DNA from: Clostridia bacterium
Lineage (GTDB): Bacteria; Bacillota; Clostridia; UBA1212
DNA length: 64,000 bases
Reading direction: 5' to 3'
NCBI GenBank assembly: GCA_017461545.1
Contig: JAFTXP010000014.1
Location: forward strand, 8,394 to 72,393
In this document: positions 1 through 64,000 of the stretch, in pieces
Numbering within the stretch: the stretch's first letter is position 1
Layout: each line of letters opens with the position of its first letter
The notes under the pieces: generated by a model
Told to the model about the DNA's origin: nothing
Databases searched by the model: none
What the model saw: only the letters and a program-made list of their open reading frames with translations
Made by a program: the position numbers and the translations under genes

Positions 1-1538
1 GCAGTGATGGTGAATTCAGAAACTATTACGGTACAAATGATGTTACACTTACACTCTGGGAGTCTATTGCAAGACTTTTGTGGAGTCGTGAAGATCGTTT
101 AGGTACAGTTGTTACGCTTCCTTATACATTTAATAATATTTTTGTCAGTGATGACGGATATGTATATGCGACCACCACCGGTTCGGCAAATTCTCAGCTC
201 AGAAAGATAAATGCCGCAGGAAAAGACGTTCTTTATGCAGGTCATGATTTTTCTGATAAAGGTGTTACTTTAGGTGCCGGTTTGCAGACATTTATTGATG
301 TATCTGTTGATAAAGATAACAATATGTTTATTATCGATAGTGTTTACGGCCGTATTTATGAATATGATGCTGACGGTCGTCTGTTATTTGCTTTTGGTTC
401 AAACGGTGTAGGTAAAGGTCAGTTCTCATTGCCGTCATCTATTGCTGTTGCAGACGATGGTGATTTGCTTGTATTGGATAGCCAAAAGGGTACAATCAAT
501 GTATTTGCACCTACAAATTTTGCTGATTTAGTACATCAGGCGAACAGAAATTACTTTGCAGGTATTTATACTCAAAGTGAAAATCCTGATAATCCTTCCG
601 ATAACTCTTTTGATTTGTGGAATCAAGTTTTGAAAGAGGACAGTTTCTATAGACTTGCTCTTCAGTCAATGGGTAAGGTTCTTTGGAGAGAAGGAGATTA
701 TGACGGTGCAATTGAATATTATTATGATGCAGAAGACGCAGCTTTGGCATCTGAAGCTTACGAAGAACTCAGAGCAGAATTCCTGAAGGAAAATCTTTCT
801 AAGATTGCATCTGTACTCCTTGTTATTATAATTGCGATTTTTGTATTCTCCGCTGTAAAAAAGATTTACAGAAAAAAACATCCTGTTAATCCGAACAGTA
901 AAAATCCTATCGCAGTTACCGGTAGCTTTGTTAAGCGAATTTCAAGGGTTTCTATTCATCCGATTGACGGTTTCGAAGATATAAGATATGAGGGTAAAGG
1001 TTTTTACTCTGATGCGTTTATTATAATGGCTGTATATCTTGTCACAACATGTCTTTCCAAACTCTGTACGAGTTTTATATACCGCGGCGGTGTTTCAACA
1101 GAGTTTATTGAGTGGGGTTCTGTTATTTTGTGGTGTATCCTTCCTTGGGTTGTTGTCTCTGTTGTTAACTACGGAATTACAACAATAATGTACGGTGAAG
1201 GTCGTTTCAGAGATGTTATTATCGGCGGTGCATATTGCCATTTGCCTTTGATATTCATTTCTCTTCCGTTGGCGATTATTTCAAATGCACTTACTTTGAA
1301 TGAACAGTCGCTTTATTCTCTTGCGGGATTATTATCGTATGCGTGGGTTGTTATTCTTGTGTTCTTCTGTATAAAAGGAGTACACGGATTTAATCCTCTG
1401 AAAGCTTTACTTGTTTTCGTACTTACTGCCCTTGGTGTTGTTGCTGTAGTATTCCTTTACTTGATTGTTTACGGACTTGCGCAGCAATTCATTGAGTTTA
1501 TTATTCAGTTTGTAAAGGAGTTGAGTTACCTTGTCTAA
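1..1538 (+). CDS. NHL-repeat beta-propeller / Yip1-like multi-pass membrane fusion protein (5' partial)
   Basis: The frame is open from nt 3 to the listed start at 78, so the gene continues upstream of the window. The N-terminal half has NHL-type repeats (GRIYEYDADGRLLFAFGSNGVGKGQFSLPSSIAVADDGDLLVLD). The C-terminal ~230 aa is hydrophobic with several TM helices, as in Yip1-domain proteins. Confidence 0.6.
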   Translation, partial: SDGEFRNYYGTNDVTLTLWESIARLLWSREDRLGTVVTLPYTFNNIFVSDDGYVYATTTGSANSQLRKINAAGKDVLYAGHDFSDKGVTLGAGLQTFIDVSVDKDNNMFIIDSVYGRIYEYDADGRLLFAFGSNGVGKGQFSLPSSIAVADDGDLLVLDSQKGTINVFAPTNFADLVHQANRNYFAGIYTQSENPDNPSDNSFDLWNQVLKEDSFYRLALQSMGKVLWREGDYDGAIEYYYDAEDAALASEAYEELRAEFLKENLSKIASVLLVIIIAIFVFSAVKKIYRKKHPVNPNSKNPIAVTGSFVKRISRVSIHPIDGFEDIRYEGKGFYSDAFIIMAVYLVTTCLSKLCTSFIYRGGVSTEFIEWGSVILWCILPWVVVSVVNYGITTIMYGEGRFRDVIIGGAYCHLPLIFISLPLAIISNALTLNEQSLYSLAGLLSYAWVVILVFFCIKGVHGFNPLKALLVFVLTALGVVAVVFLYLIVYGLAQQFIEFIIQFVKELSYLV

Positions 1539-4143
1539 GAAAAAGAAGAAATCTCCTGAAAGCGAAAATATCGAAGTAAATGAGAGTGTTAACAATTCAG
1601 TTGAAGAGTCTGCTGTTAAAGAGGAATCTATTGTTGAATCTGCCGAATCCGATGTGACTGTTGCTGATGTTTCTGCAAAAGCAATTATGCCTACAAAGGG
1701 GTTACATATTGATGAAGAAGAAAAAGAAGCTTATCTTGAACAGCTCAGAAAAAGCAAAAAAAGAAAAAAGATAATAGCTACTGTAGTTTCTGTTGTTGTT
1801 GTCTTGATTGTAGCTTTTGTCATATACAAGATTGCTTTCAGCGGCAATGATAATGATGTTAAATTTTCTGATGAATACCTTACTAAATCTGAACCGCAGA
1901 CTTCTTTAGGTTTATTAGGTGATTCTGATAGTGTTTGTACTGTAGGGGAATACAGTCTTTCATATATTCAGACGATGGATGCAATGGAAATTAAAAAAGG
2001 TAACAAACTCGTATTTAGAAGTTATCCTCGTCCGGCAGGTGATGAAACTCTAGATGGTTTTAATTATCTTGCAAATCATGATTTAATTTCCAGTCCCGTT
2101 ATTGTAGGATATACAAAATCCGGTATTGAGGGCGGTCTTTCATTGGGTATTAATCAGATGAATCATACGAAGACGCTTAATAAGATTCAAAACGGTTTGC
2201 AGATTGTTTATTATCTTACTGATTTAGAGTGTGAATTTTGCATTGAATTTGTATTGACCGATAAAGGTTCCCTGGAAGTTACAGTTCCTGCAAATGGAAT
2301 TAAGGAAAAAATTCCCGGAGAAGATGATGATCCGAGCAGAATGCCAAGACTTGCATCATTAACAGTTTTACCGTTTATGTGTGCAGCAAGACAGGATGAC
2401 AGCGGTTATTTTGTGACTCCTGACGGTTCCGGTGCGCTCACTTATTTTGATACTTCTCGTGTTTTTTCAAATGAGGAATATTCGAAGCGAGTTTATGGTT
2501 ATGATGATACTTTTGATACATTTGTATCTCCTGATTATAATAATGAGGATATTTCGATACCTGCGTTTGGCAGTGTTCAGAATGTCAGAAATGCAAATGG
2601 AACAGTTGATCATAAAATGTACACTGCATTTGCAACTGTAGGAGAAGCTTCTGCACAGATTATAATGGGTGATCCCGGTGTCAGAAGTCTGAATTTCTAC
2701 TATATTGCATATAAATTTAATCTTCGTGAATACTATTATGATACTATTTCAAAGAGCGGTGATTCATACAAATTCCTCGAAGAAAAACTTAATGTCGGCG
2801 ATATGAAGGAGACTATCTGTTTCGATATCTCTACTGAAAAAGGTGTTCCCGAAGATGGTGATATTTCTGAAGGCAGCTATACCTATGTTGACGTTGCTTT
2901 AAAGACAAAGGAATTTATTAAAGAAAAGTGGGGTATTGAAAAAGCAGTTGATACTGCGTCAAACCAGAACCTTGTTAATCTTAAATTCTTAATGGGCTCT
3001 GAAAATATCCAGAGTACTTCGCTTTTCGGTCAGGTTAAAGTAATGACAACATTTTCAGATGTTCGTAATATTTATGAAGATCTGAGCCAAAACGGTGTAA
3101 ACAATGTCAGATTATCTTTGCTTGGTTGGCAGGAAGATGGATATTATGGAAATGTCACTGACAAATATGGCATTGAAAGTGATTTCGGCGGAAAATCCGG
3201 TCTTGAAGATTTGTTGACATGGGCTGATAAAAATGGTGTTACAGTATCTGCTGATAACAATTTGTTGCAGTTGTATTCTGCACCGACGTTTGGAAATACA
3301 CTCAGAAATACTGTTGTAAAAGAACCCGGAACAAATTATGTTATGTTTAAGATTGCCAATTCCGCAGGTGTTTATACACCAGGAACCCAGTTCTACTATA
3401 TGAGTCCTCTGTACTTTGATGAGAACTTCTTAGCTGAAGATATCGAAGAGATCAAAGAACTTGGATTTAAAAATGTAGATTTGCAGCAGGTAGGTAATAT
3501 TCTTTATACTGACTACAATTCTAAGAATGCTCTTCTTAGACAGCAAGGATTAAATTATTACCAGAAATGGATTAACGAGTACCAGAAATCATTTAATGAA
3601 GTTTCAGTTTACTATGGTTTTGATTATGCTGTAAAAGATGCTGATATCTTGTTGGATGTTCCGATTGAATCATCAAATCTTTTCCTTATTGATGAAGCTG
3701 TTCCTTTTATGCAGATTGTTTATCATGGAATGATTGATTATTACTGTGAACCTATCAACAGATATGACCATCCTGATGTAGCTTTCCTTAAGGCTATTGA
3801 ATTTGGTTGTCTCTTGTCTTATGAAGTAACACAGGAGAACACAGAAGAATTAAAATATACTTTGTATAATGATTTGTTTAAGTCTGAATATGCATTACTC
3901 AAAGATGATATTGTGGAAGCATATAATGTAGCTTCTGAAGTTTTAAGTAATGTCAGAACTGCTTCTATAATAAATCACTATTGTGTTGATGCAGGCGAGT
4001 CTGATGTAAATAAACACAACGGAAACGTTTACTGTACAGAATATGATAATGGTTATAAAGTATATGTAAACTATGGCGATTCAGATTATACTGTTTCCGA
4101 CGGTGTAACAATTGCTTCTATGGATTATTTATTGGTTAAGTGA
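1531..4143 (+). CDS. Large membrane-anchored extracytoplasmic protein of unknown function (DUF5696-like, from memory)
   Basis: 870-aa ORF. TTG start lies 10 nt after AGGAG and overlaps the stop of the previous gene. It has an acidic N-terminal tail, one TM helix (IIATVVSVVVVLIVAFVIYKIAF) and a ~770-aa outside domain. No catalytic motif recognised. Confidence 0.5.
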   Translation: MSKKKKKSPESENIEVNESVNNSVEESAVKEESIVESAESDVTVADVSAKAIMPTKGLHIDEEEKEAYLEQLRKSKKRKKIIATVVSVVVVLIVAFVIYKIAFSGNDNDVKFSDEYLTKSEPQTSLGLLGDSDSVCTVGEYSLSYIQTMDAMEIKKGNKLVFRSYPRPAGDETLDGFNYLANHDLISSPVIVGYTKSGIEGGLSLGINQMNHTKTLNKIQNGLQIVYYLTDLECEFCIEFVLTDKGSLEVTVPANGIKEKIPGEDDDPSRMPRLASLTVLPFMCAARQDDSGYFVTPDGSGALTYFDTSRVFSNEEYSKRVYGYDDTFDTFVSPDYNNEDISIPAFGSVQNVRNANGTVDHKMYTAFATVGEASAQIIMGDPGVRSLNFYYIAYKFNLREYYYDTISKSGDSYKFLEEKLNVGDMKETICFDISTEKGVPEDGDISEGSYTYVDVALKTKEFIKEKWGIEKAVDTASNQNLVNLKFLMGSENIQSTSLFGQVKVMTTFSDVRNIYEDLSQNGVNNVRLSLLGWQEDGYYGNVTDKYGIESDFGGKSGLEDLLTWADKNGVTVSADNNLLQLYSAPTFGNTLRNTVVKEPGTNYVMFKIANSAGVYTPGTQFYYMSPLYFDENFLAEDIEEIKELGFKNVDLQQVGNILYTDYNSKNALLRQQGLNYYQKWINEYQKSFNEVSVYYGFDYAVKDADILLDVPIESSNLFLIDEAVPFMQIVYHGMIDYYCEPINRYDHPDVAFLKAIEFGCLLSYEVTQENTEELKYTLYNDLFKSEYALLKDDIVEAYNVASEVLSNVRTASIINHYCVDAGESDVNKHNGNVYCTEYDNGYKVYVNYGDSDYTVSDGVTIASMDYLLVK

Positions 4144-4158
4144 GAGGAGGTAATTTGA

Positions 4159-5031
4159 TTGGCTAAAACAGTTAAACAAAAAAAGAAACTTGCTCATTCA
4201 CAAAAAATTGCATTTATGTCTTTCGAAAGAAGACGTAATTTTGAGGGCGGACTGTTTGCGATACCATGGCTGTTTGGATTTATTTGCTTCGTTTGTATTC
4301 CTCTCGTGCTTTCAGTAAGTGTAAGTTTTTATGAACCTGTCTTAACAGATTTATATAGTTTTAATAAACCTGTTGGTTTTGATAACTATGTTGATGTTAT
4401 TCAGGATCCTGAATATGGTGAGGTTGTATTCTCATCATTCGGTACATCGCTTGCAAAAGTTCCGATTATTGTGGCCTTTGCATTATTTGTAGCTGTATTA
4501 CTCAAACAGGAGTTTCCCGGTAGAACAGTTTTCCGTGTAATATTCTTTATACCTGTTATTCTTGCCGGAGTTATTATGACATATCTTATGGCCGACGGCG
4601 TAGGAACTCTCAGTGTTTTCAGCAATATTGTCGCTACCTCAGAATACGGAAGTTTTCTATCAGGTTCTTTGATGTCGTCAATCGGTACGACAATGTGGGC
4701 GAGTAGCGTAGAAATACTAATATTCCTTGCTGCACTTCAGAGTGTTCCGGCAATCCTCTATGAGGTTGTTGAACTTGACGGTGCGTCTGCTTGGGAGAGT
4801 TTTTGGCATGTAACACTTCCGTACATATCACCTTTTGTAATATTGAACTGCATTTATGCATTGGTTGACTCCTTTGTCGACAGTCAGAATCCTGTTATGA
4901 AGATTCTTAACGAACTTACACAGGAAGGTACAAAATACGGTATGGCATCAGCACTCAGCTGGATTTATATGTTGATGACTCTTGCAGTGATTCTTATCTT
5001 CGTTCTTCTTACAAGGAGGTGGTTACGATGA
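4159..5031 (+). CDS. Carbohydrate ABC transporter permease (CUT1 family, MalF/UgpA-like)
   Basis: 290 aa with 6 TM segments and an EAA-like loop (LYEVVELDGASAWESFWHVTLPYI). GAGGAGG lies upstream of the TTG start. Confidence 0.8.
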   Translation: MAKTVKQKKKLAHSQKIAFMSFERRRNFEGGLFAIPWLFGFICFVCIPLVLSVSVSFYEPVLTDLYSFNKPVGFDNYVDVIQDPEYGEVVFSSFGTSLAKVPIIVAFALFVAVLLKQEFPGRTVFRVIFFIPVILAGVIMTYLMADGVGTLSVFSNIVATSEYGSFLSGSLMSSIGTTMWASSVEILIFLAALQSVPAILYEVVELDGASAWESFWHVTLPYISPFVILNCIYALVDSFVDSQNPVMKILNELTQEGTKYGMASALSWIYMLMTLAVILIFVLLTRRWLR

Positions 5032-6029
5032 GTGAAGTAACAGCAACTGTAGAAAATACATCAGAAGTTGAAAAAAAGACTTCATTCTCAATTCCCGGAC
5101 TTATAAAGAAGTATGAGAATCTTGGATATAAAGCAAAAAAGAAGATTAATTTTGTTATTTCAAGAATTTTCTTATATTTTGTTTTAATCGAGATGGCTTA
5201 TTTGTTCATATTGCCGTTCATTTATATCTTTTCAACTGCATTTATGACATCAAATGACTATCTTGATCCGACTGTACAGTGGATTCCTACTACAATTGAG
5301 TGGTCGAACTTTTCAAAAGCATTTGTTGCTTTGAATTATATAAATTCATTTATTCAGTCAGCCGGAACATCTATTTTGAGTGCCGTTTTCCAGACGTTGT
5401 CTTGTGCAATAATAGGATATTCACTCGGTAGATTTAAATATAAAGGAAGAAATCTGATATTCTTCTTTGTTGTACTTGTGTTGCTTATTCCTCCGCAGAC
5501 TACAATTCTTTCTTCATACGGTATGTGGTCACAGTTAGGAATGATTAATACTTGGGCTCCGATTGTTTTGCCGTGTATTTTCGGTCTCGGATACAGAGGT
5601 GCGTTATTTGTACTTATATATATGTACTTCTTCCAGCGTATTCCTGATGTTCTTGATGATGCGGCTCGTATCGACGGTGCAGGTCCGATAAGATTATTTA
5701 TTCAGATTATGTTGCCTTTGGTTAAATCTGCCATTGCAATTGTTTGTATATTCTCATTCGTATGGCATTGGAATGACAACTATGAAACTCCTACCTATAT
5801 GTTCCGCGAGGATATTATGACTTTGCAGCCTAAGCTTGAAAAAATCAGAACATTCTACTCAGAATATGTTACTGCCGGTGATGCAGGTGCTACGGTTTTT
5901 GATAAGGCTATGTCAGAACCTATGTTGTTTGCCGGTTGTCTAATGGTAATGATTCCTGTTTTGCTTGTTTATATCTTAGGTCAGAAACAGCTCACTCAGG
6001 GTATTGAGCGTATGGGTATCATAGAATAA
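5028..6029 (+). CDS. Carbohydrate ABC transporter permease (CUT1 family, MalG/UgpE-like)
   Basis: EAA motif DDAARIDGAGPIRLFIQIMLPL. ATG at 5028 follows AAGGAGG and forms an ATGA overlap with the upstream stop. The track ORF begins at GTG 5019. Confidence 0.85.
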   Translation: MSEVTATVENTSEVEKKTSFSIPGLIKKYENLGYKAKKKINFVISRIFLYFVLIEMAYLFILPFIYIFSTAFMTSNDYLDPTVQWIPTTIEWSNFSKAFVALNYINSFIQSAGTSILSAVFQTLSCAIIGYSLGRFKYKGRNLIFFFVVLVLLIPPQTTILSSYGMWSQLGMINTWAPIVLPCIFGLGYRGALFVLIYMYFFQRIPDVLDDAARIDGAGPIRLFIQIMLPLVKSAIAIVCIFSFVWHWNDNYETPTYMFREDIMTLQPKLEKIRTFYSEYVTAGDAGATVFDKAMSEPMLFAGCLMVMIPVLLVYILGQKQLTQGIERMGIIE

Positions 6030-6048
6030 CGGAGGCTTTGAAATTATT

Positions 6049-7557
6049 ATGAAAAAGAAATTTTTAAAAATATTCTCAACAGCGATATCATTGTTACTTA
6101 TCATGGCGATGATTGCAGGTTGTTCCTCCGAAGGCTCGGATAAAAAGACTCAGGTATTAACTGAGGCAAAACCTGAACCGGAAAATTTAGTTGGCCAGAT
6201 AACATTCTCAGGATATATAACAGATGCCAATGATGAGCATTTGGAAGAATATATTCAAGCTTTTAATTCACAATACAATAATGTTGAAGTTTCCGTAATT
6301 CATGATGAATTTATGGATTCATACTTTGATGATTTGGATAACAAAATTGAAAACGGAACTATCGGTGATGTTTTCATTATTGATGATGAACGTTTGGCAA
6401 AGTATGCTGCTGAAGGTAAAATTTTAGATTTATCACCGTATGTTGAAGAGTATATTGATTTTGATACATACGAAAAGATTAATCCTTCGGAAGAGTGGTA
6501 TAAGGCTGCTTATGAATCATCATTATATGACGGTAAGCTTTACATGGGTGCAACTGAATATTATCATAATTTTATATTTGTCAACTATTCTTTGTTGGAA
6601 GAAGCAGGACTGTCGGTTCCGGGAGATAATTGGACCTGGACTGAATTGAAGTCAGATGCTGAGATAATAAAAGAAACGTCAAATATTGATACACCTATTG
6701 TTATGGATTATACCGACTATGATATATGGGGTGCATTCGCAAGAAGTTGCGGTGTTGAAATTTATGATAATATCGGTACAACTGATGTAAAAGGAATGAA
6801 TTTGACACATCCTGATGTTATTGACGGTTTTGAATATTTAGCTGACGAAATAGTAAATTCAGGTCTTGTTCTTAAGAGTTCAGCCGATTCTATAAATGCA
6901 GAGGATCTTTCAAAATATGCTTTCATTGTTGCAGATCATACAAATCTTGTTCAATGGAGTGAATATTTAACATCTGATAAGTGTGATTTTGAATGGGATT
7001 ATATGCATTTTCCGAAATGGGAAGGCGAAGAAAGAACAGAGGTTGTTACTGAAGCAAACCAGACTGCTACTGAGCCTGCCGGTACAACACGTGTTATAAA
7101 GGACTATTATCAAAGCATAGGAGCTACTACATATGGTTTGGCAGTATATGTTCATGATGATGACGAACATACACAGGAACATTATGATATGTGTGCTCAG
7201 TTTGCATTATACGGTCTTGTAGATAACGGTTCTGAAAGTTATGTAGGAGACGGTGAGATCGTTCCTGCAAACAAGGACATTGCGGAGAAACGTTTTTGGC
7301 GTGATTATCCTGTGAGCGGAAAGAACTCTTCTGTATTTACGCATTATGCTGATCATATAGCCTTAGTCGGGGAAACCGAAGAAGCGGCAGCAGCTTCAAA
7401 AATTGCTGACTTTTCTGCCGTATTGACCTCATTTATGTCTATAGAGGCAGCTGAACAGATTGATGTGGAAAAAATCTTAAATGACTATTTAAAGAAAAAC
7501 ATTCCGTTTGAAGAGTCGTTACAAGATGTACAAGATAATATAAATAAAAATTGGTAA
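6049..7557 (+). CDS. Extracellular solute-binding lipoprotein of the ABC transporter
   Basis: Signal peptide with lipobox LIMAMIAGCSS. 502 aa with sugar-binding-protein-like composition. Lies directly downstream of the two permeases. Confidence 0.75.
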   Translation: MKKKFLKIFSTAISLLLIMAMIAGCSSEGSDKKTQVLTEAKPEPENLVGQITFSGYITDANDEHLEEYIQAFNSQYNNVEVSVIHDEFMDSYFDDLDNKIENGTIGDVFIIDDERLAKYAAEGKILDLSPYVEEYIDFDTYEKINPSEEWYKAAYESSLYDGKLYMGATEYYHNFIFVNYSLLEEAGLSVPGDNWTWTELKSDAEIIKETSNIDTPIVMDYTDYDIWGAFARSCGVEIYDNIGTTDVKGMNLTHPDVIDGFEYLADEIVNSGLVLKSSADSINAEDLSKYAFIVADHTNLVQWSEYLTSDKCDFEWDYMHFPKWEGEERTEVVTEANQTATEPAGTTRVIKDYYQSIGATTYGLAVYVHDDDEHTQEHYDMCAQFALYGLVDNGSESYVGDGEIVPANKDIAEKRFWRDYPVSGKNSSVFTHYADHIALVGETEEAAAASKIADFSAVLTSFMSIEAAEQIDVEKILNDYLKKNIPFEESLQDVQDNINKNW

Positions 7558-7570
7558 AATACTTTTTCAT

Positions 7571-7608
7571 GAAGCCGGTGTAATTCGGATTACACCGGCT
7601 TCTTTTTT
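7571..7608 (+). terminator. Rho-independent terminator after the binding-protein gene
   Basis: 14-bp stem GAAGCCGGTGTAAT / ATTACACCGGCTTC, loop TCGG, followed by TTTTTT. Confidence 0.8.
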
Positions 7609-8566
7609 ATAATGATATAAAAAAGAGCGAAGTAAGAAATACTAAAACCATATTAAATATTTTTCCCGCAAAATAATATTTTGTCTCAATTCCGGCCTTT
7701 GAATAAAAGCTTATTATCTGCATATGTATTGAAATTCCGGACCATCCACATATTAAACTTATTACAGGTAAAAGAAGTTTTGATTTTTTTATGATTGGTA
7801 TAATGCTTGACAAACCACCTGTAATTTCAAAAAAGCATTTGATTGACGAGTTAAAAACATCAGTAAAATCGTCCAATTTAAAAAGATTTACTATTGGTAC
7901 AATTATATTTGATGAAATTATTGCCTCTGAAAATGAAGCAAAAAAAACAATTGTTGCTGTTATCGGAATCATTGTAAAAAAAGCACCTGTAATAGAGTCA
8001 GAGATAGAAGATAACGTTACACTTGACTTTATATTGTGCTTTAAGTCATCTTTTTTTATAAAGTTTATCTTATTTAGTTTTATAAATCTGTTTAGTATCA
8101 GTCCAGTTAACAATGACGATAGAATTTGTAAAATAAAAAGTTTAATTCCTAAATTTACTGAATTTAAAAATCCGTATCCAATAGTTCCTATAACAAATAA
8201 AGGACCCGGATTATTTGTAAAAACAGAAAGTCTTATTGCATCTTCATATGAAATTTTTTTATTAGCATATAAATCTGACGTAATTTTTGCGGCTCCGGGA
8301 AATCCGCATAAATAACCGATTAATATAACAGAAACTGCATTTCCGGAAATATTAAAAAGTTTTTTTGACAATTTATCTAATTTATTTCCGACTAGATAAA
8401 AAAAATCAGTTTTATTTAACATCTCTGTTATTACTAAAAATGGGTATATTGACGGAATTACAACAGTTATACATTGTATCAGTGAGTCAGCCGCTGCCGG
8501 AATGCAGCTGGCAGAGTATGCAATAAAAACAAAAATGAATGCAAAACATAATATTATAAAAAGCAA
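7607..8566 (-). CDS. ylbJ: YlbJ-like sporulation integral membrane protein (nucleoside-recognition/Gate domain)
   Basis: Multi-TM protein with GFPGAAKITSDLY and RLSVFTNNPGPLFVIG, matching the pattern I recall for B. subtilis YlbJ. It is shorter (319 aa) than typical YlbJ. Confidence 0.6.
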   Translation of the reverse strand: MLFIILCFAFIFVFIAYSASCIPAAADSLIQCITVVIPSIYPFLVITEMLNKTDFFYLVGNKLDKLSKKLFNISGNAVSVILIGYLCGFPGAAKITSDLYANKKISYEDAIRLSVFTNNPGPLFVIGTIGYGFLNSVNLGIKLFILQILSSLLTGLILNRFIKLNKINFIKKDDLKHNIKSSVTLSSISDSITGAFFTMIPITATIVFFASFSEAIISSNIIVPIVNLFKLDDFTDVFNSSIKCFFEITGGLSSIIPIIKKSKLLLPVISLICGWSGISIHMQIISFYSKAGIETKYYFAGKIFNMVLVFLTSLFFISL

Positions 8567-8671
8567 AATAATTCTCCGCGATTTTTTTATTAGTATATTA
8601 CTTTGTTGGACAAATAATTACTGCCGTGGTAAAATTAGAAAGATTATAAAATTGAAAGGATATTATAAGAT

Positions 8672-9622
8672 ATGCCGATTAAAATTCCGAATAATCTTCC
8701 TGCAAGTGAAATTTTAAGAAAAGAAAATATATTTGTTATGAATGAAAACATGGCTTTTCATCAGGATATAAGACCGCTCAAGATTCTTATTATGAATCTT
8801 ATGCCGACAAAAATTGTTACTGAGACCCAGCTGCTACGATTATTAAGTAATACGCCGCTTCAGATAGAAATAACATTTTTGCATCCTGCAACACATGTTT
8901 CTAAAAATACTCCGCAGAGTCATATGTCTGAGTTTTACAGAACATTTGATGAAATAAAAAATAAAAAATTTGACGGATTTATCATAACAGGCGCGCCAGT
9001 AGAATTGATTGAATTTGAAGAAGTAGAGTACTGGGACGAATTATGCGAAGTTATGGAATGGTCAAAAAATAACGTTACAACGACTCTTCACATCTGCTGG
9101 GGTGCTCAGGCCGGACTGTATTATCATTACGGTGTAAAGAAAAAGCCGCTTTCAAAAAAGCTGTGCGGTGTTTTTAAACATGTTCCGTGTAAAAAATCTG
9201 TCAGACTTCTCAGAGGTTTTGATGATGTGTTTTATATACCTCATTCCAGATATACAACAAATGATATTTCTGATATAGAGAATAATATTGATTTAGATAT
9301 TCTGGCTGTTTCCGAACAAGCCGGAATGGCAATTTGCGCATCACACAACAGAAGACAGATATTTATTACCGGTCATCTTGAGTATGACAGAGATACATTA
9401 AAATTAGAATATGAAAGAGATGTGCTAAAGGGGCTTGAGCCGGACATACCTTTTAATTATTTCCCGGGTGATGATCCGAATAACATCCCGTATCAGCAAT
9501 GGAGAAGCCATGCGTACTTATTATTTGAAAACTGGTTGAATTATTATGTATATCAGGCAACTCCGTTTGATATAGAAAATATAGATTCGTCATTCAGACC
9601 TGTAAGAAAAGGCGAGTCGTGA
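8672..9622 (+). CDS. metA: Homoserine O-acyltransferase (MetA family)
   Basis: [11 protein letters not shown]...[16 protein letters not shown]-terminus. Active-site context LHICWGAQA and ITGHLEYD. Confidence 0.9.
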
Positions 9623-9883
9623 TAATATTACCGACAGAATATATCCGACAAAACCAATAAAAAATACAGCTGAGTCGAATTTCAAAAAGTGAGAGAAAGT
9701 ACCTAAAAAAATATTTGATAAAAGTTCATTACCGGTTATCAGAATATACCAGTCATAATTTCTCGGTAAGATAAAAAATAAAACAGCAAAAATTACAGCT
9801 GATAACATATAAATAATTGATGTTGTCAGCAAAATATATTGAACAATTTTCAGTATATAAAAAATCAATTTTTTTATGCTCAT
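9590..9883 (-). CDS. Small hydrophobic membrane protein, hypothetical
   Basis: 97-aa ORF with three hydrophobic helices. Its 3' end overlaps the metA 3' end convergently by 33 nt. No recognisable family. Confidence 0.35.
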
Positions 9884-9974
9884 TTATTTTGTCTATTGTT
9901 TACCTTATTTTATTATTGTATAATCGTAATGATAAACTATCAGTTAAATTAAATCAATGGTAATAGGTGTCGTT

Positions 9975-11513
9975 ATGTCAAAAAAAGGCTATTATTTCGT
10001 CACAAAAAATAATAAGAAAAACTTAATATTAATGCTTATTATTCTTGTGGTTTCATGTGTTATTTTAGCTGTTATAAGTCTTATACCAAACAGGTTTAAA
10101 GATAAGTGGCTTAATACAGATAACGGAGTTGCAAGAAGTTCTATGTTTCCGTTTGTTTATACAACTGATAATTCTCTTTTTATTTTAAATGACCAGCTTG
10201 AAACTGTTGAAATTGATGATTCTGTTTCAGATTGTATTCATGATGTTAATTTTAATATGATATATTATTTACGTGATAATAAATTATACGAATATGATAT
10301 AGATACAAATAAAAGAGTCAGCTTGTCAGAAGGAGTTGCGAATTTCAGACTTTTCAGTGAAAGAACGTCAATTTTATGTACAAATAATGTAAATGATTTA
10401 TATTTGTATCTTTATAAAAATAAAGGTAATATCAAACTTAACAAAAGCTCCCTTGAGAATGTTTCTATTGATTCATTATATGAAGTCGGCACAGGAAACA
10501 TATTATTTTTGGACAATTTTAATTTCGAAAATAATACTGCATCACTAATGTGTTCTGATTTGGATGGAAATGTTAAATGTCTGGCAAACGATATAGATGC
10601 TACAAAAAGCTTTAATATTTCATCAGATGATAAATATGCATTATATTATAAAGGTAAAACTTTGTTTATTACTGACTTAACAGGTAATGTATTACAAACA
10701 TTTGATAATTCTAACATCATTCATCAAAGCGAACAGCATGTATTGACTGAACCGTGTACCACGGTTAACTACTATAGTGAGGGAGTTCCGTTCCTTTATT
10801 TTTTGGTTAACATTTCCGAAAACGGTAATAGCGGTGACTTAGTATACTATACTGAAGAAGGAATTAAAAATATTGACACAGAAATTAAGTCTATAGTTCA
10901 TTTTTATGAAGATGGAAAATTATTGTTATATACAAAAGATGAACACGACGGTACTGTTTCGTTGTATAAGTGTATAAAAGGCGACAATCCTACTAAATTG
11001 ATTACATGTAACAGCAGCGATAATTTCTTTTTTAATGAAGATTCGTCATTCCTGTATATACAGTCTTCCGAAGGTTTTTTGAGAAGAATTAATATTTTTG
11101 ACAATAGTTTAAAGGTTACGGATGTTTCAGAAGGAAGCGGTGTTTTATTCGATTATTTTGGAAAATCTTTTGTCGGATATCATGATTTGGACGGTGAATC
11201 ACAATATCTTATACTAAATACTAATTCAATTGAAAAATTCGCGATGAATGAAATACGGTATTACGGTAAATATTCAAATAAGTTCTTGTTATGCAGAGAA
11301 TATCAACAGGGAAAATTCTCTTTGGATTATACTTCTGACGGTTATACAACAAGAATAGCAAATAATGTTGATAAAAATATTTTCTTTGACAAAGAGTTTA
11401 ACTATGTTATTTTTTCAAACGAAAATAAATTATATATATGGACAGATAACACTGTATCACAGATAAGTGATTGTTCAAATATCAGTGCAGTTTCGGTTAT
11501 TGCAACAAGATAG
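9975..11513 (+). CDS. N-terminally anchored extracellular repeat protein (beta-propeller-like, DUF5050-like)
   Basis: One TM helix (LILMLIILVVSCVILAVISLI), then repeated LY.YD/LYY-type strands. ATG at 9975 has AGGTG 5 nt upstream; the track ORF starts at 9957 with no RBS. Confidence 0.45.
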   Translation: MSKKGYYFVTKNNKKNLILMLIILVVSCVILAVISLIPNRFKDKWLNTDNGVARSSMFPFVYTTDNSLFILNDQLETVEIDDSVSDCIHDVNFNMIYYLRDNKLYEYDIDTNKRVSLSEGVANFRLFSERTSILCTNNVNDLYLYLYKNKGNIKLNKSSLENVSIDSLYEVGTGNILFLDNFNFENNTASLMCSDLDGNVKCLANDIDATKSFNISSDDKYALYYKGKTLFITDLTGNVLQTFDNSNIIHQSEQHVLTEPCTTVNYYSEGVPFLYFLVNISENGNSGDLVYYTEEGIKNIDTEIKSIVHFYEDGKLLLYTKDEHDGTVSLYKCIKGDNPTKLITCNSSDNFFFNEDSSFLYIQSSEGFLRRINIFDNSLKVTDVSEGSGVLFDYFGKSFVGYHDLDGESQYLILNTNSIEKFAMNEIRYYGKYSNKFLLCREYQQGKFSLDYTSDGYTTRIANNVDKNIFFDKEFNYVIFSNENKLYIWTDNTVSQISDCSNISAVSVIATR

Positions 11514-11540
11514 TAATTGTTATGGAGATGTTTGTAAGAA

Positions 11541-12710
11541 ATGCATAATTGTATGTATTTACAAAAAATAAAAAAATATAAAATATATAGTAAAATTTTG
11601 TTTTTGTTATTTCTTTTACTTTTATTATCAACAATGCCGGGATGTACTTATGATGATAATCCTGATATTTCAACATCCGGCATTGTTGATAAGATAGGAG
11701 AAAAGTCAACTGCCCAGAATTCATATAATGCTGTAAAACCGACACCGAACCGTGACGTTGAAAACATACAGAACTCTACTGCCGCTCCGTATGATCCTGT
11801 TATTAATTTTACAGATCCGTATTTTGAAAGTGTAGTTCGTGATTTATTGGGAAAAAGTATTGGTGATATAAAAGTAAGTGATGTCTCATCTATAAAAACT
11901 CTCACTGCGAGAGTAAAAGGAATACGTAATATTAATGATATTGTGTATTTTACTTCTCTCGAAGAATTGGATCTATACGGAAATAAAATCAGCGATATTA
12001 CACCTATAGCACAGTTGGTAAACCTCAGAGTTTTAAATATAGGAAAAAACTACAATACGTTATATTCGTCCAATTCTTCAGGTACAAACGGTATTAATCT
12101 TAATATACTGTCATCATTGCCTTTACTTGAGGAATTATATGCAGAAGATAATCAAATATCAGATTTGTCTTTTGTTGAAGGCTTAAGTCAAATAAAGATT
12201 TTAAATCTATCAAATAATAATTTGACTGATGTGACTGCTTTGTCGAATCTGAAAAATCTGGAGAAATTAATTTTGTTAAATAACAAAATTACTGATCTTG
12301 TATCATTGACAGAGTGTGTAAAACTTAATTATATTGATGTATCGAATAACTATTATGAAGTGATGGACGAACAGACTTTATTTTACACAGGATACGGTAT
12401 AAAAGATTTGTCTTTTGCAGAAAAATTAGCAAATTTGACATACATAAATGTATCTATGAATATGGTCAGCAGTCTGGAGTCTCTTTCTAAACTAAAAGAG
12501 CTCAGAACAATATACGCAGACGATAATTATATAACTGATATCAGTTATTTCAAGGATAATTCAAATATACAGTTATTAAGTGTTAAGCGTAATTATATAA
12601 AGGATTTTAATGTTATTACATCAATGAAAACTTTGACTGAATTGTTTTATATCGGAAATCCGATAGATAATAAAGAACCTGTTTTAAAGTTTGAATCACA
12701 AAATTTTTGA
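11541..12710 (+). CDS. Leucine-rich-repeat (internalin-like) lipoprotein
   Basis: Lipobox LLLLSTMPGC. Multiple 22-aa LRRs (LEELDLYGNKISDITPIAQLVNLRVLNIGKN, LKNLEKLILLNNKITDLVSL). Confidence 0.75.
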   Translation: MHNCMYLQKIKKYKIYSKILFLLFLLLLLSTMPGCTYDDNPDISTSGIVDKIGEKSTAQNSYNAVKPTPNRDVENIQNSTAAPYDPVINFTDPYFESVVRDLLGKSIGDIKVSDVSSIKTLTARVKGIRNINDIVYFTSLEELDLYGNKISDITPIAQLVNLRVLNIGKNYNTLYSSNSSGTNGINLNILSSLPLLEELYAEDNQISDLSFVEGLSQIKILNLSNNNLTDVTALSNLKNLEKLILLNNKITDLVSLTECVKLNYIDVSNNYYEVMDEQTLFYTGYGIKDLSFAEKLANLTYINVSMNMVSSLESLSKLKELRTIYADDNYITDISYFKDNSNIQLLSVKRNYIKDFNVITSMKTLTELFYIGNPIDNKEPVLKFESQNF

Positions 12711-12751
12711 AATTAACAGTTGGAAATAAATAAACGGAGGATAGTTAGATT

Positions 12752-15721
12752 ATGAAAAAATTTTTAAATCATGTTGATGAACATGCAATCGAATACGGTT
12801 CATTGCCTTTCTGGAGCTGGAATGATAAGCTCGATCCGAAGGAATTAAGAAGACAGATCAATGTTATGAAAGACCTTCAGATGAACGGTTTCTTTATGCA
12901 TGCACGCGCAGGCCTTGAAACTGAATATTTAAGCGACGAGTGGTATGAGTGTATAAATGCTTGCATCGACGAGGCTGAAAAACTCGGTATGGAGGCTTGG
13001 TCGTACGATGAAAACGGTTTTCCGAGCGGATTCGGCGGCGGAAAGGTTCTTGAGGACAGGGCAAATTGGGCTACATACATCGTTCATGAAATTTCAAAGG
13101 AATTTCCGACGGAAAGTAATCAGGATAAAGTTCTTCTTGCTGTTTATGTTATGAAAGATAATAAAATCAGCAGAGTTACTGAAGCTTGCGACGCTTACGA
13201 ATATATTGCGGTTTATCAGAAATTCGATCCTTCGTATGTTGATACAACAGATGCCGAAATTACAAAGAAATTCATCGAAGTAACTCATGAGGATTACAAA
13301 AAGCATATTGACGCTTCATCATTCGGAAAATCAATGCCAGGCTTCTTTACTGACGAGCCGGAGTATTACAGATACGGAACCCCTTGGTCAAACAAATTTG
13401 CCGATGAATTCCAAAAGGCATACGGTTACGATGTATTTAGCGGACTTGCATATATGTTTATTGATGCAGAGGGAGCAAAAGAGTTCAGATACGATTACTA
13501 TTTATTGCTTCACAATCTTTTCATCAAAAACTGGATCAAAGTTGTTTATGATTGGTGTAAAGAAAATGATTGTTTACTTACAGGACATGCTATCGAAGAG
13601 ACCGGTCTTTTCCTTCAGATGTGGTGTTGCGGCGGTCTTATGACATTCTATGAGTATCAGGATATCCCCGGAATTGACTATCTTTCCAGAAATATAAACC
13701 ACGATATAGCCGGTAAGCAGATAGGTTCTGTTGCAGCGCAGCTCGGCAAGAAAAAAGTTCTCAGTGAAATGTTTGCATGCTGCGGATGGGATGTTACCCC
13801 CATGGAACTCAAATCAATCGCAGAGCTTCAGTATGCTGCCGGTGTAAATGTTATGTGTCAGCACCTTTATGGCTATTCTATGAGAGGCCAGCGTAAGCGT
13901 GACTATCCGGCAAACTATTCCGAGCATCTTCCGTGGCAGGGCGCTATGAAAGAATTCAATGAATATTTTAACCGTCTCGGACTCGTTCTTTCACTCGGCA
14001 GCGAGAGAGTAAATACACTTATTATTCATCCTATGCACAGCGCATATCTTGACTATAAGCGTAAAGAAGATGTTGAGTCTATCAGACCTTTGGAAGAAAG
14101 CTTCATAAACATTACAAATTATTTCTCAGCTCATCAGATTCCTTATCATTACGGTGACGAGGAGCTTATGGCAAAGTACGGCAGCATTGTAGGAAATAAG
14201 TTAAAAATCGGTCTTTGTGAATACGAGTACGTTGTGCTGCCTACGATGTATACAATCGACTCTGCAACTGCAGAACTTTTGAAAGAATTTATTGCAGCAG
14301 GAGGTAAAATATATCTCCACGGAGATGCTCCGACAAGAATTGACGGAAGATGCTCAGATCTTTCATGGCTAAAATCTAATATCGGTTTTGGTGACGTTTA
14401 TGCGAACGCATACGTAAATATTAAGAACGAAGGTCAAATCTGCGACGGACTTAAGCAGATGTGCAGAGATACAGAGTACGGTAAAATATATTACATTGCG
14501 AACGTAACTCAGAATCAGTATCTTGACTGCGAAGTTATATTCAGAGGTTGTAAGAATGTAAAAGAAATAAGACTGCAGAGCGATGAGTGGGAAAAGAATC
14601 CCGTAATAGACCTCGAAACTTATTCATCAGACGGTTCTGCTGCAGTGTCAACTTCTTTCTCAGCGTCGGAATCAAGGATTTTTATCGAAACAGATGAGCC
14701 TGTGACAAAAACAAAAGATGATATTGTGAAAGAGTATTCAGCAGAAGTAATGACAGTGGATAATTTCACACTTGTAAAGAACAGCGAAAATGCAATAACA
14801 CTTGACAATGCGCAGATTTCTTATGACGGCACAAATTATGAAAAGACACGTTCTGTTCTTCTCATTGCTGATATGCTTATTAAGAGAAAATACACAGGTC
14901 CGGTTTATCTTAAGTTCAAATATAACGTTGAAAAACTTCCCGAGTCGCTTAATGTTGCCGTAGAGCCTATGAAGAATATGAAAGTCAGTGTAAATGGTAA
15001 CGAATTATCATATGACGAAGGATTCTGGTTTGACAGGAGCTTTAAGCGCGCAGATATTCTTAAGTACACAAAAGTCGGTGAGAATGAAATAGTAATGTCG
15101 TTTGACTACTACCAGCAGGATATCGTATATGAAACACTCTACGGAGATGTAATGGAATCTTTGAGAAACTGTCTTGCAATCGATACGGAAATTGAATCGA
15201 TTTACCTCTTTGGTGATTTTGCAGTTAAAACAGACAAAAAATTTACACCCGATGAGAGAAGAAGCTTCTGCTACGACGGTGACTTTGCTATTACAACAAA
15301 GAAAGATGACCTCAATCTTTCAAATATTGTTGTTGACGGATTCCCGTTCTTTGCAGGTTGCATAGAAGCACAGACAGAATTTGATTTTGACGGAACAAAC
15401 TGCACTGTTGCGCTTGACGGAAGATTTTCCTATGCGGATGTGTATGTAAACGATAATTTTGTAAAACGACTGATTTTCGAATATGAGTGCGATGTGACAG
15501 AATACGTCAAAAAAGGCAAAAACACCCTTAAAATCGGACTTTGCAATTCTAACAGAAACTTACTCGGTCCTCATCATTTTGCCGATCCTGAGCCGTATGC
15601 ATGCGGTCCTAACACGTTTTCTCTCGAAACAATGTGGACAGATGATGAAACATGCGAATTGTACAGAGAACGTTATGCATTTGTAAGATTCGGAACAGAT
15701 GTAAAAATTATTACAGAATAA
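12752..15721 (+). CDS. Large cytoplasmic glycoside-hydrolase-like protein (family uncertain, possibly GH106-like/jelly-roll type)
   Basis: 989 aa, no signal peptide. The N-terminus LPFWSWNDKLDPKELRRQINVMKDLQMNGFFMHARAGL resembles glycosidase-like proteins as I recall them. Family assignment is weak. Confidence 0.4.
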   Translation: MKKFLNHVDEHAIEYGSLPFWSWNDKLDPKELRRQINVMKDLQMNGFFMHARAGLETEYLSDEWYECINACIDEAEKLGMEAWSYDENGFPSGFGGGKVLEDRANWATYIVHEISKEFPTESNQDKVLLAVYVMKDNKISRVTEACDAYEYIAVYQKFDPSYVDTTDAEITKKFIEVTHEDYKKHIDASSFGKSMPGFFTDEPEYYRYGTPWSNKFADEFQKAYGYDVFSGLAYMFIDAEGAKEFRYDYYLLLHNLFIKNWIKVVYDWCKENDCLLTGHAIEETGLFLQMWCCGGLMTFYEYQDIPGIDYLSRNINHDIAGKQIGSVAAQLGKKKVLSEMFACCGWDVTPMELKSIAELQYAAGVNVMCQHLYGYSMRGQRKRDYPANYSEHLPWQGAMKEFNEYFNRLGLVLSLGSERVNTLIIHPMHSAYLDYKRKEDVESIRPLEESFINITNYFSAHQIPYHYGDEELMAKYGSIVGNKLKIGLCEYEYVVLPTMYTIDSATAELLKEFIAAGGKIYLHGDAPTRIDGRCSDLSWLKSNIGFGDVYANAYVNIKNEGQICDGLKQMCRDTEYGKIYYIANVTQNQYLDCEVIFRGCKNVKEIRLQSDEWEKNPVIDLETYSSDGSAAVSTSFSASESRIFIETDEPVTKTKDDIVKEYSAEVMTVDNFTLVKNSENAITLDNAQISYDGTNYEKTRSVLLIADMLIKRKYTGPVYLKFKYNVEKLPESLNVAVEPMKNMKVSVNGNELSYDEGFWFDRSFKRADILKYTKVGENEIVMSFDYYQQDIVYETLYGDVMESLRNCLAIDTEIESIYLFGDFAVKTDKKFTPDERRSFCYDGDFAITTKKDDLNLSNIVVDGFPFFAGCIEAQTEFDFDGTNCTVALDGRFSYADVYVNDNFVKRLIFEYECDVTEYVKKGKNTLKIGLCNSNRNLLGPHHFADPEPYACGPNTFSLETMWTDDETCELYRERYAFVRFGTDVKIITE

Positions 15722-15730
15722 GGCTCAGAA

Positions 15731-16216
15731 ATGATTATTTTAGGTATTGACCCGGGCTTCGGTATTACGGGATACGGAGTTATTGAGTATAAATCCAATA
15801 ATTTCAGAATGCTCGAATACGGTGTGATAAGCACCGATTCAAAAGAGCGGTTCACGTCAAGACTTATTCAGATAAGTGATAAGATTGACGAACTGATAAA
15901 CAAATATAATCCCGACGCCGTTGCCGTCGAAGAACTGTTTTTTAATAACAATGCTAAAACCGTTATCGCCGCGGCCCAAGGCCGCGGCGTTGCGGTAGCA
16001 ACCTGTGCCAAACATTATATACCTGTTTTTGAATATACGCCGCTTCAAGTTAAACAAAACATAACAGGATACGGCAGAGCAGATAAAAAGCAAATTCAGA
16101 TGATGGTAAAAATGCTTCTCAGATTAAATGAAGTACCGAAACCTGATGACGCGGCAGACGCTCTTGCCATTGCAATGTGCCATGCACACTCGATGATGTT
16201 TTCAAAGCCTATATAA
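15731..16216 (+). CDS. ruvC: Crossover junction endodeoxyribonuclease RuvC
   Basis: MIILGIDPGFGITGYGVIE N-terminus, typical size of 161 aa, followed by ruvA and ruvB. Confidence 0.9.
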   Translation: MIILGIDPGFGITGYGVIEYKSNNFRMLEYGVISTDSKERFTSRLIQISDKIDELINKYNPDAVAVEELFFNNNAKTVIAAAQGRGVAVATCAKHYIPVFEYTPLQVKQNITGYGRADKKQIQMMVKMLLRLNEVPKPDDAADALAIAMCHAHSMMFSKPI

Positions 16217-16235
16217 GATAAGGAGATTTACGAAA

Positions 16236-16832
16236 GTGTTTGAATATATAAAGGGCGCCGTAACAGTAAAGGGACCGGACTATCTGGTTGTTGACGTAAA
16301 CGGCGTAGGATTTAAAGTTTATACTTCGATGTCAACTCTGGCGCAGACGTGTCAGGGCGAAATTGTTACGGTTTTTACTTATTTGAATGTAAAAGAAGAT
16401 GAATTGTCTTTATACGGTTTCATCACTCAGGAAGAGCTAAATGCGTTTAATATGATGATTTCTGTCAGCGGAGTAGGTCCTAAGATGGCTATTGCTATTT
16501 TATCATCAATGTCTTCATATGATTTCTGTGTTTCCGTGTCTTCCGGTGATTACAAAATGCTTTGTAAAACTAAAGGTGTAGGGCCTAAACTTGCGCAGAG
16601 AATCGTTTTAGAGCTTAAAGACAAGATTAAGAAAGAATTATCATTTAACAATAATAAAAATGATGGTATAATAAACAAATGCTGTGATTCAGATTTGCTT
16701 AACAACGCAGTTGAAGCATTGATGTATTTAGGTCATACTTCACAGTCCGCAAAAGATGCTGTTGAAAGTGTGTACGTAGATGGCATGGATTTGGAAAAAT
16801 TAATTAAAGAAGCACTGAAGAGTACGGTTTGA
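16236..16832 (+). CDS. ruvA: Holliday junction DNA helicase subunit RuvA
   Basis: MFEYIKG...[11 protein letters not shown] and HhH motifs ([20 protein letters not shown]). Confidence 0.9.
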
Positions 16833-16851
16833 TTTTATTTCTGAGGTTTTT

Positions 16852-17877
16852 ATGGACGAGTACGAGTCAAAGTTAGAAGAATACAACAGATTAGTCAGCA
16901 TGGAATCCGGTTTTGAAGATACGAATGAAAATATTCTTAGACCGAGAACATTTGACGAATATGTCGGACAGGACAGAGTAGTTGATAATCTGAAAATTTT
17001 TATTAAGGCTGCAAAACAAAGAGGTGAGCCTCTTGACCATGTTTTGCTTTACGGACCTCCCGGCCTCGGTAAGACGACACTTGCATCTATTATTGCATCC
17101 GAAATGGGTGTCAATATAAGAGTTACATCAGGTCCTGCGATAGAGAAGGCTGCTGATCTGACAGGTATTCTTTCTAAATTAAACGAATACGACGTTCTTT
17201 TTATTGATGAAATTCACCGATTGCATAAAACAGTAGAAGAGATACTTTATTCGGCAATGGAAGATTATGCAGTAGATGTTGTAATGGGTAAAGGTCCGAT
17301 GGCACATTCGCTCAGACTCAATTTGCCGAAATTTACGTTAATAGGTGCTACGACAAGGGCCGGATTACTCACTGCACCTCTCAGAGACAGATTCGGTGTA
17401 ATTAACCGTTTGGAGTTGTATACACCTGAACAGCTTTCAAAAATTATAAAACGTTCGGCAAATATTTTGTGCGCTGAAATCGAAAATGACGGTGCATATC
17501 TGATTGCTAAACGTTCAAGGGGTACACCGAGAATTGCAAACAGACTGCTTAAAAGAGCACGTGATTTTGCACAGGTATACGGCGACGGTATCATAACCGA
17601 AGAGATTGCTGACAGATGTCTGACTGCTCTTGAAATCGACGAACTCGGACTTGATAACATTGACAGAAATGTCCTTGAAACGATTATAACTAAATTCGGC
17701 GGCGGTCCTGTGGGTCTGGAGACTCTTTCAGCGGCAACCGGAGAAGATATGAGAACTATAGAAGATGTTTATGAACCGTACTTTATTCAGCTCGGTTTTA
17801 TAAATAAAACACCGCGCGGACGAATGGCAACGCCTGCAGCTTATAAACATATGGGAATTCCTTTTGATAATGAATGA
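16852..17877 (+). CDS. ruvB: Holliday junction DNA helicase RuvB
   Basis: [12 protein letters not shown], Walker [25 protein letters not shown]. Confidence 0.95.
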
Positions 17878-18778
17878 TTTTATAAAATTTGAAAATGTAT
17901 ATTATTCCTATGATGATACCTCTGATGACGAAGATAATTCAGAGGTTTCTGTAAGTGTGCCTCATATGGCTTTGGAAAATGTATCCTTCACTGTGAAAAA
18001 AGGCGAATTTATCGCTATTGCCGGCAGAAACGGTTCCGGTAAATCTACAATAGCACGTTTGATGAATGCTTTGCTTGACCCAAGTGAAGGTGTTGTTTTT
18101 GTCGACGGAATTGATACCTCAGACGACGAGAAAATTTGGGAAATACGGTCAAATGTCGGAATGGTTTTCCAAAATCCCGATAATCAGATTGTCGGAATGT
18201 CCGTAGAGGAGGATATTGCATTCGGTCTGGAGAATCTGGGTGTTCCGAGAGATGAAATGATTTCTAAAATTGATGAATGCCTGAAAATTGTTAAACTTGA
18301 AGCAGAACGAAAAACTGAGCCGCATCTTTTATCAGGCGGACAAAAACAAAGAGTTGCAATAGCAGGTGTTCTCGCTATGCGGCCTTCATGTATTGTTCTT
18401 GATGAAGCAACAGCAATGCTTGATCCGGACGGAAGAAGAGAAGTAATATCTACTATTCACAAATTAAATAAAGAAAACGGCATTACTATTATTCTTATTA
18501 CGCACCATATGGATGAAATTGTTCATGCGGATAAAGTTATGATAATAAACGAGGGACATCTTCTCTGTGAAGGTACTCCTAAAGAAATTTTTGCAAGAAA
18601 AGATCTGATTGACCGTGCGGGACTTGAACTTCCTCAGACTGCAAGAATGTTTGCGGAGTTAAATGAATGTGGTTTTGAAATTGATAAAAATATCCTTACA
18701 GTCGATGAAGCATTTGAATATATCGGCAACCTTATCAGTTCAGGAAGGATGAACGGAGGTAATGAAAATGTCGATTAA
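17870..18778 (+). CDS. ecfA1: Energy-coupling factor (ECF) transporter ATPase EcfA1
   Basis: Walker [10 protein letters not shown], signature [13 protein letters not shown], Walker B IVLDEAT. Overlaps the ruvB stop. Confidence 0.85.
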
Positions 18779-19631
18779 ACTTGAAAATATCAACTGTACT
18801 TATATGCCTAAAACTCCTTTTGAAAAAGCCGCCCTCTATGATATAAATATTGAAATAGAGAAGGGCGAATTCGTCGGAATTATCGGTCACACCGGAAGCG
18901 GAAAATCTACGCTTCTTCAGCATTTTAACGGACTGATAATGCCGGACAAAAAGTCAACAGGCAAAGTGTATATTGACGGCGAACTCTTAACTAAGAAAAA
19001 TGTAAGAGATCTTCGCAAAAAGGTAGGTTATGTTTTTCAATATCCTGAATATCAGCTATTTGAAGAAACCGTATACAAAGATATTGCTTTCGGACTAAAA
19101 AAATTAAAATTATCCGAGCAAGAAGAGTATGAAGCAATTCACAATGCTGCTGAGATTGTCGGTATATCCGATGATCTGTTGGAAAGATCAGTATATGATT
19201 TATCAGGCGGACAAAAGAGACGTGTTGCAATAGCAGGTGTTATTGTGATGAATCCCGATTACCTTATCTTAGATGAGCCTGCTGCAGGATTGGATCCCGC
19301 CGGAAAAGATGAGATTTTAACATTTGCAAAAAGATTGCGTGATGAGAGAGGTACTGCTGTTGTGCTTGTTTCGCACAGCATGGAGGATATCGCTCAGATT
19401 TCCGACAGAGTTATTGTTATGAACGAGGGTCGTATTGTTATGGACGGTAAACCTTCGTATGTTTTTGCACAAAAAAAAGAGCTGAATGATATAGGTTTAT
19501 CTGTTCCGGAGATTACATCGCTTTTCTGCCGTTTAAATGAACAGTATCCATGGATTTCAAAAGAAGTATATACTGTACAGGATGCGGTTAATGTTATGAA
19601 AAAATTACTGAGCGGAGGTGCTGTGAAATGA
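18768..19631 (+). CDS. ecfA2: ECF transporter ATPase EcfA2
   Basis: GHTGSGKST, LSGGQKRRVAIAG, LILDEPAAGLDP. ATG at 18768 lies 8 nt after GGAGG. Confidence 0.85.
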   Translation: MSIKLENINCTYMPKTPFEKAALYDINIEIEKGEFVGIIGHTGSGKSTLLQHFNGLIMPDKKSTGKVYIDGELLTKKNVRDLRKKVGYVFQYPEYQLFEETVYKDIAFGLKKLKLSEQEEYEAIHNAAEIVGISDDLLERSVYDLSGGQKRRVAIAGVIVMNPDYLILDEPAAGLDPAGKDEILTFAKRLRDERGTAVVLVSHSMEDIAQISDRVIVMNEGRIVMDGKPSYVFAQKKELNDIGLSVPEITSLFCRLNEQYPWISKEVYTVQDAVNVMKKLLSGGAVK

Positions 19632-20434
19632 AAGTGTCTTTTGGTCAGTATGTTCCCGGTAATTCAATATTCCACAGAGCCGATCCCAGAACAAAGATAC
19701 TGTGGACTGTAACGATGATGGTGCTTTTACTTCTTGTAGACAGCTTTGTCGGATATGCAGTTGCCGCTGTTTTTGTTGTTGCTGCAATAATTATCAGCAG
19801 AATAAATATCAAACTTATTTTAAAAAGTTTAAGAACAATAACTTTTTTAATAATATTTACCATGATATTGAACCTGTTGTTTTATAACGGACAAACATTG
19901 CTTTTTAAATTTTGGATTTTTGACGTCTACCTTGAAGGTGTTTTATTCAGTTTAAAAATGATAATAAGAATTATTTTGCTGATTTCTGCGACATCACTTC
20001 TTACTTTTACAACAACATCTGTTATGCTTACGGACGGTCTTGAAAAGTTAATGAAACCGCTCACATATATAGGGTTTCCTGCGCATGATATCTCTATGAT
20101 GATGTCAATTGCTTTAAGATTTATACCGACTTTTTCTGAGGAAACAGACCGTATAATAAAAGCACAGTCAGCAAGAGGTGCAGATTTTGATTCACCTAAA
20201 TTTATTGAAAAAGTAAAAAGCTTTATTCCGATTTTAATACCTCTGTTTATAGGAGCTTTCAGGAGAGCAGAAGAGCTTGCAACTGCTATGGAAGCTAAAT
20301 GTTACAGAGGCGGTAATAGCAGAACAAGATTCAGAGTACTGAAATTTTCTTCTGCTGATTTATTTATACTGATTTTCACGTTGTTGTTTTTGGCATTTGT
20401 CATTTTTGAAAAAAGCGGATGGTTGGCTATATGA
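19628..20434 (+). CDS. ecfT: ECF transporter transmembrane subunit EcfT
   Basis: 268-aa multi-TM protein immediately after ecfA1/A2 with a 4-nt overlap. Has an ARGADF-type loop. Confidence 0.85.
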   Translation: MKVSFGQYVPGNSIFHRADPRTKILWTVTMMVLLLLVDSFVGYAVAAVFVVAAIIISRINIKLILKSLRTITFLIIFTMILNLLFYNGQTLLFKFWIFDVYLEGVLFSLKMIIRIILLISATSLLTFTTTSVMLTDGLEKLMKPLTYIGFPAHDISMMMSIALRFIPTFSEETDRIIKAQSARGADFDSPKFIEKVKSFIPILIPLFIGAFRRAEELATAMEAKCYRGGNSRTRFRVLKFSSADLFILIFTLLFLAFVIFEKSGWLAI

Positions 20435-22023
20435 AACTGTATAAATCTGATGAAATAAAAAAAGCAGATAATTCCTATACAAAGAATGATTTCACGTCTC
20501 TTGTAAATCTGATTATGAGAGCCGGCGAGACTGTATGTAATTTTTTGCCTGAAAATGCATCAGATGTTTTAGTAGTTTCAGGAGCCGGAAATAACGGAGC
20601 TGACGGTCTTGCTGCGGCATATTATTTATCAAAAATCGGATATGATCCGACTGTGTGGATATTAACACGGTCAGAAAAAAATAATGATGTTATTTCATAT
20701 TTTACCGAAAGACTTCAGCGTTGCGGTGTAGTTGTCAATAAACTTTCTCCCGAATCAGATAACGGTCTAATTTTGCGTATTTTGGACGATATAAAAAAAT
20801 CCGATGTCGTAATTGACGGAATATTCGGAACGGGTTTTAAGGGTGAATTATTGCCCATTTATGACACTGTAATTAATTTCATAAATGATTTCAAGAAATT
20901 TACTGTATCCATTGATATCGCAAGCGGAGTAAACGGTGATACAGGCGCTGTTTTCGGTTCAGCCGTAAATGCAGATGTCACTGTTTCATTCTGTAATTAT
21001 AAAATCGGCAATATTGTTATGCCCGGCAAAAAACATTGCGGTAAAACCGTAATTTGCGATATAGGAATGGATTCGTATTTATTCGAGTCAGCTGCAGAAA
21101 AAAGATATTCGGAAAATTTATTTTTTAATTGTTACAGTGACTGTAAAATCGATAAAAGTATTATTAAAAAACATATTGATTCCAGAGATACATTCGGGCA
21201 TAAAGGTGATTTCGGTAAAGTTCTTGTCATAGCCGGTTCTGAAGGTATGACAGGCGCTGCACAACTCTGTGCAAAATCTGCTTTGAAAAGCGGCTGCGGT
21301 CTTGTGTATTTAGCTACACCGAAAAAATTATTAAATATTTATGAAATTACGCTTCCGGAAATTGTAAAAATTCCTCTCGGACAAGAGGATAGCAGTTATT
21401 TTACTGAGGAATATTGTGATGAATTGCTTAGATTTTCTAAAAATATGGACACTGTAGTTATCGGCCCCGGATTGGGTCGTAAAGACGAAACTGTTTCATT
21501 TGTAAGAAATTTTATCAGTCAGTGTGATAATTGCAATTTAGTTATCGATGCAGATGCTTTATACGCATATATAAACGATATAGAAACGCTGAAAAATAAC
21601 TTAATCGATAAAGATTTTGTTATAACGCCTCATGACGGTGAATTTTCCAATCTGACAGGTGAAGCATCACCTTATAAAGACAGATTGACTTTAATAAGAC
21701 AATTGGCATATTATTTAAGCGGAAATGTTCTGTTAAAGGGTAATTCTACAATAATAGCCAATAATAAATCAGGATTTTCGATAAATTTGACGGGAAACTG
21801 CGGTATGGCGACCGCCGGAAGCGGAGATGTACTGTCGGGAATTATTGCCGGTCTTTCTGCATCGGCAAAATTAAGCATGTATGAAGCAGCTTTTTGCGGA
21901 GCATATATTCACGGATTAAGCGGAGATATTGCAGCCGAAAAATTGACAGAAATTGGTTTAAATGCATCTGATATTATAGATTTTTTACCTAAAGCATATA
22001 AAAAGGTGATTGAAAATGAATAA
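20431..22023 (+). CDS. nnr: Bifunctional NAD(P)H-hydrate repair enzyme Nnr (epimerase/dehydratase)
   Basis: N-terminal YjeF_N pattern (VVSGAGNNGADGL). C-terminal carbohydrate-kinase pattern (GHKGDFGKVLVIAGS, GSGDVLSGII). ATGA overlap with the ecfT stop. Confidence 0.85.
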   Translation: MKLYKSDEIKKADNSYTKNDFTSLVNLIMRAGETVCNFLPENASDVLVVSGAGNNGADGLAAAYYLSKIGYDPTVWILTRSEKNNDVISYFTERLQRCGVVVNKLSPESDNGLILRILDDIKKSDVVIDGIFGTGFKGELLPIYDTVINFINDFKKFTVSIDIASGVNGDTGAVFGSAVNADVTVSFCNYKIGNIVMPGKKHCGKTVICDIGMDSYLFESAAEKRYSENLFFNCYSDCKIDKSIIKKHIDSRDTFGHKGDFGKVLVIAGSEGMTGAAQLCAKSALKSGCGLVYLATPKKLLNIYEITLPEIVKIPLGQEDSSYFTEEYCDELLRFSKNMDTVVIGPGLGRKDETVSFVRNFISQCDNCNLVIDADALYAYINDIETLKNNLIDKDFVITPHDGEFSNLTGEASPYKDRLTLIRQLAYYLSGNVLLKGNSTIIANNKSGFSINLTGNCGMATAGSGDVLSGIIAGLSASAKLSMYEAAFCGAYIHGLSGDIAAEKLTEIGLNASDIIDFLPKAYKKVIENE

Positions 22024-23203
22024 TAACTTAGAAAGAGCTATCGGAAGAACATGGGTTGAAATCGATCTTGACAATCTTGCTTATAACGCAAGACTTGTAA
22101 GAGAAAAAACCTCGGAAAACGCTGAAGTTATGGGGATTGTAAAGGCTGATGCATACGGCCACGGAGCGGTGGAGTGTGCCAAAATTCTTTTAAATAACGG
22201 TATCTCAAGGCTGGGTGTATCAATGCTTGATGAGGCAATTCAGCTCAGAAATAACGGTATTAAAGCGCCGATATTAATTTTAAGCGATGTCGAATCAGAA
22301 CGATGCGATGAATTGGTTTTAAATGATATAACTGCAGCTGTTTTTACAAAAGAGTATGCGGAGCGCCTTTCTAGATGTGCTAAAATGTTTAATAAAAAGG
22401 TAAAAATACATATTAAACTTGATACGGGAATGGGCAGAGTAGGTTTTAATCCTGAAAATGATATTGACGTCATTGAATATATATCGAAATTGCCTTTTGT
22501 TGAAATAGAGGGCGCTTTTTCTCATTTTGCTGTTTCTGATGAAGATACTGATGAATATACATATATACAATTCAAACGTTTTTGTTCGGCAATAGAAAAA
22601 ATCGAATCAAGAGGAATAAATGTTCAAATAAAGCACATTTCTAACAGTGCCGCAATATTGAGATTTCCTGACATGCATTTAAATATGGTTCGTGCAGGCA
22701 TAATATTATACGGTCTGCATCCTTCATCAGTAACAAAAGCATTAAATATTGAATTGAAACCTGTTATGACTTTAAAGTCCAGAATTACATTGATAAAAAC
22801 ATTGTCGGAAGATTCACCAATAAGCTATGGATGTACATATACCGCAAAAAAAGGTGACAAAATCGCAACAATACCGATTGGCTATGCAGACGGTTTTCAA
22901 CGCAGACTCGGAAATAAAGCAAAAGTCTGTATCAACGGAATAAGGGCAAATATTATAGGAAGAGTTTGCATGGATCAATGTCTTGCAGACGTATCTGAGA
23001 TTGAAAATATTTCTGCCGGTGATGTTGCAATTATTTTCGGAGGAAACATTACATGTGATTACAAAGAAAATATTTCTTGTGATGAAATTTCTGAATTATC
23101 AGAAACTATAAATTATGAAACTGTTTGTTTAATCGGAAAAAGAGTTCCTCGTGTATATATCGAAAACGGTCAATACACAGGTGTTACAAACGGCTTAATT
23201 TGA
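22010..23203 (+). CDS. alr: Alanine racemase
   Basis: VKADAYGHG PLP-lysine motif and PIGYADGF. Confidence 0.9.
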   Translation: MKMNNNLERAIGRTWVEIDLDNLAYNARLVREKTSENAEVMGIVKADAYGHGAVECAKILLNNGISRLGVSMLDEAIQLRNNGIKAPILILSDVESERCDELVLNDITAAVFTKEYAERLSRCAKMFNKKVKIHIKLDTGMGRVGFNPENDIDVIEYISKLPFVEIEGAFSHFAVSDEDTDEYTYIQFKRFCSAIEKIESRGINVQIKHISNSAAILRFPDMHLNMVRAGIILYGLHPSSVTKALNIELKPVMTLKSRITLIKTLSEDSPISYGCTYTAKKGDKIATIPIGYADGFQRRLGNKAKVCINGIRANIIGRVCMDQCLADVSEIENISAGDVAIIFGGNITCDYKENISCDEISELSETINYETVCLIGKRVPRVYIENGQYTGVTNGLI

Positions 23204-23231
23204 TGAAGCAGAGTTTTAGGAAACTTCAGGT

Positions 23232-23265
23232 AAAATTGAACAAAATAAAAATTTTGTTCAATTTT
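23232..23265 (+). terminator. Perfect 15-bp AT-rich inverted repeat just after alr (possible weak terminator)
   Basis: AAAATTGAACAAAAT - AAAA - ATTTTGTTCAATTTT. A third TTGAACA copy follows at 23265. Confidence 0.4.
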
Positions 23266-23332
23266 GAACAACAAAAAGCCTCATTTGGCTTAATTAAGGA
23301 AAATTCCTTTATAAAAGGTAAAATTAAAAGCT

Positions 23333-23504
23333 AAACAGAAATTCTTCTGACATACCAATCTTTATCAGATAAATTTCTGTTTAATTTTGAAATAAAAACA
23401 TAATCATGTACTATTTGATAAATAAACAGAAAATGAAAAGTTTAATAGAAATTTTTCTGGCATACCAAACTTCATTAAGAAATTTTCTATTTAATTTTTA
23501 AATT
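23333..23504 (+). repeat. Two copies (~111 bp apart) of a ~60-nt hairpin module upstream of the PHP phosphatase gene
   Basis: Copy 1 (23333-23393): AAACAGAAATTCTTCTGACATACCAATCTTTATCAGATAAATTTCTGTTTAATTTTGAAAT. Copy 2 (23444-23504): AATAGAAATTTTTCTGGCATACCAAACTTCATTAAGAAATTTTCTATTTAATTTTTAAAT. Each copy can fold as a stem-loop. Confidence 0.6.
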
Positions 23505-23523
23505 ACAGTTAGGAGCTTATTTT

Positions 23524-24321
23524 ATGTATACAGATACTCATACACATACTACGTTTTCTTCTGATGGGAAAATGAGTCCTGAAGAAGCTGTTATTGCTGC
23601 AAAAGAAAAAAATCTATCAGGTATTGCATTTACAGATCATTTTGATTATGACTATCCCGGTAATAATCATGAATTCAGATATTCTTTTGATGAATACTTT
23701 GATAAGATTGTTCCTATAAAAGAAAAATATGCCGGAGATTTTTCTGTTTATACAGCTGTTGAAGTCGGTTTTCAAAAACACGTATACAATGAAATAAATT
23801 CAATTATTAACAAATATGATTTTGATTTTATTATTGGTTCAACCCATGTTATAAACCGTGTTGATCCGTATTCGGGAGAATTTTATAAAGGGAGATCTAA
23901 AGAAGAAACATATCTTGAATATATAAAAGCTGTATATGAAAATGTTATGCTTTTTGATAATTATGATGCTATGGGACATTTTGATTATCATATTCGTTAT
24001 GCAACAATGTTCAAAAATAGAACATTTTATTACAAAGACTTTTCTGACTACATGGATGAAATTTTTAAGCATCTAATTTCCAAAAATATTGCCTTGGAAA
24101 TCAATACATCTACATATCAAAAAGTTCCTCTGGATACTCAGAATTTAATCAGATATAAAGAATTAGGCGGCGAAATGGTCACACTTGGTTCCGATGCACA
24201 CCGTGTTGAAGATATTGCCAGAATATTCAAGGAAATATTACCTATTATAAAGGACTGCGGCTTTGATTACATTGTACATTTTGAGCAAAGAAAGCCTGTT
24301 TTTGATAAAATTATTCTTTGA
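23524..24321 (+). CDS. PHP-family histidinol-phosphatase-like protein (HisJ/HisK family)
   Basis: MYTDTHTHTTFSSDG metal-binding N-terminus, AFTDH, GSDAH motifs. 265 aa. Confidence 0.7.
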   Translation: MYTDTHTHTTFSSDGKMSPEEAVIAAKEKNLSGIAFTDHFDYDYPGNNHEFRYSFDEYFDKIVPIKEKYAGDFSVYTAVEVGFQKHVYNEINSIINKYDFDFIIGSTHVINRVDPYSGEFYKGRSKEETYLEYIKAVYENVMLFDNYDAMGHFDYHIRYATMFKNRTFYYKDFSDYMDEIFKHLISKNIALEINTSTYQKVPLDTQNLIRYKELGGEMVTLGSDAHRVEDIARIFKEILPIIKDCGFDYIVHFEQRKPVFDKIIL

Positions 24322-24361
24322 CATTTGTTGTTTAATATATTAGAATATCAAGGCTTGTTAT

Positions 24362-24433
24362 TGGGATGTCGCCAAGTGGTAAGGCTCCAGATTTTGATTC
24401 TGGCATCCGCAAGTTCGAGTCTTGCCATCCCAG
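24362..24433 (+). tRNA. tRNA-Gln (anticodon UUG)
   Basis: 72 nt. Acceptor TGGGATG/CATCCCA, anticodon stem CCAGA/TCTGG with loop TTTTGAT, T-loop GTTCGAGTC. CCA is not encoded. Confidence 0.9.
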
Positions 24434-24441
24434 TACATTTT

Positions 24442-24485
24442 GAGAGGTACTTTTGTTGGTAGGCAAAGGTGCCTCTTAATTTTTT
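24442..24485 (+). terminator. Terminator after tRNA-Gln
   Basis: GAGAGGTAC ... GTGCCTCTT stem (two G-U pairs on the + strand), followed by AATTTTTTT. Confidence 0.6.
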
Positions 24486-24585
24486 AAAAGAACACTGTCG
24501 TGGTAATTCTATATCTTCCCCTACTCTGTATTTAAATCTATATTTTTCTAATATATAATTTTGCTAAAGAAAGCGGTGCATTGTG

Positions 24586-25638
24586 ATGAAGAAATTAAAT
24601 ATTTTCCAAAAAATACTTGCTGTTTTGGTTTTATCAGCCATTGCAATTGGTTTTATTGCTTGCGACACCAATATATCTAAATCAGATATTAAAAATCCAC
24701 TTGTTGTAACCCAGGAAAATGAGTCAAACAGTTCGATATCGGACAGTGTTTGGGAACTTGTGTCACATGATGAATCGGTTCTTGAAAAGAAAATGATTGT
24801 AAATAATGGTAGATTATATTCATTTTCTGCAGATTACAGTAATGTTTACGGGGATGCAAATGTTGAATCATTAAATGAAGAATGTATGACTATTTTGGCA
24901 CAATGGGCGCTTTCTGCATTAACATTTGATTTTTCATTACATGTTCCTCTTTTTCAGAAAGAGTTAATCGAAGAAGAAATCTATACAGTATTTGCCGATG
25001 AAGGTTTTTCTCCTGAAGACGGCATAAAAAAGATTTCAAATGATGCATATGAGCTATTTCCTTATGAAACCGTAAGAATTGAATATAAGATTTCTGAAGT
25101 TAAATATAACGACAATAATGTCATAGAAGAACTCATTAATTATAACGGTTTTTTTGAAAAATTTGGTCTTGATATAAATAAACTTAGTGATGTAATTGAA
25201 TATACTATAGCCGATTCTCGCATAATTTTTGATGATTTCTTATATTACAGTTTTTTTACAGACGGAGATGGTTTTGACGGTGACGTAATTATCTATAAAT
25301 ATGACGGTAAATGGTATTTGCATTTTTCAAATCTTGACAACGACCTTTCAATTGATATTTTGCAATCAGAAAAGGAAAAAAATGACGGATTTTTTACATC
25401 TGACAGCACTTGCGGTAAGATTACGAGTATTGATAAAGATTATATTTGCCTTGATGAGAAAAAGTATTTTTCTGTCAAAAATTATAATTCCGACATAAAT
25501 GTTTCTGTGGGAGATTTTGTTGAAATACAACATTATCAGCAAACAATGCAATTCAACAAATTATCTGATGATACAGAATGTACTTTCGATGTTGCCATAA
25601 GCATAGAAAAAAAAGAATGTTATTACCATTACAATTAA
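24586..25638 (+). CDS. Lipoprotein, hypothetical
   Basis: Signal peptide with lipobox AIGFIACDT. No recognisable family. Confidence 0.5.
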   Translation: MKKLNIFQKILAVLVLSAIAIGFIACDTNISKSDIKNPLVVTQENESNSSISDSVWELVSHDESVLEKKMIVNNGRLYSFSADYSNVYGDANVESLNEECMTILAQWALSALTFDFSLHVPLFQKELIEEEIYTVFADEGFSPEDGIKKISNDAYELFPYETVRIEYKISEVKYNDNNVIEELINYNGFFEKFGLDINKLSDVIEYTIADSRIIFDDFLYYSFFTDGDGFDGDVIIYKYDGKWYLHFSNLDNDLSIDILQSEKEKNDGFFTSDSTCGKITSIDKDYICLDEKKYFSVKNYNSDINVSVGDFVEIQHYQQTMQFNKLSDDTECTFDVAISIEKKECYYHYN

Positions 25639-25642
25639 TTTC

Positions 25643-25669
25643 GGCGGTCTATCAAAGACCGCCTTTTTT
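25643..25669 (+). terminator. Rho-independent terminator between convergent genes
   Basis: GGCGGTCT - ATCAA - AGACCGCC followed by TTTTTT. Confidence 0.75.
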
Positions 25670-25687
25670 CTTCACCACTACTCTTTT

Positions 25688-26137
25688 TTACAAATATTGC
25701 TCCATTTTAAATTGAAGTGATTTTTCAAGATCAATTAGTCGTTTTGTGATATCTTTTGCTCTTTTATCAGCATTTCCATACTTGTTTAGATATCTGTTCA
25801 ATGATTTTACGCCCATGTTGCATCCGTCTGTTATAATATCTGCAACTTTATTGTCTGTTTCATCCATTCCAAGCTTTATATTTGTTTTCATCCAGGACAT
25901 TGATTCTGCAATCGGATTCGGATCTTTTCCGTCGTAATTAAAGTTATCTAATATATTATTAAGATCTTTTTGCATTTTTTCATGTTCTATTTTGCTGTCA
26001 ATAAGAATTTGATTGAGTGTTTTTGATTTAACGTGCTCCATTACATCGTCAATAGCTTTAACACCCATTTTTACGCCTGCATCACATTCCTTTAAAAGTT
26101 TTACGGTGTCTTGTTCTTCCAATATCTTGTTATTCAT
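25688..26137 (-). CDS. Hypothetical helical cytoplasmic protein
   Basis: 149 aa, charged and predicted all-helical, no TM segment. I could not place the family with confidence. Confidence 0.45.
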   Translation of the reverse strand: MNNKILEEQDTVKLLKECDAGVKMGVKAIDDVMEHVKSKTLNQILIDSKIEHEKMQKDLNNILDNFNYDGKDPNPIAESMSWMKTNIKLGMDETDNKVADIITDGCNMGVKSLNRYLNKYGNADKRAKDITKRLIDLEKSLQFKMEQYL

Positions 26138-26253
26138 AAATTTTCTCCTTTTGGAATATATTTTTATCTATATTATTTGCATTAAAATCATATTTTATGC
26201 TAATATGCATATTTGTCAGATATATATAATTTTAATGAATTGAAGGACATATT

Positions 26254-27327
26254 ATGAAAAAAATTATTCTTACAGGCGGCGGATCTGCCGGCCATGTTAC
26301 CCCGAATTTGGCATTAAAACCTTATCTTTTGAAAAACAAGTTTGAAATACATTATATCGGCTCTGAATCCGGAATTGAGAAGGATATTATCGAAAAAGAA
26401 GATAATATAAAATATCATCCTGTCCGTACAGGTAAACTGAGAAGATATTTCTCGTGGAAAAATTTTACTGATCCTTTCAGAGTTATCGGCGGATACAGTG
26501 ATGCAAAGAAACTCATGAAAGAAATCAAACCCGATGTTGTTTTTTCAAAAGGCGGTTTTGTTTCAGTTCCGGTTGTTGCAGCGGCTCACAAGTATAAAAT
26601 CCCCGTTATATCTCACGAGTCTGATATGACTCCCGGTTTGGCAAACAAATTATCAAAAAGATTTGCAACAAAATTATGTGTTACATTTCCGGAAGCTCTC
26701 GAACATATTTCAAAAGAAATTGGTGTTTTTACAGGCTCTCCTATAAGGCATGAACTTTACTCAGGAAATGCCCAAAGAGCCCGCAAAAAGTTAAATTTTG
26801 ACTCAAAACCTGTTTTATTAATTATCGGCGGCAGTTTAGGTTCAAAAGTTATAAACGAAGCTGTCCGAAGCAATCTGGAAACCCTATGCAAAAAGTTCAA
26901 TATTATTCATTTATGCGGTAAAAATAACATCGCCGAAATAAACGATTCAGCAATTTCAAGGTCCTATAAACAATTTGAATTTGTAAAAGAAGAGCTTCCG
27001 GATTATTTTGCTTTGTCGGATTATATTATTTCCCGGGCAGGCTCCAATGCAATTCATGAATTTCTTGCATTAAAGAAACCAATGCTTTTGATTCCGCTGT
27101 CAAAGGCGGCGAGCCGCGGAGACCAGATATTAAATGCAAAATCTTTTGAAAAGCGCGGTTATGCAATTGTTTTGGAGGAAGAAAAATTAACCCCCTCTAC
27201 TCTTCTTAAATCGCTGGATTATCTTGAAAAAGACAAAGATAAACTGATTGCTGCAATGTCATCAAATAAAAATGCTGACGGTACCGATTCAATCACAAAA
27301 ATAATCGGTGAGGTTTGCGGGATTTAA
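26254..27327 (+). CDS. murG: UDP-GlcNAc:lipid I N-acetylglucosaminyltransferase MurG
   Basis: [22 protein letters not shown]-terminus and C-terminal RAGSNAIHE...DQILNA pattern. Confidence 0.9.
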
Positions 27328-27386
27328 TCGAATTTTTAAGTTGTTAAGAAATTAAATTTATGTTAAAATACAGTCCGCAACAAAAT

Positions 27387-27468
27387 GCGGATGTGGTGGA
27401 ACTGGCAGACACGCCGGATTTAGGTTCCGGTGCCCGAAAGCGTGCAGGTTCAAGTCCTGTCATCCGCA
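27387..27468 (+). tRNA. tRNA-Leu (anticodon UAG), long variable arm
   Basis: Acceptor GCGGATG/CATCCGC, anticodon stem CCGGA/TCCGG with loop TTTAGGT, T-arm GCAGG-TTCAAGT-CCTGT, discriminator A. Confidence 0.9.
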
Positions 27469-28146
27469 TAAACAAAAAGTCCCTTGTGTCAAAAAAGACA
27501 TGAGGGACTTTTTGTTTTCAGAAATTATAGACAGGACGCAGAACCTGCGCAAGTTCAATAAGTGAGACACCGCGAGGACGAGCAAAGCGAAGTTCAAGCG
27601 GCAATGTCGAACGTATGCAGTGAGCGAATGAAGAAAGTGATTTATATCAAAGTTAATCACTTTCAAAGCGAGTCGCTGTCCTGTCATCCGCATAAACAAA
27701 AAGTCCCTTGTGTCAAAAAAGACATGAGGGACTTTAGTTTTCAGAAATTATAGACAGGACGCAGAACCTGCGCAAGTTCAATAAGTGAGACACCGCGAGG
27801 ACGAGCAAAGCGAAGTTCAAGCGGCAATGTCGAACGTATGCAGCGAGCGAATGAAGAAAGTGATTTATATCAAAGTTAATCACTTTCAAAGCGAGTCGCT
27901 GTCCTGTCATCCGCATAAACAAAAAGTCCCTTGTGTCCAAAAGACATGAGGGACTTTAGTTTGCAGAAATTAAAGACAGGACGCAGAACCTGCGCAAGTT
28001 CAATAAGTGCTATTCCAAGAAGTCGAGTCGAAGACGAAGAATGATTGGCTAAATAGCACGTATGCAGCGAGCGAATGAAGAAAGTGATTTATATCAAAGT
28101 TAATCACTTTCAAAGCGAGTCGCTGTCCTGTCATCCGCATAAAAAG
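27454..28146 (+). repeat. Three tandem direct repeats (224/223/224 bp), each starting with the tRNA-Leu 3' end, plus a fourth solitary copy of that 3' end
   Basis: GTCCTGTCATCCGCATAAA occurs at 27454, 27678, 27901 and 28125. Units 1 and 2 differ at two positions. Unit 3 has an internal 48-nt replacement. Confidence 0.95.
27478..27518 (+). terminator. Terminator after tRNA-Leu (repeated at ~27702 and ~27925)
   Basis: AGTCCCTTGTGTC - AAAAAA - GACATGAGGGACT followed by TTTTGTTTT. Two G-U pairs form only in + strand RNA. Confidence 0.8.
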
Positions 28147-28150
28147 TATA

Positions 28151-28197
28151 AATCCGAACTTTCTTATAGTCGGAGATGGGTTCGGATTAATTTTTTT
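28151..28197 (+). terminator. Rho-independent terminator after the last tRNA-3'-end copy (probable original tRNA-Leu terminator)
   Basis: AATCCGAAC ... GTTCGGATT 9-bp stem followed by AATTTTTTT. Confidence 0.75.
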
Positions 28198-28220
28198 AGA
28201 AAGCAGTTTGCCGTTTTTAT

Positions 28221-28652
28221 TTAACTCTTTTCTATTGTTAGACTTTTCAGTATCGAATCCAGTTCGGGGAATCTTTTTTTTACAATTATAGGAAATCCTT
28301 TTTTATCAAGAAAACAATGTTCTGTCGTTGCGGTTAAAACAGTTTCATCTGTTTTATTATTTAGCATAACATATTTAAAAGAAAGTTTTATTCCAGTATA
28401 TTTTTCAACTTCTATATTTATTCTTATTTCATCATCAAAAGTTGTTGTATGTTTGTACTTGCAATTAACCGAAAGTACAGGAGAAACAATACCGTCAGCT
28501 TCTAATTTTGCATAACCAAATCCATAATGATTTAAAAATGATGTACGAGCTTCCTCCATCCACCTGACATAGTTGGAATGGTGTGTTATTCCCATTTTAT
28601 CAGTTTCATAATAATTAACTCTGTGAATATAATTATATGATTCATTTTCCAT
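28221..28652 (-). CDS. Acyl-CoA/acyl-ACP thioesterase, hotdog fold (YbgC/4HBT family)
   Basis: RVNYYETDKMGITHHSNYVRWMEEAR motif. 143 aa. Confidence 0.8.
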   Translation of the reverse strand: MENESYNYIHRVNYYETDKMGITHHSNYVRWMEEARTSFLNHYGFGYAKLEADGIVSPVLSVNCKYKHTTTFDDEIRINIEVEKYTGIKLSFKYVMLNNKTDETVLTATTEHCFLDKKGFPIIVKKRFPELDSILKSLTIEKS

Positions 28653-28654
28653 AT

Positions 28655-29422
28655 TTATATATCCTCTTCTTGATCAATATTTACTTGTCTTACAGACACT
28701 TCTCCGCTTCTAAGCACCGTTTCCGTACCGTCAGAAAGGCATATGCATAATCCGAAAGACTCGTCAATTCCGGTAACCTGTGCTTCATATTTAGGTTTAT
28801 TACCATGTGAAACAACAATATGTTTTTTATCTAACATATTACGGTATCTGTAATCGTTAAGTAAATTCGGATTGTCCGAAAAAAATTCAAAAAGAATGTC
28901 TTTGATAAGTTTATCTGCATCATAAAATTCATCTTTGTCAAAAACAGCTCCTGCAACACCGTTAAGCTCGTTCGGATAACCGCATGCCGGTTCTTTCAAG
29001 TTGATTCCGATTCCCACAATCATATAAGACTGCATACAATTTGTTGTATCTTTTCGGCCTTCTGTTAAAATTCCGCAAACTTTTCTGTCATTCAGATAAA
29101 TATCATTTACCCATTTAATCATTGCTTTCTTATCGGTGTGCTTATCGATTGCTTTAGCTGCAGCAACTGCAGCACGCGCAGTAATACAAAGATTATCGGC
29201 AATTTCACTCTCCGGCCTTAGAAGTATGCTCATATAGATACCGCTTCCGGCAGGAGAATAGAAATTTCTTCCCATTCTACCTCGGCCTGCAGTCTGAAAA
29301 TTTGCAATTACAACTGTGCCTTCAGGCGCACCACATAGAGCTTTTTCTCTCAAAACGTCATTTGTGGATGTAACCGTTTCGTATTTTTCAATGAAAATTC
29401 TTTTATCTGACAACAACATCAT
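28655..29422 (-). CDS. birA: Biotin-[acetyl-CoA-carboxylase] ligase BirA (no N-terminal HTH domain)
   Basis: QTAGRGRMGRNFYSPAGSGIYMS and KWVNDIY motifs. 255 aa, so there is no room for the repressor domain. Confidence 0.85.
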   Translation of the reverse strand: MMLLSDKRIFIEKYETVTSTNDVLREKALCGAPEGTVVIANFQTAGRGRMGRNFYSPAGSGIYMSILLRPESEIADNLCITARAAVAAAKAIDKHTDKKAMIKWVNDIYLNDRKVCGILTEGRKDTTNCMQSYMIVGIGINLKEPACGYPNELNGVAGAVFDKDEFYDADKLIKDILFEFFSDNPNLLNDYRYRNMLDKKHIVVSHGNKPKYEAQVTGIDESFGLCICLSDGTETVLRSGEVSVRQVNIDQEEDI

Positions 29423-29429
29423 GCACTGC

Positions 29430-31427
29430 TCAATTCATACTCTCATTCATAAGTTCGCCTAAAGTTATTTCTCCCCAGGCATAGTTGTTCAAATAACTTC
29501 CTTTAAACAGTCCTGCGTATTCCTCTTGCCCTGAAAGATAATCATAAAGATCGCATTTGATTTTCTCTGGAATGATGCGTCGCTTTCCGTCTACTGACTC
29601 AATAATATCAGTAATTCCGTACTCCTCAAGAGTGTTTTTAAGACGAAGTGCCTCTTTACGGTATCTTGCAAGTGTAACAGCATTTGCAGGTTCATTCTCC
29701 CACAAATAGCCTATTGCTTCTTCGCTCGTTACATATCCGCCGCGGCGGTCCACAAGCAATGCCAGCAATTCTTTCGCCTTTTTGTTACGAAATGCAATAG
29801 GTTTGTTATTCACAAAAACATCAAAATAGCCGAATGTACGTATATAAATTTGGGAATACTCCTCCACAATATCTGATGATGTTTCATTTCCGTTATCCAC
29901 GTTATACAGCATGACATAACACGACGAATTTCCGTCATAATTTTTTTGCGAACAAATCGCCTTTATCAGACGTTTTTTATTTTTTTTCATATCAAAATAT
30001 GTAAATTCTGCTTCACCGGTTGAAAAAAGCATTTTTACGTCTTCGTATGCAATGCTGCTTTGTGAAATAAATTCTTTAATTGAACAACTTTTTTCCGCCA
30101 TAGCAAACCACTCTTCTTTGGTATATCCGAAGAAGTTGCATACATTATCGCTGGCATAAAGCGGTTTTACATTGTTGTTTTCTATTTTAAAAGCCATGAC
30201 GCCTTCTGTGAACCGTGTAACGAATTCCTGCATATTTCTAAGCGCAAGATTTTCATTTCTGAGTTCATCAATCTCCTGCTCATCAATAATCTGTTTACAA
30301 CAAAACAGATTGACGGAATCATTAATTTTCAGAAAAATTCCGACATATTTTTTTATCTCACCGCTTGATGTGATTGCTCTGTATTGTATCTGAGGAGGTC
30401 GGCTGCCGCTGCGTGTCACTCGCCGTGAATATATATTTGCAAAAAAATCATGCATATGTGTGCGATCTTTATGATATACAGCGTGTTCAATCCATTGTGA
30501 TGTAGCTTCTTCCATATGCATTGGTAAGTTTCTTATCCTGCCGAATGTATCTGAACCGCCTGATATATATTTTACCGTTCCGTTTACAAAATCGTATTCA
30601 AAAATTTTTTCATATACATCAGACAGTGCCTTTAGATATAACTCGGTTTCATTTGTACGTTTTGCATGATACTGCTCAGTTATATCCATACATACACTTT
30701 GAAATTCTTCTTTTCCGTCTGCTGCTTTTACCTTTGTAACCCAGCCGAAAAGACGTGCTTTTGTTCCGTCACAGCGCAAGACATTCATTTCCCCGGCAAC
30801 AGGAGCACCGCTAAGATACACTTTATTAAGAAAACGAGAAAATTTTCTTCTGTCTTCAACAGGAATCATAAGATATATATTATCCTTATAAAATTCCAGA
30901 TAATCCACTTCACCGCGACGCGGTTTCGGCATACGAAGCATCTTCATCATTTGATTATTTATGTAAGTAACTTTCGGATTCTTTTCGCAGGAATATTTCA
31001 GCATGCCGCACGGTACGGTTTCATTGAGAAAACGCAAATTATCATTTTCTGATTTAAGAGCCGTAATATCTGTTAGAACAGAATACGCAACCCAAGTATC
31101 ATTTTTTTGTTTTTCTACTGTCATTGTATCTCTGACGTATAAAGTAGATCCGTCTTTTTTTATTATTCTGTATTCTGCAGAATTTGATGTCTTTTCTGTT
31201 GAAATTTGATTTAACAAATTATCATAAATATGTCTGTCAGCCGGATGTATCAAACCGGCGTATAAGTCAGAGCTATCACTTAAAAGTTCTTTTTTTGAAT
31301 ATCCAGTCATGTCGCATAAATTTTGACTCACGAATATCGGTAATATAGTCTCTGCTAATTTATATTGACGGAAACCGCTTATTTGCTTATCCAGTATCTC
31401 AGAAATGTTTTCTAACGGAAAATTCAT
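29430..31427 (-). CDS. Multi-PAS sensor fused to a SARP-like winged-helix/BTAD-type DNA-binding output
   Basis: Several PAS-like blocks (YRIIKKDGSTLYVRD, NVLRCDGTKARLFGW). C-terminus IRTFGYFDVFVNNKPIAFRNKKAKELLALLVDRRGGYVTSEEAIGYLWE...CDLYDYL. No receiver or kinase domain. Confidence 0.65.
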   Translation of the reverse strand: MNFPLENISEILDKQISGFRQYKLAETILPIFVSQNLCDMTGYSKKELLSDSSDLYAGLIHPADRHIYDNLLNQISTEKTSNSAEYRIIKKDGSTLYVRDTMTVEKQKNDTWVAYSVLTDITALKSENDNLRFLNETVPCGMLKYSCEKNPKVTYINNQMMKMLRMPKPRRGEVDYLEFYKDNIYLMIPVEDRRKFSRFLNKVYLSGAPVAGEMNVLRCDGTKARLFGWVTKVKAADGKEEFQSVCMDITEQYHAKRTNETELYLKALSDVYEKIFEYDFVNGTVKYISGGSDTFGRIRNLPMHMEEATSQWIEHAVYHKDRTHMHDFFANIYSRRVTRSGSRPPQIQYRAITSSGEIKKYVGIFLKINDSVNLFCCKQIIDEQEIDELRNENLALRNMQEFVTRFTEGVMAFKIENNNVKPLYASDNVCNFFGYTKEEWFAMAEKSCSIKEFISQSSIAYEDVKMLFSTGEAEFTYFDMKKNKKRLIKAICSQKNYDGNSSCYVMLYNVDNGNETSSDIVEEYSQIYIRTFGYFDVFVNNKPIAFRNKKAKELLALLVDRRGGYVTSEEAIGYLWENEPANAVTLARYRKEALRLKNTLEEYGITDIIESVDGKRRIIPEKIKCDLYDYLSGQEEYAGLFKGSYLNNYAWGEITLGELMNESMN

Positions 31428-31565
31428 AGTATCTCCTATTTATCCTCCTATATAGTTAATCTTTTTTATGGAATACTTACTTATTTATCTCTTAAAATAT
31501 TATTATATATCATAAAAATAAATTATCGTCAAACTAAAGAAATAAAATAATTCCATTTAAAGAAT

Positions 31566-32570
31566 TTATGCTTTTTTTATGTGAAAAGTTTTAACAGCTT
31601 CGGATATATCGCCTGTTACTCCGCTTTTTGAATATTTTATTGCCTGTTTAACAGCATTTTTTATTGCTTTTGCATCCGACGAACCGTGAGCTTTGATAAC
31701 CGGCTTTGCAATACCGAGAATCGGTGATCCGCCATGCTCCGAAGGGTCAAAATTCTGTTTTATTTTTAAAATAGAATTTTTGAACAACAAAGCAGAAAAT
31801 TTGTTTATAAAGTTTTTTGCATATGCTTTTTTCAGGGACTTCATCAATAATTTGCTTGTTCCTTCTATAGTTTTAAGAAAAATGTTTCCGGAAAAACCGT
31901 CCGTAACCAAAACATTGCACGCACCAAACATTACAGCATTACTTTCAACATTTCCTATATATTTAATAGCAGTGCATTTTTTCAGCCTGTCATTTGCTTC
32001 AATTTGCAAAGAAGTTCCTTTACAGTCTTCTGTTCCGTTATTTAATAAACCGACAGCAGGTTCTTCAATATCATACATTTTTTTCATATAAGCTGATCCC
32101 ATTATAGCAAATTGCTCGAGATATTCCGGTGTCACAGAAATATTAGCGCCGGCGTCAAGTAACAAAAAAGTTTCTTCACCGGGTATAACTGTGCCGATTG
32201 CCGCACGAAGAATACCGTCTGCTTTTTTTACAATAAATGTGGCGCCCATAAACAAAGCGCCTGTATTTCCGGCGCTTACAAAAGCATCGCCTTTCCCATC
32301 TGCAAGCATTTTTAATCCGACCATCATTGATGAATCGCTTTTACGCTTATAAACGGTAATCGGATCATCCTCCATAGTGATTACAGATGCAGCATGAACT
32401 ACTTCAAACTTGCTTATATCTAAACCTATATCATTTGAAATACGCACAATATCATCTTTGTTGCCGACAAGGGTAAATTCCGCATCACATTCCTCTGCGG
32501 CGGAATACACGCCCTTTAATATTTCAACAGGGGCTTTATCTCCGCCCATTACGTCTATTATTATACGCAT
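31566..32570 (-). CDS. plsX: Phosphate acyltransferase PlsX
   Basis: MRIIIDVMGGDKAP start, preceded by GAAGAGG. The track ORF's extra 31 aa overlap the upstream gene and are rejected. Confidence 0.9.
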   Translation of the reverse strand: MRIIIDVMGGDKAPVEILKGVYSAAEECDAEFTLVGNKDDIVRISNDIGLDISKFEVVHAASVITMEDDPITVYKRKSDSSMMVGLKMLADGKGDAFVSAGNTGALFMGATFIVKKADGILRAAIGTVIPGEETFLLLDAGANISVTPEYLEQFAIMGSAYMKKMYDIEEPAVGLLNNGTEDCKGTSLQIEANDRLKKCTAIKYIGNVESNAVMFGACNVLVTDGFSGNIFLKTIEGTSKLLMKSLKKAYAKNFINKFSALLFKNSILKIKQNFDPSEHGGSPILGIAKPVIKAHGSSDAKAIKNAVKQAIKYSKSGVTGDISEAVKTFHIKKA

Positions 32571-32580
32571 AAATACCTCT

Positions 32581-34245
32581 TCACTTTTCTGAAACTTTTT
32601 CGCGGAGCTCTGTTTTTTTGATTTTACCGCTGATAGTTTTCGGCATTTCTTCAACAAATTCAACTATGCGTATCCATTTATACTCAGCAAGTTTACTGTT
32701 ACAAAAATTTTTTATTTCTGTCTCAAGCTCATTTGACGGATAGTAATTATCACAAAGTTGAATGACCGCTTTGATAGCCTGACCGCGAAGCGCATCGGGC
32801 ACGCCGATTACACTGCATTCTGCTACGGCCGGATGCTCCGTTAAAACATTCTCAATTTCGTATGGACCGACACGGAATCCGCCTGTTTTTATAATATCAT
32901 CAAATCTTCCATGGAACCAATACAGTCCGTTTTCGTCCTGCCATGCTGCATCTCCCGTATGGTATACTCCGCCTCGCCATACATATCTGTATTGTTCATC
33001 ATTATCAAGATATGCGATGAAAATACCTGCCTGTTTTCCGTTTTCAGGCGGAACAACGACTACTTCACCGATTTCACCCTGAGGCACCGGATGGCCCATT
33101 TTATCCCATAATTCAATATTATACATTGGAGATATAATACCCATGGAACCTTCTACAGGCGTGTATCCCTTTAAATTGCCCATCAAAAGTGTTGTTTCAG
33201 TCTGTCCGTAACCTTCGCATAACGGAATACCGGTTCGGCTTGTAAACATTTTAAATACTTCATCTGCCAGTTTTTCTCCTGCTGTTGATGCATGACGAAG
33301 CTTCGGCATATCCGGAATACCTTTACGTACAAGATACCTGTAAACAGTAGGAGGCGCACAGAAAGAAGTAACTCCGTAAGTGTTTATAATGTTAGTAAGC
33401 TGCTTAGGTTCAAAATTATCAAAGTCATATACCATTACAGCCGAGCCTATCAACCATTGACCGTAAATTTTTCCCCATGAAGCCTTTGCCCAGCCAGTTT
33501 CAGCAACTGTAAAATGCAATCCGTTATCTTCTGCTTGCTGCCAGTATTTTGCTGTAACAATATGTGCCAGCGGATATGTAAAATCATGTATAACGCCTTT
33601 GGGATTTCCTGTTGTACCGGAAGTAAAATACAAAAGCATATTGTCTGTTGCAAGCGTCGGTATGCGTGCGAACTCAGTGCTTGCACTTTCCATTTCTTTT
33701 GTAAGATTTCTGAAGCCTTTTTCATTATCAGATTGTACACACCAAAGCAATGGATGAGTATTTGTATTATTAATCGCTGTTCTGATATTGTTCGGAACAT
33801 CATTCTGCGGTGTACAGATAATTGCATCAGCATTTGAAGAACATATACGGTATTCGTAGTCTTTAACAGTTAACATGTGGGTTGCCGGTATCATAACGGC
33901 GCCGATCTTATGTAAAGCGACTGCAACAAACCAATACTCATAGTGGCGTTTAAGAATAACCATTACACGGTCGCCTTTTTTTATTCCAGAAGATGTAAGT
34001 ACATTTGCCGCCTGATTACTGTACTTCTTTATATCTGCAAATGTAAAGAAATGTTCTTCATTTTCCGTATTACACCAAACAAGCGCCTTTTTATCCGGGG
34101 AAACAGATGCGAATTCATCCACAACATCATATCCGAAATTAAAATTTGCAGGATAGTCAATTTCAAATTTTGTTAAGTTACCGTTTTCATCAAAATATTC
34201 ACGGCAATATTTTTTATATATGCTCATAAAACCTTTAATCCTCAA
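32581..34245 (-). CDS. AMP-forming acyl-CoA synthetase/ligase (medium/short-chain type)
   Basis: AMP-binding motif YFTSGTTGNPKG, YGQTET, GDAAWQDENGLYWFHGRFDDIIKTGGFRVGP, C-terminal PKTISGKI. Confidence 0.8.
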   Translation of the reverse strand: MRIKGFMSIYKKYCREYFDENGNLTKFEIDYPANFNFGYDVVDEFASVSPDKKALVWCNTENEEHFFTFADIKKYSNQAANVLTSSGIKKGDRVMVILKRHYEYWFVAVALHKIGAVMIPATHMLTVKDYEYRICSSNADAIICTPQNDVPNNIRTAINNTNTHPLLWCVQSDNEKGFRNLTKEMESASTEFARIPTLATDNMLLYFTSGTTGNPKGVIHDFTYPLAHIVTAKYWQQAEDNGLHFTVAETGWAKASWGKIYGQWLIGSAVMVYDFDNFEPKQLTNIINTYGVTSFCAPPTVYRYLVRKGIPDMPKLRHASTAGEKLADEVFKMFTSRTGIPLCEGYGQTETTLLMGNLKGYTPVEGSMGIISPMYNIELWDKMGHPVPQGEIGEVVVVPPENGKQAGIFIAYLDNDEQYRYVWRGGVYHTGDAAWQDENGLYWFHGRFDDIIKTGGFRVGPYEIENVLTEHPAVAECSVIGVPDALRGQAIKAVIQLCDNYYPSNELETEIKNFCNSKLAEYKWIRIVEFVEEMPKTISGKIKKTELREKVSEK

Positions 34246-34246
34246 T

Positions 34247-35041
34247 TTAAATTATCTGTTCAACCTTAACCATTCCTATTCTCCGGAAACGGTCATATCT
34301 TTTTTGAAGCAATTCAGGGTCTTTTGAAAGACTATTTACTTCATCAATCAAAAGAGAATGAATACGTTCAAAGTATTCTTTTTTTCCTATATCATCTTCC
34401 GCAAGAATCCTGTCAACAACACCGAGACTTTTAGCATCTTCTGCGGTAAGCTTTAAACTCTCTGCCGCAACATCGGCTTTTGATGAATCCTTCCAAAGTA
34501 TACTTGCGCATCCTTCAGGAGAAATTACAGAATATACAGCGTTTTTCAGCATCCAGACGCGATCTGCAACAGCAAGCGCCAAAGCTCCTCCGCTTCCGCC
34601 TTCACCGATAAGAATAGAAAGAACAGGCACACAAAGAGTACTCATCTCCATCAGATTCTCAGCAATTGCCTGACCTTGACCTCTCTCCTCTGCACCGATT
34701 CCGCAGTATGCTCCGGAGGTATCAATAAAACAAATAATCGGCCGTCCGAATTTTTCAGCCTGCTTCATAAGACGAAGAGCTTTCCTGTATCCTTCGGGAT
34801 GAGGTGCTCCGAAATTTCTCTCTACACGCTCATTTGAAGTGTGACCTTTTTCAATTGCAATAACAGTAACAGGACTGCCGTCAAGCCACGCAATACCGCC
34901 CATAATGGCCTTATCATCGGCATAACGGCGGTCTCCGTGAAATTCAATGAAATTTTTAAAAATATTTTTAATATAATCCTGCCCCGTAGGACGTTTGCTG
35001 TCTCGGGCAAGTTTAACTCTGTCATAAGGTATCTGACTCAC
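34247..35041 (-). CDS. accA: Acetyl-CoA carboxylase carboxyltransferase alpha subunit
   Basis: [12 protein letters not shown]...[29 protein letters not shown]. Confidence 0.9.
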
Positions 35042-35898
35042 AGTTTTTGTCCTCCGTTATGCATTTTCAAAAGTTCGGCAAGAAACTTTTTCTGTTCTTT
35101 ACGTACCACGATTTTATCAATAAAACCGTGTTCCAACACAAATTCAGCAGATTGAAACTCTTTAGGCAAAGTCTGTCTTGTCGTCTGTTCGATAACCCGT
35201 TTTCCGGCAAATCCGACTGTTGCACCTGGCTCAGCCAAAATAATGTCAGCTTCCATCGCAAAACTTGCAGTCACACCGCCCGTTGTAGGATCCGTCAAAA
35301 CTGCTACATACAAAAGACCGACATCACTGTGTCGTTTTACAGCAGCACTTGTTTTGGCCATTTGCATGAGTGACAGAAGTCCTTCCTGCATTCGTGCGCC
35401 GCCGGATACTGTAAATCCGATGACAGGTAAACGATGTTTTATTGCATATTCAAATAATGAAGTGATTTTTTCACCTACAGCACTACCCATACTGCCCATC
35501 ATAAAGTATGACTCCATCACAAAAATACAACATTTCTGTTTGCCTATCATTGCTGTTCCGCATATTACAGCTTCTTCTTCCTCACTTGCGGTTTTAACGG
35601 TATCAAGTTTATCTTCATAGCCGGGAAAATCGAGCGGATTGCACGATTTAATATTTGAAAAAAGTTCACAATAACTGTTTTTATCAGTAACTGTACTTAT
35701 TCTGTGGCGTGCTTTCATTCTGAAATGATATCCACAGGGGCAAACAAGCTGATTCGCCCATAAACGGCTAAGAGGAATGTCTTTGTGACAATTAGGACAA
35801 TTTTTTTCCGGTTCTCCTGCGTCACTTTGAATCGGAGCGGCACTGCGACCGCCTTCTTCCAATAAATTTTCAGGTTTCAAAAAATTAAGTAATGGCAT
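35038..35898 (-). CDS. accD: Acetyl-CoA carboxylase carboxyltransferase beta subunit
   Basis: Zn-ribbon CPNCHK...CPCGYHFRM and GGARMQEG. 4-nt overlap with accA. Confidence 0.9.
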
Positions 35899-35902
35899 AA
35901 AA

Positions 35903-37210
35903 TCACCTGCTACCCATAAATGTTAAATCATAATCTCCCGAAGCAAATCGCATATCCGAAACAATGCGCAATTGTTCCTCAGCATTTGTCGGAATTCCGT
36001 CAATAACAAGTTCGCACAGTGCCGCACGAAGTTTACGAAGCGATTCTTCACGTGTCTTTGCGTGTACAATCAGCTTTCCAAGCAATGAATCGTAATACGG
36101 GGTAACTACAGTTCCCTCAACAAGACATGTATCAAAGCGAACAAAAGGTCCGCCCGGAACATGAAGCATTTTTAATGTACCGCAGCTCGTTGCATTGATT
36201 CTGCATTCAATCGCTGATCCGATTATACGTACATCTTTTTGTGTAAAGCTGAGCGGAATGCCGGCAGCAATTCGAATCTGCCATTTTACAAGGTCAAAGC
36301 CGGTCAGCATTTCTGTTACACAATGTTCTACCTGAAGTCTTACATTCATTTCCATAAACCAGAAGTTGCCTGACTTGTCATAGAGAAATTCAAGAGTACC
36401 TGCTCCTACGTACCCGATTTTCTTAACAGCCTTAATAGCTGTATTTATGATTTTCTGACGTTGTTCGTCAGTCACGGCAGGAGAAGGGGTTTCTTCTATA
36501 AGTTTTTGATTTCTGCGCTGCAGAGAACAGTCTCGTTCCCCGAGACACACAACATTTCCGCTTTCATCTGCCAGAATCTGTAATTCAATATGCCGTGCAG
36601 GAAAAACATATTTTTCGAGATATACTGAACCGTCGCCAAAGGCGCTGCTCGCTTCAGCTGTAGCCTGCATATATGCATCGTCAATCTCGCTTTCACTCCT
36701 GATAAGCCTTATTCCGCGGCCTCCGCCGCCTGCACAGGCTTTCAGCATAACAGGATATCCGATTTTTTCTGCAGCTTTTTTTGCTTCATCAAGTGACGAT
36801 ACTGCTTTAGTACCCGGAATTACGGTAAGACCCGCATTACTTATGAGTTCTTTTAATATTGCTTTATCGCTTAAACGCTCCATATCCTCCGGATTAGGGC
36901 CGATAAAAACAATACCGTTTTTTCTGCAGAGTCTTGCAAAATGTGCATTTTCAGATAAAAAACCGTAACCGGGATGTATCGCCTGTGCGCCTGCCAAAAG
37001 GGCTGTACTGATTATCTGATTTTCATTCAGATAACTTTCTGATGCCTCTGATTTTCCTATACAGTAACTTTCGTCAGCCAGTGCAACATGAAGTGCATTT
37101 TTGTCTGCTTCAGAATATACGGCTACTGTCGCTACACCCATTTCTTTACATGCTCTTATTATTCTCACGGCAATTTCACCGCGATTTGCAATCAATATCT
37201 TTGAAAACAT
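35903..37210 (-). CDS. accC: Biotin carboxylase
   Basis: MFSKILIANRGEIAVRIIRACKEMG, GGGGRGIR, EMNVRLQVEH. Confidence 0.95.
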   Translation of the reverse strand: MFSKILIANRGEIAVRIIRACKEMGVATVAVYSEADKNALHVALADESYCIGKSEASESYLNENQIISTALLAGAQAIHPGYGFLSENAHFARLCRKNGIVFIGPNPEDMERLSDKAILKELISNAGLTVIPGTKAVSSLDEAKKAAEKIGYPVMLKACAGGGGRGIRLIRSESEIDDAYMQATAEASSAFGDGSVYLEKYVFPARHIELQILADESGNVVCLGERDCSLQRRNQKLIEETPSPAVTDEQRQKIINTAIKAVKKIGYVGAGTLEFLYDKSGNFWFMEMNVRLQVEHCVTEMLTGFDLVKWQIRIAAGIPLSFTQKDVRIIGSAIECRINATSCGTLKMLHVPGGPFVRFDTCLVEGTVVTPYYDSLLGKLIVHAKTREESLRKLRAALCELVIDGIPTNAEEQLRIVSDMRFASGDYDLTFMGSR

Positions 37211-37213
37211 ATA

Positions 37214-37630
37214 TCACTCTCCGACAATGGCAAAAGAAAACTCCGCGGATACGCAGACCTTTCCGTCTACGTTTACAGTGCCCTCAGCAAAATAAAAAGG
37301 ATGCTTTGATCGCTTTATACTGCATCTTGTTTCAATAAGATCACCGGGACGTACAGGATTGCGGAATTTTACATTATTAAGTCCTGTATATACCGGAAGT
37401 TTACCTTCTGTCATTACATCAGCCATGAGAATACATGAAGACTGAGCAAGAATTTCACAGAGAATCACACCCGGTACAATAGGATTGCCCGGGAAATGTC
37501 CATTTAAAAAGAACTCATCTCCCCTGACCTTATAATGTCCGACTGCTGTTCCGTCCTGATTTTCAACATCATCAAGCAAAAGCATACTGTCTCTGTGAGG
37601 CAGAATTTTTTTTATCTCTTCTTGTGTCAT
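37214..37630 (-). CDS. fabZ: 3-hydroxyacyl-ACP dehydratase FabZ
   Basis: LPHRDSMLLLD, FFLNGHFPGNPIVPGVILCE. Confidence 0.9.
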   Translation of the reverse strand: MTQEEIKKILPHRDSMLLLDDVENQDGTAVGHYKVRGDEFFLNGHFPGNPIVPGVILCEILAQSSCILMADVMTEGKLPVYTGLNNVKFRNPVRPGDLIETRCSIKRSKHPFYFAEGTVNVDGKVCVSAEFSFAIVGE

Positions 37631-37632
37631 TT

Positions 37633-38070
37633 TTACCTCCTGATACGGAATAATTCAGTTCCGTATTCGACAACCTGACCGTTTGTAACACAAATCTTTT
37701 CAACGACACCGCTTTCCTCAGCCGAAATTTCATTCATTAATTTCATCGCTTCAATAATGCAGAGTGTCTGCCCTTTTTCAACACGATCTCCCGGTGATAC
37801 AAAAGGCTCCGCATTTTCTGCCGGTGCAGCATAAAACACACCGACAAACGATGATTTCACACTGATACAACCGTCATTGCTATCATTTTTTACAGTTTCC
37901 GAAAGTGTTGTAACAGGAACTGAATTCGTCTGAACAATTACGGGTTCACGCGCAATGCCGGGTTGTGTACGTTCTAAACGAACTACTTTATTATCTTCTG
38001 TTATTTCAAGACCGGTAAGTTCAAGCTCTTTCATGAGCGCTGCATATTTACGAATATCTGCTTCTTTCAT
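37633..38070 (-). CDS. accB: Biotin carboxyl carrier protein AccB
   Basis: Biotinylation motif IIEAMKLMNEI. ATG at 38070 forms an ATGA overlap with the fabF stop; the longer track ORF is rejected. Confidence 0.9.
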   Translation of the reverse strand: MKEADIRKYAALMKELELTGLEITEDNKVVRLERTQPGIAREPVIVQTNSVPVTTLSETVKNDSNDGCISVKSSFVGVFYAAPAENAEPFVSPGDRVEKGQTLCIIEAMKLMNEISAEESGVVEKICVTNGQVVEYGTELFRIRR

Positions 38071-39314
38071 GATTTCACCTTTCTGAATGCAAGACACGCA
38101 TTGTGTCCGCCGAATCCGAGAGAATTGGACAGCGCAAGATCAATCTCTTTTTTGATGGCTGTGCCCGGAACATAATTAAGATCACATTCCGGATCTTGTT
38201 CGCTTAGATTGATTGTAGGAGGAACTATTCCTTCATTTAAAGCAAGAATGCACGCCATAGCCTCTATCGCACCTGCAGCTCCAAGCATATGACCGGTCAT
38301 GGACTTTGTAGAGCTGATATAAGCATGTTTTGCTGCATCATCCCCAAGCGCTTTCTTTATTGCTAATGTTTCAAGTTTATCATTCATCGGAGTTCCTGTT
38401 CCGTGCGCATTTACATATACTGTGTCCTTTTCAGTATAATTTGCTTCACGCATGGCATCCATCATGGCCTGTGCGCCTCCGCGCGCCTCCGGATGTGGTG
38501 CGGTAATATGGTTTGCATCACAGGTAGAACCGTAACCGCATACTTCGCCGTATATTTTTGCACCGCGTTTTTTTGCATGTTCATACTCTTCAAGTACAAG
38601 AGATACAGCGCCCTCGCCTATTACAAATCCGCTGCGCCGCTTGTCAAATGGCAAAGATGCGGCGTTTGCATCTTCTGCCGTAGAAAGAGCCTGCATATTA
38701 ACAAATCCCGAAATAGCTATCGGACAGATTGCAGCTTCCGAGCCTCCTGTAATTACAGCATCCGCATATCCGTGACGAATGAGTCGCATTGCTTCTCCGA
38801 TTGCGTTTGAACCAGATGCACAAGCGGTAACCGCAGGCATTGCAGGACCTCTGCAATCATGCTTAATTGCAATCATTCCGGCTGCCATGTTTGGAATCAT
38901 CATAGGAATAAACAAAGAAGAAACCTTACGAGGTCCTTTTTCTTTCAGCTTTGTATGTTCTGTTTCAAAAGTACTTATACCGCCGATACCTACTCCGAAA
39001 TATACGCCGAAACGTTCAGGAATAATGTTTCCTGCAATACCGCTGTCCTCTACAGACTGCTGTGCTGCAATTAAAGCAAATTGAGTATACCTGTCTGTTC
39101 GAATCGATTCGGATTTTTCCATATAGTCGAGTGCGTTATAATCTTTTACCTCCGCACCTAATTTCGCTTTATAATCTGTTGTATCAAACAGTGTAATCGG
39201 AGCTATACCGTTTTTTCCTGCCTTGAGAGCCTCCCAAGTTTCCGATACTGTCTTTCCCAGAGGAGTAATCGCACCGATACCTGTTACAACAACTCTTTTT
39301 TTATTTTCATTCAT
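38067..39314 (-). CDS. fabF: 3-oxoacyl-ACP synthase II
   Basis: RVVVTGIGAITPLG, active-site TACASGSNAIG, NAHGTGTP, GFGGHNA. Confidence 0.9.
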   Translation of the reverse strand: MNENKKRVVVTGIGAITPLGKTVSETWEALKAGKNGIAPITLFDTTDYKAKLGAEVKDYNALDYMEKSESIRTDRYTQFALIAAQQSVEDSGIAGNIIPERFGVYFGVGIGGISTFETEHTKLKEKGPRKVSSLFIPMMIPNMAAGMIAIKHDCRGPAMPAVTACASGSNAIGEAMRLIRHGYADAVITGGSEAAICPIAISGFVNMQALSTAEDANAASLPFDKRRSGFVIGEGAVSLVLEEYEHAKKRGAKIYGEVCGYGSTCDANHITAPHPEARGGAQAMMDAMREANYTEKDTVYVNAHGTGTPMNDKLETLAIKKALGDDAAKHAYISSTKSMTGHMLGAAGAIEAMACILALNEGIVPPTINLSEQDPECDLNYVPGTAIKKEIDLALSNSLGFGGHNACLAFRKVKS

Positions 39315-39325
39315 TTTTATTCTCC

Positions 39326-40054
39326 TTACATTGCGATGCCGCCGTCCACACGAAGCACTTCGCCTGTTACATATTTGGCACCTACAAGATATGCCACCGC
39401 TTCTGCAACATCCTGCACTTCTCCCATCTTGCCGAGAGGAATCATTGAAAGAAGCGGATTTTCCGCATGAGATTCAGTCATATCTGATTTTATAAAACCC
39501 GGTGCAACCGCATTACAGCGTATTCCTTTGGATGCATATTCTTTTGCTACGGATTTTGTGAGACCGATGAGTCCTGCCTTTGAGGCGGAGTAATTGCTTT
39601 GTCCCACATTACCCATCAATCCTGATACTGAACTGATATTGACAATACAGCCTTCACTGCTGCGCAAAAACAGCGGAATACAATGTCTTATCATATTGAA
39701 AGAGCCTTTAAGATTTGTATCGATAACTTTATCAAAATCATCTTCTTTCATCATTACCACAAGGCCATCTTTTGTTATTCCGGCATTATTTATAAGAATC
39801 TGCGCAGAGCCGAAATCTTTTTTTATTTCCGAAACGGTTTTCTTTACTGCATCAAAGTCAGAAACATTGCAAACATATGCTCTTGCTTCAACTCCGAAAT
39901 CATCTTTGCACTGATTGCAGACATTTTCTGCCGCAACATTATTTCCGGCATATATTACTGCAACATTTGCTCCAAGCGATGCAAGTTTATATGTGACTGC
40001 CGCGCCGATTCCGCGCGAACCGCCTGTTATAATTGCTGTTTTTCCTTTTAACAT
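39326..40054 (-). CDS. fabG: 3-oxoacyl-ACP reductase
   Basis: TGGSRGIG, NNAGIT, YSASKAG SDR motifs. Confidence 0.9.
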   Translation of the reverse strand: MLKGKTAIITGGSRGIGAAVTYKLASLGANVAVIYAGNNVAAENVCNQCKDDFGVEARAYVCNVSDFDAVKKTVSEIKKDFGSAQILINNAGITKDGLVVMMKEDDFDKVIDTNLKGSFNMIRHCIPLFLRSSEGCIVNISSVSGLMGNVGQSNYSASKAGLIGLTKSVAKEYASKGIRCNAVAPGFIKSDMTESHAENPLLSMIPLGKMGEVQDVAEAVAYLVGAKYVTGEVLRVDGGIAM

Positions 40055-40956
40055 TCTGCCACCTCCGAAAGTATCACAGGAAGGTCGGAAACAGAATAAA
40101 CCTTAACTTCCGTATTGATTTTCTTTATCATATTTGTGAGTGTTCTGCCCGGACCGATTTCTATAAATGTATCAATTCCGTTTATAATCATGTTACGGAT
40201 CAGTTCCTCCCAACGCACCGGACTGCATATTTGTTTTGAGAGAAGTTCAACAACATCATTTGAATACGGTTCTGCTGTTTTGTTTGAATAAACAACTGTT
40301 TTGGCATTGTTAAATGTAACCTTTGAAAGCTCATCGGCAAATGCATCTGCTGCTTTTTCCATAAAAGGAGAATGAAAACCTCCTTTTACTTTAATCGGCA
40401 ATGCCCTGCCGCCTGCTTCTTTTACATCCGTATAAAAATCAGACATTTGTGAAGTAAGTCCCGCAACAGACACCTGACCGGGACAATTAAAGTTCACGGG
40501 ATAGACTGCTGAATATTTTGAACAAAGTTCTTTTACTTTTTCATTATCAAGTTTTAAAACAGCGGCCATTGAAGTATCGTATTTGTCTGCGGCATCCTGC
40601 ATCAATTCACCGCGTTTACATACAAGACGAAAACCTGTTTCAATATCCGTAATTCCGGCAAAAGCACAGGCAACAACTTCACCAAGTGAAAAACCGGCAA
40701 CGGCTTCAGGAACAATTCCTTTATCAACAAGAACATTTGCGGCCGCAAACTCCATTGCAAACAGGCACGGCTGAGTATTTTTTGTCTCTTTTAATTCTTC
40801 ATCTGTGCCTTCAAAACACTGCTTTGAAGTTATCGGACGAATTTTATCGCACAAATCAAATACTTCTTTTGCCTTTGTGTATTGTGCGCACAATTCTTTT
40901 CCCATACCGGGGAATTGGTCACCTTGACCGGAAAATACAAATGCTATTCTACCCAT
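40048..40956 (-). CDS. fabD: Malonyl-CoA:ACP transacylase
   Basis: AFVFSGQGDQFPGMG and GFSLGE active-site motif. Confidence 0.9.
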   Translation of the reverse strand: MGRIAFVFSGQGDQFPGMGKELCAQYTKAKEVFDLCDKIRPITSKQCFEGTDEELKETKNTQPCLFAMEFAAANVLVDKGIVPEAVAGFSLGEVVACAFAGITDIETGFRLVCKRGELMQDAADKYDTSMAAVLKLDNEKVKELCSKYSAVYPVNFNCPGQVSVAGLTSQMSDFYTDVKEAGGRALPIKVKGGFHSPFMEKAADAFADELSKVTFNNAKTVVYSNKTAEPYSNDVVELLSKQICSPVRWEELIRNMIINGIDTFIEIGPGRTLTNMIKKINTEVKVYSVSDLPVILSEVAEC

Positions 40957-41888
40957 GATATTGCACCTTTAAGGATAGGCTCTGCCTCATCCATTATTTC
41001 CTTTACAATTTCTGCAGCAGGTTGTTCTTTCTTTACCATTGCAGCAATCTGTCCTGAAAGGAAACATCCTTTTTCTATGTCTCCCTCTACAACAGCAAGA
41101 CGAAGAGCTCCCACTGCGAGGTTTTCTAACTCTTCATCCGGCATTCCGCCGTATTCTGCTTTAGAATAATTCTGTGCAAATATTGTACGCAGGCTTCTAA
41201 CAGGGTGACCAAGTCGTTTACCCGTGACCATAGTACAAAGATCATTTGCCTTTAATATCTTCTCCTTATATACAGGATGAATTGAACACTCAACAGCAGA
41301 AAGAAAACGCGTTCCAAGCTGAACACCTTGCGCGCCGAGCATAAAAGCTGCCGCAACACCTCGGCCATCAGCAATACCGCCTGCAGCAATTACAGGGAGT
41401 TCCGTAGCATCACATACCTGAGGTACCAGTACAATTGTTGTAAGCTCACCCACATGTCCTCCGCTCTCTCCGCCTTCTGCAATCAATGCGGTTGCACCGA
41501 GACGCTGCATAAGTTTAGCCATAGCAACGGATGCTACAACCGGAATCACCTTAATATCGGCATCTTTCCAATTCTTCATATATTTAGAAGGATTTCCGGC
41601 ACCGGTTGTTACAACATCAACCTTTTCTTCTATTACAACTGATGCAACTTCATCCGCATAAGGACTCATTAGCATGATGTTTACACCGATGGGTTTTTGT
41701 GTAAGCGATTTGGCAATTCTTATCTGTTCGCGCACATACTCTGCAGGTGCGTTGCCGGCTGCAATAATTCCGAGTCCACCGCCTTCGGAAACAGCAGCCG
41801 CCAATTTACCGTCTGCAATCCAAGCCATACCGCCCTGAAATACAGGGTATTTAATCCCCAATATATCGCAGATTTTTGATTTAATCAT
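40944..41888 (-). CDS. fabK: Enoyl-ACP reductase II (FMN-dependent, nitronate monooxygenase family)
   Basis: ILGIKYPVFQGGMAWI, VIAAGGIADGRG. Lies between acpP and fabD, as in FabK-type clusters. Confidence 0.85.
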   Translation of the reverse strand: MIKSKICDILGIKYPVFQGGMAWIADGKLAAAVSEGGGLGIIAAGNAPAEYVREQIRIAKSLTQKPIGVNIMLMSPYADEVASVVIEEKVDVVTTGAGNPSKYMKNWKDADIKVIPVVASVAMAKLMQRLGATALIAEGGESGGHVGELTTIVLVPQVCDATELPVIAAGGIADGRGVAAAFMLGAQGVQLGTRFLSAVECSIHPVYKEKILKANDLCTMVTGKRLGHPVRSLRTIFAQNYSKAEYGGMPDEELENLAVGALRLAVVEGDIEKGCFLSGQIAAMVKKEQPAAEIVKEIMDEAEPILKGAISWVE

Positions 41889-41891
41889 AGC

Positions 41892-42116
41892 TTAACCCTG
41901 AACCTTACTCTGGATAAACTTATCAAGATCAGCTACAGTTTCGACCTTCTGGTCAAGCTCAATCTCAACTCCGATTTCGTCTTCAAGACTCATAAGAAGA
42001 TCAACTGTGTCAAGAGAGTCAATACCGAGCTCTGTAAATGTGTTTTCGGGCTTAATGTCAGCAACATCACGGCCTGTTCTTTCTGAAATAACTTTTGCAA
42101 TAGCATCAAAATACAT
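41892..42116 (-). CDS. acpP: Acyl carrier protein
   Basis: LGIDSLDTVDLLMSLE phosphopantetheine site. ATG at 42116 lies 10 nt after GGAGG; the longer track ORF is rejected. Confidence 0.9.
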   Translation of the reverse strand: MYFDAIAKVISERTGRDVADIKPENTFTELGIDSLDTVDLLMSLEDEIGVEIELDQKVETVADLDKFIQSKVQG

Positions 42117-42241
42117 GGTAAAAATACCTCCATAAATTTTTGTACAATACATTTTTACAATATGCATTGTTTATTCGTTCAAATTATAAACATTGCCTGT
42201 TCCTGTTCTGTTCCGCGAAAGTTCCATCTTCGTTCCAAGGT

Positions 42242-42290
42242 AAAAAAAGATTATGCGGCCGTTGCAGAACGACCGCATAATCTTTTTTTC
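42242..42290 (-). terminator. Terminator after the SNF2 helicase gene (A-run/T-run flanked, bidirectional in form)
   Basis: AAGATTATGCGG ... CCGCATAATCTT stem, flanked by AAAAAAA and TTTTTTT. Confidence 0.7.
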
Positions 42291-42292
42291 CT

Positions 42293-44434
42293 TTATATTT
42301 TTTGTAACCGATTCTTTTCCGCCTCAATCATGTTCGAAATCCACGCCTGTTCGCTCGGTTTCAACGATTCCGTACCGACTACAGATTCATCAGCAAAATT
42401 ATCAAATAAATCTTGCTTGTTCCGCAGTATTTCCATAATTTGCTCATCAATTGTATCATCTGCCAACAGACGATATACAAGTACATCCCTGACCTGTCCC
42501 ATTCGGTATGCACGTGAAATAGCTTGGTTTTCAATCGACGGTTTGATCTGCGGCTCGCAAAAAATTATAACACTTGCACTTTGAATATTAAGACCTGTTC
42601 CGCCGGCTTGTACCTGACTTACCAGTACAGCGCCATCCTCTGCCTTTGAAAACTCATCGACAATCTCTTGTCTCCGCTGTGGAGATATAGAACCGGTAAT
42701 CGGTTCCATGCATCGATCTCCCAGAAGTTGAGTTACTTTTTGTAATGTTGTACGAAAAAAGGAGAAAACTATAACTTTCCTTTTCTGTTCCTTTGCTTGT
42801 TCGCATAATTCAAGAAGTCTAACAGCCTTTGCCGATGTATTTAAATCATCTACTTGCCAGGACACCTGGCGTATTGCCATGAAATTCCCTGACATAACTG
42901 CATCGTAATATGCTGTCTGTTCCTGTTTACTCAGTACACACCATTGTTCCTTTTCAATCAAATCAGGCAATTCCTGCAGAACATCATCTCTTGTACGGCG
43001 CAAGTAAACCGGTGCAAGCTGCTGCCTGAATTGCTCTGCCGTAGAAATATATTTAACATCTTCCAGCTGTTTTGCAATTTCCGGCTGAAGACAACTTACA
43101 AGGAAACACATTTCCTCAACACGATTCTCTAAAGGAGTACCTGACATAAAAAGTATATATTCTGTTTTTTGAAGCAACTTAATCAATGCTTTAGTACGTT
43201 GCGTCTCAGGATTTTTTGCATATTGTGCTTCATCTGTAACCACCATAGAAATCCGGAATTTCTCAGGTAATTGGAAACGGCTGATTGATTCATATGTAGT
43301 AACCGCAACATCACCGTTCTCACGCCAGTGAAGCAGCGCTTCTTCGTCATTGCCATGAACTTTAGTCACTTCAAGAGTGCTGTGCTTCTGAATTTCACGG
43401 CACCAGTTAATCAGGACACTGGCAGGGCAAACAACCATAAAATGCGTCTTTCCTTCTGCTTTAAGTGCCGCCATAGATGCAATTGCCTGAATAGTTTTTC
43501 CAAGTCCCATTTCATCTCCAAGTAACGTTTTTTGCTGATGAACTATATATTTTGTTCCAAAAGTCTGATAATTTCGTAATGTGGCTTTCATATACTGTAG
43601 ATCCAAGGAATGCGCCTCAATTTCCGCAGCAAGCTGTGCCGGCAAACCGCCGGGAGTTGTATCTTGCTTTTCCCATGACAGTTCCAGATTTTCTAATTCA
43701 GCGTAATAGTTTGATGCATTCTGCTTATAATCTGCCCAATATGCGGTCGGTGTAACCTTTTCTACCTGTTCCCAGGAGTTTAAAAGAGTACCGTTTCCAA
43801 AGTCACCTGACAGCCGTGAAGTCAAACTTTCTATACCGTTAAGAATCTGTTCCTTTTTTGACCGTGATCTGAACAGCCAACCAAACCCATTCAGGCTTTT
43901 CTTCGCTATGAGAATCTCCTGCTGCACATTTACATGGTTTTCATTATAGAGATTGATGCATTGTTCACGCAACGAACGGGAGTGGATTATAACATACAGA
44001 GAACGTATCAGCGCATTGTCCGTTTCTCCCGGATTTTCAACACGAATATGTACGCGAATTGATTCTTTGGTGTTTTTAGTAATCTGATCAATGATTTCAC
44101 GAATCTTACCTGCAGACTGCTCTCCGAGCCCGTCAATATCACATATCTGTGAAAAGGTCAGCTTTGATGCTTGATATACGTTTTGAATACCTGCATCCCG
44201 AAGCAGTGAAACACGTATTCCCTGTTTTGCTCTATTTATGTGTTCTATATCCATTGATTCCAGTTCTGATCGCACACGCTCATCAAAAAGATTTTGAGCA
44301 GCTTCCTGTGCTGTGCTTCGCTGAATATGTTCTGATTCTATAATTTCACGCAGCCGTGCATCAATACGGGCGGCATTCTCGATCATAGATTTTATTTTAT
44401 TAGAATTAGGACGATTTAACTTTTCATTTGCCAT
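42293..44434 (-). CDS. SNF2-family helicase/translocase with a ~290-aa N-terminal extension
   Basis: Motif I LGDEMGLGKT, motif II TDEAQYAKN, C-terminal helicase motifs (VSQVQAGGTGLNIQ, QAISRAYRMGQ). The N-terminal part contains an HhH-like DIDGLGEQSAGKIREII. Confidence 0.8.
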   Translation of the reverse strand: MANEKLNRPNSNKIKSMIENAARIDARLREIIESEHIQRSTAQEAAQNLFDERVRSELESMDIEHINRAKQGIRVSLLRDAGIQNVYQASKLTFSQICDIDGLGEQSAGKIREIIDQITKNTKESIRVHIRVENPGETDNALIRSLYVIIHSRSLREQCINLYNENHVNVQQEILIAKKSLNGFGWLFRSRSKKEQILNGIESLTSRLSGDFGNGTLLNSWEQVEKVTPTAYWADYKQNASNYYAELENLELSWEKQDTTPGGLPAQLAAEIEAHSLDLQYMKATLRNYQTFGTKYIVHQQKTLLGDEMGLGKTIQAIASMAALKAEGKTHFMVVCPASVLINWCREIQKHSTLEVTKVHGNDEEALLHWRENGDVAVTTYESISRFQLPEKFRISMVVTDEAQYAKNPETQRTKALIKLLQKTEYILFMSGTPLENRVEEMCFLVSCLQPEIAKQLEDVKYISTAEQFRQQLAPVYLRRTRDDVLQELPDLIEKEQWCVLSKQEQTAYYDAVMSGNFMAIRQVSWQVDDLNTSAKAVRLLELCEQAKEQKRKVIVFSFFRTTLQKVTQLLGDRCMEPITGSISPQRRQEIVDEFSKAEDGAVLVSQVQAGGTGLNIQSASVIIFCEPQIKPSIENQAISRAYRMGQVRDVLVYRLLADDTIDEQIMEILRNKQDLFDNFADESVVGTESLKPSEQAWISNMIEAEKNRLQKI

Positions 44435-44813
44435 TAATTATACCAACTTTCTATTGATAATTATTTATTATACATCATAAATCGCTTTACGATATGCTTT
44501 CATTCTATCACTATCTCTTTGCAAAAAAATCGCATTAATGATATATGATTTTTATAGAGCGACAGAGATGATAAAATAACGTAAAAATTGCTATATTGAG
44601 CACAAAAACGACAATTCTGAACGAAAACACTCATTTTCCGAACAGTAAAAAAACATAGAGTCGGTATAAGAAGAAAAGAAGTTTGAATCATACTGATTTC
44701 AAAGCAAGAAATAATAAAAATAAAAATTGCGATAATCAGAACGACAAATGCAATGATTATTCAGTATCTTGAAAGTTTATTTAATCAAAAAATCATAAGG
44801 GGACTTGATAATA

Positions 44814-45128
44814 CTAACACATTAACAAATGTATCATCACATAACCTTTTTCCATCTCTTGGTAGCCAGGAACATCTATTACAATGTTTTTTCCCGGCAC
44901 TTTATATGAGTATGAGAAAGTAATCTCGTCGGAATCTTTATCTTCTCCCGGCGTATCTTCAACAACCGATTCAGTATTTATCGGTGCAGAAGTTTGTTCA
45001 TTTACTGCGCTTTCAGACACAATATCTGTTGCTTCACCTCCGCATGATACAAGAACTGCTGAAAGTATCATTAATATTAAAAGTAAAACAAATCTCTCCT
45101 TAATAACCTTTTGTAGATTTATATTCAA
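44814..45128 (-). CDS. Small lipoprotein-like ORF, possibly a gene fragment
   Basis: Lipobox AVLVSCGG. Only 104 aa, followed by ~380 bp without a convincing ORF. Confidence 0.3.
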   Translation of the reverse strand: MNINLQKVIKERFVLLLILMILSAVLVSCGGEATDIVSESAVNEQTSAPINTESVVEDTPGEDKDSDEITFSYSYKVPGKNIVIDVPGYQEMEKGYVMIHLLMC

Positions 45129-45306
45129 ATGTATACCATTTTTGATTGTCAGACGGATTTTCTTTTAACTGCTCTTTTAAAACAGAACTTTATTATAATA
45201 ATACCCAAACTATATAAAAGTCTATAAATCACAGCAAAATGTTACAAAATTAAAATGGATTCAATAATTTTCAACAAATTTCGATATCATATATAAATAT
45301 ATGCAA

Positions 45307-45341
45307 AGTCCCAAGCGAGTAAAATACACTCGCTTGGGACT
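45307..45341. other. Perfect 14-bp inverted repeat (stem-loop)
   Basis: AGTCCCAAGCGAGT - AAAATAC - ACTCGCTTGGGACT. Confidence 0.6.
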
Positions 45342-45413
45342 TCAGAGTTCGAATGATACTAAGATAATAGTGTTGAATTTTGGTATCATTCTTACAACAT
45401 TATGCAACAAAAA

Positions 45414-45450
45414 AACGCCGATTTTTCGAACTTTCAGAAAAATCGGCGTT
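45414..45450 (-). terminator. Second rho-independent terminator downstream of the 45507-46016 gene
   Basis: AACGCCGATTTTT / AAAAATCGGCGTT 13-bp stem. On the - strand it is followed by TTTTTGTT. Confidence 0.65.
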
Positions 45451-45465
45451 ACATAATTTATAAAA

Positions 45466-45490
45466 AAAGGACACATATTATGTGTCCTTT
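45466..45490 (-). terminator. Terminator directly after the 45507-46016 gene
   Basis: AAAGGACACA / TGTGTCCTTT stem. On the - strand it is followed by TTTTTTT. Confidence 0.7.
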
Positions 45491-45506
45491 AAAAACAAAA
45501 AAACTA

Positions 45507-46016
45507 TTATGCCTGAGGATTATTGTTGTTATTTTTCTTAGAAATAACTTTATTAAGTACTCCATCAGCAATCGGTAACTTAATCGCATCATTCTTAATA
45601 AGTGAAATAGCACCTATAACTAACAAAACAAGGAAGAATATATCTTCTGCTGTGTCAAGAAAATCAAATGATTTATTTAAGAATTCGATAAATTTAGAAA
45701 GACCGGATTCTCTGCTTGTAATGTAAGAATAATCATCAGTAATTAAATCATTAATAAAAGTAAAGAAACCAACAATAAGCTTACTTGATAAGCTCAACGC
45801 AACACCAAAAATCAAATCAAAAACATAAAGTAAGCTGATCTTCATTGTATTTGCTGCTAAAACTTCATCAGAAATCTTATAAATAGCTCCAACTATTAAA
45901 ATCAACAAAAATGGTGTTATGTATCCGAGATATGCAAACAAGAGCATAATGGCACTGATAATAGCAATTGGTAAAGAAACGCCTAAAATGTCAACAGTTC
46001 TTCTCAAAAAAATCAC
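45507..46016 (-). CDS. Hypothetical integral membrane protein
   Basis: 169 aa with four hydrophobic helices. No recognisable family. Confidence 0.5.
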   Translation of the reverse strand: MIFLRRTVDILGVSLPIAIISAIMLLFAYLGYITPFLLILIVGAIYKISDEVLAANTMKISLLYVFDLIFGVALSLSSKLIVGFFTFINDLITDDYSYITSRESGLSKFIEFLNKSFDFLDTAEDIFFLVLLVIGAISLIKNDAIKLPIADGVLNKVISKKNNNNNPQA

Positions 46017-46074
46017 TCCTAAAAATATTAAAAATAAAAAAGTGAAAACGCAATTATTCGCATTTTCACTTTAG

Positions 46075-46149
46075 GGTGGCTGATGGGATTCGAACCCACG
46101 ACCCCCAGGGCCACAACCTGGTACTCTAACCAACTGAGCTACAGCCACC
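46075..46149 (-). tRNA. tRNA-His (anticodon GUG) with encoded G-1
   Basis: Reverse complement is GGTGGCTGTAGCTCAGTTGGTTAGAG...CCAGGTTGTGGCCCTGG...GGGTTCGAATCCCATCAGCCACC. The anticodon loop is TTGTGGC. Confidence 0.9.
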
Positions 46150-46360
46150 ACAACCTTATGCATTATAACAACTGATAGGTGGCTTGTCAATAATTAAATT
46201 GTGTTAAAATTTTTATTTTGTAAACCATTTATGATAATGTCCCAAGTGTTTAAAAGTGAAAATGTCCCGTTTCGCTTTTGGAATACTTTTGATTAACATC
46301 TCATACGATAAATAAAAAAACAAGCCTTCGCACGTTATGCGAAGGCTTGGCTGCAACAAA

Positions 46361-48298
46361 TTACAGTTTCTTTGTATCAATCTCTTCTGTAATCATATCA
46401 ATAAATTCATCGATAGTCATTACAGTGTTTTCGCCTGTCTTACGGCATCGGACACTGAGCTTGCCCTCTTCCATTTCCTTGTCACCGGCAACAACCATGT
46501 AAGGAACTTTTTCAAGCTGGGCCTCACGTATTCTGTATCCGATTTTTTCGTTTCTGTCATCAAGCTCTGCTCTGATTCCTTTGTCACGGAGTTTTCTGTA
46601 TACTTCCGCACAGTAATCAGCCTGCTTGTCAATAATCGGAAGAACTCTTACCTGCTCAGGTGCAAGCCATGTCGGGAATGCGCCCGCATACTTCTCAATA
46701 AGAAGCGCGAGAGTTCTCTCGTAGCAACCGATTGATGTTCTGTGAATGATATACGGATTCTTCTTTGTACCATCTCTGTCAGTGTATTCCATTCCAAACT
46801 TTTCAGCAAGAAGCTGGTCAATCTGAAGAGTTATCAAAGTATCTTCTTTACCATGTACGTTCTTTATCTGAATATCAAGCTTCGGACCGTAGAATGCAGC
46901 TTCGCCGACACCGACTTTGTAAGGAATTTCAAGATGATCAAGAATCTTTTTCATGATGCCTTGAGCTTCATCCCACTGCTCTGTTGTTCCGATATATTTT
47001 TCACGGTTATCGGGATCCCACTGTGAAAATCTGTATGAAACATCTTCATACAAACCAAGTGTTTTAAGCATATATATTGCAAGTTCCAAACAGCCCTTAA
47101 ATTCTTCCTCGAGTTGCTCGGGCAAACACATGAGATGTCCCTCGGATATTGTGAACTGACGGACACGTATCAAGCCGTGCATTTCGCCGCTATCTTCATT
47201 TCTGAAAAGTGTCGAAGTTTCATTATAGCGGAGAGGGAGGTCTCTATACGACCTTGCTCTGTTTAAGTATGCCTGATACTGGAACGGACATGTCATAGGA
47301 CGGAGTGCAAAACACTCTTTTGTTTCATCATGAGGATCGCCCAATACAAACATTCCGTCAAGGTAGTGATCCCAGTGACCGGAAAGCTTGTAAAGCTCTC
47401 TCTTAGCCATATAAGGAGTCTTTGTGAGAAGCCAGCCACGCTTTGCCTCTTCATCCTCAACAAATCTCTGAAGTGTCTGAATAATTTTAGCACCTTTCGG
47501 AAGCAGAATCGGAAGACCCTGACCTATAACGTCAACAGTTGTAAAAATTTCAAGCTCTCTGCCGAGTTTGTTGTGGTCACGTTTTTTGGCTTCTTCAATT
47601 CTTTCCAAATGTTCGGCAAGCATCTTCTTATCGGGAAAAGCTGTTGCATAAATACGCTGGAGCATTTTATTCTTTTCGCTGCCTCTCCAATATGCGCCGG
47701 CAACCTGTGTAATCTTGAACGCTTTGATTTTTCCGGTTGACTCAAGGTGAGGACCGGCACAGAGATCTACAAAATCTCCCTGTTTGTAGAAAGAAATAAT
47801 TGAATCCTCAGGAAGGTCGTTTATAAGCTCAACTTTATAAGGTTCATTACGTTCTTCCATAAATTTTATTGCTTCATTTCTGGGAAGTTCAAATCTTTCA
47901 AGAGCAATTTTCTCTTTAACGATTTTCTTCATCTCTTCTTCAATTTTTACAATAATATCGGCAGTAAATGTAACTTCAGAGTCAAAGTCATAATAGAATC
48001 CGTCATCGATAGCAGGTCCAATTGCAAGTTTTACATCAGGGTAAAGTCTTTTAACAGCCTGTGCAAGCACATGCGATGCTGTATGTCTGAATACTTTTCT
48101 GCCTTCCTCATCATTAAATGTCAATATCGACAGGCTGCAATCCTTATCAATAACATAAGTCATGTCAACGACTTCTCCGTCAACAAGTCCGCCGCATGCA
48201 GCTCTTGACAATCCCTCGCTTATGGAAAGAGCAACTTCAAAAACTGTCATCGGGCTGTCGATAACTTTTACCGAACCGTCTTTAAGTGTAATATTCAT
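46361..48298 (-). CDS. thrS: Threonine-tRNA ligase
   Basis: TGS/editing/class II core pattern (HTASHVLAQAV, FRNEDSGEMHGLIRVRQFT, GAFPTWLAP). Confidence 0.95.
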   Translation of the reverse strand: MNITLKDGSVKVIDSPMTVFEVALSISEGLSRAACGGLVDGEVVDMTYVIDKDCSLSILTFNDEEGRKVFRHTASHVLAQAVKRLYPDVKLAIGPAIDDGFYYDFDSEVTFTADIIVKIEEEMKKIVKEKIALERFELPRNEAIKFMEERNEPYKVELINDLPEDSIISFYKQGDFVDLCAGPHLESTGKIKAFKITQVAGAYWRGSEKNKMLQRIYATAFPDKKMLAEHLERIEEAKKRDHNKLGRELEIFTTVDVIGQGLPILLPKGAKIIQTLQRFVEDEEAKRGWLLTKTPYMAKRELYKLSGHWDHYLDGMFVLGDPHDETKECFALRPMTCPFQYQAYLNRARSYRDLPLRYNETSTLFRNEDSGEMHGLIRVRQFTISEGHLMCLPEQLEEEFKGCLELAIYMLKTLGLYEDVSYRFSQWDPDNREKYIGTTEQWDEAQGIMKKILDHLEIPYKVGVGEAAFYGPKLDIQIKNVHGKEDTLITLQIDQLLAEKFGMEYTDRDGTKKNPYIIHRTSIGCYERTLALLIEKYAGAFPTWLAPEQVRVLPIIDKQADYCAEVYRKLRDKGIRAELDDRNEKIGYRIREAQLEKVPYMVVAGDKEMEEGKLSVRCRKTGENTVMTIDEFIDMITEEIDTKKL

Positions 48299-48331
48299 AG
48301 CAATATCTCCTTAAATAAAATTTTACATATA

Positions 48332-48560
48332 AAAAACACCGCTCAAGCAATCGTTCTGATACTGAACAACGCTCAAGGGTGCAGATAACTTTTTTGTGAC
48401 CGCACGGTCCCACCTTGAATTTTTTCTCATTACCCTATAACGTAGGTCACACGTCGATGCTTTTTACATCGCACTCAGAAGTAGTTTTCGTGAATATCTA
48501 TATAAGAAAACTTACAGCCACGGTTTTCTCTCTCTTTGATAAATCAATAGACACTACTCT
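48332..48560 (-). promoter_or_regulatory. T-box leader of thrS (antiterminator/terminator switch)
   Basis: The - strand reads AAAAAATTCAAGGTGGGACCGTGCGG (T-box). The antiterminator is CAAGG[UGGGACC]GUGC...GCAC-CCUUG. The overlapping terminator is CACC-C-CUUGAGCGUUGUUC...GAACGAUUGCUUGAG-C-GGUG followed by UUUUUU. A candidate ACU (Thr) specifier lies in GAAAACUAC. Confidence 0.8.
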
Positions 48561-48659
48561 CTCCGTCAACGCTTTAACTTTAAGAAGTTTAACACATAAA
48601 ATTTAATTGTTCAAGTGCCTATTCAATGGTAAAATTAAATAAAAAAGAAAGTTTTTACT

Positions 48660-49556
48660 ATGTATTATTATTCATTAAATAATTATCTCAAAGAAAGATT
48701 CGGGGAAAAAGTATATAAGATATCTCTTGACGGAGGAATGACCTGCCCTAACCGTGACGGCAAAATCGGTTACGGAGGTTGCGTTTTCTGTTCAAACGGA
48801 TCGGGTCAATTCACAGCTAAAGGTTTAACAATTTTTGAGCAAATCGAAAACGGCAAAAATCTTATAAAACAAAAAACCTCTTGTAGCAAATTTATTGCTT
48901 ACTTTCAAAGCTATACAAACACATATGCTCCGACAGAATATTTAAAAAATATTTTTACGCAGGCGATCAATCATCCTGACATTGTGGCGATATCAATCGG
49001 AACACGTCCCGATTGTCTTCCCGAAGATGTTATCGAATTGCTTGCAGTACTCAATAAAATAAAGCCGGTCTGGGTAGAACTCGGGCTTCAGACTTCAAAT
49101 GAAAAAACTGCTGCATATATAAATCGCGGCTATTCAAATGAAATCTACAGCGATGCAGTATGTAAACTAAAAGAAAACGGCATCTATGTTGTTACACATA
49201 TGATTATCGGATTGCCCGGGGAATATTATGAAGATTTTCTGTATACTCTGAGGTATATTTGTCGAAGCGGATCGGATGGAATAAAGCTTCAATTACTGCA
49301 TGTTCTAAAAGGAACAAAACTCGCAGAAGATTTCTTATCAGGAAAATTCAGATGTTTGGAAAAAGATGAATATATTGATATCGTTTGTAAACTGATCAGA
49401 CATATTCCTAAAAATATTGTAATACACAGAATCACGGGTGACGGCGATAAAAAACTCACAATAGCTCCGCAATGGAGCCTGAATAAAAAGGATGTGTTAA
49501 ATTCTTTTAACAAAATGATTAAAATAATGAACATTACACAGGGTGATGCAATATAA
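48660..49556 (+). CDS. Radical SAM protein, TIGR01212 (YtqA-like) family
   Basis: KISLDGGMTCPNRDGKIGYGGCVFCS cluster motif. 298 aa. Confidence 0.8.
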   Translation: MYYYSLNNYLKERFGEKVYKISLDGGMTCPNRDGKIGYGGCVFCSNGSGQFTAKGLTIFEQIENGKNLIKQKTSCSKFIAYFQSYTNTYAPTEYLKNIFTQAINHPDIVAISIGTRPDCLPEDVIELLAVLNKIKPVWVELGLQTSNEKTAAYINRGYSNEIYSDAVCKLKENGIYVVTHMIIGLPGEYYEDFLYTLRYICRSGSDGIKLQLLHVLKGTKLAEDFLSGKFRCLEKDEYIDIVCKLIRHIPKNIVIHRITGDGDKKLTIAPQWSLNKKDVLNSFNKMIKIMNITQGDAI

Positions 49557-49616
49557 CTTTGCATTTCTGATAATCATTTGATATGATTACAGAACAAATG
49601 AGATTTGGAGGTTAAC

Positions 49617-50288
49617 ATGTTTAATCTGAATTATTTGATTGTTAAATTACTTACAGTACCCGGTATAATATTTGCTTTCTCTCTCCGAGGATATGCACAG
49701 GCGTTTGTTGCAAAAAAACTGGGAGATGACACACCGGAAAGAAACGGTCAGCTTACTATGAATCCTATGGCGCATATTGATCTGATTGGTTTCTTATGTA
49801 TTTTACTGCTTGGAATCGGCTGGGGAAAACCGGTAAGAACAAACTCAAGAAATTATAAAAATATCAAACGAGATTCTGCTATTCAAATTTTATCAGGACC
49901 TGCCGGACTTGTTTTCGGAGGATTTGCATTATCATTCTTTTTTGCACTCATAACATATCTGAATGGTTATATATTCAAAAATGAAATAGTTGATTATTTG
50001 TCTGACATCTTATGGTACGGAATGAGTACTTGTCTTGTTTTGGCAAACTTTTACCTTATACCGTTGCCGGGACTTGACGGATATAATTTTATTGTAAACT
50101 TCTTACCGTACCAAACATACCGAAAATTATACTCAATCGAAAAATACAGTATGTTTATATTTTTGGCATTTATCATTTTAATAAATACAACGTCAATACT
50201 TGACTTTCTGTTAGCTCCCGCAACATTTACGCTGAACAGCTTTATGACTTTATGGGATTTTCTTTTCGGATTGATTTTTAAATCATAA
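49617..50288 (+). CDS. Site-2-protease (M50)-like membrane protein lacking the HExxH motif
   Basis: AKKLGDDTPERNGQLTMNPMAHIDLIGF and IPLPGLDGYN match the small S2P family, but the expected HExxH position reads RGYAQ. ATG at 49617 lies 5 nt after GGAGG. Confidence 0.65.
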   Translation: MFNLNYLIVKLLTVPGIIFAFSLRGYAQAFVAKKLGDDTPERNGQLTMNPMAHIDLIGFLCILLLGIGWGKPVRTNSRNYKNIKRDSAIQILSGPAGLVFGGFALSFFFALITYLNGYIFKNEIVDYLSDILWYGMSTCLVLANFYLIPLPGLDGYNFIVNFLPYQTYRKLYSIEKYSMFIFLAFIILINTTSILDFLLAPATFTLNSFMTLWDFLFGLIFKS

Positions 50289-50314
50289 AAATTATTAAAC
50301 AGTATAATATATGT

Positions 50315-50351
50315 AAGCCTCGTTTCAAAAACACTTGAAACGAGGCTTTTT
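50315..50351 (+). terminator. Rho-independent terminator between convergent genes
   Basis: AAGCCTCGTTTCAA - AAACAC - TTGAAACGAGGCTT followed by TTT. Confidence 0.75.
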
Positions 50352-50357
50352 GTTAAA

Positions 50358-50540
50358 TTATTTCTTATAATCTTTACCTGTATACTGCTCAAAAACTTTC
50401 TGAGTAATACGGCCACCGATTGAACCGTTTTCTCTTGAAGTCTTATCACCGTTGTAACCGTGCTTAAGATCAATACCAAGCTCATTTGCAACTTCGTACT
50501 TCATCTGATCAAAAGCAGTTTTGCTCTTCTTGTTTGACAT
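50358..50540 (-). CDS. Alpha/beta-type small acid-soluble spore protein
   Basis: MSNKKSKTAFDQMKYEVANELGI...TSRENGSIGGRITQKV. Start at the internal ATG, preceded by GGTGA. Confidence 0.85.
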   Translation of the reverse strand: MSNKKSKTAFDQMKYEVANELGIDLKHGYNGDKTSRENGSIGGRITQKVFEQYTGKDYKK

Positions 50541-50580
50541 AATATTCACCACACTTTTTAATAAATTTGTACTGCGTGGT

Positions 50581-50610
50581 TATTATGTGAAATAAATCAA
50601 TTATTATTCA
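50581..50610 (-). promoter_or_regulatory. Possible forespore (sigma-G-type) promoter of the SASP gene
   Basis: The - strand reads GAATA - 17 nt - CATAATA, matching the B. subtilis sigma-G consensus GHATR-N17/18-CATXHTA as I recall it. Confidence 0.4.
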
Positions 50611-50614
50611 AAAA

Positions 50615-51880
50615 TTAATTTATTCCGAGCCATTCAAGAATTTTACGAATCAATCTTGTAAACCAACCTGCTTTTTCAACTTTTTCTGCAGTAACCAGGT
50701 CAGCTCTACCGATTTCCTGATCGTTTAATTTATACACAACAGATCCAACTTTTACACCTGATTCTACAGGTGCTTTAATATCTCCGTCCAACACAATTTC
50801 GCTGGTTACGTTTTCGACATCATTGACATTTATAGTAACATATAAATCTGAAGCAACAGCAGTTTTTACTTTCAGATTTTTGCCGTCAGTTATATTAATT
50901 TTTCTGACAAAAGTTCCTGATGACGCAATTAATGTATGTGCGTAATTTTCCATAGCAAATTCGATAAGAAACTTAAGTGTTCCTGCGCGAGTACTCTTAT
51001 CAGGAGCACCTATTATAACAGCAACTTCTCTTTTACCGTCCACAGATGCAGTTGCGCATTGTGCATAACCGTCAGCTTTTGAATAACCTGTAAGAAGTCC
51101 GTCACATGCTTCATAAAATTCTTTTCTTATCAAATCGTTTGAAGAAATCATTTGCGTATCAGGCTGTCCGGTCGATGTATGTTTAAAATAGCCAAATGTA
51201 ATTGTTGTATAATTAAGAATATCCGGATAATTTTTTATAAGGTGATAAGATAATATTGCAACATCATTAGAAGAAGAATATTGACCTTCTTCAATTGTTT
51301 TTATTCCGGTAGAATCCTGATAGCAAGTGTTATTTAAACCTAATTCTTTTGCTTTTTCATTCATCATGACAACAAAAGCATCTTCATTCATGGCTAATGT
51401 CTCAGACAGCGCGTATGCAGCATCATTGGCACTTGCCACGCAAATAGCTTCTATCGCTTGTTTTACAGTTATAACTTCTTTTTTTCCGTAATCAAGAAAT
51501 ACAGACTCCCTGCCTGAACCTGCATTCTGGGCGTTTTTTGTCACTCTAACTTCAGAATCTAATGTTATAGTATTGTTCGCCATGGCTTCAAAGGTAAGAT
51601 ACAATGTCATTATCTTTACCATATTTCCGATAGTATAATGACTATCGCCGGTCTCACTTTTTATAATTATCGTTCCGGAATCGAAATCAACAACAGAGAA
51701 TGATTTTACGTTCAAAGTATCAACCGACGCATTTTTATAAATATTTGTTGCATCTGTTGTGCTGAAACCTAAGGACATTATAGATAAAAATGTACTGTTT
51801 AACAAACAAGCACATAAAATAAAACATATTAATTTCTTGAATATTTTACTGTTTAATTTTGACGAAAGCATAGTAATCAA
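50615..51880 (-). CDS. D-alanyl-D-alanine carboxypeptidase (S11, DacB/DacF-like) homologue with degenerate catalytic motifs
   Basis: Signal peptide. The SxN motif is kept (SANDAA), but the SxxK position reads NMVK (GNMVKIMT) and KTG reads LTG (DGLLTGYS). Confidence 0.7.
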   Translation of the reverse strand: MITMLSSKLNSKIFKKLICFILCACLLNSTFLSIMSLGFSTTDATNIYKNASVDTLNVKSFSVVDFDSGTIIIKSETGDSHYTIGNMVKIMTLYLTFEAMANNTITLDSEVRVTKNAQNAGSGRESVFLDYGKKEVITVKQAIEAICVASANDAAYALSETLAMNEDAFVVMMNEKAKELGLNNTCYQDSTGIKTIEEGQYSSSNDVAILSYHLIKNYPDILNYTTITFGYFKHTSTGQPDTQMISSNDLIRKEFYEACDGLLTGYSKADGYAQCATASVDGKREVAVIIGAPDKSTRAGTLKFLIEFAMENYAHTLIASSGTFVRKINITDGKNLKVKTAVASDLYVTINVNDVENVTSEIVLDGDIKAPVESGVKVGSVVYKLNDQEIGRADLVTAEKVEKAGWFTRLIRKILEWLGIN

Positions 51881-53136
51881 CCTTTCTCAAAAGTATATGC
51901 ACTGTTAAGTATGTTTAATGAATCTGAAATATCTGATTTATCAGAATATAGATACGCTAAAATATCGCCTTTTGAAACTATGTCACCCAAAGAAACGTTG
52001 AGTTTTATTCCCGCTGACATGTCGATCGGAGATGTTTTTGTCAATCTTCCGGCGCCAAGCAAACATGAGGCTTTTCCGCATGCCAAAGCATCAATACCGG
52101 TAACCACACCGCTTTTTTTAGCTTTATATTCGTAAGTATATAAAGGCTGTTTAAACAATGAATAATCATTTACAACATCGGAATTTCCACCCTGCGCTCT
52201 GATCATATCCTCAAACTTTGATAAAGCTTTTCCGGATAACAATGCATCAACACATTTCTTTTCTGCGTCACTTTTCTCTATATTTAAAGATAATGAAACC
52301 ATTTCTGACGAAAGTTTAATGCATGTATCAAAAAAATGTTTATCATAAGTACCTTTAAGAGCATCTATCGCCTCAATAACCTCCAAGGAATTACCTATAT
52401 TTTTTCCTAAAGGAACATTCATGTCTGAAATAATCGCACTTACTTTTTTTCCAGCAGCTTCTCCTGCTTTTATCATTGCTGACGCTAAACTTTCAGCATC
52501 AGCTTTAGTTTTCATAAAAGCACCGCTGCCTGTCTTTACATCTAAAACGATACAATCACTGCCGGTCGCAATTTTTTTACTCATTATGCTGGATGCTATA
52601 AGCGGTATGCTTTGGACTGTTCCCGTAACGTCACGGAGCGCATACAGTTTTTTGTCTGCCGGAGCCAATTCTGCCGTTGATGATGCGATACACAAACCTA
52701 TTTTATTTACCGTATCAATAAAATCAGACATCGATACATCTGCTGAAAAACCGGGAATAGACTCAAGTTTATCAATAGTACCGCCTGTATGACCTAATCC
52801 GCGACCCGAAAGTTTTGCGACAGGAACTCCGCAAGCAGCTGCAACCGGAACACATACAAGAGAAGTTTTATCACCGACTCCTCCTGTGCTGTGTTTGTCT
52901 GCTTTGAGTCCGGATATCATACTCAAATCCTGCACATGACCGGAATGTGCCATTTCATAAGTAAGTGATGCTGTTTCAGCATCATCCATCGAATTTAAAA
53001 CAATTGCCATCAAAAGAGATGAAATCTGATAATCGGGAATCGAACCGTCTGTTACACCGTCAACAAAGAATTTTATTTCTTCATGGCTGAGTGCATAACC
53101 GTCTCTCTTTTTTTCGATTATTTCAATAATATTCAT
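51877..53136 (-). CDS. pdp: Pyrimidine-nucleoside (thymidine) phosphorylase
   Basis: KHSTGGVGDKTS and SGRGLGHTGGTIDKLE motifs. Confidence 0.9.
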   Translation of the reverse strand: MNIIEIIEKKRDGYALSHEEIKFFVDGVTDGSIPDYQISSLLMAIVLNSMDDAETASLTYEMAHSGHVQDLSMISGLKADKHSTGGVGDKTSLVCVPVAAACGVPVAKLSGRGLGHTGGTIDKLESIPGFSADVSMSDFIDTVNKIGLCIASSTAELAPADKKLYALRDVTGTVQSIPLIASSIMSKKIATGSDCIVLDVKTGSGAFMKTKADAESLASAMIKAGEAAGKKVSAIISDMNVPLGKNIGNSLEVIEAIDALKGTYDKHFFDTCIKLSSEMVSLSLNIEKSDAEKKCVDALLSGKALSKFEDMIRAQGGNSDVVNDYSLFKQPLYTYEYKAKKSGVVTGIDALACGKASCLLGAGRLTKTSPIDMSAGIKLNVSLGDIVSKGDILAYLYSDKSDISDSLNILNSAYTFEKG

Positions 53137-53159
53137 TCCGAAAAAACCTCATTTTACAA

Positions 53160-54572
53160 TTAATCAATGTAATCTTTAAGTTTTTTACTTCTTGTAGGAT
53201 GTCTGAGTTTTCTCAAGGACTTAGCTTCAATCTGTCTTATACGCTCTCTTGTGACATTAAACTCTTTGCCGACTTCTTCGAGAGTACGCGGACGTCCGTC
53301 ATCAAGACCGAATCGAAGTCTCAGCACTCTCTGCTCTCTTGGTGTAAGAGAGTTCAGTACTTCAATAATATGCTCACGCAAAAGAGTCTGTGCAGCACTC
53401 TCAGCAGGTGTCTGCGTATCCTCATCAGGAATAAAATCTCCGATATGGCTGTCTTCTTCTTCGCCGACAGGAGTTTCCAAAGATACAGGCTCTTGAGATA
53501 TCTTAATAATTTCTCTTACTTTTTCAACAGGCATACCCATTTCTTTTGCAATCTGATCGGGTGTAGGTTCTTTTCCCAATTTCTGACAAAGCTGTCTCTG
53601 CACTCGGGTCAGTTTATTTATAGTTTCAACCATGTGAACGGGAATTCTTATTGTTCTTGCCTGGTCTGCAATTGCACGTGTAATTGCCTGCCTGATCCAC
53701 CAAGTCGCATAAGTACTGAATTTATATCCTTTTCTATAGTCAAATTTATCAACAGCCTTGAGCAGTCCCATATTTCCTTCCTGTATCAGGTCGAGGAACT
53801 GCATTCCTCTGCCCACATATCGTTTAGCAATGCTTACAACAAGACGAAGGTTTGCTTCGTTTAGTTTTTGTTTAGCTTCTTCGCTGCCTTCTTCTATCTG
53901 TTTAGCAAGTTCAACTTCTTCTTCAGCATTAAGCAAAGGTACTTTACCTATTTCTTTTAAGTACATTCTGACATGATCCTCGATACCGACCTCGCTGGAC
54001 ATATTTGCCATATCAATAGCATTAGCATCAGATGTACCGTTTGATGTTTCTCCTATGATTTTAACACCGAATCTCTCAGCTAAATCATAAATTCTGTCAA
54101 AAATATCAGGTTCAGCGTCAATGTCTTCGAAAGCTTCCGTAATCTCTTCGACTGTCAGTTCGCCTTTACTTTTACCTTTGTCCATCAAAGATGTAATGAT
54201 AGTACGTTCAACTTCAGAAATCATATCATTTGCTTTAAATAAACTGTCTTCATTAAAGCCGCTGCCGTCGTCCGATACATTATTGATTCTTATACTTTTA
54301 AAAGAATGATTGTCGTCTTCGTATTCGTTGTATGATTCTATTTTGTCAATATCGGACATGGTATCTTCGAGCGATGAAATATCTCCGATGTCTTCCATAT
54401 CCTCGATATCTTCCAATTCTTTTTCGTCAACATCTTCAATAGAATCAATGCCGTTATCATCTTCAAACTCATCATAATCATTCAAAATATCATCAGATGA
54501 ATAGTCAGATTCTGCAGGTTCATATACATCATCAATTATCTCGTCTTTATCATTTGATTTTTTTCTTGCCAT
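53160..54572 (-). CDS. sigA: Primary RNA polymerase sigma factor (SigA/RpoD)
   Basis: Acidic N-terminus, regions 2-4 ([57 protein letters not shown]). ATG at 54572 lies 9 nt after AGGAGA. Confidence 0.95.
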
Positions 54573-54618
54573 GAAAATCATTCTCCTTTTAATATTTATG
54601 TTATATATAATACTTAAA

Positions 54619-56424
54619 TCATTTATTGCTCATTAAAAGCTGATTTAATTTTTTAAGTAAAAGATCTCTTTCTTCGTTACTCAGATTTTTATCTTTTAAT
54701 CTAAGCAAGATTTCGTTTTTTTGCTCAGCAATACTGTTTTTATTAAGCCTGTCCATTATTTCCTTACAGGCTTTTACAGTATCCTGAGGCATAATAAATT
54801 TTTCAATTACACCTGACAAAACATCAGCGTCTCCCAAATCACAATTATTTAAAAGAAACTCATATCCGTTTTTCTTTCCGGATGATGCATTATCAATCAT
54901 TTTATTTAAAAGCAACTTATTTTTTTCGATTTTTATCAAATAAAGAACATCTTGTCCGAACTTTTTTAAACAGCTACTGTCTTCTGACAGCAAAACTAAC
55001 AAATATTTTTCGTTTTTATCAAGTTTTTTATACTCAGCAGAAGAAATTTCTGTCGTACCTGTATCGGAAACACCTGAATTAACCTTAGAAACATTAATTC
55101 TTCGAAAAGAATTCTTATCCAAAGAAAAACTTCCGCCGGATTTTACAACATCCACTTGTTCTTTTAAAGGTTCTTTTGGTATATGATACTTTTCCGAAAC
55201 CCAATTTATATACATTTCGCGTTCAACAACGCTGTCAATTGATGCTAAAACCTTTGTGACCCTTTTCAGAAATTCAGCACGTGTATCATTTTTTTCTAAT
55301 GACCATTCCTCCGCAACAAGACTGATTTTATATTCGATCAAAGTCAGGGAAGATTCAAGCTGCTTAACAAAATCTTCGGCACTGTGTTTTCTCAAATACT
55401 CATCGGCATCTTTTGCACCTTTTAGCCGGAAAACTTTTACACGAAAACCGTTTGAAGATAAGATATCCATACCGCGTATAGTGGCTTCTTTTCCTGCAGC
55501 ATCCGAATCATATGCAATTATAACCTCATCAAAATATTTTTTAAGAAGCTTAGCCTGGTTTACAGTCAGAGCAGTACCAAGCGATGCTACAGCCCAATTT
55601 ATTCCCTTCTGATGAAGAGCAATGCAGTCCATATAACCTTCTACAATAATGACCCTTCTGTTGTTTGATTTTCGAGCAAAATTTAAACCGTACAGATGTT
55701 TTCCTTTTGTATACACCGGTGTTTCAGCTGAATTAATATATTTAGGCTGAGACTCATCCGATGAAATTCTTCTGCCGCCGAATGCAATAACATTTCCAAG
55801 AACATCAAATATAGGAAACATAAGTCTGTCCCTGAATCTATCATAATATCTTTCTTTTTTTTCAGATCTGGATGAAAGACCGGCTTTAACTAAAATATCT
55901 TTCGGAACACCTGAAGAAACAAAATAATCAGTAAGAGAACTCCAATTTTCCTGAGCATATCCCAAACCGAATTTTTTCACAGTATCAGGAGTCAGACCTC
56001 TGTCCTTAAGATACAAAAGTGCTCTGTCGCTTTTTTTCAAAGAATCGTAAAAAAAGCGCGCAGCGTTTTTATTTAAAGATAAAACATTACTTTTCAAAGC
56101 ATCAATTTTTGCATATTCGGAATCATTACTTTGTCTTTTTATTTCTATCCCGGCTCTGTCCGCAAGAAACTCAAGTGATTTGACATAGTCAAGGCCTTCT
56201 GCAAGCATGATAAAATGAATAACGTTTCCGCCTTTTCCGCATCCGAAACATTTAAAAATCTGTTTTCCGTCATGGACATGAAAAGACGGAGTCTTTTCCT
56301 TATGAAAAGGACAAAGTCCCAAAAAACCTCCGCTTTTTCTGTCAAGCTTTATATAGTCAGAAATAACATCGGCGATATCGTTTTTTTCTATTATCTCTGC
56401 GATTTGCTCATCAGAAATTCTCAT
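54619..56424 (-). CDS. dnaG: DNA primase
   Basis: Zn finger [13 protein letters not shown]...CFGCGKGGN and Toprim EGYMD. Immediately upstream of sigA. Confidence 0.95.
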
Positions 56425-56498
56425 AAAAATCAGTCCTCAAGTTTCACAAAAATGCTCCATGAGTCTCTTTCGACAATAAACATCAAATTTCCTTTATT

Positions 56499-56705
56499 TT
56501 AATAAAAAATTTTTATTTTTATTGAATTTTGTTCAGCCGCCTGTCTGACTTGATATAGATCTTTGGCATCAAAAAAAACACTGTATGAACATCCGTAAGA
56601 TGCATACTGTTTCGGAGTATTCACAATAGATGCATGAATAGAATTATTATGTAATTTTTCTAACAATTTAACTGCACGCTGCTGCGAAGAAACAACTGCA
56701 TACAT
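56499..56705 (-). CDS. DUF3343-like small protein (putative S/Se carrier-like fold)
   Basis: 68 aa. The pattern A..LL..L......IVNTP....SYGCSYSV resembles DUF3343 as I recall it. Confidence 0.5.
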   Translation of the reverse strand: MYAVVSSQQRAVKLLEKLHNNSIHASIVNTPKQYASYGCSYSVFFDAKDLYQVRQAAEQNSIKIKIFY

Positions 56706-56729
56706 AAAATCACCTGAAATAAAAATCTA

Positions 56730-57632
56730 TTACATTATATTTCTGAGATCCTCAAGATGTTCTCTTGCAAAATAAAATAAATATTGCTGTGCAAATCCGG
56801 ATAATTTGCCGAAATGCTTTTCAGCAAAGTCATTGATTTCTTTTAATGTCGAAGTTTTTTTCAGATATAACTCTTCCATAACGCGCTTAACCCATACATC
56901 AACAGGGAAGGCGTCACAGTGTGCTCCGGTAAAAAGAAGAATACAGTCAGCAACTTTCGGACCTACTCCGCTGAATTCTCTCAAATAATTTTCGGCATCA
57001 GATAAAGAAAGATTTTTTAGAATATCTAAATTTATCGGATTTTCGAAATACTTTGTAACAGAATTTTCTATGTACGCACATCTGTAACCGGCATGGCAGC
57101 AATCACTTATTTGCTCTGCTGAAATATTTAATAGTGCTTCAGCAGAAGGAAATGTATATAACCCGAACTCGGTTTTATTGCCGTAAGTTTCTGATATTTT
57201 TTCTACACAGCCTTTTATCCGAGGAATGTTATTATTTGCTGACAAAATAAAAGAAATCAATGTCTCGAACGGATCCTGGTTCAGTATTCTTATTCCGTAA
57301 CCGAATTCAACCGACGCTTTTAAATACTTATCAATATGTGATAATTCTTTTTTTATTAAAGAATAATCACGCCTCAAATCAAAATAATCTATCCAGAAAT
57401 CTACTGTATCCGGCGTAAAGCCCGACTGAATTGTAAGTACATTTTTCTGTTCCAGTTCATAATAAACAATTGCCGGATTATCACCTGCAATACCGATATA
57501 ACCCGAATTATACGGATTCCATCTGAAACACTGTCCGCATTCGAATATATGTTTTAAATTAAAATCACAAACATTATGAATATCAATTGCATTGTCAATA
57601 TATTTACTTTTTACTGCCTTAATCTCTGCCAT
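56730..57632 (-). CDS. HhH-GPD DNA glycosylase (8-oxoguanine glycosylase/AlkA-like)
   Basis: FSGVGPKVADCILLF...AFPVDVWVKR hallmark with the catalytic Lys/Asp context. Confidence 0.75.
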   Translation of the reverse strand: MAEIKAVKSKYIDNAIDIHNVCDFNLKHIFECGQCFRWNPYNSGYIGIAGDNPAIVYYELEQKNVLTIQSGFTPDTVDFWIDYFDLRRDYSLIKKELSHIDKYLKASVEFGYGIRILNQDPFETLISFILSANNNIPRIKGCVEKISETYGNKTEFGLYTFPSAEALLNISAEQISDCCHAGYRCAYIENSVTKYFENPINLDILKNLSLSDAENYLREFSGVGPKVADCILLFTGAHCDAFPVDVWVKRVMEELYLKKTSTLKEINDFAEKHFGKLSGFAQQYLFYFAREHLEDLRNIM

Positions 57633-57744
57633 AATTTCACCGATATATATTTTTTATTATTCTATCATACTTAAAACGAAAATGTTGATAAAAAAGTTTT
57701 TCCATTTTATAATAAAAAAAGTTTATCTGAAAGGAAAAAATAAA

Positions 57745-58500
57745 ATGAAAGATTCTATATATACTATCCCTGTAAGCGAGGCATTTGAAAAAGATTGTGA
57801 GTGTCCGGTTTGTGAGCTTAAAGCAAGATTCGAAAATGATACTGTGCAGTATTATGTAGGCCCCTCATTGATGGAGCCTGATAATAGAATTGAGACAAAC
57901 GAAACAGGCTTTTGCGCAAGACATTTTGAGCTGATGTATAATACAAAAGCAAATCGGTTAGGATTAGGCCTTGTGCTTGATACTTATATGCAGGAACAGA
58001 TTAAAAATATAGAAAAAGCATCAAAATCCAAAAGAATCTCCTCAAAAAACGGTTTTATAAAAAACATTATAAAAAAAGATGACGCTTCTGCGGAAGAAAA
58101 AACAGATGCATTGATTTCATATCTTGAAAGACACGAAAAAGAATGTTGTATATGTAAGAAGCTGGACTATACGATGGACAGATACATAGATATCATATTG
58201 AGTCTGTATTTTACAGAAAAGTCGTTTAATGAACGTTTTAAGTGCGGAAAAGGATTTTGTCTGCCACACCTGAAGCTTTTATTAAAAAAAGCAGCAAACA
58301 GTTATAACGAATCAAAATACACTGATTTTGCAAATACCGTTATAAAAATGCAATTGGAAAATCTGAATCGAATAGAAAAAGAAGTTGACTGGTTTACAAA
58401 AAAATTTGACTACAGAAATCAGGATGCGCCATGGGGAAACTCGCGTGATGCTTTGATTCGCGGAATAAAAAAGATGACCGGAGCTGAGAATATAGAATGA
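57745..58500 (+). CDS. Cys-rich protein of unknown function (DUF6062-like, from memory)
   Basis: Two Cys clusters: CECPVCE...CARH and CCICKK...CLPH. ATG at 57745 lies 9 nt after AAAGGA; the track ORF's 51-aa hydrophobic extension is rejected. Confidence 0.5.
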   Translation: MKDSIYTIPVSEAFEKDCECPVCELKARFENDTVQYYVGPSLMEPDNRIETNETGFCARHFELMYNTKANRLGLGLVLDTYMQEQIKNIEKASKSKRISSKNGFIKNIIKKDDASAEEKTDALISYLERHEKECCICKKLDYTMDRYIDIILSLYFTEKSFNERFKCGKGFCLPHLKLLLKKAANSYNESKYTDFANTVIKMQLENLNRIEKEVDWFTKKFDYRNQDAPWGNSRDALIRGIKKMTGAENIE

Positions 58501-59312
58501 AAATTTATGCACTTGTCGGAGGAAGCGGTACCGGCAAAAGCCACAGAGCGCCGTGGGTCGCAAAGGAGCACGGAATAAAATATATAATAGATGACGGTCT
58601 ATTGATCAAAGGAAGCCGAATTATTGCCGGAAAATCCGCAAAAAAAGAGAAAACAAAGGTTGGCTCAGTAAAAACAGCTGTTTTTACAAGTGATGATCAT
58701 GCCTTTGATGTTTCACATGTTTTAAAAGAAGAAAACGCTGATAAATTGCTTATTTTGGGTACATCTGACGGCATGGTAAAAAAAATTGCTCAGCGTTTAG
58801 GCTTTCACGGAGTCGATGAAACAATATATATAACTGATATATCTACTCCTGAGGAAATAGAACAGGCATTATACCAGAGAAAGAATCTCGGAAAACACGT
58901 TATACCGGTTCCCACAATGGAGCTGAAAAAAGATTTTTCCGGTTTTTACTTAGACCCGCTTAATGTTTTAAAGAGTTCAAAAAACGGACAGATGGAGTTA
59001 GTAGGAGAAAAGTCTGTTGTAAGACCAACCTTTAGTTATTTAGGGAAATATACAATATCTGACTATACTATTTATCAGATTGTAGAACATATTACATTAA
59101 ATAATCCCGGTGTATCGAGAGTTACAAGATTCCGTGCGGATAATAAGCCGGGCGGAATCAGAATCGAAGCGGATTTAGTGATATACTATGGGTATCAAAT
59201 TCCTACGTTACTGAAGAATCTCAAAAAAGATATTACACATGAGTTGGAAACTCTTACTTCACTGAATATATCTGCTATAGTATTAACCGCAAAAAGCGTA
59301 ATTTTGCCGTAG
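58497..59312 (+). CDS. P-loop NTPase N-domain fused to an Asp23/Gls24-like C-domain, unknown function
   Basis: Walker A VGGSGTGKS at residues 7-15. The C-terminal 100 aa fit the Asp23 pattern (ISDYTIYQIVEHITLNNPGVSRV...IRIEADLVIYYGYQIPTLLKNLKKDITHELETLTSLNISAIVL). ATGA overlap with the previous gene. Confidence 0.5.
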   Translation: MKIYALVGGSGTGKSHRAPWVAKEHGIKYIIDDGLLIKGSRIIAGKSAKKEKTKVGSVKTAVFTSDDHAFDVSHVLKEENADKLLILGTSDGMVKKIAQRLGFHGVDETIYITDISTPEEIEQALYQRKNLGKHVIPVPTMELKKDFSGFYLDPLNVLKSSKNGQMELVGEKSVVRPTFSYLGKYTISDYTIYQIVEHITLNNPGVSRVTRFRADNKPGGIRIEADLVIYYGYQIPTLLKNLKKDITHELETLTSLNISAIVLTAKSVILP

Positions 59313-59329
59313 CATCTGCTGCGGCAATT

Positions 59330-60088
59330 TTAATATTTAACTACCCTGCCGGAAAAAATTCCTTTTATTAATTCACAAAATGATGAGCAAAACGTTTCAT
59401 CAGAGCAATGCAAAAATATTTTTTTGGGAGCAATTGAAACAACAGAAGAAATTATTGAATCCTGATAGTTTATTTTATTTTTATCATTTACGTAAGCATC
59501 AACGCAGCTTTGTGTTATATCACTGCCGTCATCGGACAAAATCTTAAAACCGTTTGGTCCTTCAATCAAAAAAATTTCATCATAAAGCGATGACTGTTCA
59601 GAAACAATTTCTTTCATAAATAAAACAAAATCATTATATTCATCTTCTATATAATTTTCCTGAACCGAAACTGCAAGAAGCGTTTTTATATCATCAACCA
59701 ATCCTTTCAGTCTGAAATTTACAAAGCCGTCAATAACAAGATAACAGTTACCCGAATCAATATACTCTGCAATTTTTTCGTAAACAATATCAGAAGAATT
59801 TTTCAGGCAAAACGCAACATGCATTGTTCGTGATACAATATCCTTTCTTAAACTATCTTGCATATCCGGATAGCGGTTTAAAACATTCATGCATAATCTC
59901 GGCAGAGTATTTTCCCAAATGTATTCAGATATATATTTTGATAAATTATATACTGATAACTCATAATTATTGATTTTGCACATCGTCCAAAGATTATTAC
60001 GTTGGATATTGAATGAATTTATTCGGGAAGACATATACATAAAAAAATCATCCGGAGATAAAAAATCAATAACGTTTATATAATGCAT
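59330..60088 (-). CDS. ytxC: YtxC-like putative sporulation protein
   Basis: FVNFRLKGLVDDIKTLLAVSVQENYIEDEYNDFVLFMKEIV resembles the FRLK...EYxxEQEYQxFI core I recall for YtxC. ATG at 60088 lies 9 nt after AGGAGGG. Confidence 0.5.
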   Translation of the reverse strand: MHYINVIDFLSPDDFFMYMSSRINSFNIQRNNLWTMCKINNYELSVYNLSKYISEYIWENTLPRLCMNVLNRYPDMQDSLRKDIVSRTMHVAFCLKNSSDIVYEKIAEYIDSGNCYLVIDGFVNFRLKGLVDDIKTLLAVSVQENYIEDEYNDFVLFMKEIVSEQSSLYDEIFLIEGPNGFKILSDDGSDITQSCVDAYVNDKNKINYQDSIISSVVSIAPKKIFLHCSDETFCSSFCELIKGIFSGRVVKY

Positions 60089-60131
60089 GAATAAAAGCCC
60101 TCCTGTTTTATCCACAACATTATATGAAACA

Positions 60132-60845
60132 TCACAAATGTCCTGTGAAAATAATAATGCCGCCTATATCAGTCAATTCTCCTGCTCCGATACATTTGAA
60201 ATTAATTCCGTTATATACTAATTCATTAATAAAATATTCCGGCAAAAAATCTGATGAACAATTGATTAACAGTCCTGTATCATCACTGTATCCGCAGCAT
60301 CCGCCTAAAAAGCCATGTTCAAAACCGTGCAATTTAATTAATTCGGGATTTCTGAACAGAATTGTCTTAATATTTTCTTTAACAGCTTTTTTATATACAC
60401 CGTAATCTGACGTCAATATAATATCTTTAACAAAAATCGAAGAACAGCCGGAGTATCCCTGTTTTACACAAACTGCTTTCTTATTTAACTCAAATAAATA
60501 TTTAAGAATTAATTTATCCGTATAATCAATGTTGTGGATAAATATTTTATCCCCAATCAAAACATTATATGCAATATTTTTCGGATACTTTTCCGACAAA
60601 AAAGTTTCTCCTTTTTTATATGAAATATTATATTCAGAAAACACTTCTATAATATCGTTATCAATATCAGGAGATACAACACAAAAAGAATCATTTATTT
60701 TACAAATCTGCATATCGGGATGACATGATTCGAATTCTGACAGTGAAACATTTTCAGACAGCTCAAAAACATGACCTAACTTTTTCAAATTATTTTTTAA
60801 TATATCATCACTTTTCTTAGAAATTATAATAAGTTTCCTATCCAT
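60132..60845 (-). CDS. Hypothetical cytoplasmic protein
   Basis: 237-aa ORF with consistent codon usage. No family recognised with confidence. Confidence 0.45.
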   Translation of the reverse strand: MDRKLIIISKKSDDILKNNLKKLGHVFELSENVSLSEFESCHPDMQICKINDSFCVVSPDIDNDIIEVFSEYNISYKKGETFLSEKYPKNIAYNVLIGDKIFIHNIDYTDKLILKYLFELNKKAVCVKQGYSGCSSIFVKDIILTSDYGVYKKAVKENIKTILFRNPELIKLHGFEHGFLGGCCGYSDDTGLLINCSSDFLPEYFINELVYNGINFKCIGAGELTDIGGIIIFTGHL

Positions 60846-60991
60846 ATTTATCCTTCAAACAAATAAGTTTTTTATCAGTTTAAAATATAAAAAAAAAATA
60901 TTCAACGAATAATTAAAAATAATTGTGGAATTATATACATGAATGGTGGACAATTTAAAACTTTTACCACCGGAAAGGAGCTTTTATAATC

Positions 60992-61210
60992 ATGGCAAGA
61001 ATAGGTTTAGATAGATTTGCACTTATTTTAATTATAATCGGTGCACTTAACTGGCTTTCCGTAGGACTTTTTCAGTTTGATATTGTTGCCGCATTATTCG
61101 GCGGCGCAACGCATTTAATAAGCAGAATTATATATTCACTTGTAGGAATTTCGGGAATATATTCGATAAGCTTACTTTTCAGACAAAGTCCGTCAAATGA
61201 AAGGGTATAA
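60992..61210 (+). CDS. DUF378-family small membrane protein
   Basis: LILIIIGALNWLSVGLFQFDIVAALFGG is the typical DUF378 signature. Confidence 0.7.
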   Translation: MARIGLDRFALILIIIGALNWLSVGLFQFDIVAALFGGATHLISRIIYSLVGISGIYSISLLFRQSPSNERV

Positions 61211-61289
61211 TTTCCAGTATTTATATTGAAATATTATAAATAATATGATTACCGACTTACATGTCGGAAAATTAAACGGAGGTACGATT

Positions 61290-61481
61290 ATGTCTAAGAG
61301 TAATAATAAAACTGACTTTGATAAAATGAAGTATGAAATCGCAAAGGAATCCGGTATCAATCTTAAAGAAGGATATAACGGCGATCTTACTTCTAAGGAA
61401 GCCGGTACAATCGGCGGAAACATTGTTCGTAAAGTTTTTGAAAGCTATACAGGTAATAACTATTTCACAGGCAAGAAATAA
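61290..61481 (+). CDS. Alpha/beta-type small acid-soluble spore protein
   Basis: MSKSNNKTDFDKMKYEIAKESGI...TSKEAGTIGGNIVRKV. ATG at 61290 is preceded by ACGGAGGT. Confidence 0.85.
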   Translation: MSKSNNKTDFDKMKYEIAKESGINLKEGYNGDLTSKEAGTIGGNIVRKVFESYTGNNYFTGKK

Positions 61482-61525
61482 TTATTGTGATAAATGTTTT
61501 GAATTATAACAATAAATTGTTATAA

Positions 61526-61567
61526 CAAAGCGGCGGCTTTAAGTTATTTAAGGCCGCCGCTTTGCAT
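61526..61567 (+). terminator. GC-rich stem-loop after the SASP gene
   Basis: CAAAGCGGCGGC ... GCCGCCGCTTTG 12-bp stem. The T-run is weak (TTTG). Confidence 0.6.
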
Positions 61568-61594
61568 ATCTATTTATAAAAAAGATATTTTTTT

Positions 61595-61858
61595 ATGAAT
61601 AAGATAATAGTTGTTTTAATAATTGTTTTTTTAATATATTATCCGTATTTTGTACCTCGGTGCAATTTATGTAATAAAATCAAATTAAGAAGTTCTTTTC
61701 TGATTATAAAGCAAAAGTCTTTACATATAACAAGAAAAGGAGAAATAACTATTTGTAAACAATGTTGTAAAAAACACAACCTAAATAATTACTCAGACTA
61801 TGCACAGTTAAAAAGAATACGGGAATTAATACAACTGAAAACAAAAAATAATATGTAA
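61595..61858 (+). CDS. Small hypothetical protein with N-terminal TM helix and CxxC...CxxCC motifs
   Basis: 87-aa ORF with CNLCNK and CKQCCKKH. No clear RBS. Confidence 0.3.
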   Translation: MNKIIVVLIIVFLIYYPYFVPRCNLCNKIKLRSSFLIIKQKSLHITRKGEITICKQCCKKHNLNNYSDYAQLKRIRELIQLKTKNNM

Positions 61859-61859
61859 C

Positions 61860-61887
61860 ACTACATAGAATTCTGATTCTATGTAGT
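61860..61887. terminator. 12-bp perfect stem-loop between convergent genes
   Basis: ACTACATAGAAT - TCTG - ATTCTATGTAGT. Confidence 0.55.
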
Positions 61888-61894
61888 TAAATTA

Positions 61895-62242
61895 TTATGC
61901 CCGTATAAGCCCCAAACTGATTTCCAGCGCCTTATCAATACGGTTCATGAAATTGTTATCCAACCTGCAAATATGTTCTTTCAACCTTTTTTTATCAATG
62001 GTTCTGAGCTGTTCCAGAAGAACAACGGAGTCCTTGCTTAAACCGAATTCGTCAGCACAGAGATTAAGATGCGTGGGTAATTTGGATTTATTCATCTGAG
62101 ATGTTACCGCTGCCACGATGATTGTCGGACTGTATTTATTTCCTACATTGTTTTGTATTACAAGTACAGGTCTTACACCGCCCTGTTCGGAACCGACTAC
62201 AGGACTTAAATCTGCATAATAAATATCACCTCGTTGGATCAA
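61895..62242 (-). CDS. mazF: MazF/PemK-family endoribonuclease toxin (EndoA/NdoA-like)
   Basis: [47 protein letters not shown] is near-canonical MazF/EndoA. TTG at 62242 lies 8 nt after AGGAG; the track start at GTG 62251 abuts the RBS. Confidence 0.85.
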
Positions 62243-62323
62243 AATTAACACTCCTTTGTATTCGTATAAGTACGTTTGTACAAAGTAATTTTGTCCGCTA
62301 TTTGATGATTCAATACATTTATT

Positions 62324-62818
62324 TCAAATTTTAAATAAAGATTTTTGATTTTTCCTGAGAATTTTATATAAGATGCTTCCGAAGATACAGATCATAACAA
62401 ATTCGCCGGTAAAAACACCTAAGAACCATGCAATAAAGCCTTCGCTGCCGAATGAGTATATAACAGTGTATACTATCGGAACGATTATTGCATTCGATAA
62501 AATCGGAGGAGCCAAAGATAATACGTATGATTTTTTTCCGATGTAATAAGTACCTATCGCGCCTAAAAATGTCGCAAAAGAGCCTAAAATTATATCCCAG
62601 ATCGGACATCCCGATAAAATGTTTGATATGAGGCAGCCCACCGTCAATCCGGGTATAGCTGTAAATGAAAACAGCGGTAAAATCGCAAGTACTTCAGAAA
62701 ATCTGAACTGAACAAGTCCTACGGAAAGTCCAAAAATATTGGAAAGAAAAGTGAGAACAACATACAAAGCAGCAATAACCGCACTGTATGCGATAAATAA
62801 AGATTTAGATTTTTTCAT
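62324..62818 (-). CDS. queT: Queuosine-precursor transporter QueT (ECF S-component type)
   Basis: 164-aa multi-TM protein with a QueT-like pattern (AALYVVLTF...FRFSEVL...LPLF). A preQ1 riboswitch lies directly upstream. Confidence 0.8.
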   Translation of the reverse strand: MKKSKSLFIAYSAVIAALYVVLTFLSNIFGLSVGLVQFRFSEVLAILPLFSFTAIPGLTVGCLISNILSGCPIWDIILGSFATFLGAIGTYYIGKKSYVLSLAPPILSNAIIVPIVYTVIYSFGSEGFIAWFLGVFTGEFVMICIFGSILYKILRKNQKSLFKI

Positions 62819-62826
62819 GTAAAAAA

Positions 62827-62870
62827 CTCCTTTAGTTTTGTTTTTAGTGAGGAAGGTTGCGAACTCACTG
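62827..62870 (-). ncRNA. preQ1-I riboswitch (translational, SD-sequestering)
   Basis: The - strand reads CAGUGAG-UUCGCAACCUUC-CUCACUAAAAACAAAACUAAAGGAG. It has a 5-bp P1, a 12-nt loop and an A-rich tail whose AAGG (part of the SD) can pair with loop CCUU. This is the same architecture as the B. subtilis and T. tengcongensis preQ1-I aptamers. Confidence 0.7.
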
Positions 62871-62906
62871 TTATTGCTTCGATATAATACTATATTTCAA
62901 TAAAAA

Positions 62907-63392
62907 TTACAATTCAGAATTCAATATAGCAAGACTTTTTCTGTCCAGACTATCAACATTTTCAATTTCATAACGGTTATCATTGATGTCCCTGATGAGC
63001 ACTCTGCCGTTGTCACGAAGTTTTATGTCGGTATTTCTGTTTGCAATTTCGATAGTACACTGCCCTATATTTGTTTCAACGTCTAAATTCAGTCTTCCGA
63101 ATTTATCCTCTTTTCCTAACACTTTAATAATCTTCGGAATCATATAATATTCGTTCAGACATTTTAAAGCACAATTATAGGATTCATTTGTAAGTGCCGA
63201 TAAATCTTTTATGATAAAAATTTCTTTTCCATCGGAGGAAACAGCAGATATGTAATTATTTATATTATTTATCGGAAAAAGTCTTTTTAAAGATACATTA
63301 TTATATCTCTCACCGCTTGACAGCTCTATATCAACTGTTCCGAATTGTGCATCTTTTATACTTTTTATTTCATCCTCGTATCTTCTCGGCAT
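62907..63392 (-). CDS. DUF1854 domain protein
   Basis: LKRLFPINN...EIFIIKDL...NEYYMIPKI...RVLIRDINDNRYEI...LDRKS pattern. Lies downstream of an ABC exporter gene, as is typical for this family. Confidence 0.7.
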   Translation of the reverse strand: MPRRYEDEIKSIKDAQFGTVDIELSSGERYNNVSLKRLFPINNINNYISAVSSDGKEIFIIKDLSALTNESYNCALKCLNEYYMIPKIIKVLGKEDKFGRLNLDVETNIGQCTIEIANRNTDIKLRDNGRVLIRDINDNRYEIENVDSLDRKSLAILNSEL

Positions 63393-63405
63393 ACTATACT
63401 ACCTC

Positions 63406-64000
63406 TTATTCTCTGATGTTCTCTTCGGCTTTTTTTCTGATGATCTTTTCTGACAATGACTGAATTTCAATCAGTTTTGAATATTTACCCTTAAGATTCA
63501 TCAGTTCCTCATGAGAGCCCTTTTCTATTATATTTCCGTTATCAATAACGATAATTACATTTGCCTTTCTGAGAGTTGAAAGACGGTGTGCAATCATTAT
63601 TGTGGTTCTGCCCTTGATCAGGCGTTCTATTGCGCTCTGAATCGATTCTTCCGTCTCGGAATCAACCGATGCGGTAGCTTCATCGAATATAAGAATTTCA
63701 GGATTTTTAAGAACTGCACGGGCAATGGAAACACGTTGTTTCTCTCCTCCCGACAATCCGATTCCGCGCTCTCCGAGCATCGAGTCATACGCATCAGGCT
63801 GTCTCATAATAAAATCATGCGCATTTGCTATATCAGCCGCCTCAAATACTTCTTCAACAGTCGCATCAGGCTTTCCGAATGCAATGTTGTTGAAAATTGT
63901 GTCACTGAACATCATCGGCTCCTGCTGAACAAATCCGATTTTAGAACGGTAATATTCTAGATCAATGTCTTTAATATTTATATCATCAAGCAGAATGTCT
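63406..64000 (-). CDS. ABC transporter ATP-binding domain (C-terminal part; gene continues beyond the window end)
   Basis: The frame is open to nt 64000 (…KIGFVQQEPMMFSDTI). LSGGEKQRVSIARA, ILIFDEATASVD, H-loop IAHRLST. Confidence 0.85.
   Translation of the reverse strand, partial: DILLDDINIKDIDLEYYRSKIGFVQQEPMMFSDTIFNNIAFGKPDATVEEVFEAADIANAHDFIMRQPDAYDSMLGERGIGLSGGEKQRVSIARAVLKNPEILIFDEATASVDSETEESIQSAIERLIKGRTTIMIAHRLSTLRKANVIIVIDNGNIIEKGSHEELMNLKGKYSKLIEIQSLSEKIIRKKAEENIRE

Follow-up and report, generated by a model that had tools for sequence, protein, structure and literature searches.

The tRNA-Leu(UAG) gene described here lies on the + strand of a 64-kb stretch of chromosomal DNA from an uncultured member of the Clostridia, hereafter the window, and is followed by an array of short non-coding units. 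The gene is intact (27387–27468) and was called by both ARAGORN and Rfam, with ends at 27386/7 and 27468/9; its CCA end is not encoded. It is preceded by a sigma-70-type promoter, TTGTTA-17-TAAAAT with TG (27341–27369, + strand). A 19-bp sequence, GTCCTGTCATCCGCATAAA, is present in four exact copies on this same strand, at 27454–27472, 27678–27696, 27901–27919 and 28125–28143. The first 15 nt of copy 1 are the 3′ end of the tRNA gene itself, and the repeat as a whole corresponds to the last two T-loop bases, the 3′ strand of the T-stem, the 3′ strand of the acceptor stem, the discriminator and a TAAA trailer. The 15-mer GTCCTGTCATCCGCA occurs exactly four times, always on the + strand (27454, 27678, 27901 and 28125), a count that was matched by none of the shuffled sequences.

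These copies delimit every unit of a head-to-tail array, which Tandem Repeats Finder placed at 27454–28143 with a period of 223, 93% matches and a score of 1171; the 3.1 copies reported are those assembled in the window, and long reads are needed for the exact number. The units are 223–224 bp long, in agreement with the modules of about 224 bp, bounded by four direct repeats, that a first-pass annotation of this DNA had recognized behind the tRNA gene. All positions and descriptive statements of that annotation were confirmed. The G+C content is 42–48% in the array, compared with mostly about 27–40% in the flanks. The fourth copy of the repeat is solitary, with unrelated sequence after it. As this annotation had also pointed out, a different terminator follows there: the hairpin at 28142–28197, distinct from those of the units, is a bidirectional terminator common to the tRNA side and to a convergent thioesterase gene (28221–28652, − strand). 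It is probably the original terminator of the tRNA gene.

The 5′ leader of the tRNA gene shows two peculiarities of its own. It carries GTCCGCAACAAAATGCGGA (27374–27391), which could form a hairpin joining the leader to the 5′ strand of the acceptor stem, and a piece of it, TCCGCA..ACAAAA, is similar to the repeat and its trailer (TCCGCATAAACAAAA).

Anatomy of the units

In all three units the repeat is followed by the hairpin AGTCCCTTGTGTC/GACATGAGGGACT, whose stem of 13–21 bp is preceded by an A-tract and followed by a T-tract; on the + strand this stem contains two G-U pairs side by side. The first-pass annotation had described this hairpin as 13 bp long with two G-U pairs on the + strand; it was found in every unit and extends to 21 bp in unit 1. 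Hairpin T1 (27470–27517, + strand) has the 21-bp stem, the two G-U pairs, a 5′ A-tract and a 3′ T-tract, and is therefore predicted to be a bidirectional terminator. In the case of T2 (27700–27735, + strand) the T-tract is weakened (TTTAGTTTT), and T3 lies at 27923–27957 on the + strand. The sequence to the right of T1 looks like an inverted duplicate, since diverged, of the sequence to its left.

About 12 nt past the hairpin lies an inverted copy of the tRNA T-arm. A shorter copy had been described at first; the similarity covers the whole arm, the copy reading GCGCAGGTTCTGCGTCCTGTC on the − strand (27530–27550, and likewise 27753–27773 and 27975–27995), and it is complementary to the T-arm of the tRNA over 10+8 bp. 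The motif GCAGGTTC-N3-GTCCTGTC is found three times on the − strand (27530–27548, 27753–27771 and 27975–27993), with a chance expectation of 0.

Units 1 and 2 are nearly identical and were designated type A. They differ at just the two places announced by the first-pass annotation, which we located as TTTTTG/TTTAG after the hairpin and CAGTGA/CAGCGA, and AAGTTCAA is present twice in them. In unit 3, designated type B and more than a diverged copy, the central ~50 nt (about 28010–28059) are swapped for a different sequence that makes the same hairpin, named P3 below; outside P3 the two types differ by about 2%.

The units do not appear to be coding. Open reading frames (ORFs) in them run through the terminators and have no ribosome-binding sites, as had been stated, and a spurious unit-encoded ORF gave no match in a protein collection. 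Inside the units no sigma-70-type promoter was found on the + strand, that of the tRNA-Leu gene being the only one in 27300–28260. On the − strand of units 1 and 2, TTGCGC-17-TATAAT (27552–27524 and 27775–27747) has a perfect −10 hexamer. This sequence, the only promoter candidate in the units, shares positions with the inverted T-arm copy and is directed into the bidirectional hairpin. The −10 hexamer of this candidate reads TTTAAT in unit 3.

An origin of the units by decay of tandem tRNA-Leu genes was considered and rejected. In local alignments of the unit body to the rest of the tRNA, on both strands, 131–324 of 1000 shuffles scored equally well, so that the similarity is not significant; the units are therefore not decayed duplicates of the tRNA gene. 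Membership of a known RNA family was rejected as well. Rfam, at gathering thresholds and at E values up to 10, returned the tRNA only, all other matches having E ≥0.02, far below gathering.

The array in other assemblies and in relatives

The same locus was found in three other assemblies. The L005 contig reads tRNA, unit A1, a variant of the B unit (B′) and the start of one more unit. In L002, from the same sample as L005, a B unit adjoins the tail, and in L004 an N-gap is followed by A2 and the tail, with no B unit beside the tail. Unit number and order differ between assemblies of the same species. The array is real and its composition varies.

That short-read assembly inflated or invented the array is extremely unlikely. 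The window does come from a metagenome-assembled genome, and other assemblies break or have an N-gap in the array, but four independent assemblies enter it and cover both of its sides, the contigs of L005 and L002 span more than one unit, and the four distinct variants A1, A2, B and B′ would not fit into fewer than three units. The contigs of L002, L003, L005 and L006 end in the array or at its edges, the edges being where two Logan contigs stop, and L004 bridges it with 100 N (7257–7355). Short-read assemblies breaking or gapping at this point, public genomes of the organism will tend to misrepresent or lose the array.

Among the syntenic loci of relatives, identified by their MurG and thioesterase homologues, L016 alone keeps a tRNA-Leu gene at this place, and it has no unit. 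The relative whose MurG is 78% identical has the same tRNA 3′ end, with a plain terminator next and no unit; its downstream DNA is also different. The remaining, more distant relatives have a different gene order at this locus. An empty-site allele was not recovered among the assemblies and relatives examined.

Predicted fold and compensatory changes

Each unit is predicted to specify a multi-helix module of about 155 nt, in which the rest of the unit joins the next repeat in one fold. The fold is closed by helix P1, in which GACAGGAC from the inverted T-arm copy meets GTCCTGTC of the following repeat. Within it come a small hairpin (P2), a long irregular one (P3) and one of 10–12 bp (P4), and a 7-bp stem adjoins P1. 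Module 1 (type A, 27530–27685, + strand) has P3 at 27558–27616 and P4 at 27633–27664; module 2 (type A, 27753–27908, + strand) differs from it by one change of U-G to C-G. Module 3 (type B, 27975–28132, + strand) is built on the same scaffold, with P3 (28003–28063) replaced and its helices and 3-nt bulge kept. Every module is then followed by a terminator, the third one using the tail hairpin.

The predicted RNA fold of the + strand has an energy of −78.7 kcal/mol (z = −8.0), compared with −67.5 kcal/mol (z = −4.9) for the − strand. The + strand fold of one unit contains six G-U pairs, which are mismatches on the opposite strand. When the + strand was folded as DNA, z was −6.4 relative to shuffles.

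Four distinct variants (A1, A2, B and B′, the last from another assembly) were aligned with MAFFT. The consensus fold of this alignment has 51 pairs, with 98.5% of the cells paired. Between A and B, eight pairs are doubly changed with pairing kept, all of them in P3, and no pair is broken; since A and B are two lineages, this compensation represents one evolutionary contrast. In control alignments where the partner was slid by 1–3 columns, only 0–1 doubly changed pairs were obtained. The 3-nt bulge and the GA/GAA internal loop of P3 are kept in both types, despite a divergence of about 50% in P3 against about 2% elsewhere in the unit. Covariation between homologous units, which had been put forward as a check on the earlier annotation, is visible in this A/B contrast. 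Eight compensated pairs with none broken are very unlikely without selection on pairing, and from this pattern we infer that the + strand fold of the cassette is under selection for pairing.

This bears on whether the units could be a functionless remnant. A prophage or integrative and conjugative element (ICE) at the tRNA-Leu gene might have been deleted almost completely, leaving its two att-proximal ends to be amplified by slippage or unequal crossing-over, and the fold would then be incidental or a relic, for example of a former terminator or of a retroregulatory structure beside attP. Repeats together with a terminator supplied by the insert would suit the attL side of an integrated element, the units have neither promoter nor genes, and the cassette is restricted to one species and absent from a relative. 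We nevertheless regard such decay as quite unlikely. The eight doubly compensated and zero broken pairs, in units that are otherwise nearly identical, indicate selection on pairing; the z value of −8 on the + strand points the same way, and a closing helix made of the core repeat and a dedicated inverted copy of the T-arm is an improbable product of random deletion.

RNA or single-stranded DNA

Watson-Crick compensation is to be expected of RNA and of single-stranded DNA alike. RNA is favoured by the G-U pairs and by the terminators, and the selected fold is most likely that of an RNA produced by read-through from the tRNA promoter. Transcription of the cassettes in this way is putative, as is any function of their RNA.

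A folded single-stranded DNA recombination site, as in the attC sites of integrons or the attP hairpin of CTX phage, would account for several of the same features. The inverted T-arm copy would pair with the core within one strand and so restore, in a hairpin, the duplex recognized by a recombinase in the tRNA gene; apart from about 60 bp of cargo, namely the tRNA end and a terminator, each unit would essentially be this site. Each boundary has a core, and 140 nt before the next boundary lies an inverse core, as in cassette arrays; the distal structure is variable, its pairing being conserved and its sequence not; the DNA fold has a z of −6.4; and the missing promoter would be no obstacle. 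However, IntI, a Xer-exploiting phage and an HUH enzyme are all absent from the window, the GTTRRRY/RYYYAAC core boxes are missing, and the fold is multi-branched instead of forming one long bulged hairpin. The six G-U (G-T) pairs per unit favour RNA, and an intrinsic terminator closes each unit on the same strand. On balance, a site acting as folded DNA seems very unlikely.

Integron cassette arrays, and those of CTX phage and other Xer-exploiting elements, are made of small head-to-tail units with a short core, an inverse core inside the unit and a strand-specific fold. The present array resembles them in that a core and an inverse core are joined by a strand-specific fold whose distal part varies while its pairing is kept. 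Core and inverse core meet in P1, and the variable P3 is compensated, features that could be those of an imperfect attC hairpin, but the fold is branched. It differs from them by the lack of an IntI or Xer-dependent phage context and of a GTTRRRY or dif-like core, by its tRNA target, by the branching of the fold and by its host, a member of the Clostridia. Pfam scans found neither intI nor attI beside the array, and R″/R′ boxes (RYYYAAC...GTTRRRY) are absent, the boundaries reading GTCCTGTC... and the inverse core GACAGGAC.

Tandem small RNAs offer another comparison. LhrC1-5 of Listeria are small-RNA genes in tandem, each unit with its own promoter and with no tRNA-derived repeats at its boundaries. 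Here too, nearly identical structured non-coding units of about 200 bp follow one another head to tail, each with an intrinsic terminator; terminators T1–T3, the tail hairpin and a conserved structure with eight compensated pairs were all found. In contrast to LhrC1-5, our units are bounded by tRNA-derived repeats and have no detectable + strand promoter of their own among sigma-70-type sites. Of the two readings offered by the first-pass annotation, that of tRNA-linked small RNAs is borne out as regards a strong, strand-biased structure with eight compensatory pairs, and lacks the + strand sigma-70 promoter within the units, so that independent small-RNA genes are unsupported. With T1 apparently an efficient terminator and such a promoter lacking from the units, transcription of the modules is doubtful.

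Some consequences of read-through can be sketched from the predicted fold. In the minimum-energy fold of a read-through transcript (27387–27745), the T-arm of the tRNA is paired with the anti-T-arm over 10+8 bp, around T1, and the 5′ strand of the acceptor stem is paired with the second copy of the repeat. Such a transcript would misfold the tRNA once polymerase had gone past T1. As a speculation, the cassette could interfere with the folding of tRNA-Leu, or sense it.

Searches for related sequences

The absence of integrase, transposase and reverse transcriptase genes, which had been asserted from the sequence alone, was upheld for the 64-kb window by Pfam searches of all its ORFs of 100 aa or more, 55 in number; the 27 kb to the left of the array and the 36 kb to its right are free of recombinase genes. 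The 55 ORFs are housekeeping genes or unknowns, among them RuvABC, alanine racemase, MurG, a biotin ligase-like protein, PlsX, a fatty-acid synthesis operon, ThrRS, SigA, DnaG and MazF. Four ORFs with no Pfam hit had no PHROG match either.

Copies of the unit elsewhere, which the first-pass annotation had suggested looking for, did not turn up in the searches run. There is no further copy in the rest of the window, and blastn in distant mode found no match in phage and plasmid records. Five unit k-mers had 0 true matches in a viral collection, where a 16-mer gave 87 chance matches, none extending past 25 nt. Scans of genome and metagenome collections gave eight and six chance matches, respectively, two of the eight lying in an Ignavibacteria transporter gene. 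These two concern the 19-mer GCGAATGAAGAAAGTGATT, which occurs by chance in orthologous membrane-transporter genes of two Ignavibacteria genomes (L009, 3638–3656, and L013, 3197–3215) and is unrelated to the unit. All k-mer scans required exact 16- to 34-mers and so miss diverged relatives; within that range, they weakly suggest that the unit is an orphan, seen in one uncultured species. No repeat of the 3′ end of the tRNA-Gln gene, which would be the sign of a second such locus, was found in the window, and no description of a comparable array was found in the literature. The units are not miniature inverted-repeat elements (MITEs) either: the only inverted pair is 8 bp long and internal to the unit, the boundary repeat is 19 bp, and dispersed copies are missing from the 64 kb.

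Origin of the array

Direct repeats of a tRNA 3′ end are a known footprint of site-specific integration (PMC9897764), and tRNA gene fragments are known as products of the integration of elements (PMC9897764; PMC5704250). However the array is parsed, the solitary extra copy of the repeat leads back to a single-unit ancestor made of the tRNA gene, a 205-bp insert, the 19-bp repeat and the old downstream sequence. Plain tandem duplication or slippage leaves no solitary extra repeat, so this arrangement is a signature of att-type insertion.

The scenario that we prefer, tentatively and at somewhat less than an even chance, begins with a single att-type insertion, that of a structured cassette without coding sequence; recombination would then have enlarged and shrunk the array, and the cassette would most likely be expressed as read-through RNA. 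A 205-bp non-coding cassette would have entered the 3′ end of the tRNA-Leu(UAG) gene by att-type (site-specific) recombination, duplicating the 19-bp core, giving the tRNA a replacement 3′ end together with the terminator of the cassette, and pushing the old 3′ end and the old terminator downstream. The single-unit locus would then have expanded and contracted, its units swapping parts, by unequal crossing-over, gene conversion and possibly further integrations, with a strain-variable array of A-type and B-type units as the outcome. Each cassette would specify the ~155-nt + strand fold in which P1 is made by the inverted T-arm copy and the core repeat, and in which P3 would be free in sequence and constrained in pairing. 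Transcription reading through from the strong tRNA promoter would yield the RNA, whose end would be set by the next unit's terminator. An excised circle would show the junction …GAGTCGCT-GTCCTGTCATCCGCATAAA-CAAAAAG…, and an empty site would read tRNA, then directly AAGTATAAATCC. The recombination mechanism is presumed, and the recombinase would act from elsewhere or would since have been lost. Against this account stand the lack of a recombinase in the 64 kb, of any other copy of the unit in the searches run and of a recovered empty site.

That P3 has diverged by about 50% and the rest of the unit by about 2% calls for a diverged donor that we have not seen or for strong local homogenisation. 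By suggesting a diverged donor, this contrast keeps alive the reading in which the cassettes belong to a mobile family. Here the 224-bp unit would be a complete integrase-less element. A recombinase with its gene elsewhere in the genome, in a phage or in an ICE would cut it out and insert it again at the tRNA-Leu core; successive integrations would lengthen the array by accretion, and A and B would be separate arrivals from a wider family. The A/B mosaic, with its compensated P3, is easier to understand as the arrival of a different family member, and conserved flanks around a variable distal hairpin are expected from constraint on a recombination site. The att-like repeats bounding every unit and the varying order of units among assemblies are also in line with active mobility. 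Yet there is no recombinase in 64 kb, the searches run found the unit nowhere else, a circle of 224 bp could neither replicate nor be transferred by itself, and homologous unequal crossing-over between units sharing at least 84 identical bases can yield all the polymorphism seen. We consider ongoing mobility unlikely. The integrase-less mobilisable modules of the first-pass annotation are thereby left with their att-type repeat geometry and with a unit composition that varies among assemblies, and are short of a recombinase in the window and of a second locus or genome with the unit. This reading and that of small RNAs are not mutually exclusive.

By analogy, both aspects could be combined. 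The units may be complete minimal gene-less integrative cassettes whose folded + strand (single-stranded DNA or RNA) shows the tRNA-derived core in a helix with the inverted T-arm copy. This would amount to folded-substrate recombination aimed at a tRNA gene, with the recombinase encoded elsewhere and P3 marking family members. The logic would be that of integron attC and CTX attP, with unrelated sequence and a host among the Clostridia. We hold this combination to be distinctly unlikely.

Under the preferred scenario of a single insertion followed by recombination, the closest parallels are elements that accrete at tRNA genes. CIMEs (cis-mobilizable elements) are integrase-less units bounded by att sites that are arrayed by accretion (PMC5704250). 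As in CIMEs and in accretion at tRNA genes generally, the direct repeats here are the 3′ end of the target tRNA, the intact tRNA is at one end of a tandem array and the displaced 3′ end at the other, and integrase is absent. The target gene is restored, tRNA-Leu being intact, and all four 19-bp copies are exactly identical to its 3′ end. Known CIMEs have arisen by decay of ICEs or IMEs, measure kilobases, retain some genes and lie beside a functional relative or share sites with one, whereas the unit here is 224 bp long and gene-less, with no related autonomous element seen and no second locus found to carry it. No autonomous element or matching integrase is encoded by the 55 ORFs of the window, and the units show no residual ICE/IME genes or modules, no credible ORF and no phage or plasmid similarity. 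The array is also comparable to the tRNA fragments left by integrated elements, where a partial 3′ copy of a tRNA lies downstream of the intact gene (PMC9897764), with the difference that four copies are found in 700 bp, spaced by a structured non-coding module and not by an island or prophage. The locus is best regarded as a miniature form of att-bounded tandem elements, devoid of genes and with a selected structure, and it falls outside every family tested.

Should the cassettes prove mobile, no smaller integrative units would have been described at a tRNA gene, and att-type recombination could spread structure that is purely non-coding. Should they instead be RNAs, they would represent a new orphan structured RNA with a closing helix built from, and complementary to, the T-arm of the neighbouring tRNA, which would suggest cross-talk with the folding or processing of tRNA-Leu. 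The locus is compact (~700 bp), and the reach of either reading is limited to one uncultured species.

Other features of the window

Three further loci of the window were recorded. A 351-aa ORF (24583–25638, + strand) beside the tRNA-Gln gene (24361–24434) has no Pfam or PHROG match; a relative with 87% MurG identity has two different small ORFs in that slot (L015, 1373–2160), so that the position next to tRNA-Gln appears to be a variable spot. A 518-aa ORF (9957–11513, + strand), equally devoid of Pfam and PHROG matches, adjoins a gene for a leucine-rich-repeat protein (11541–12710). Finally, a MazF/PemK-type toxin gene (61895–62251, − strand; Pfam E = 2e-35) lies amid housekeeping genes.
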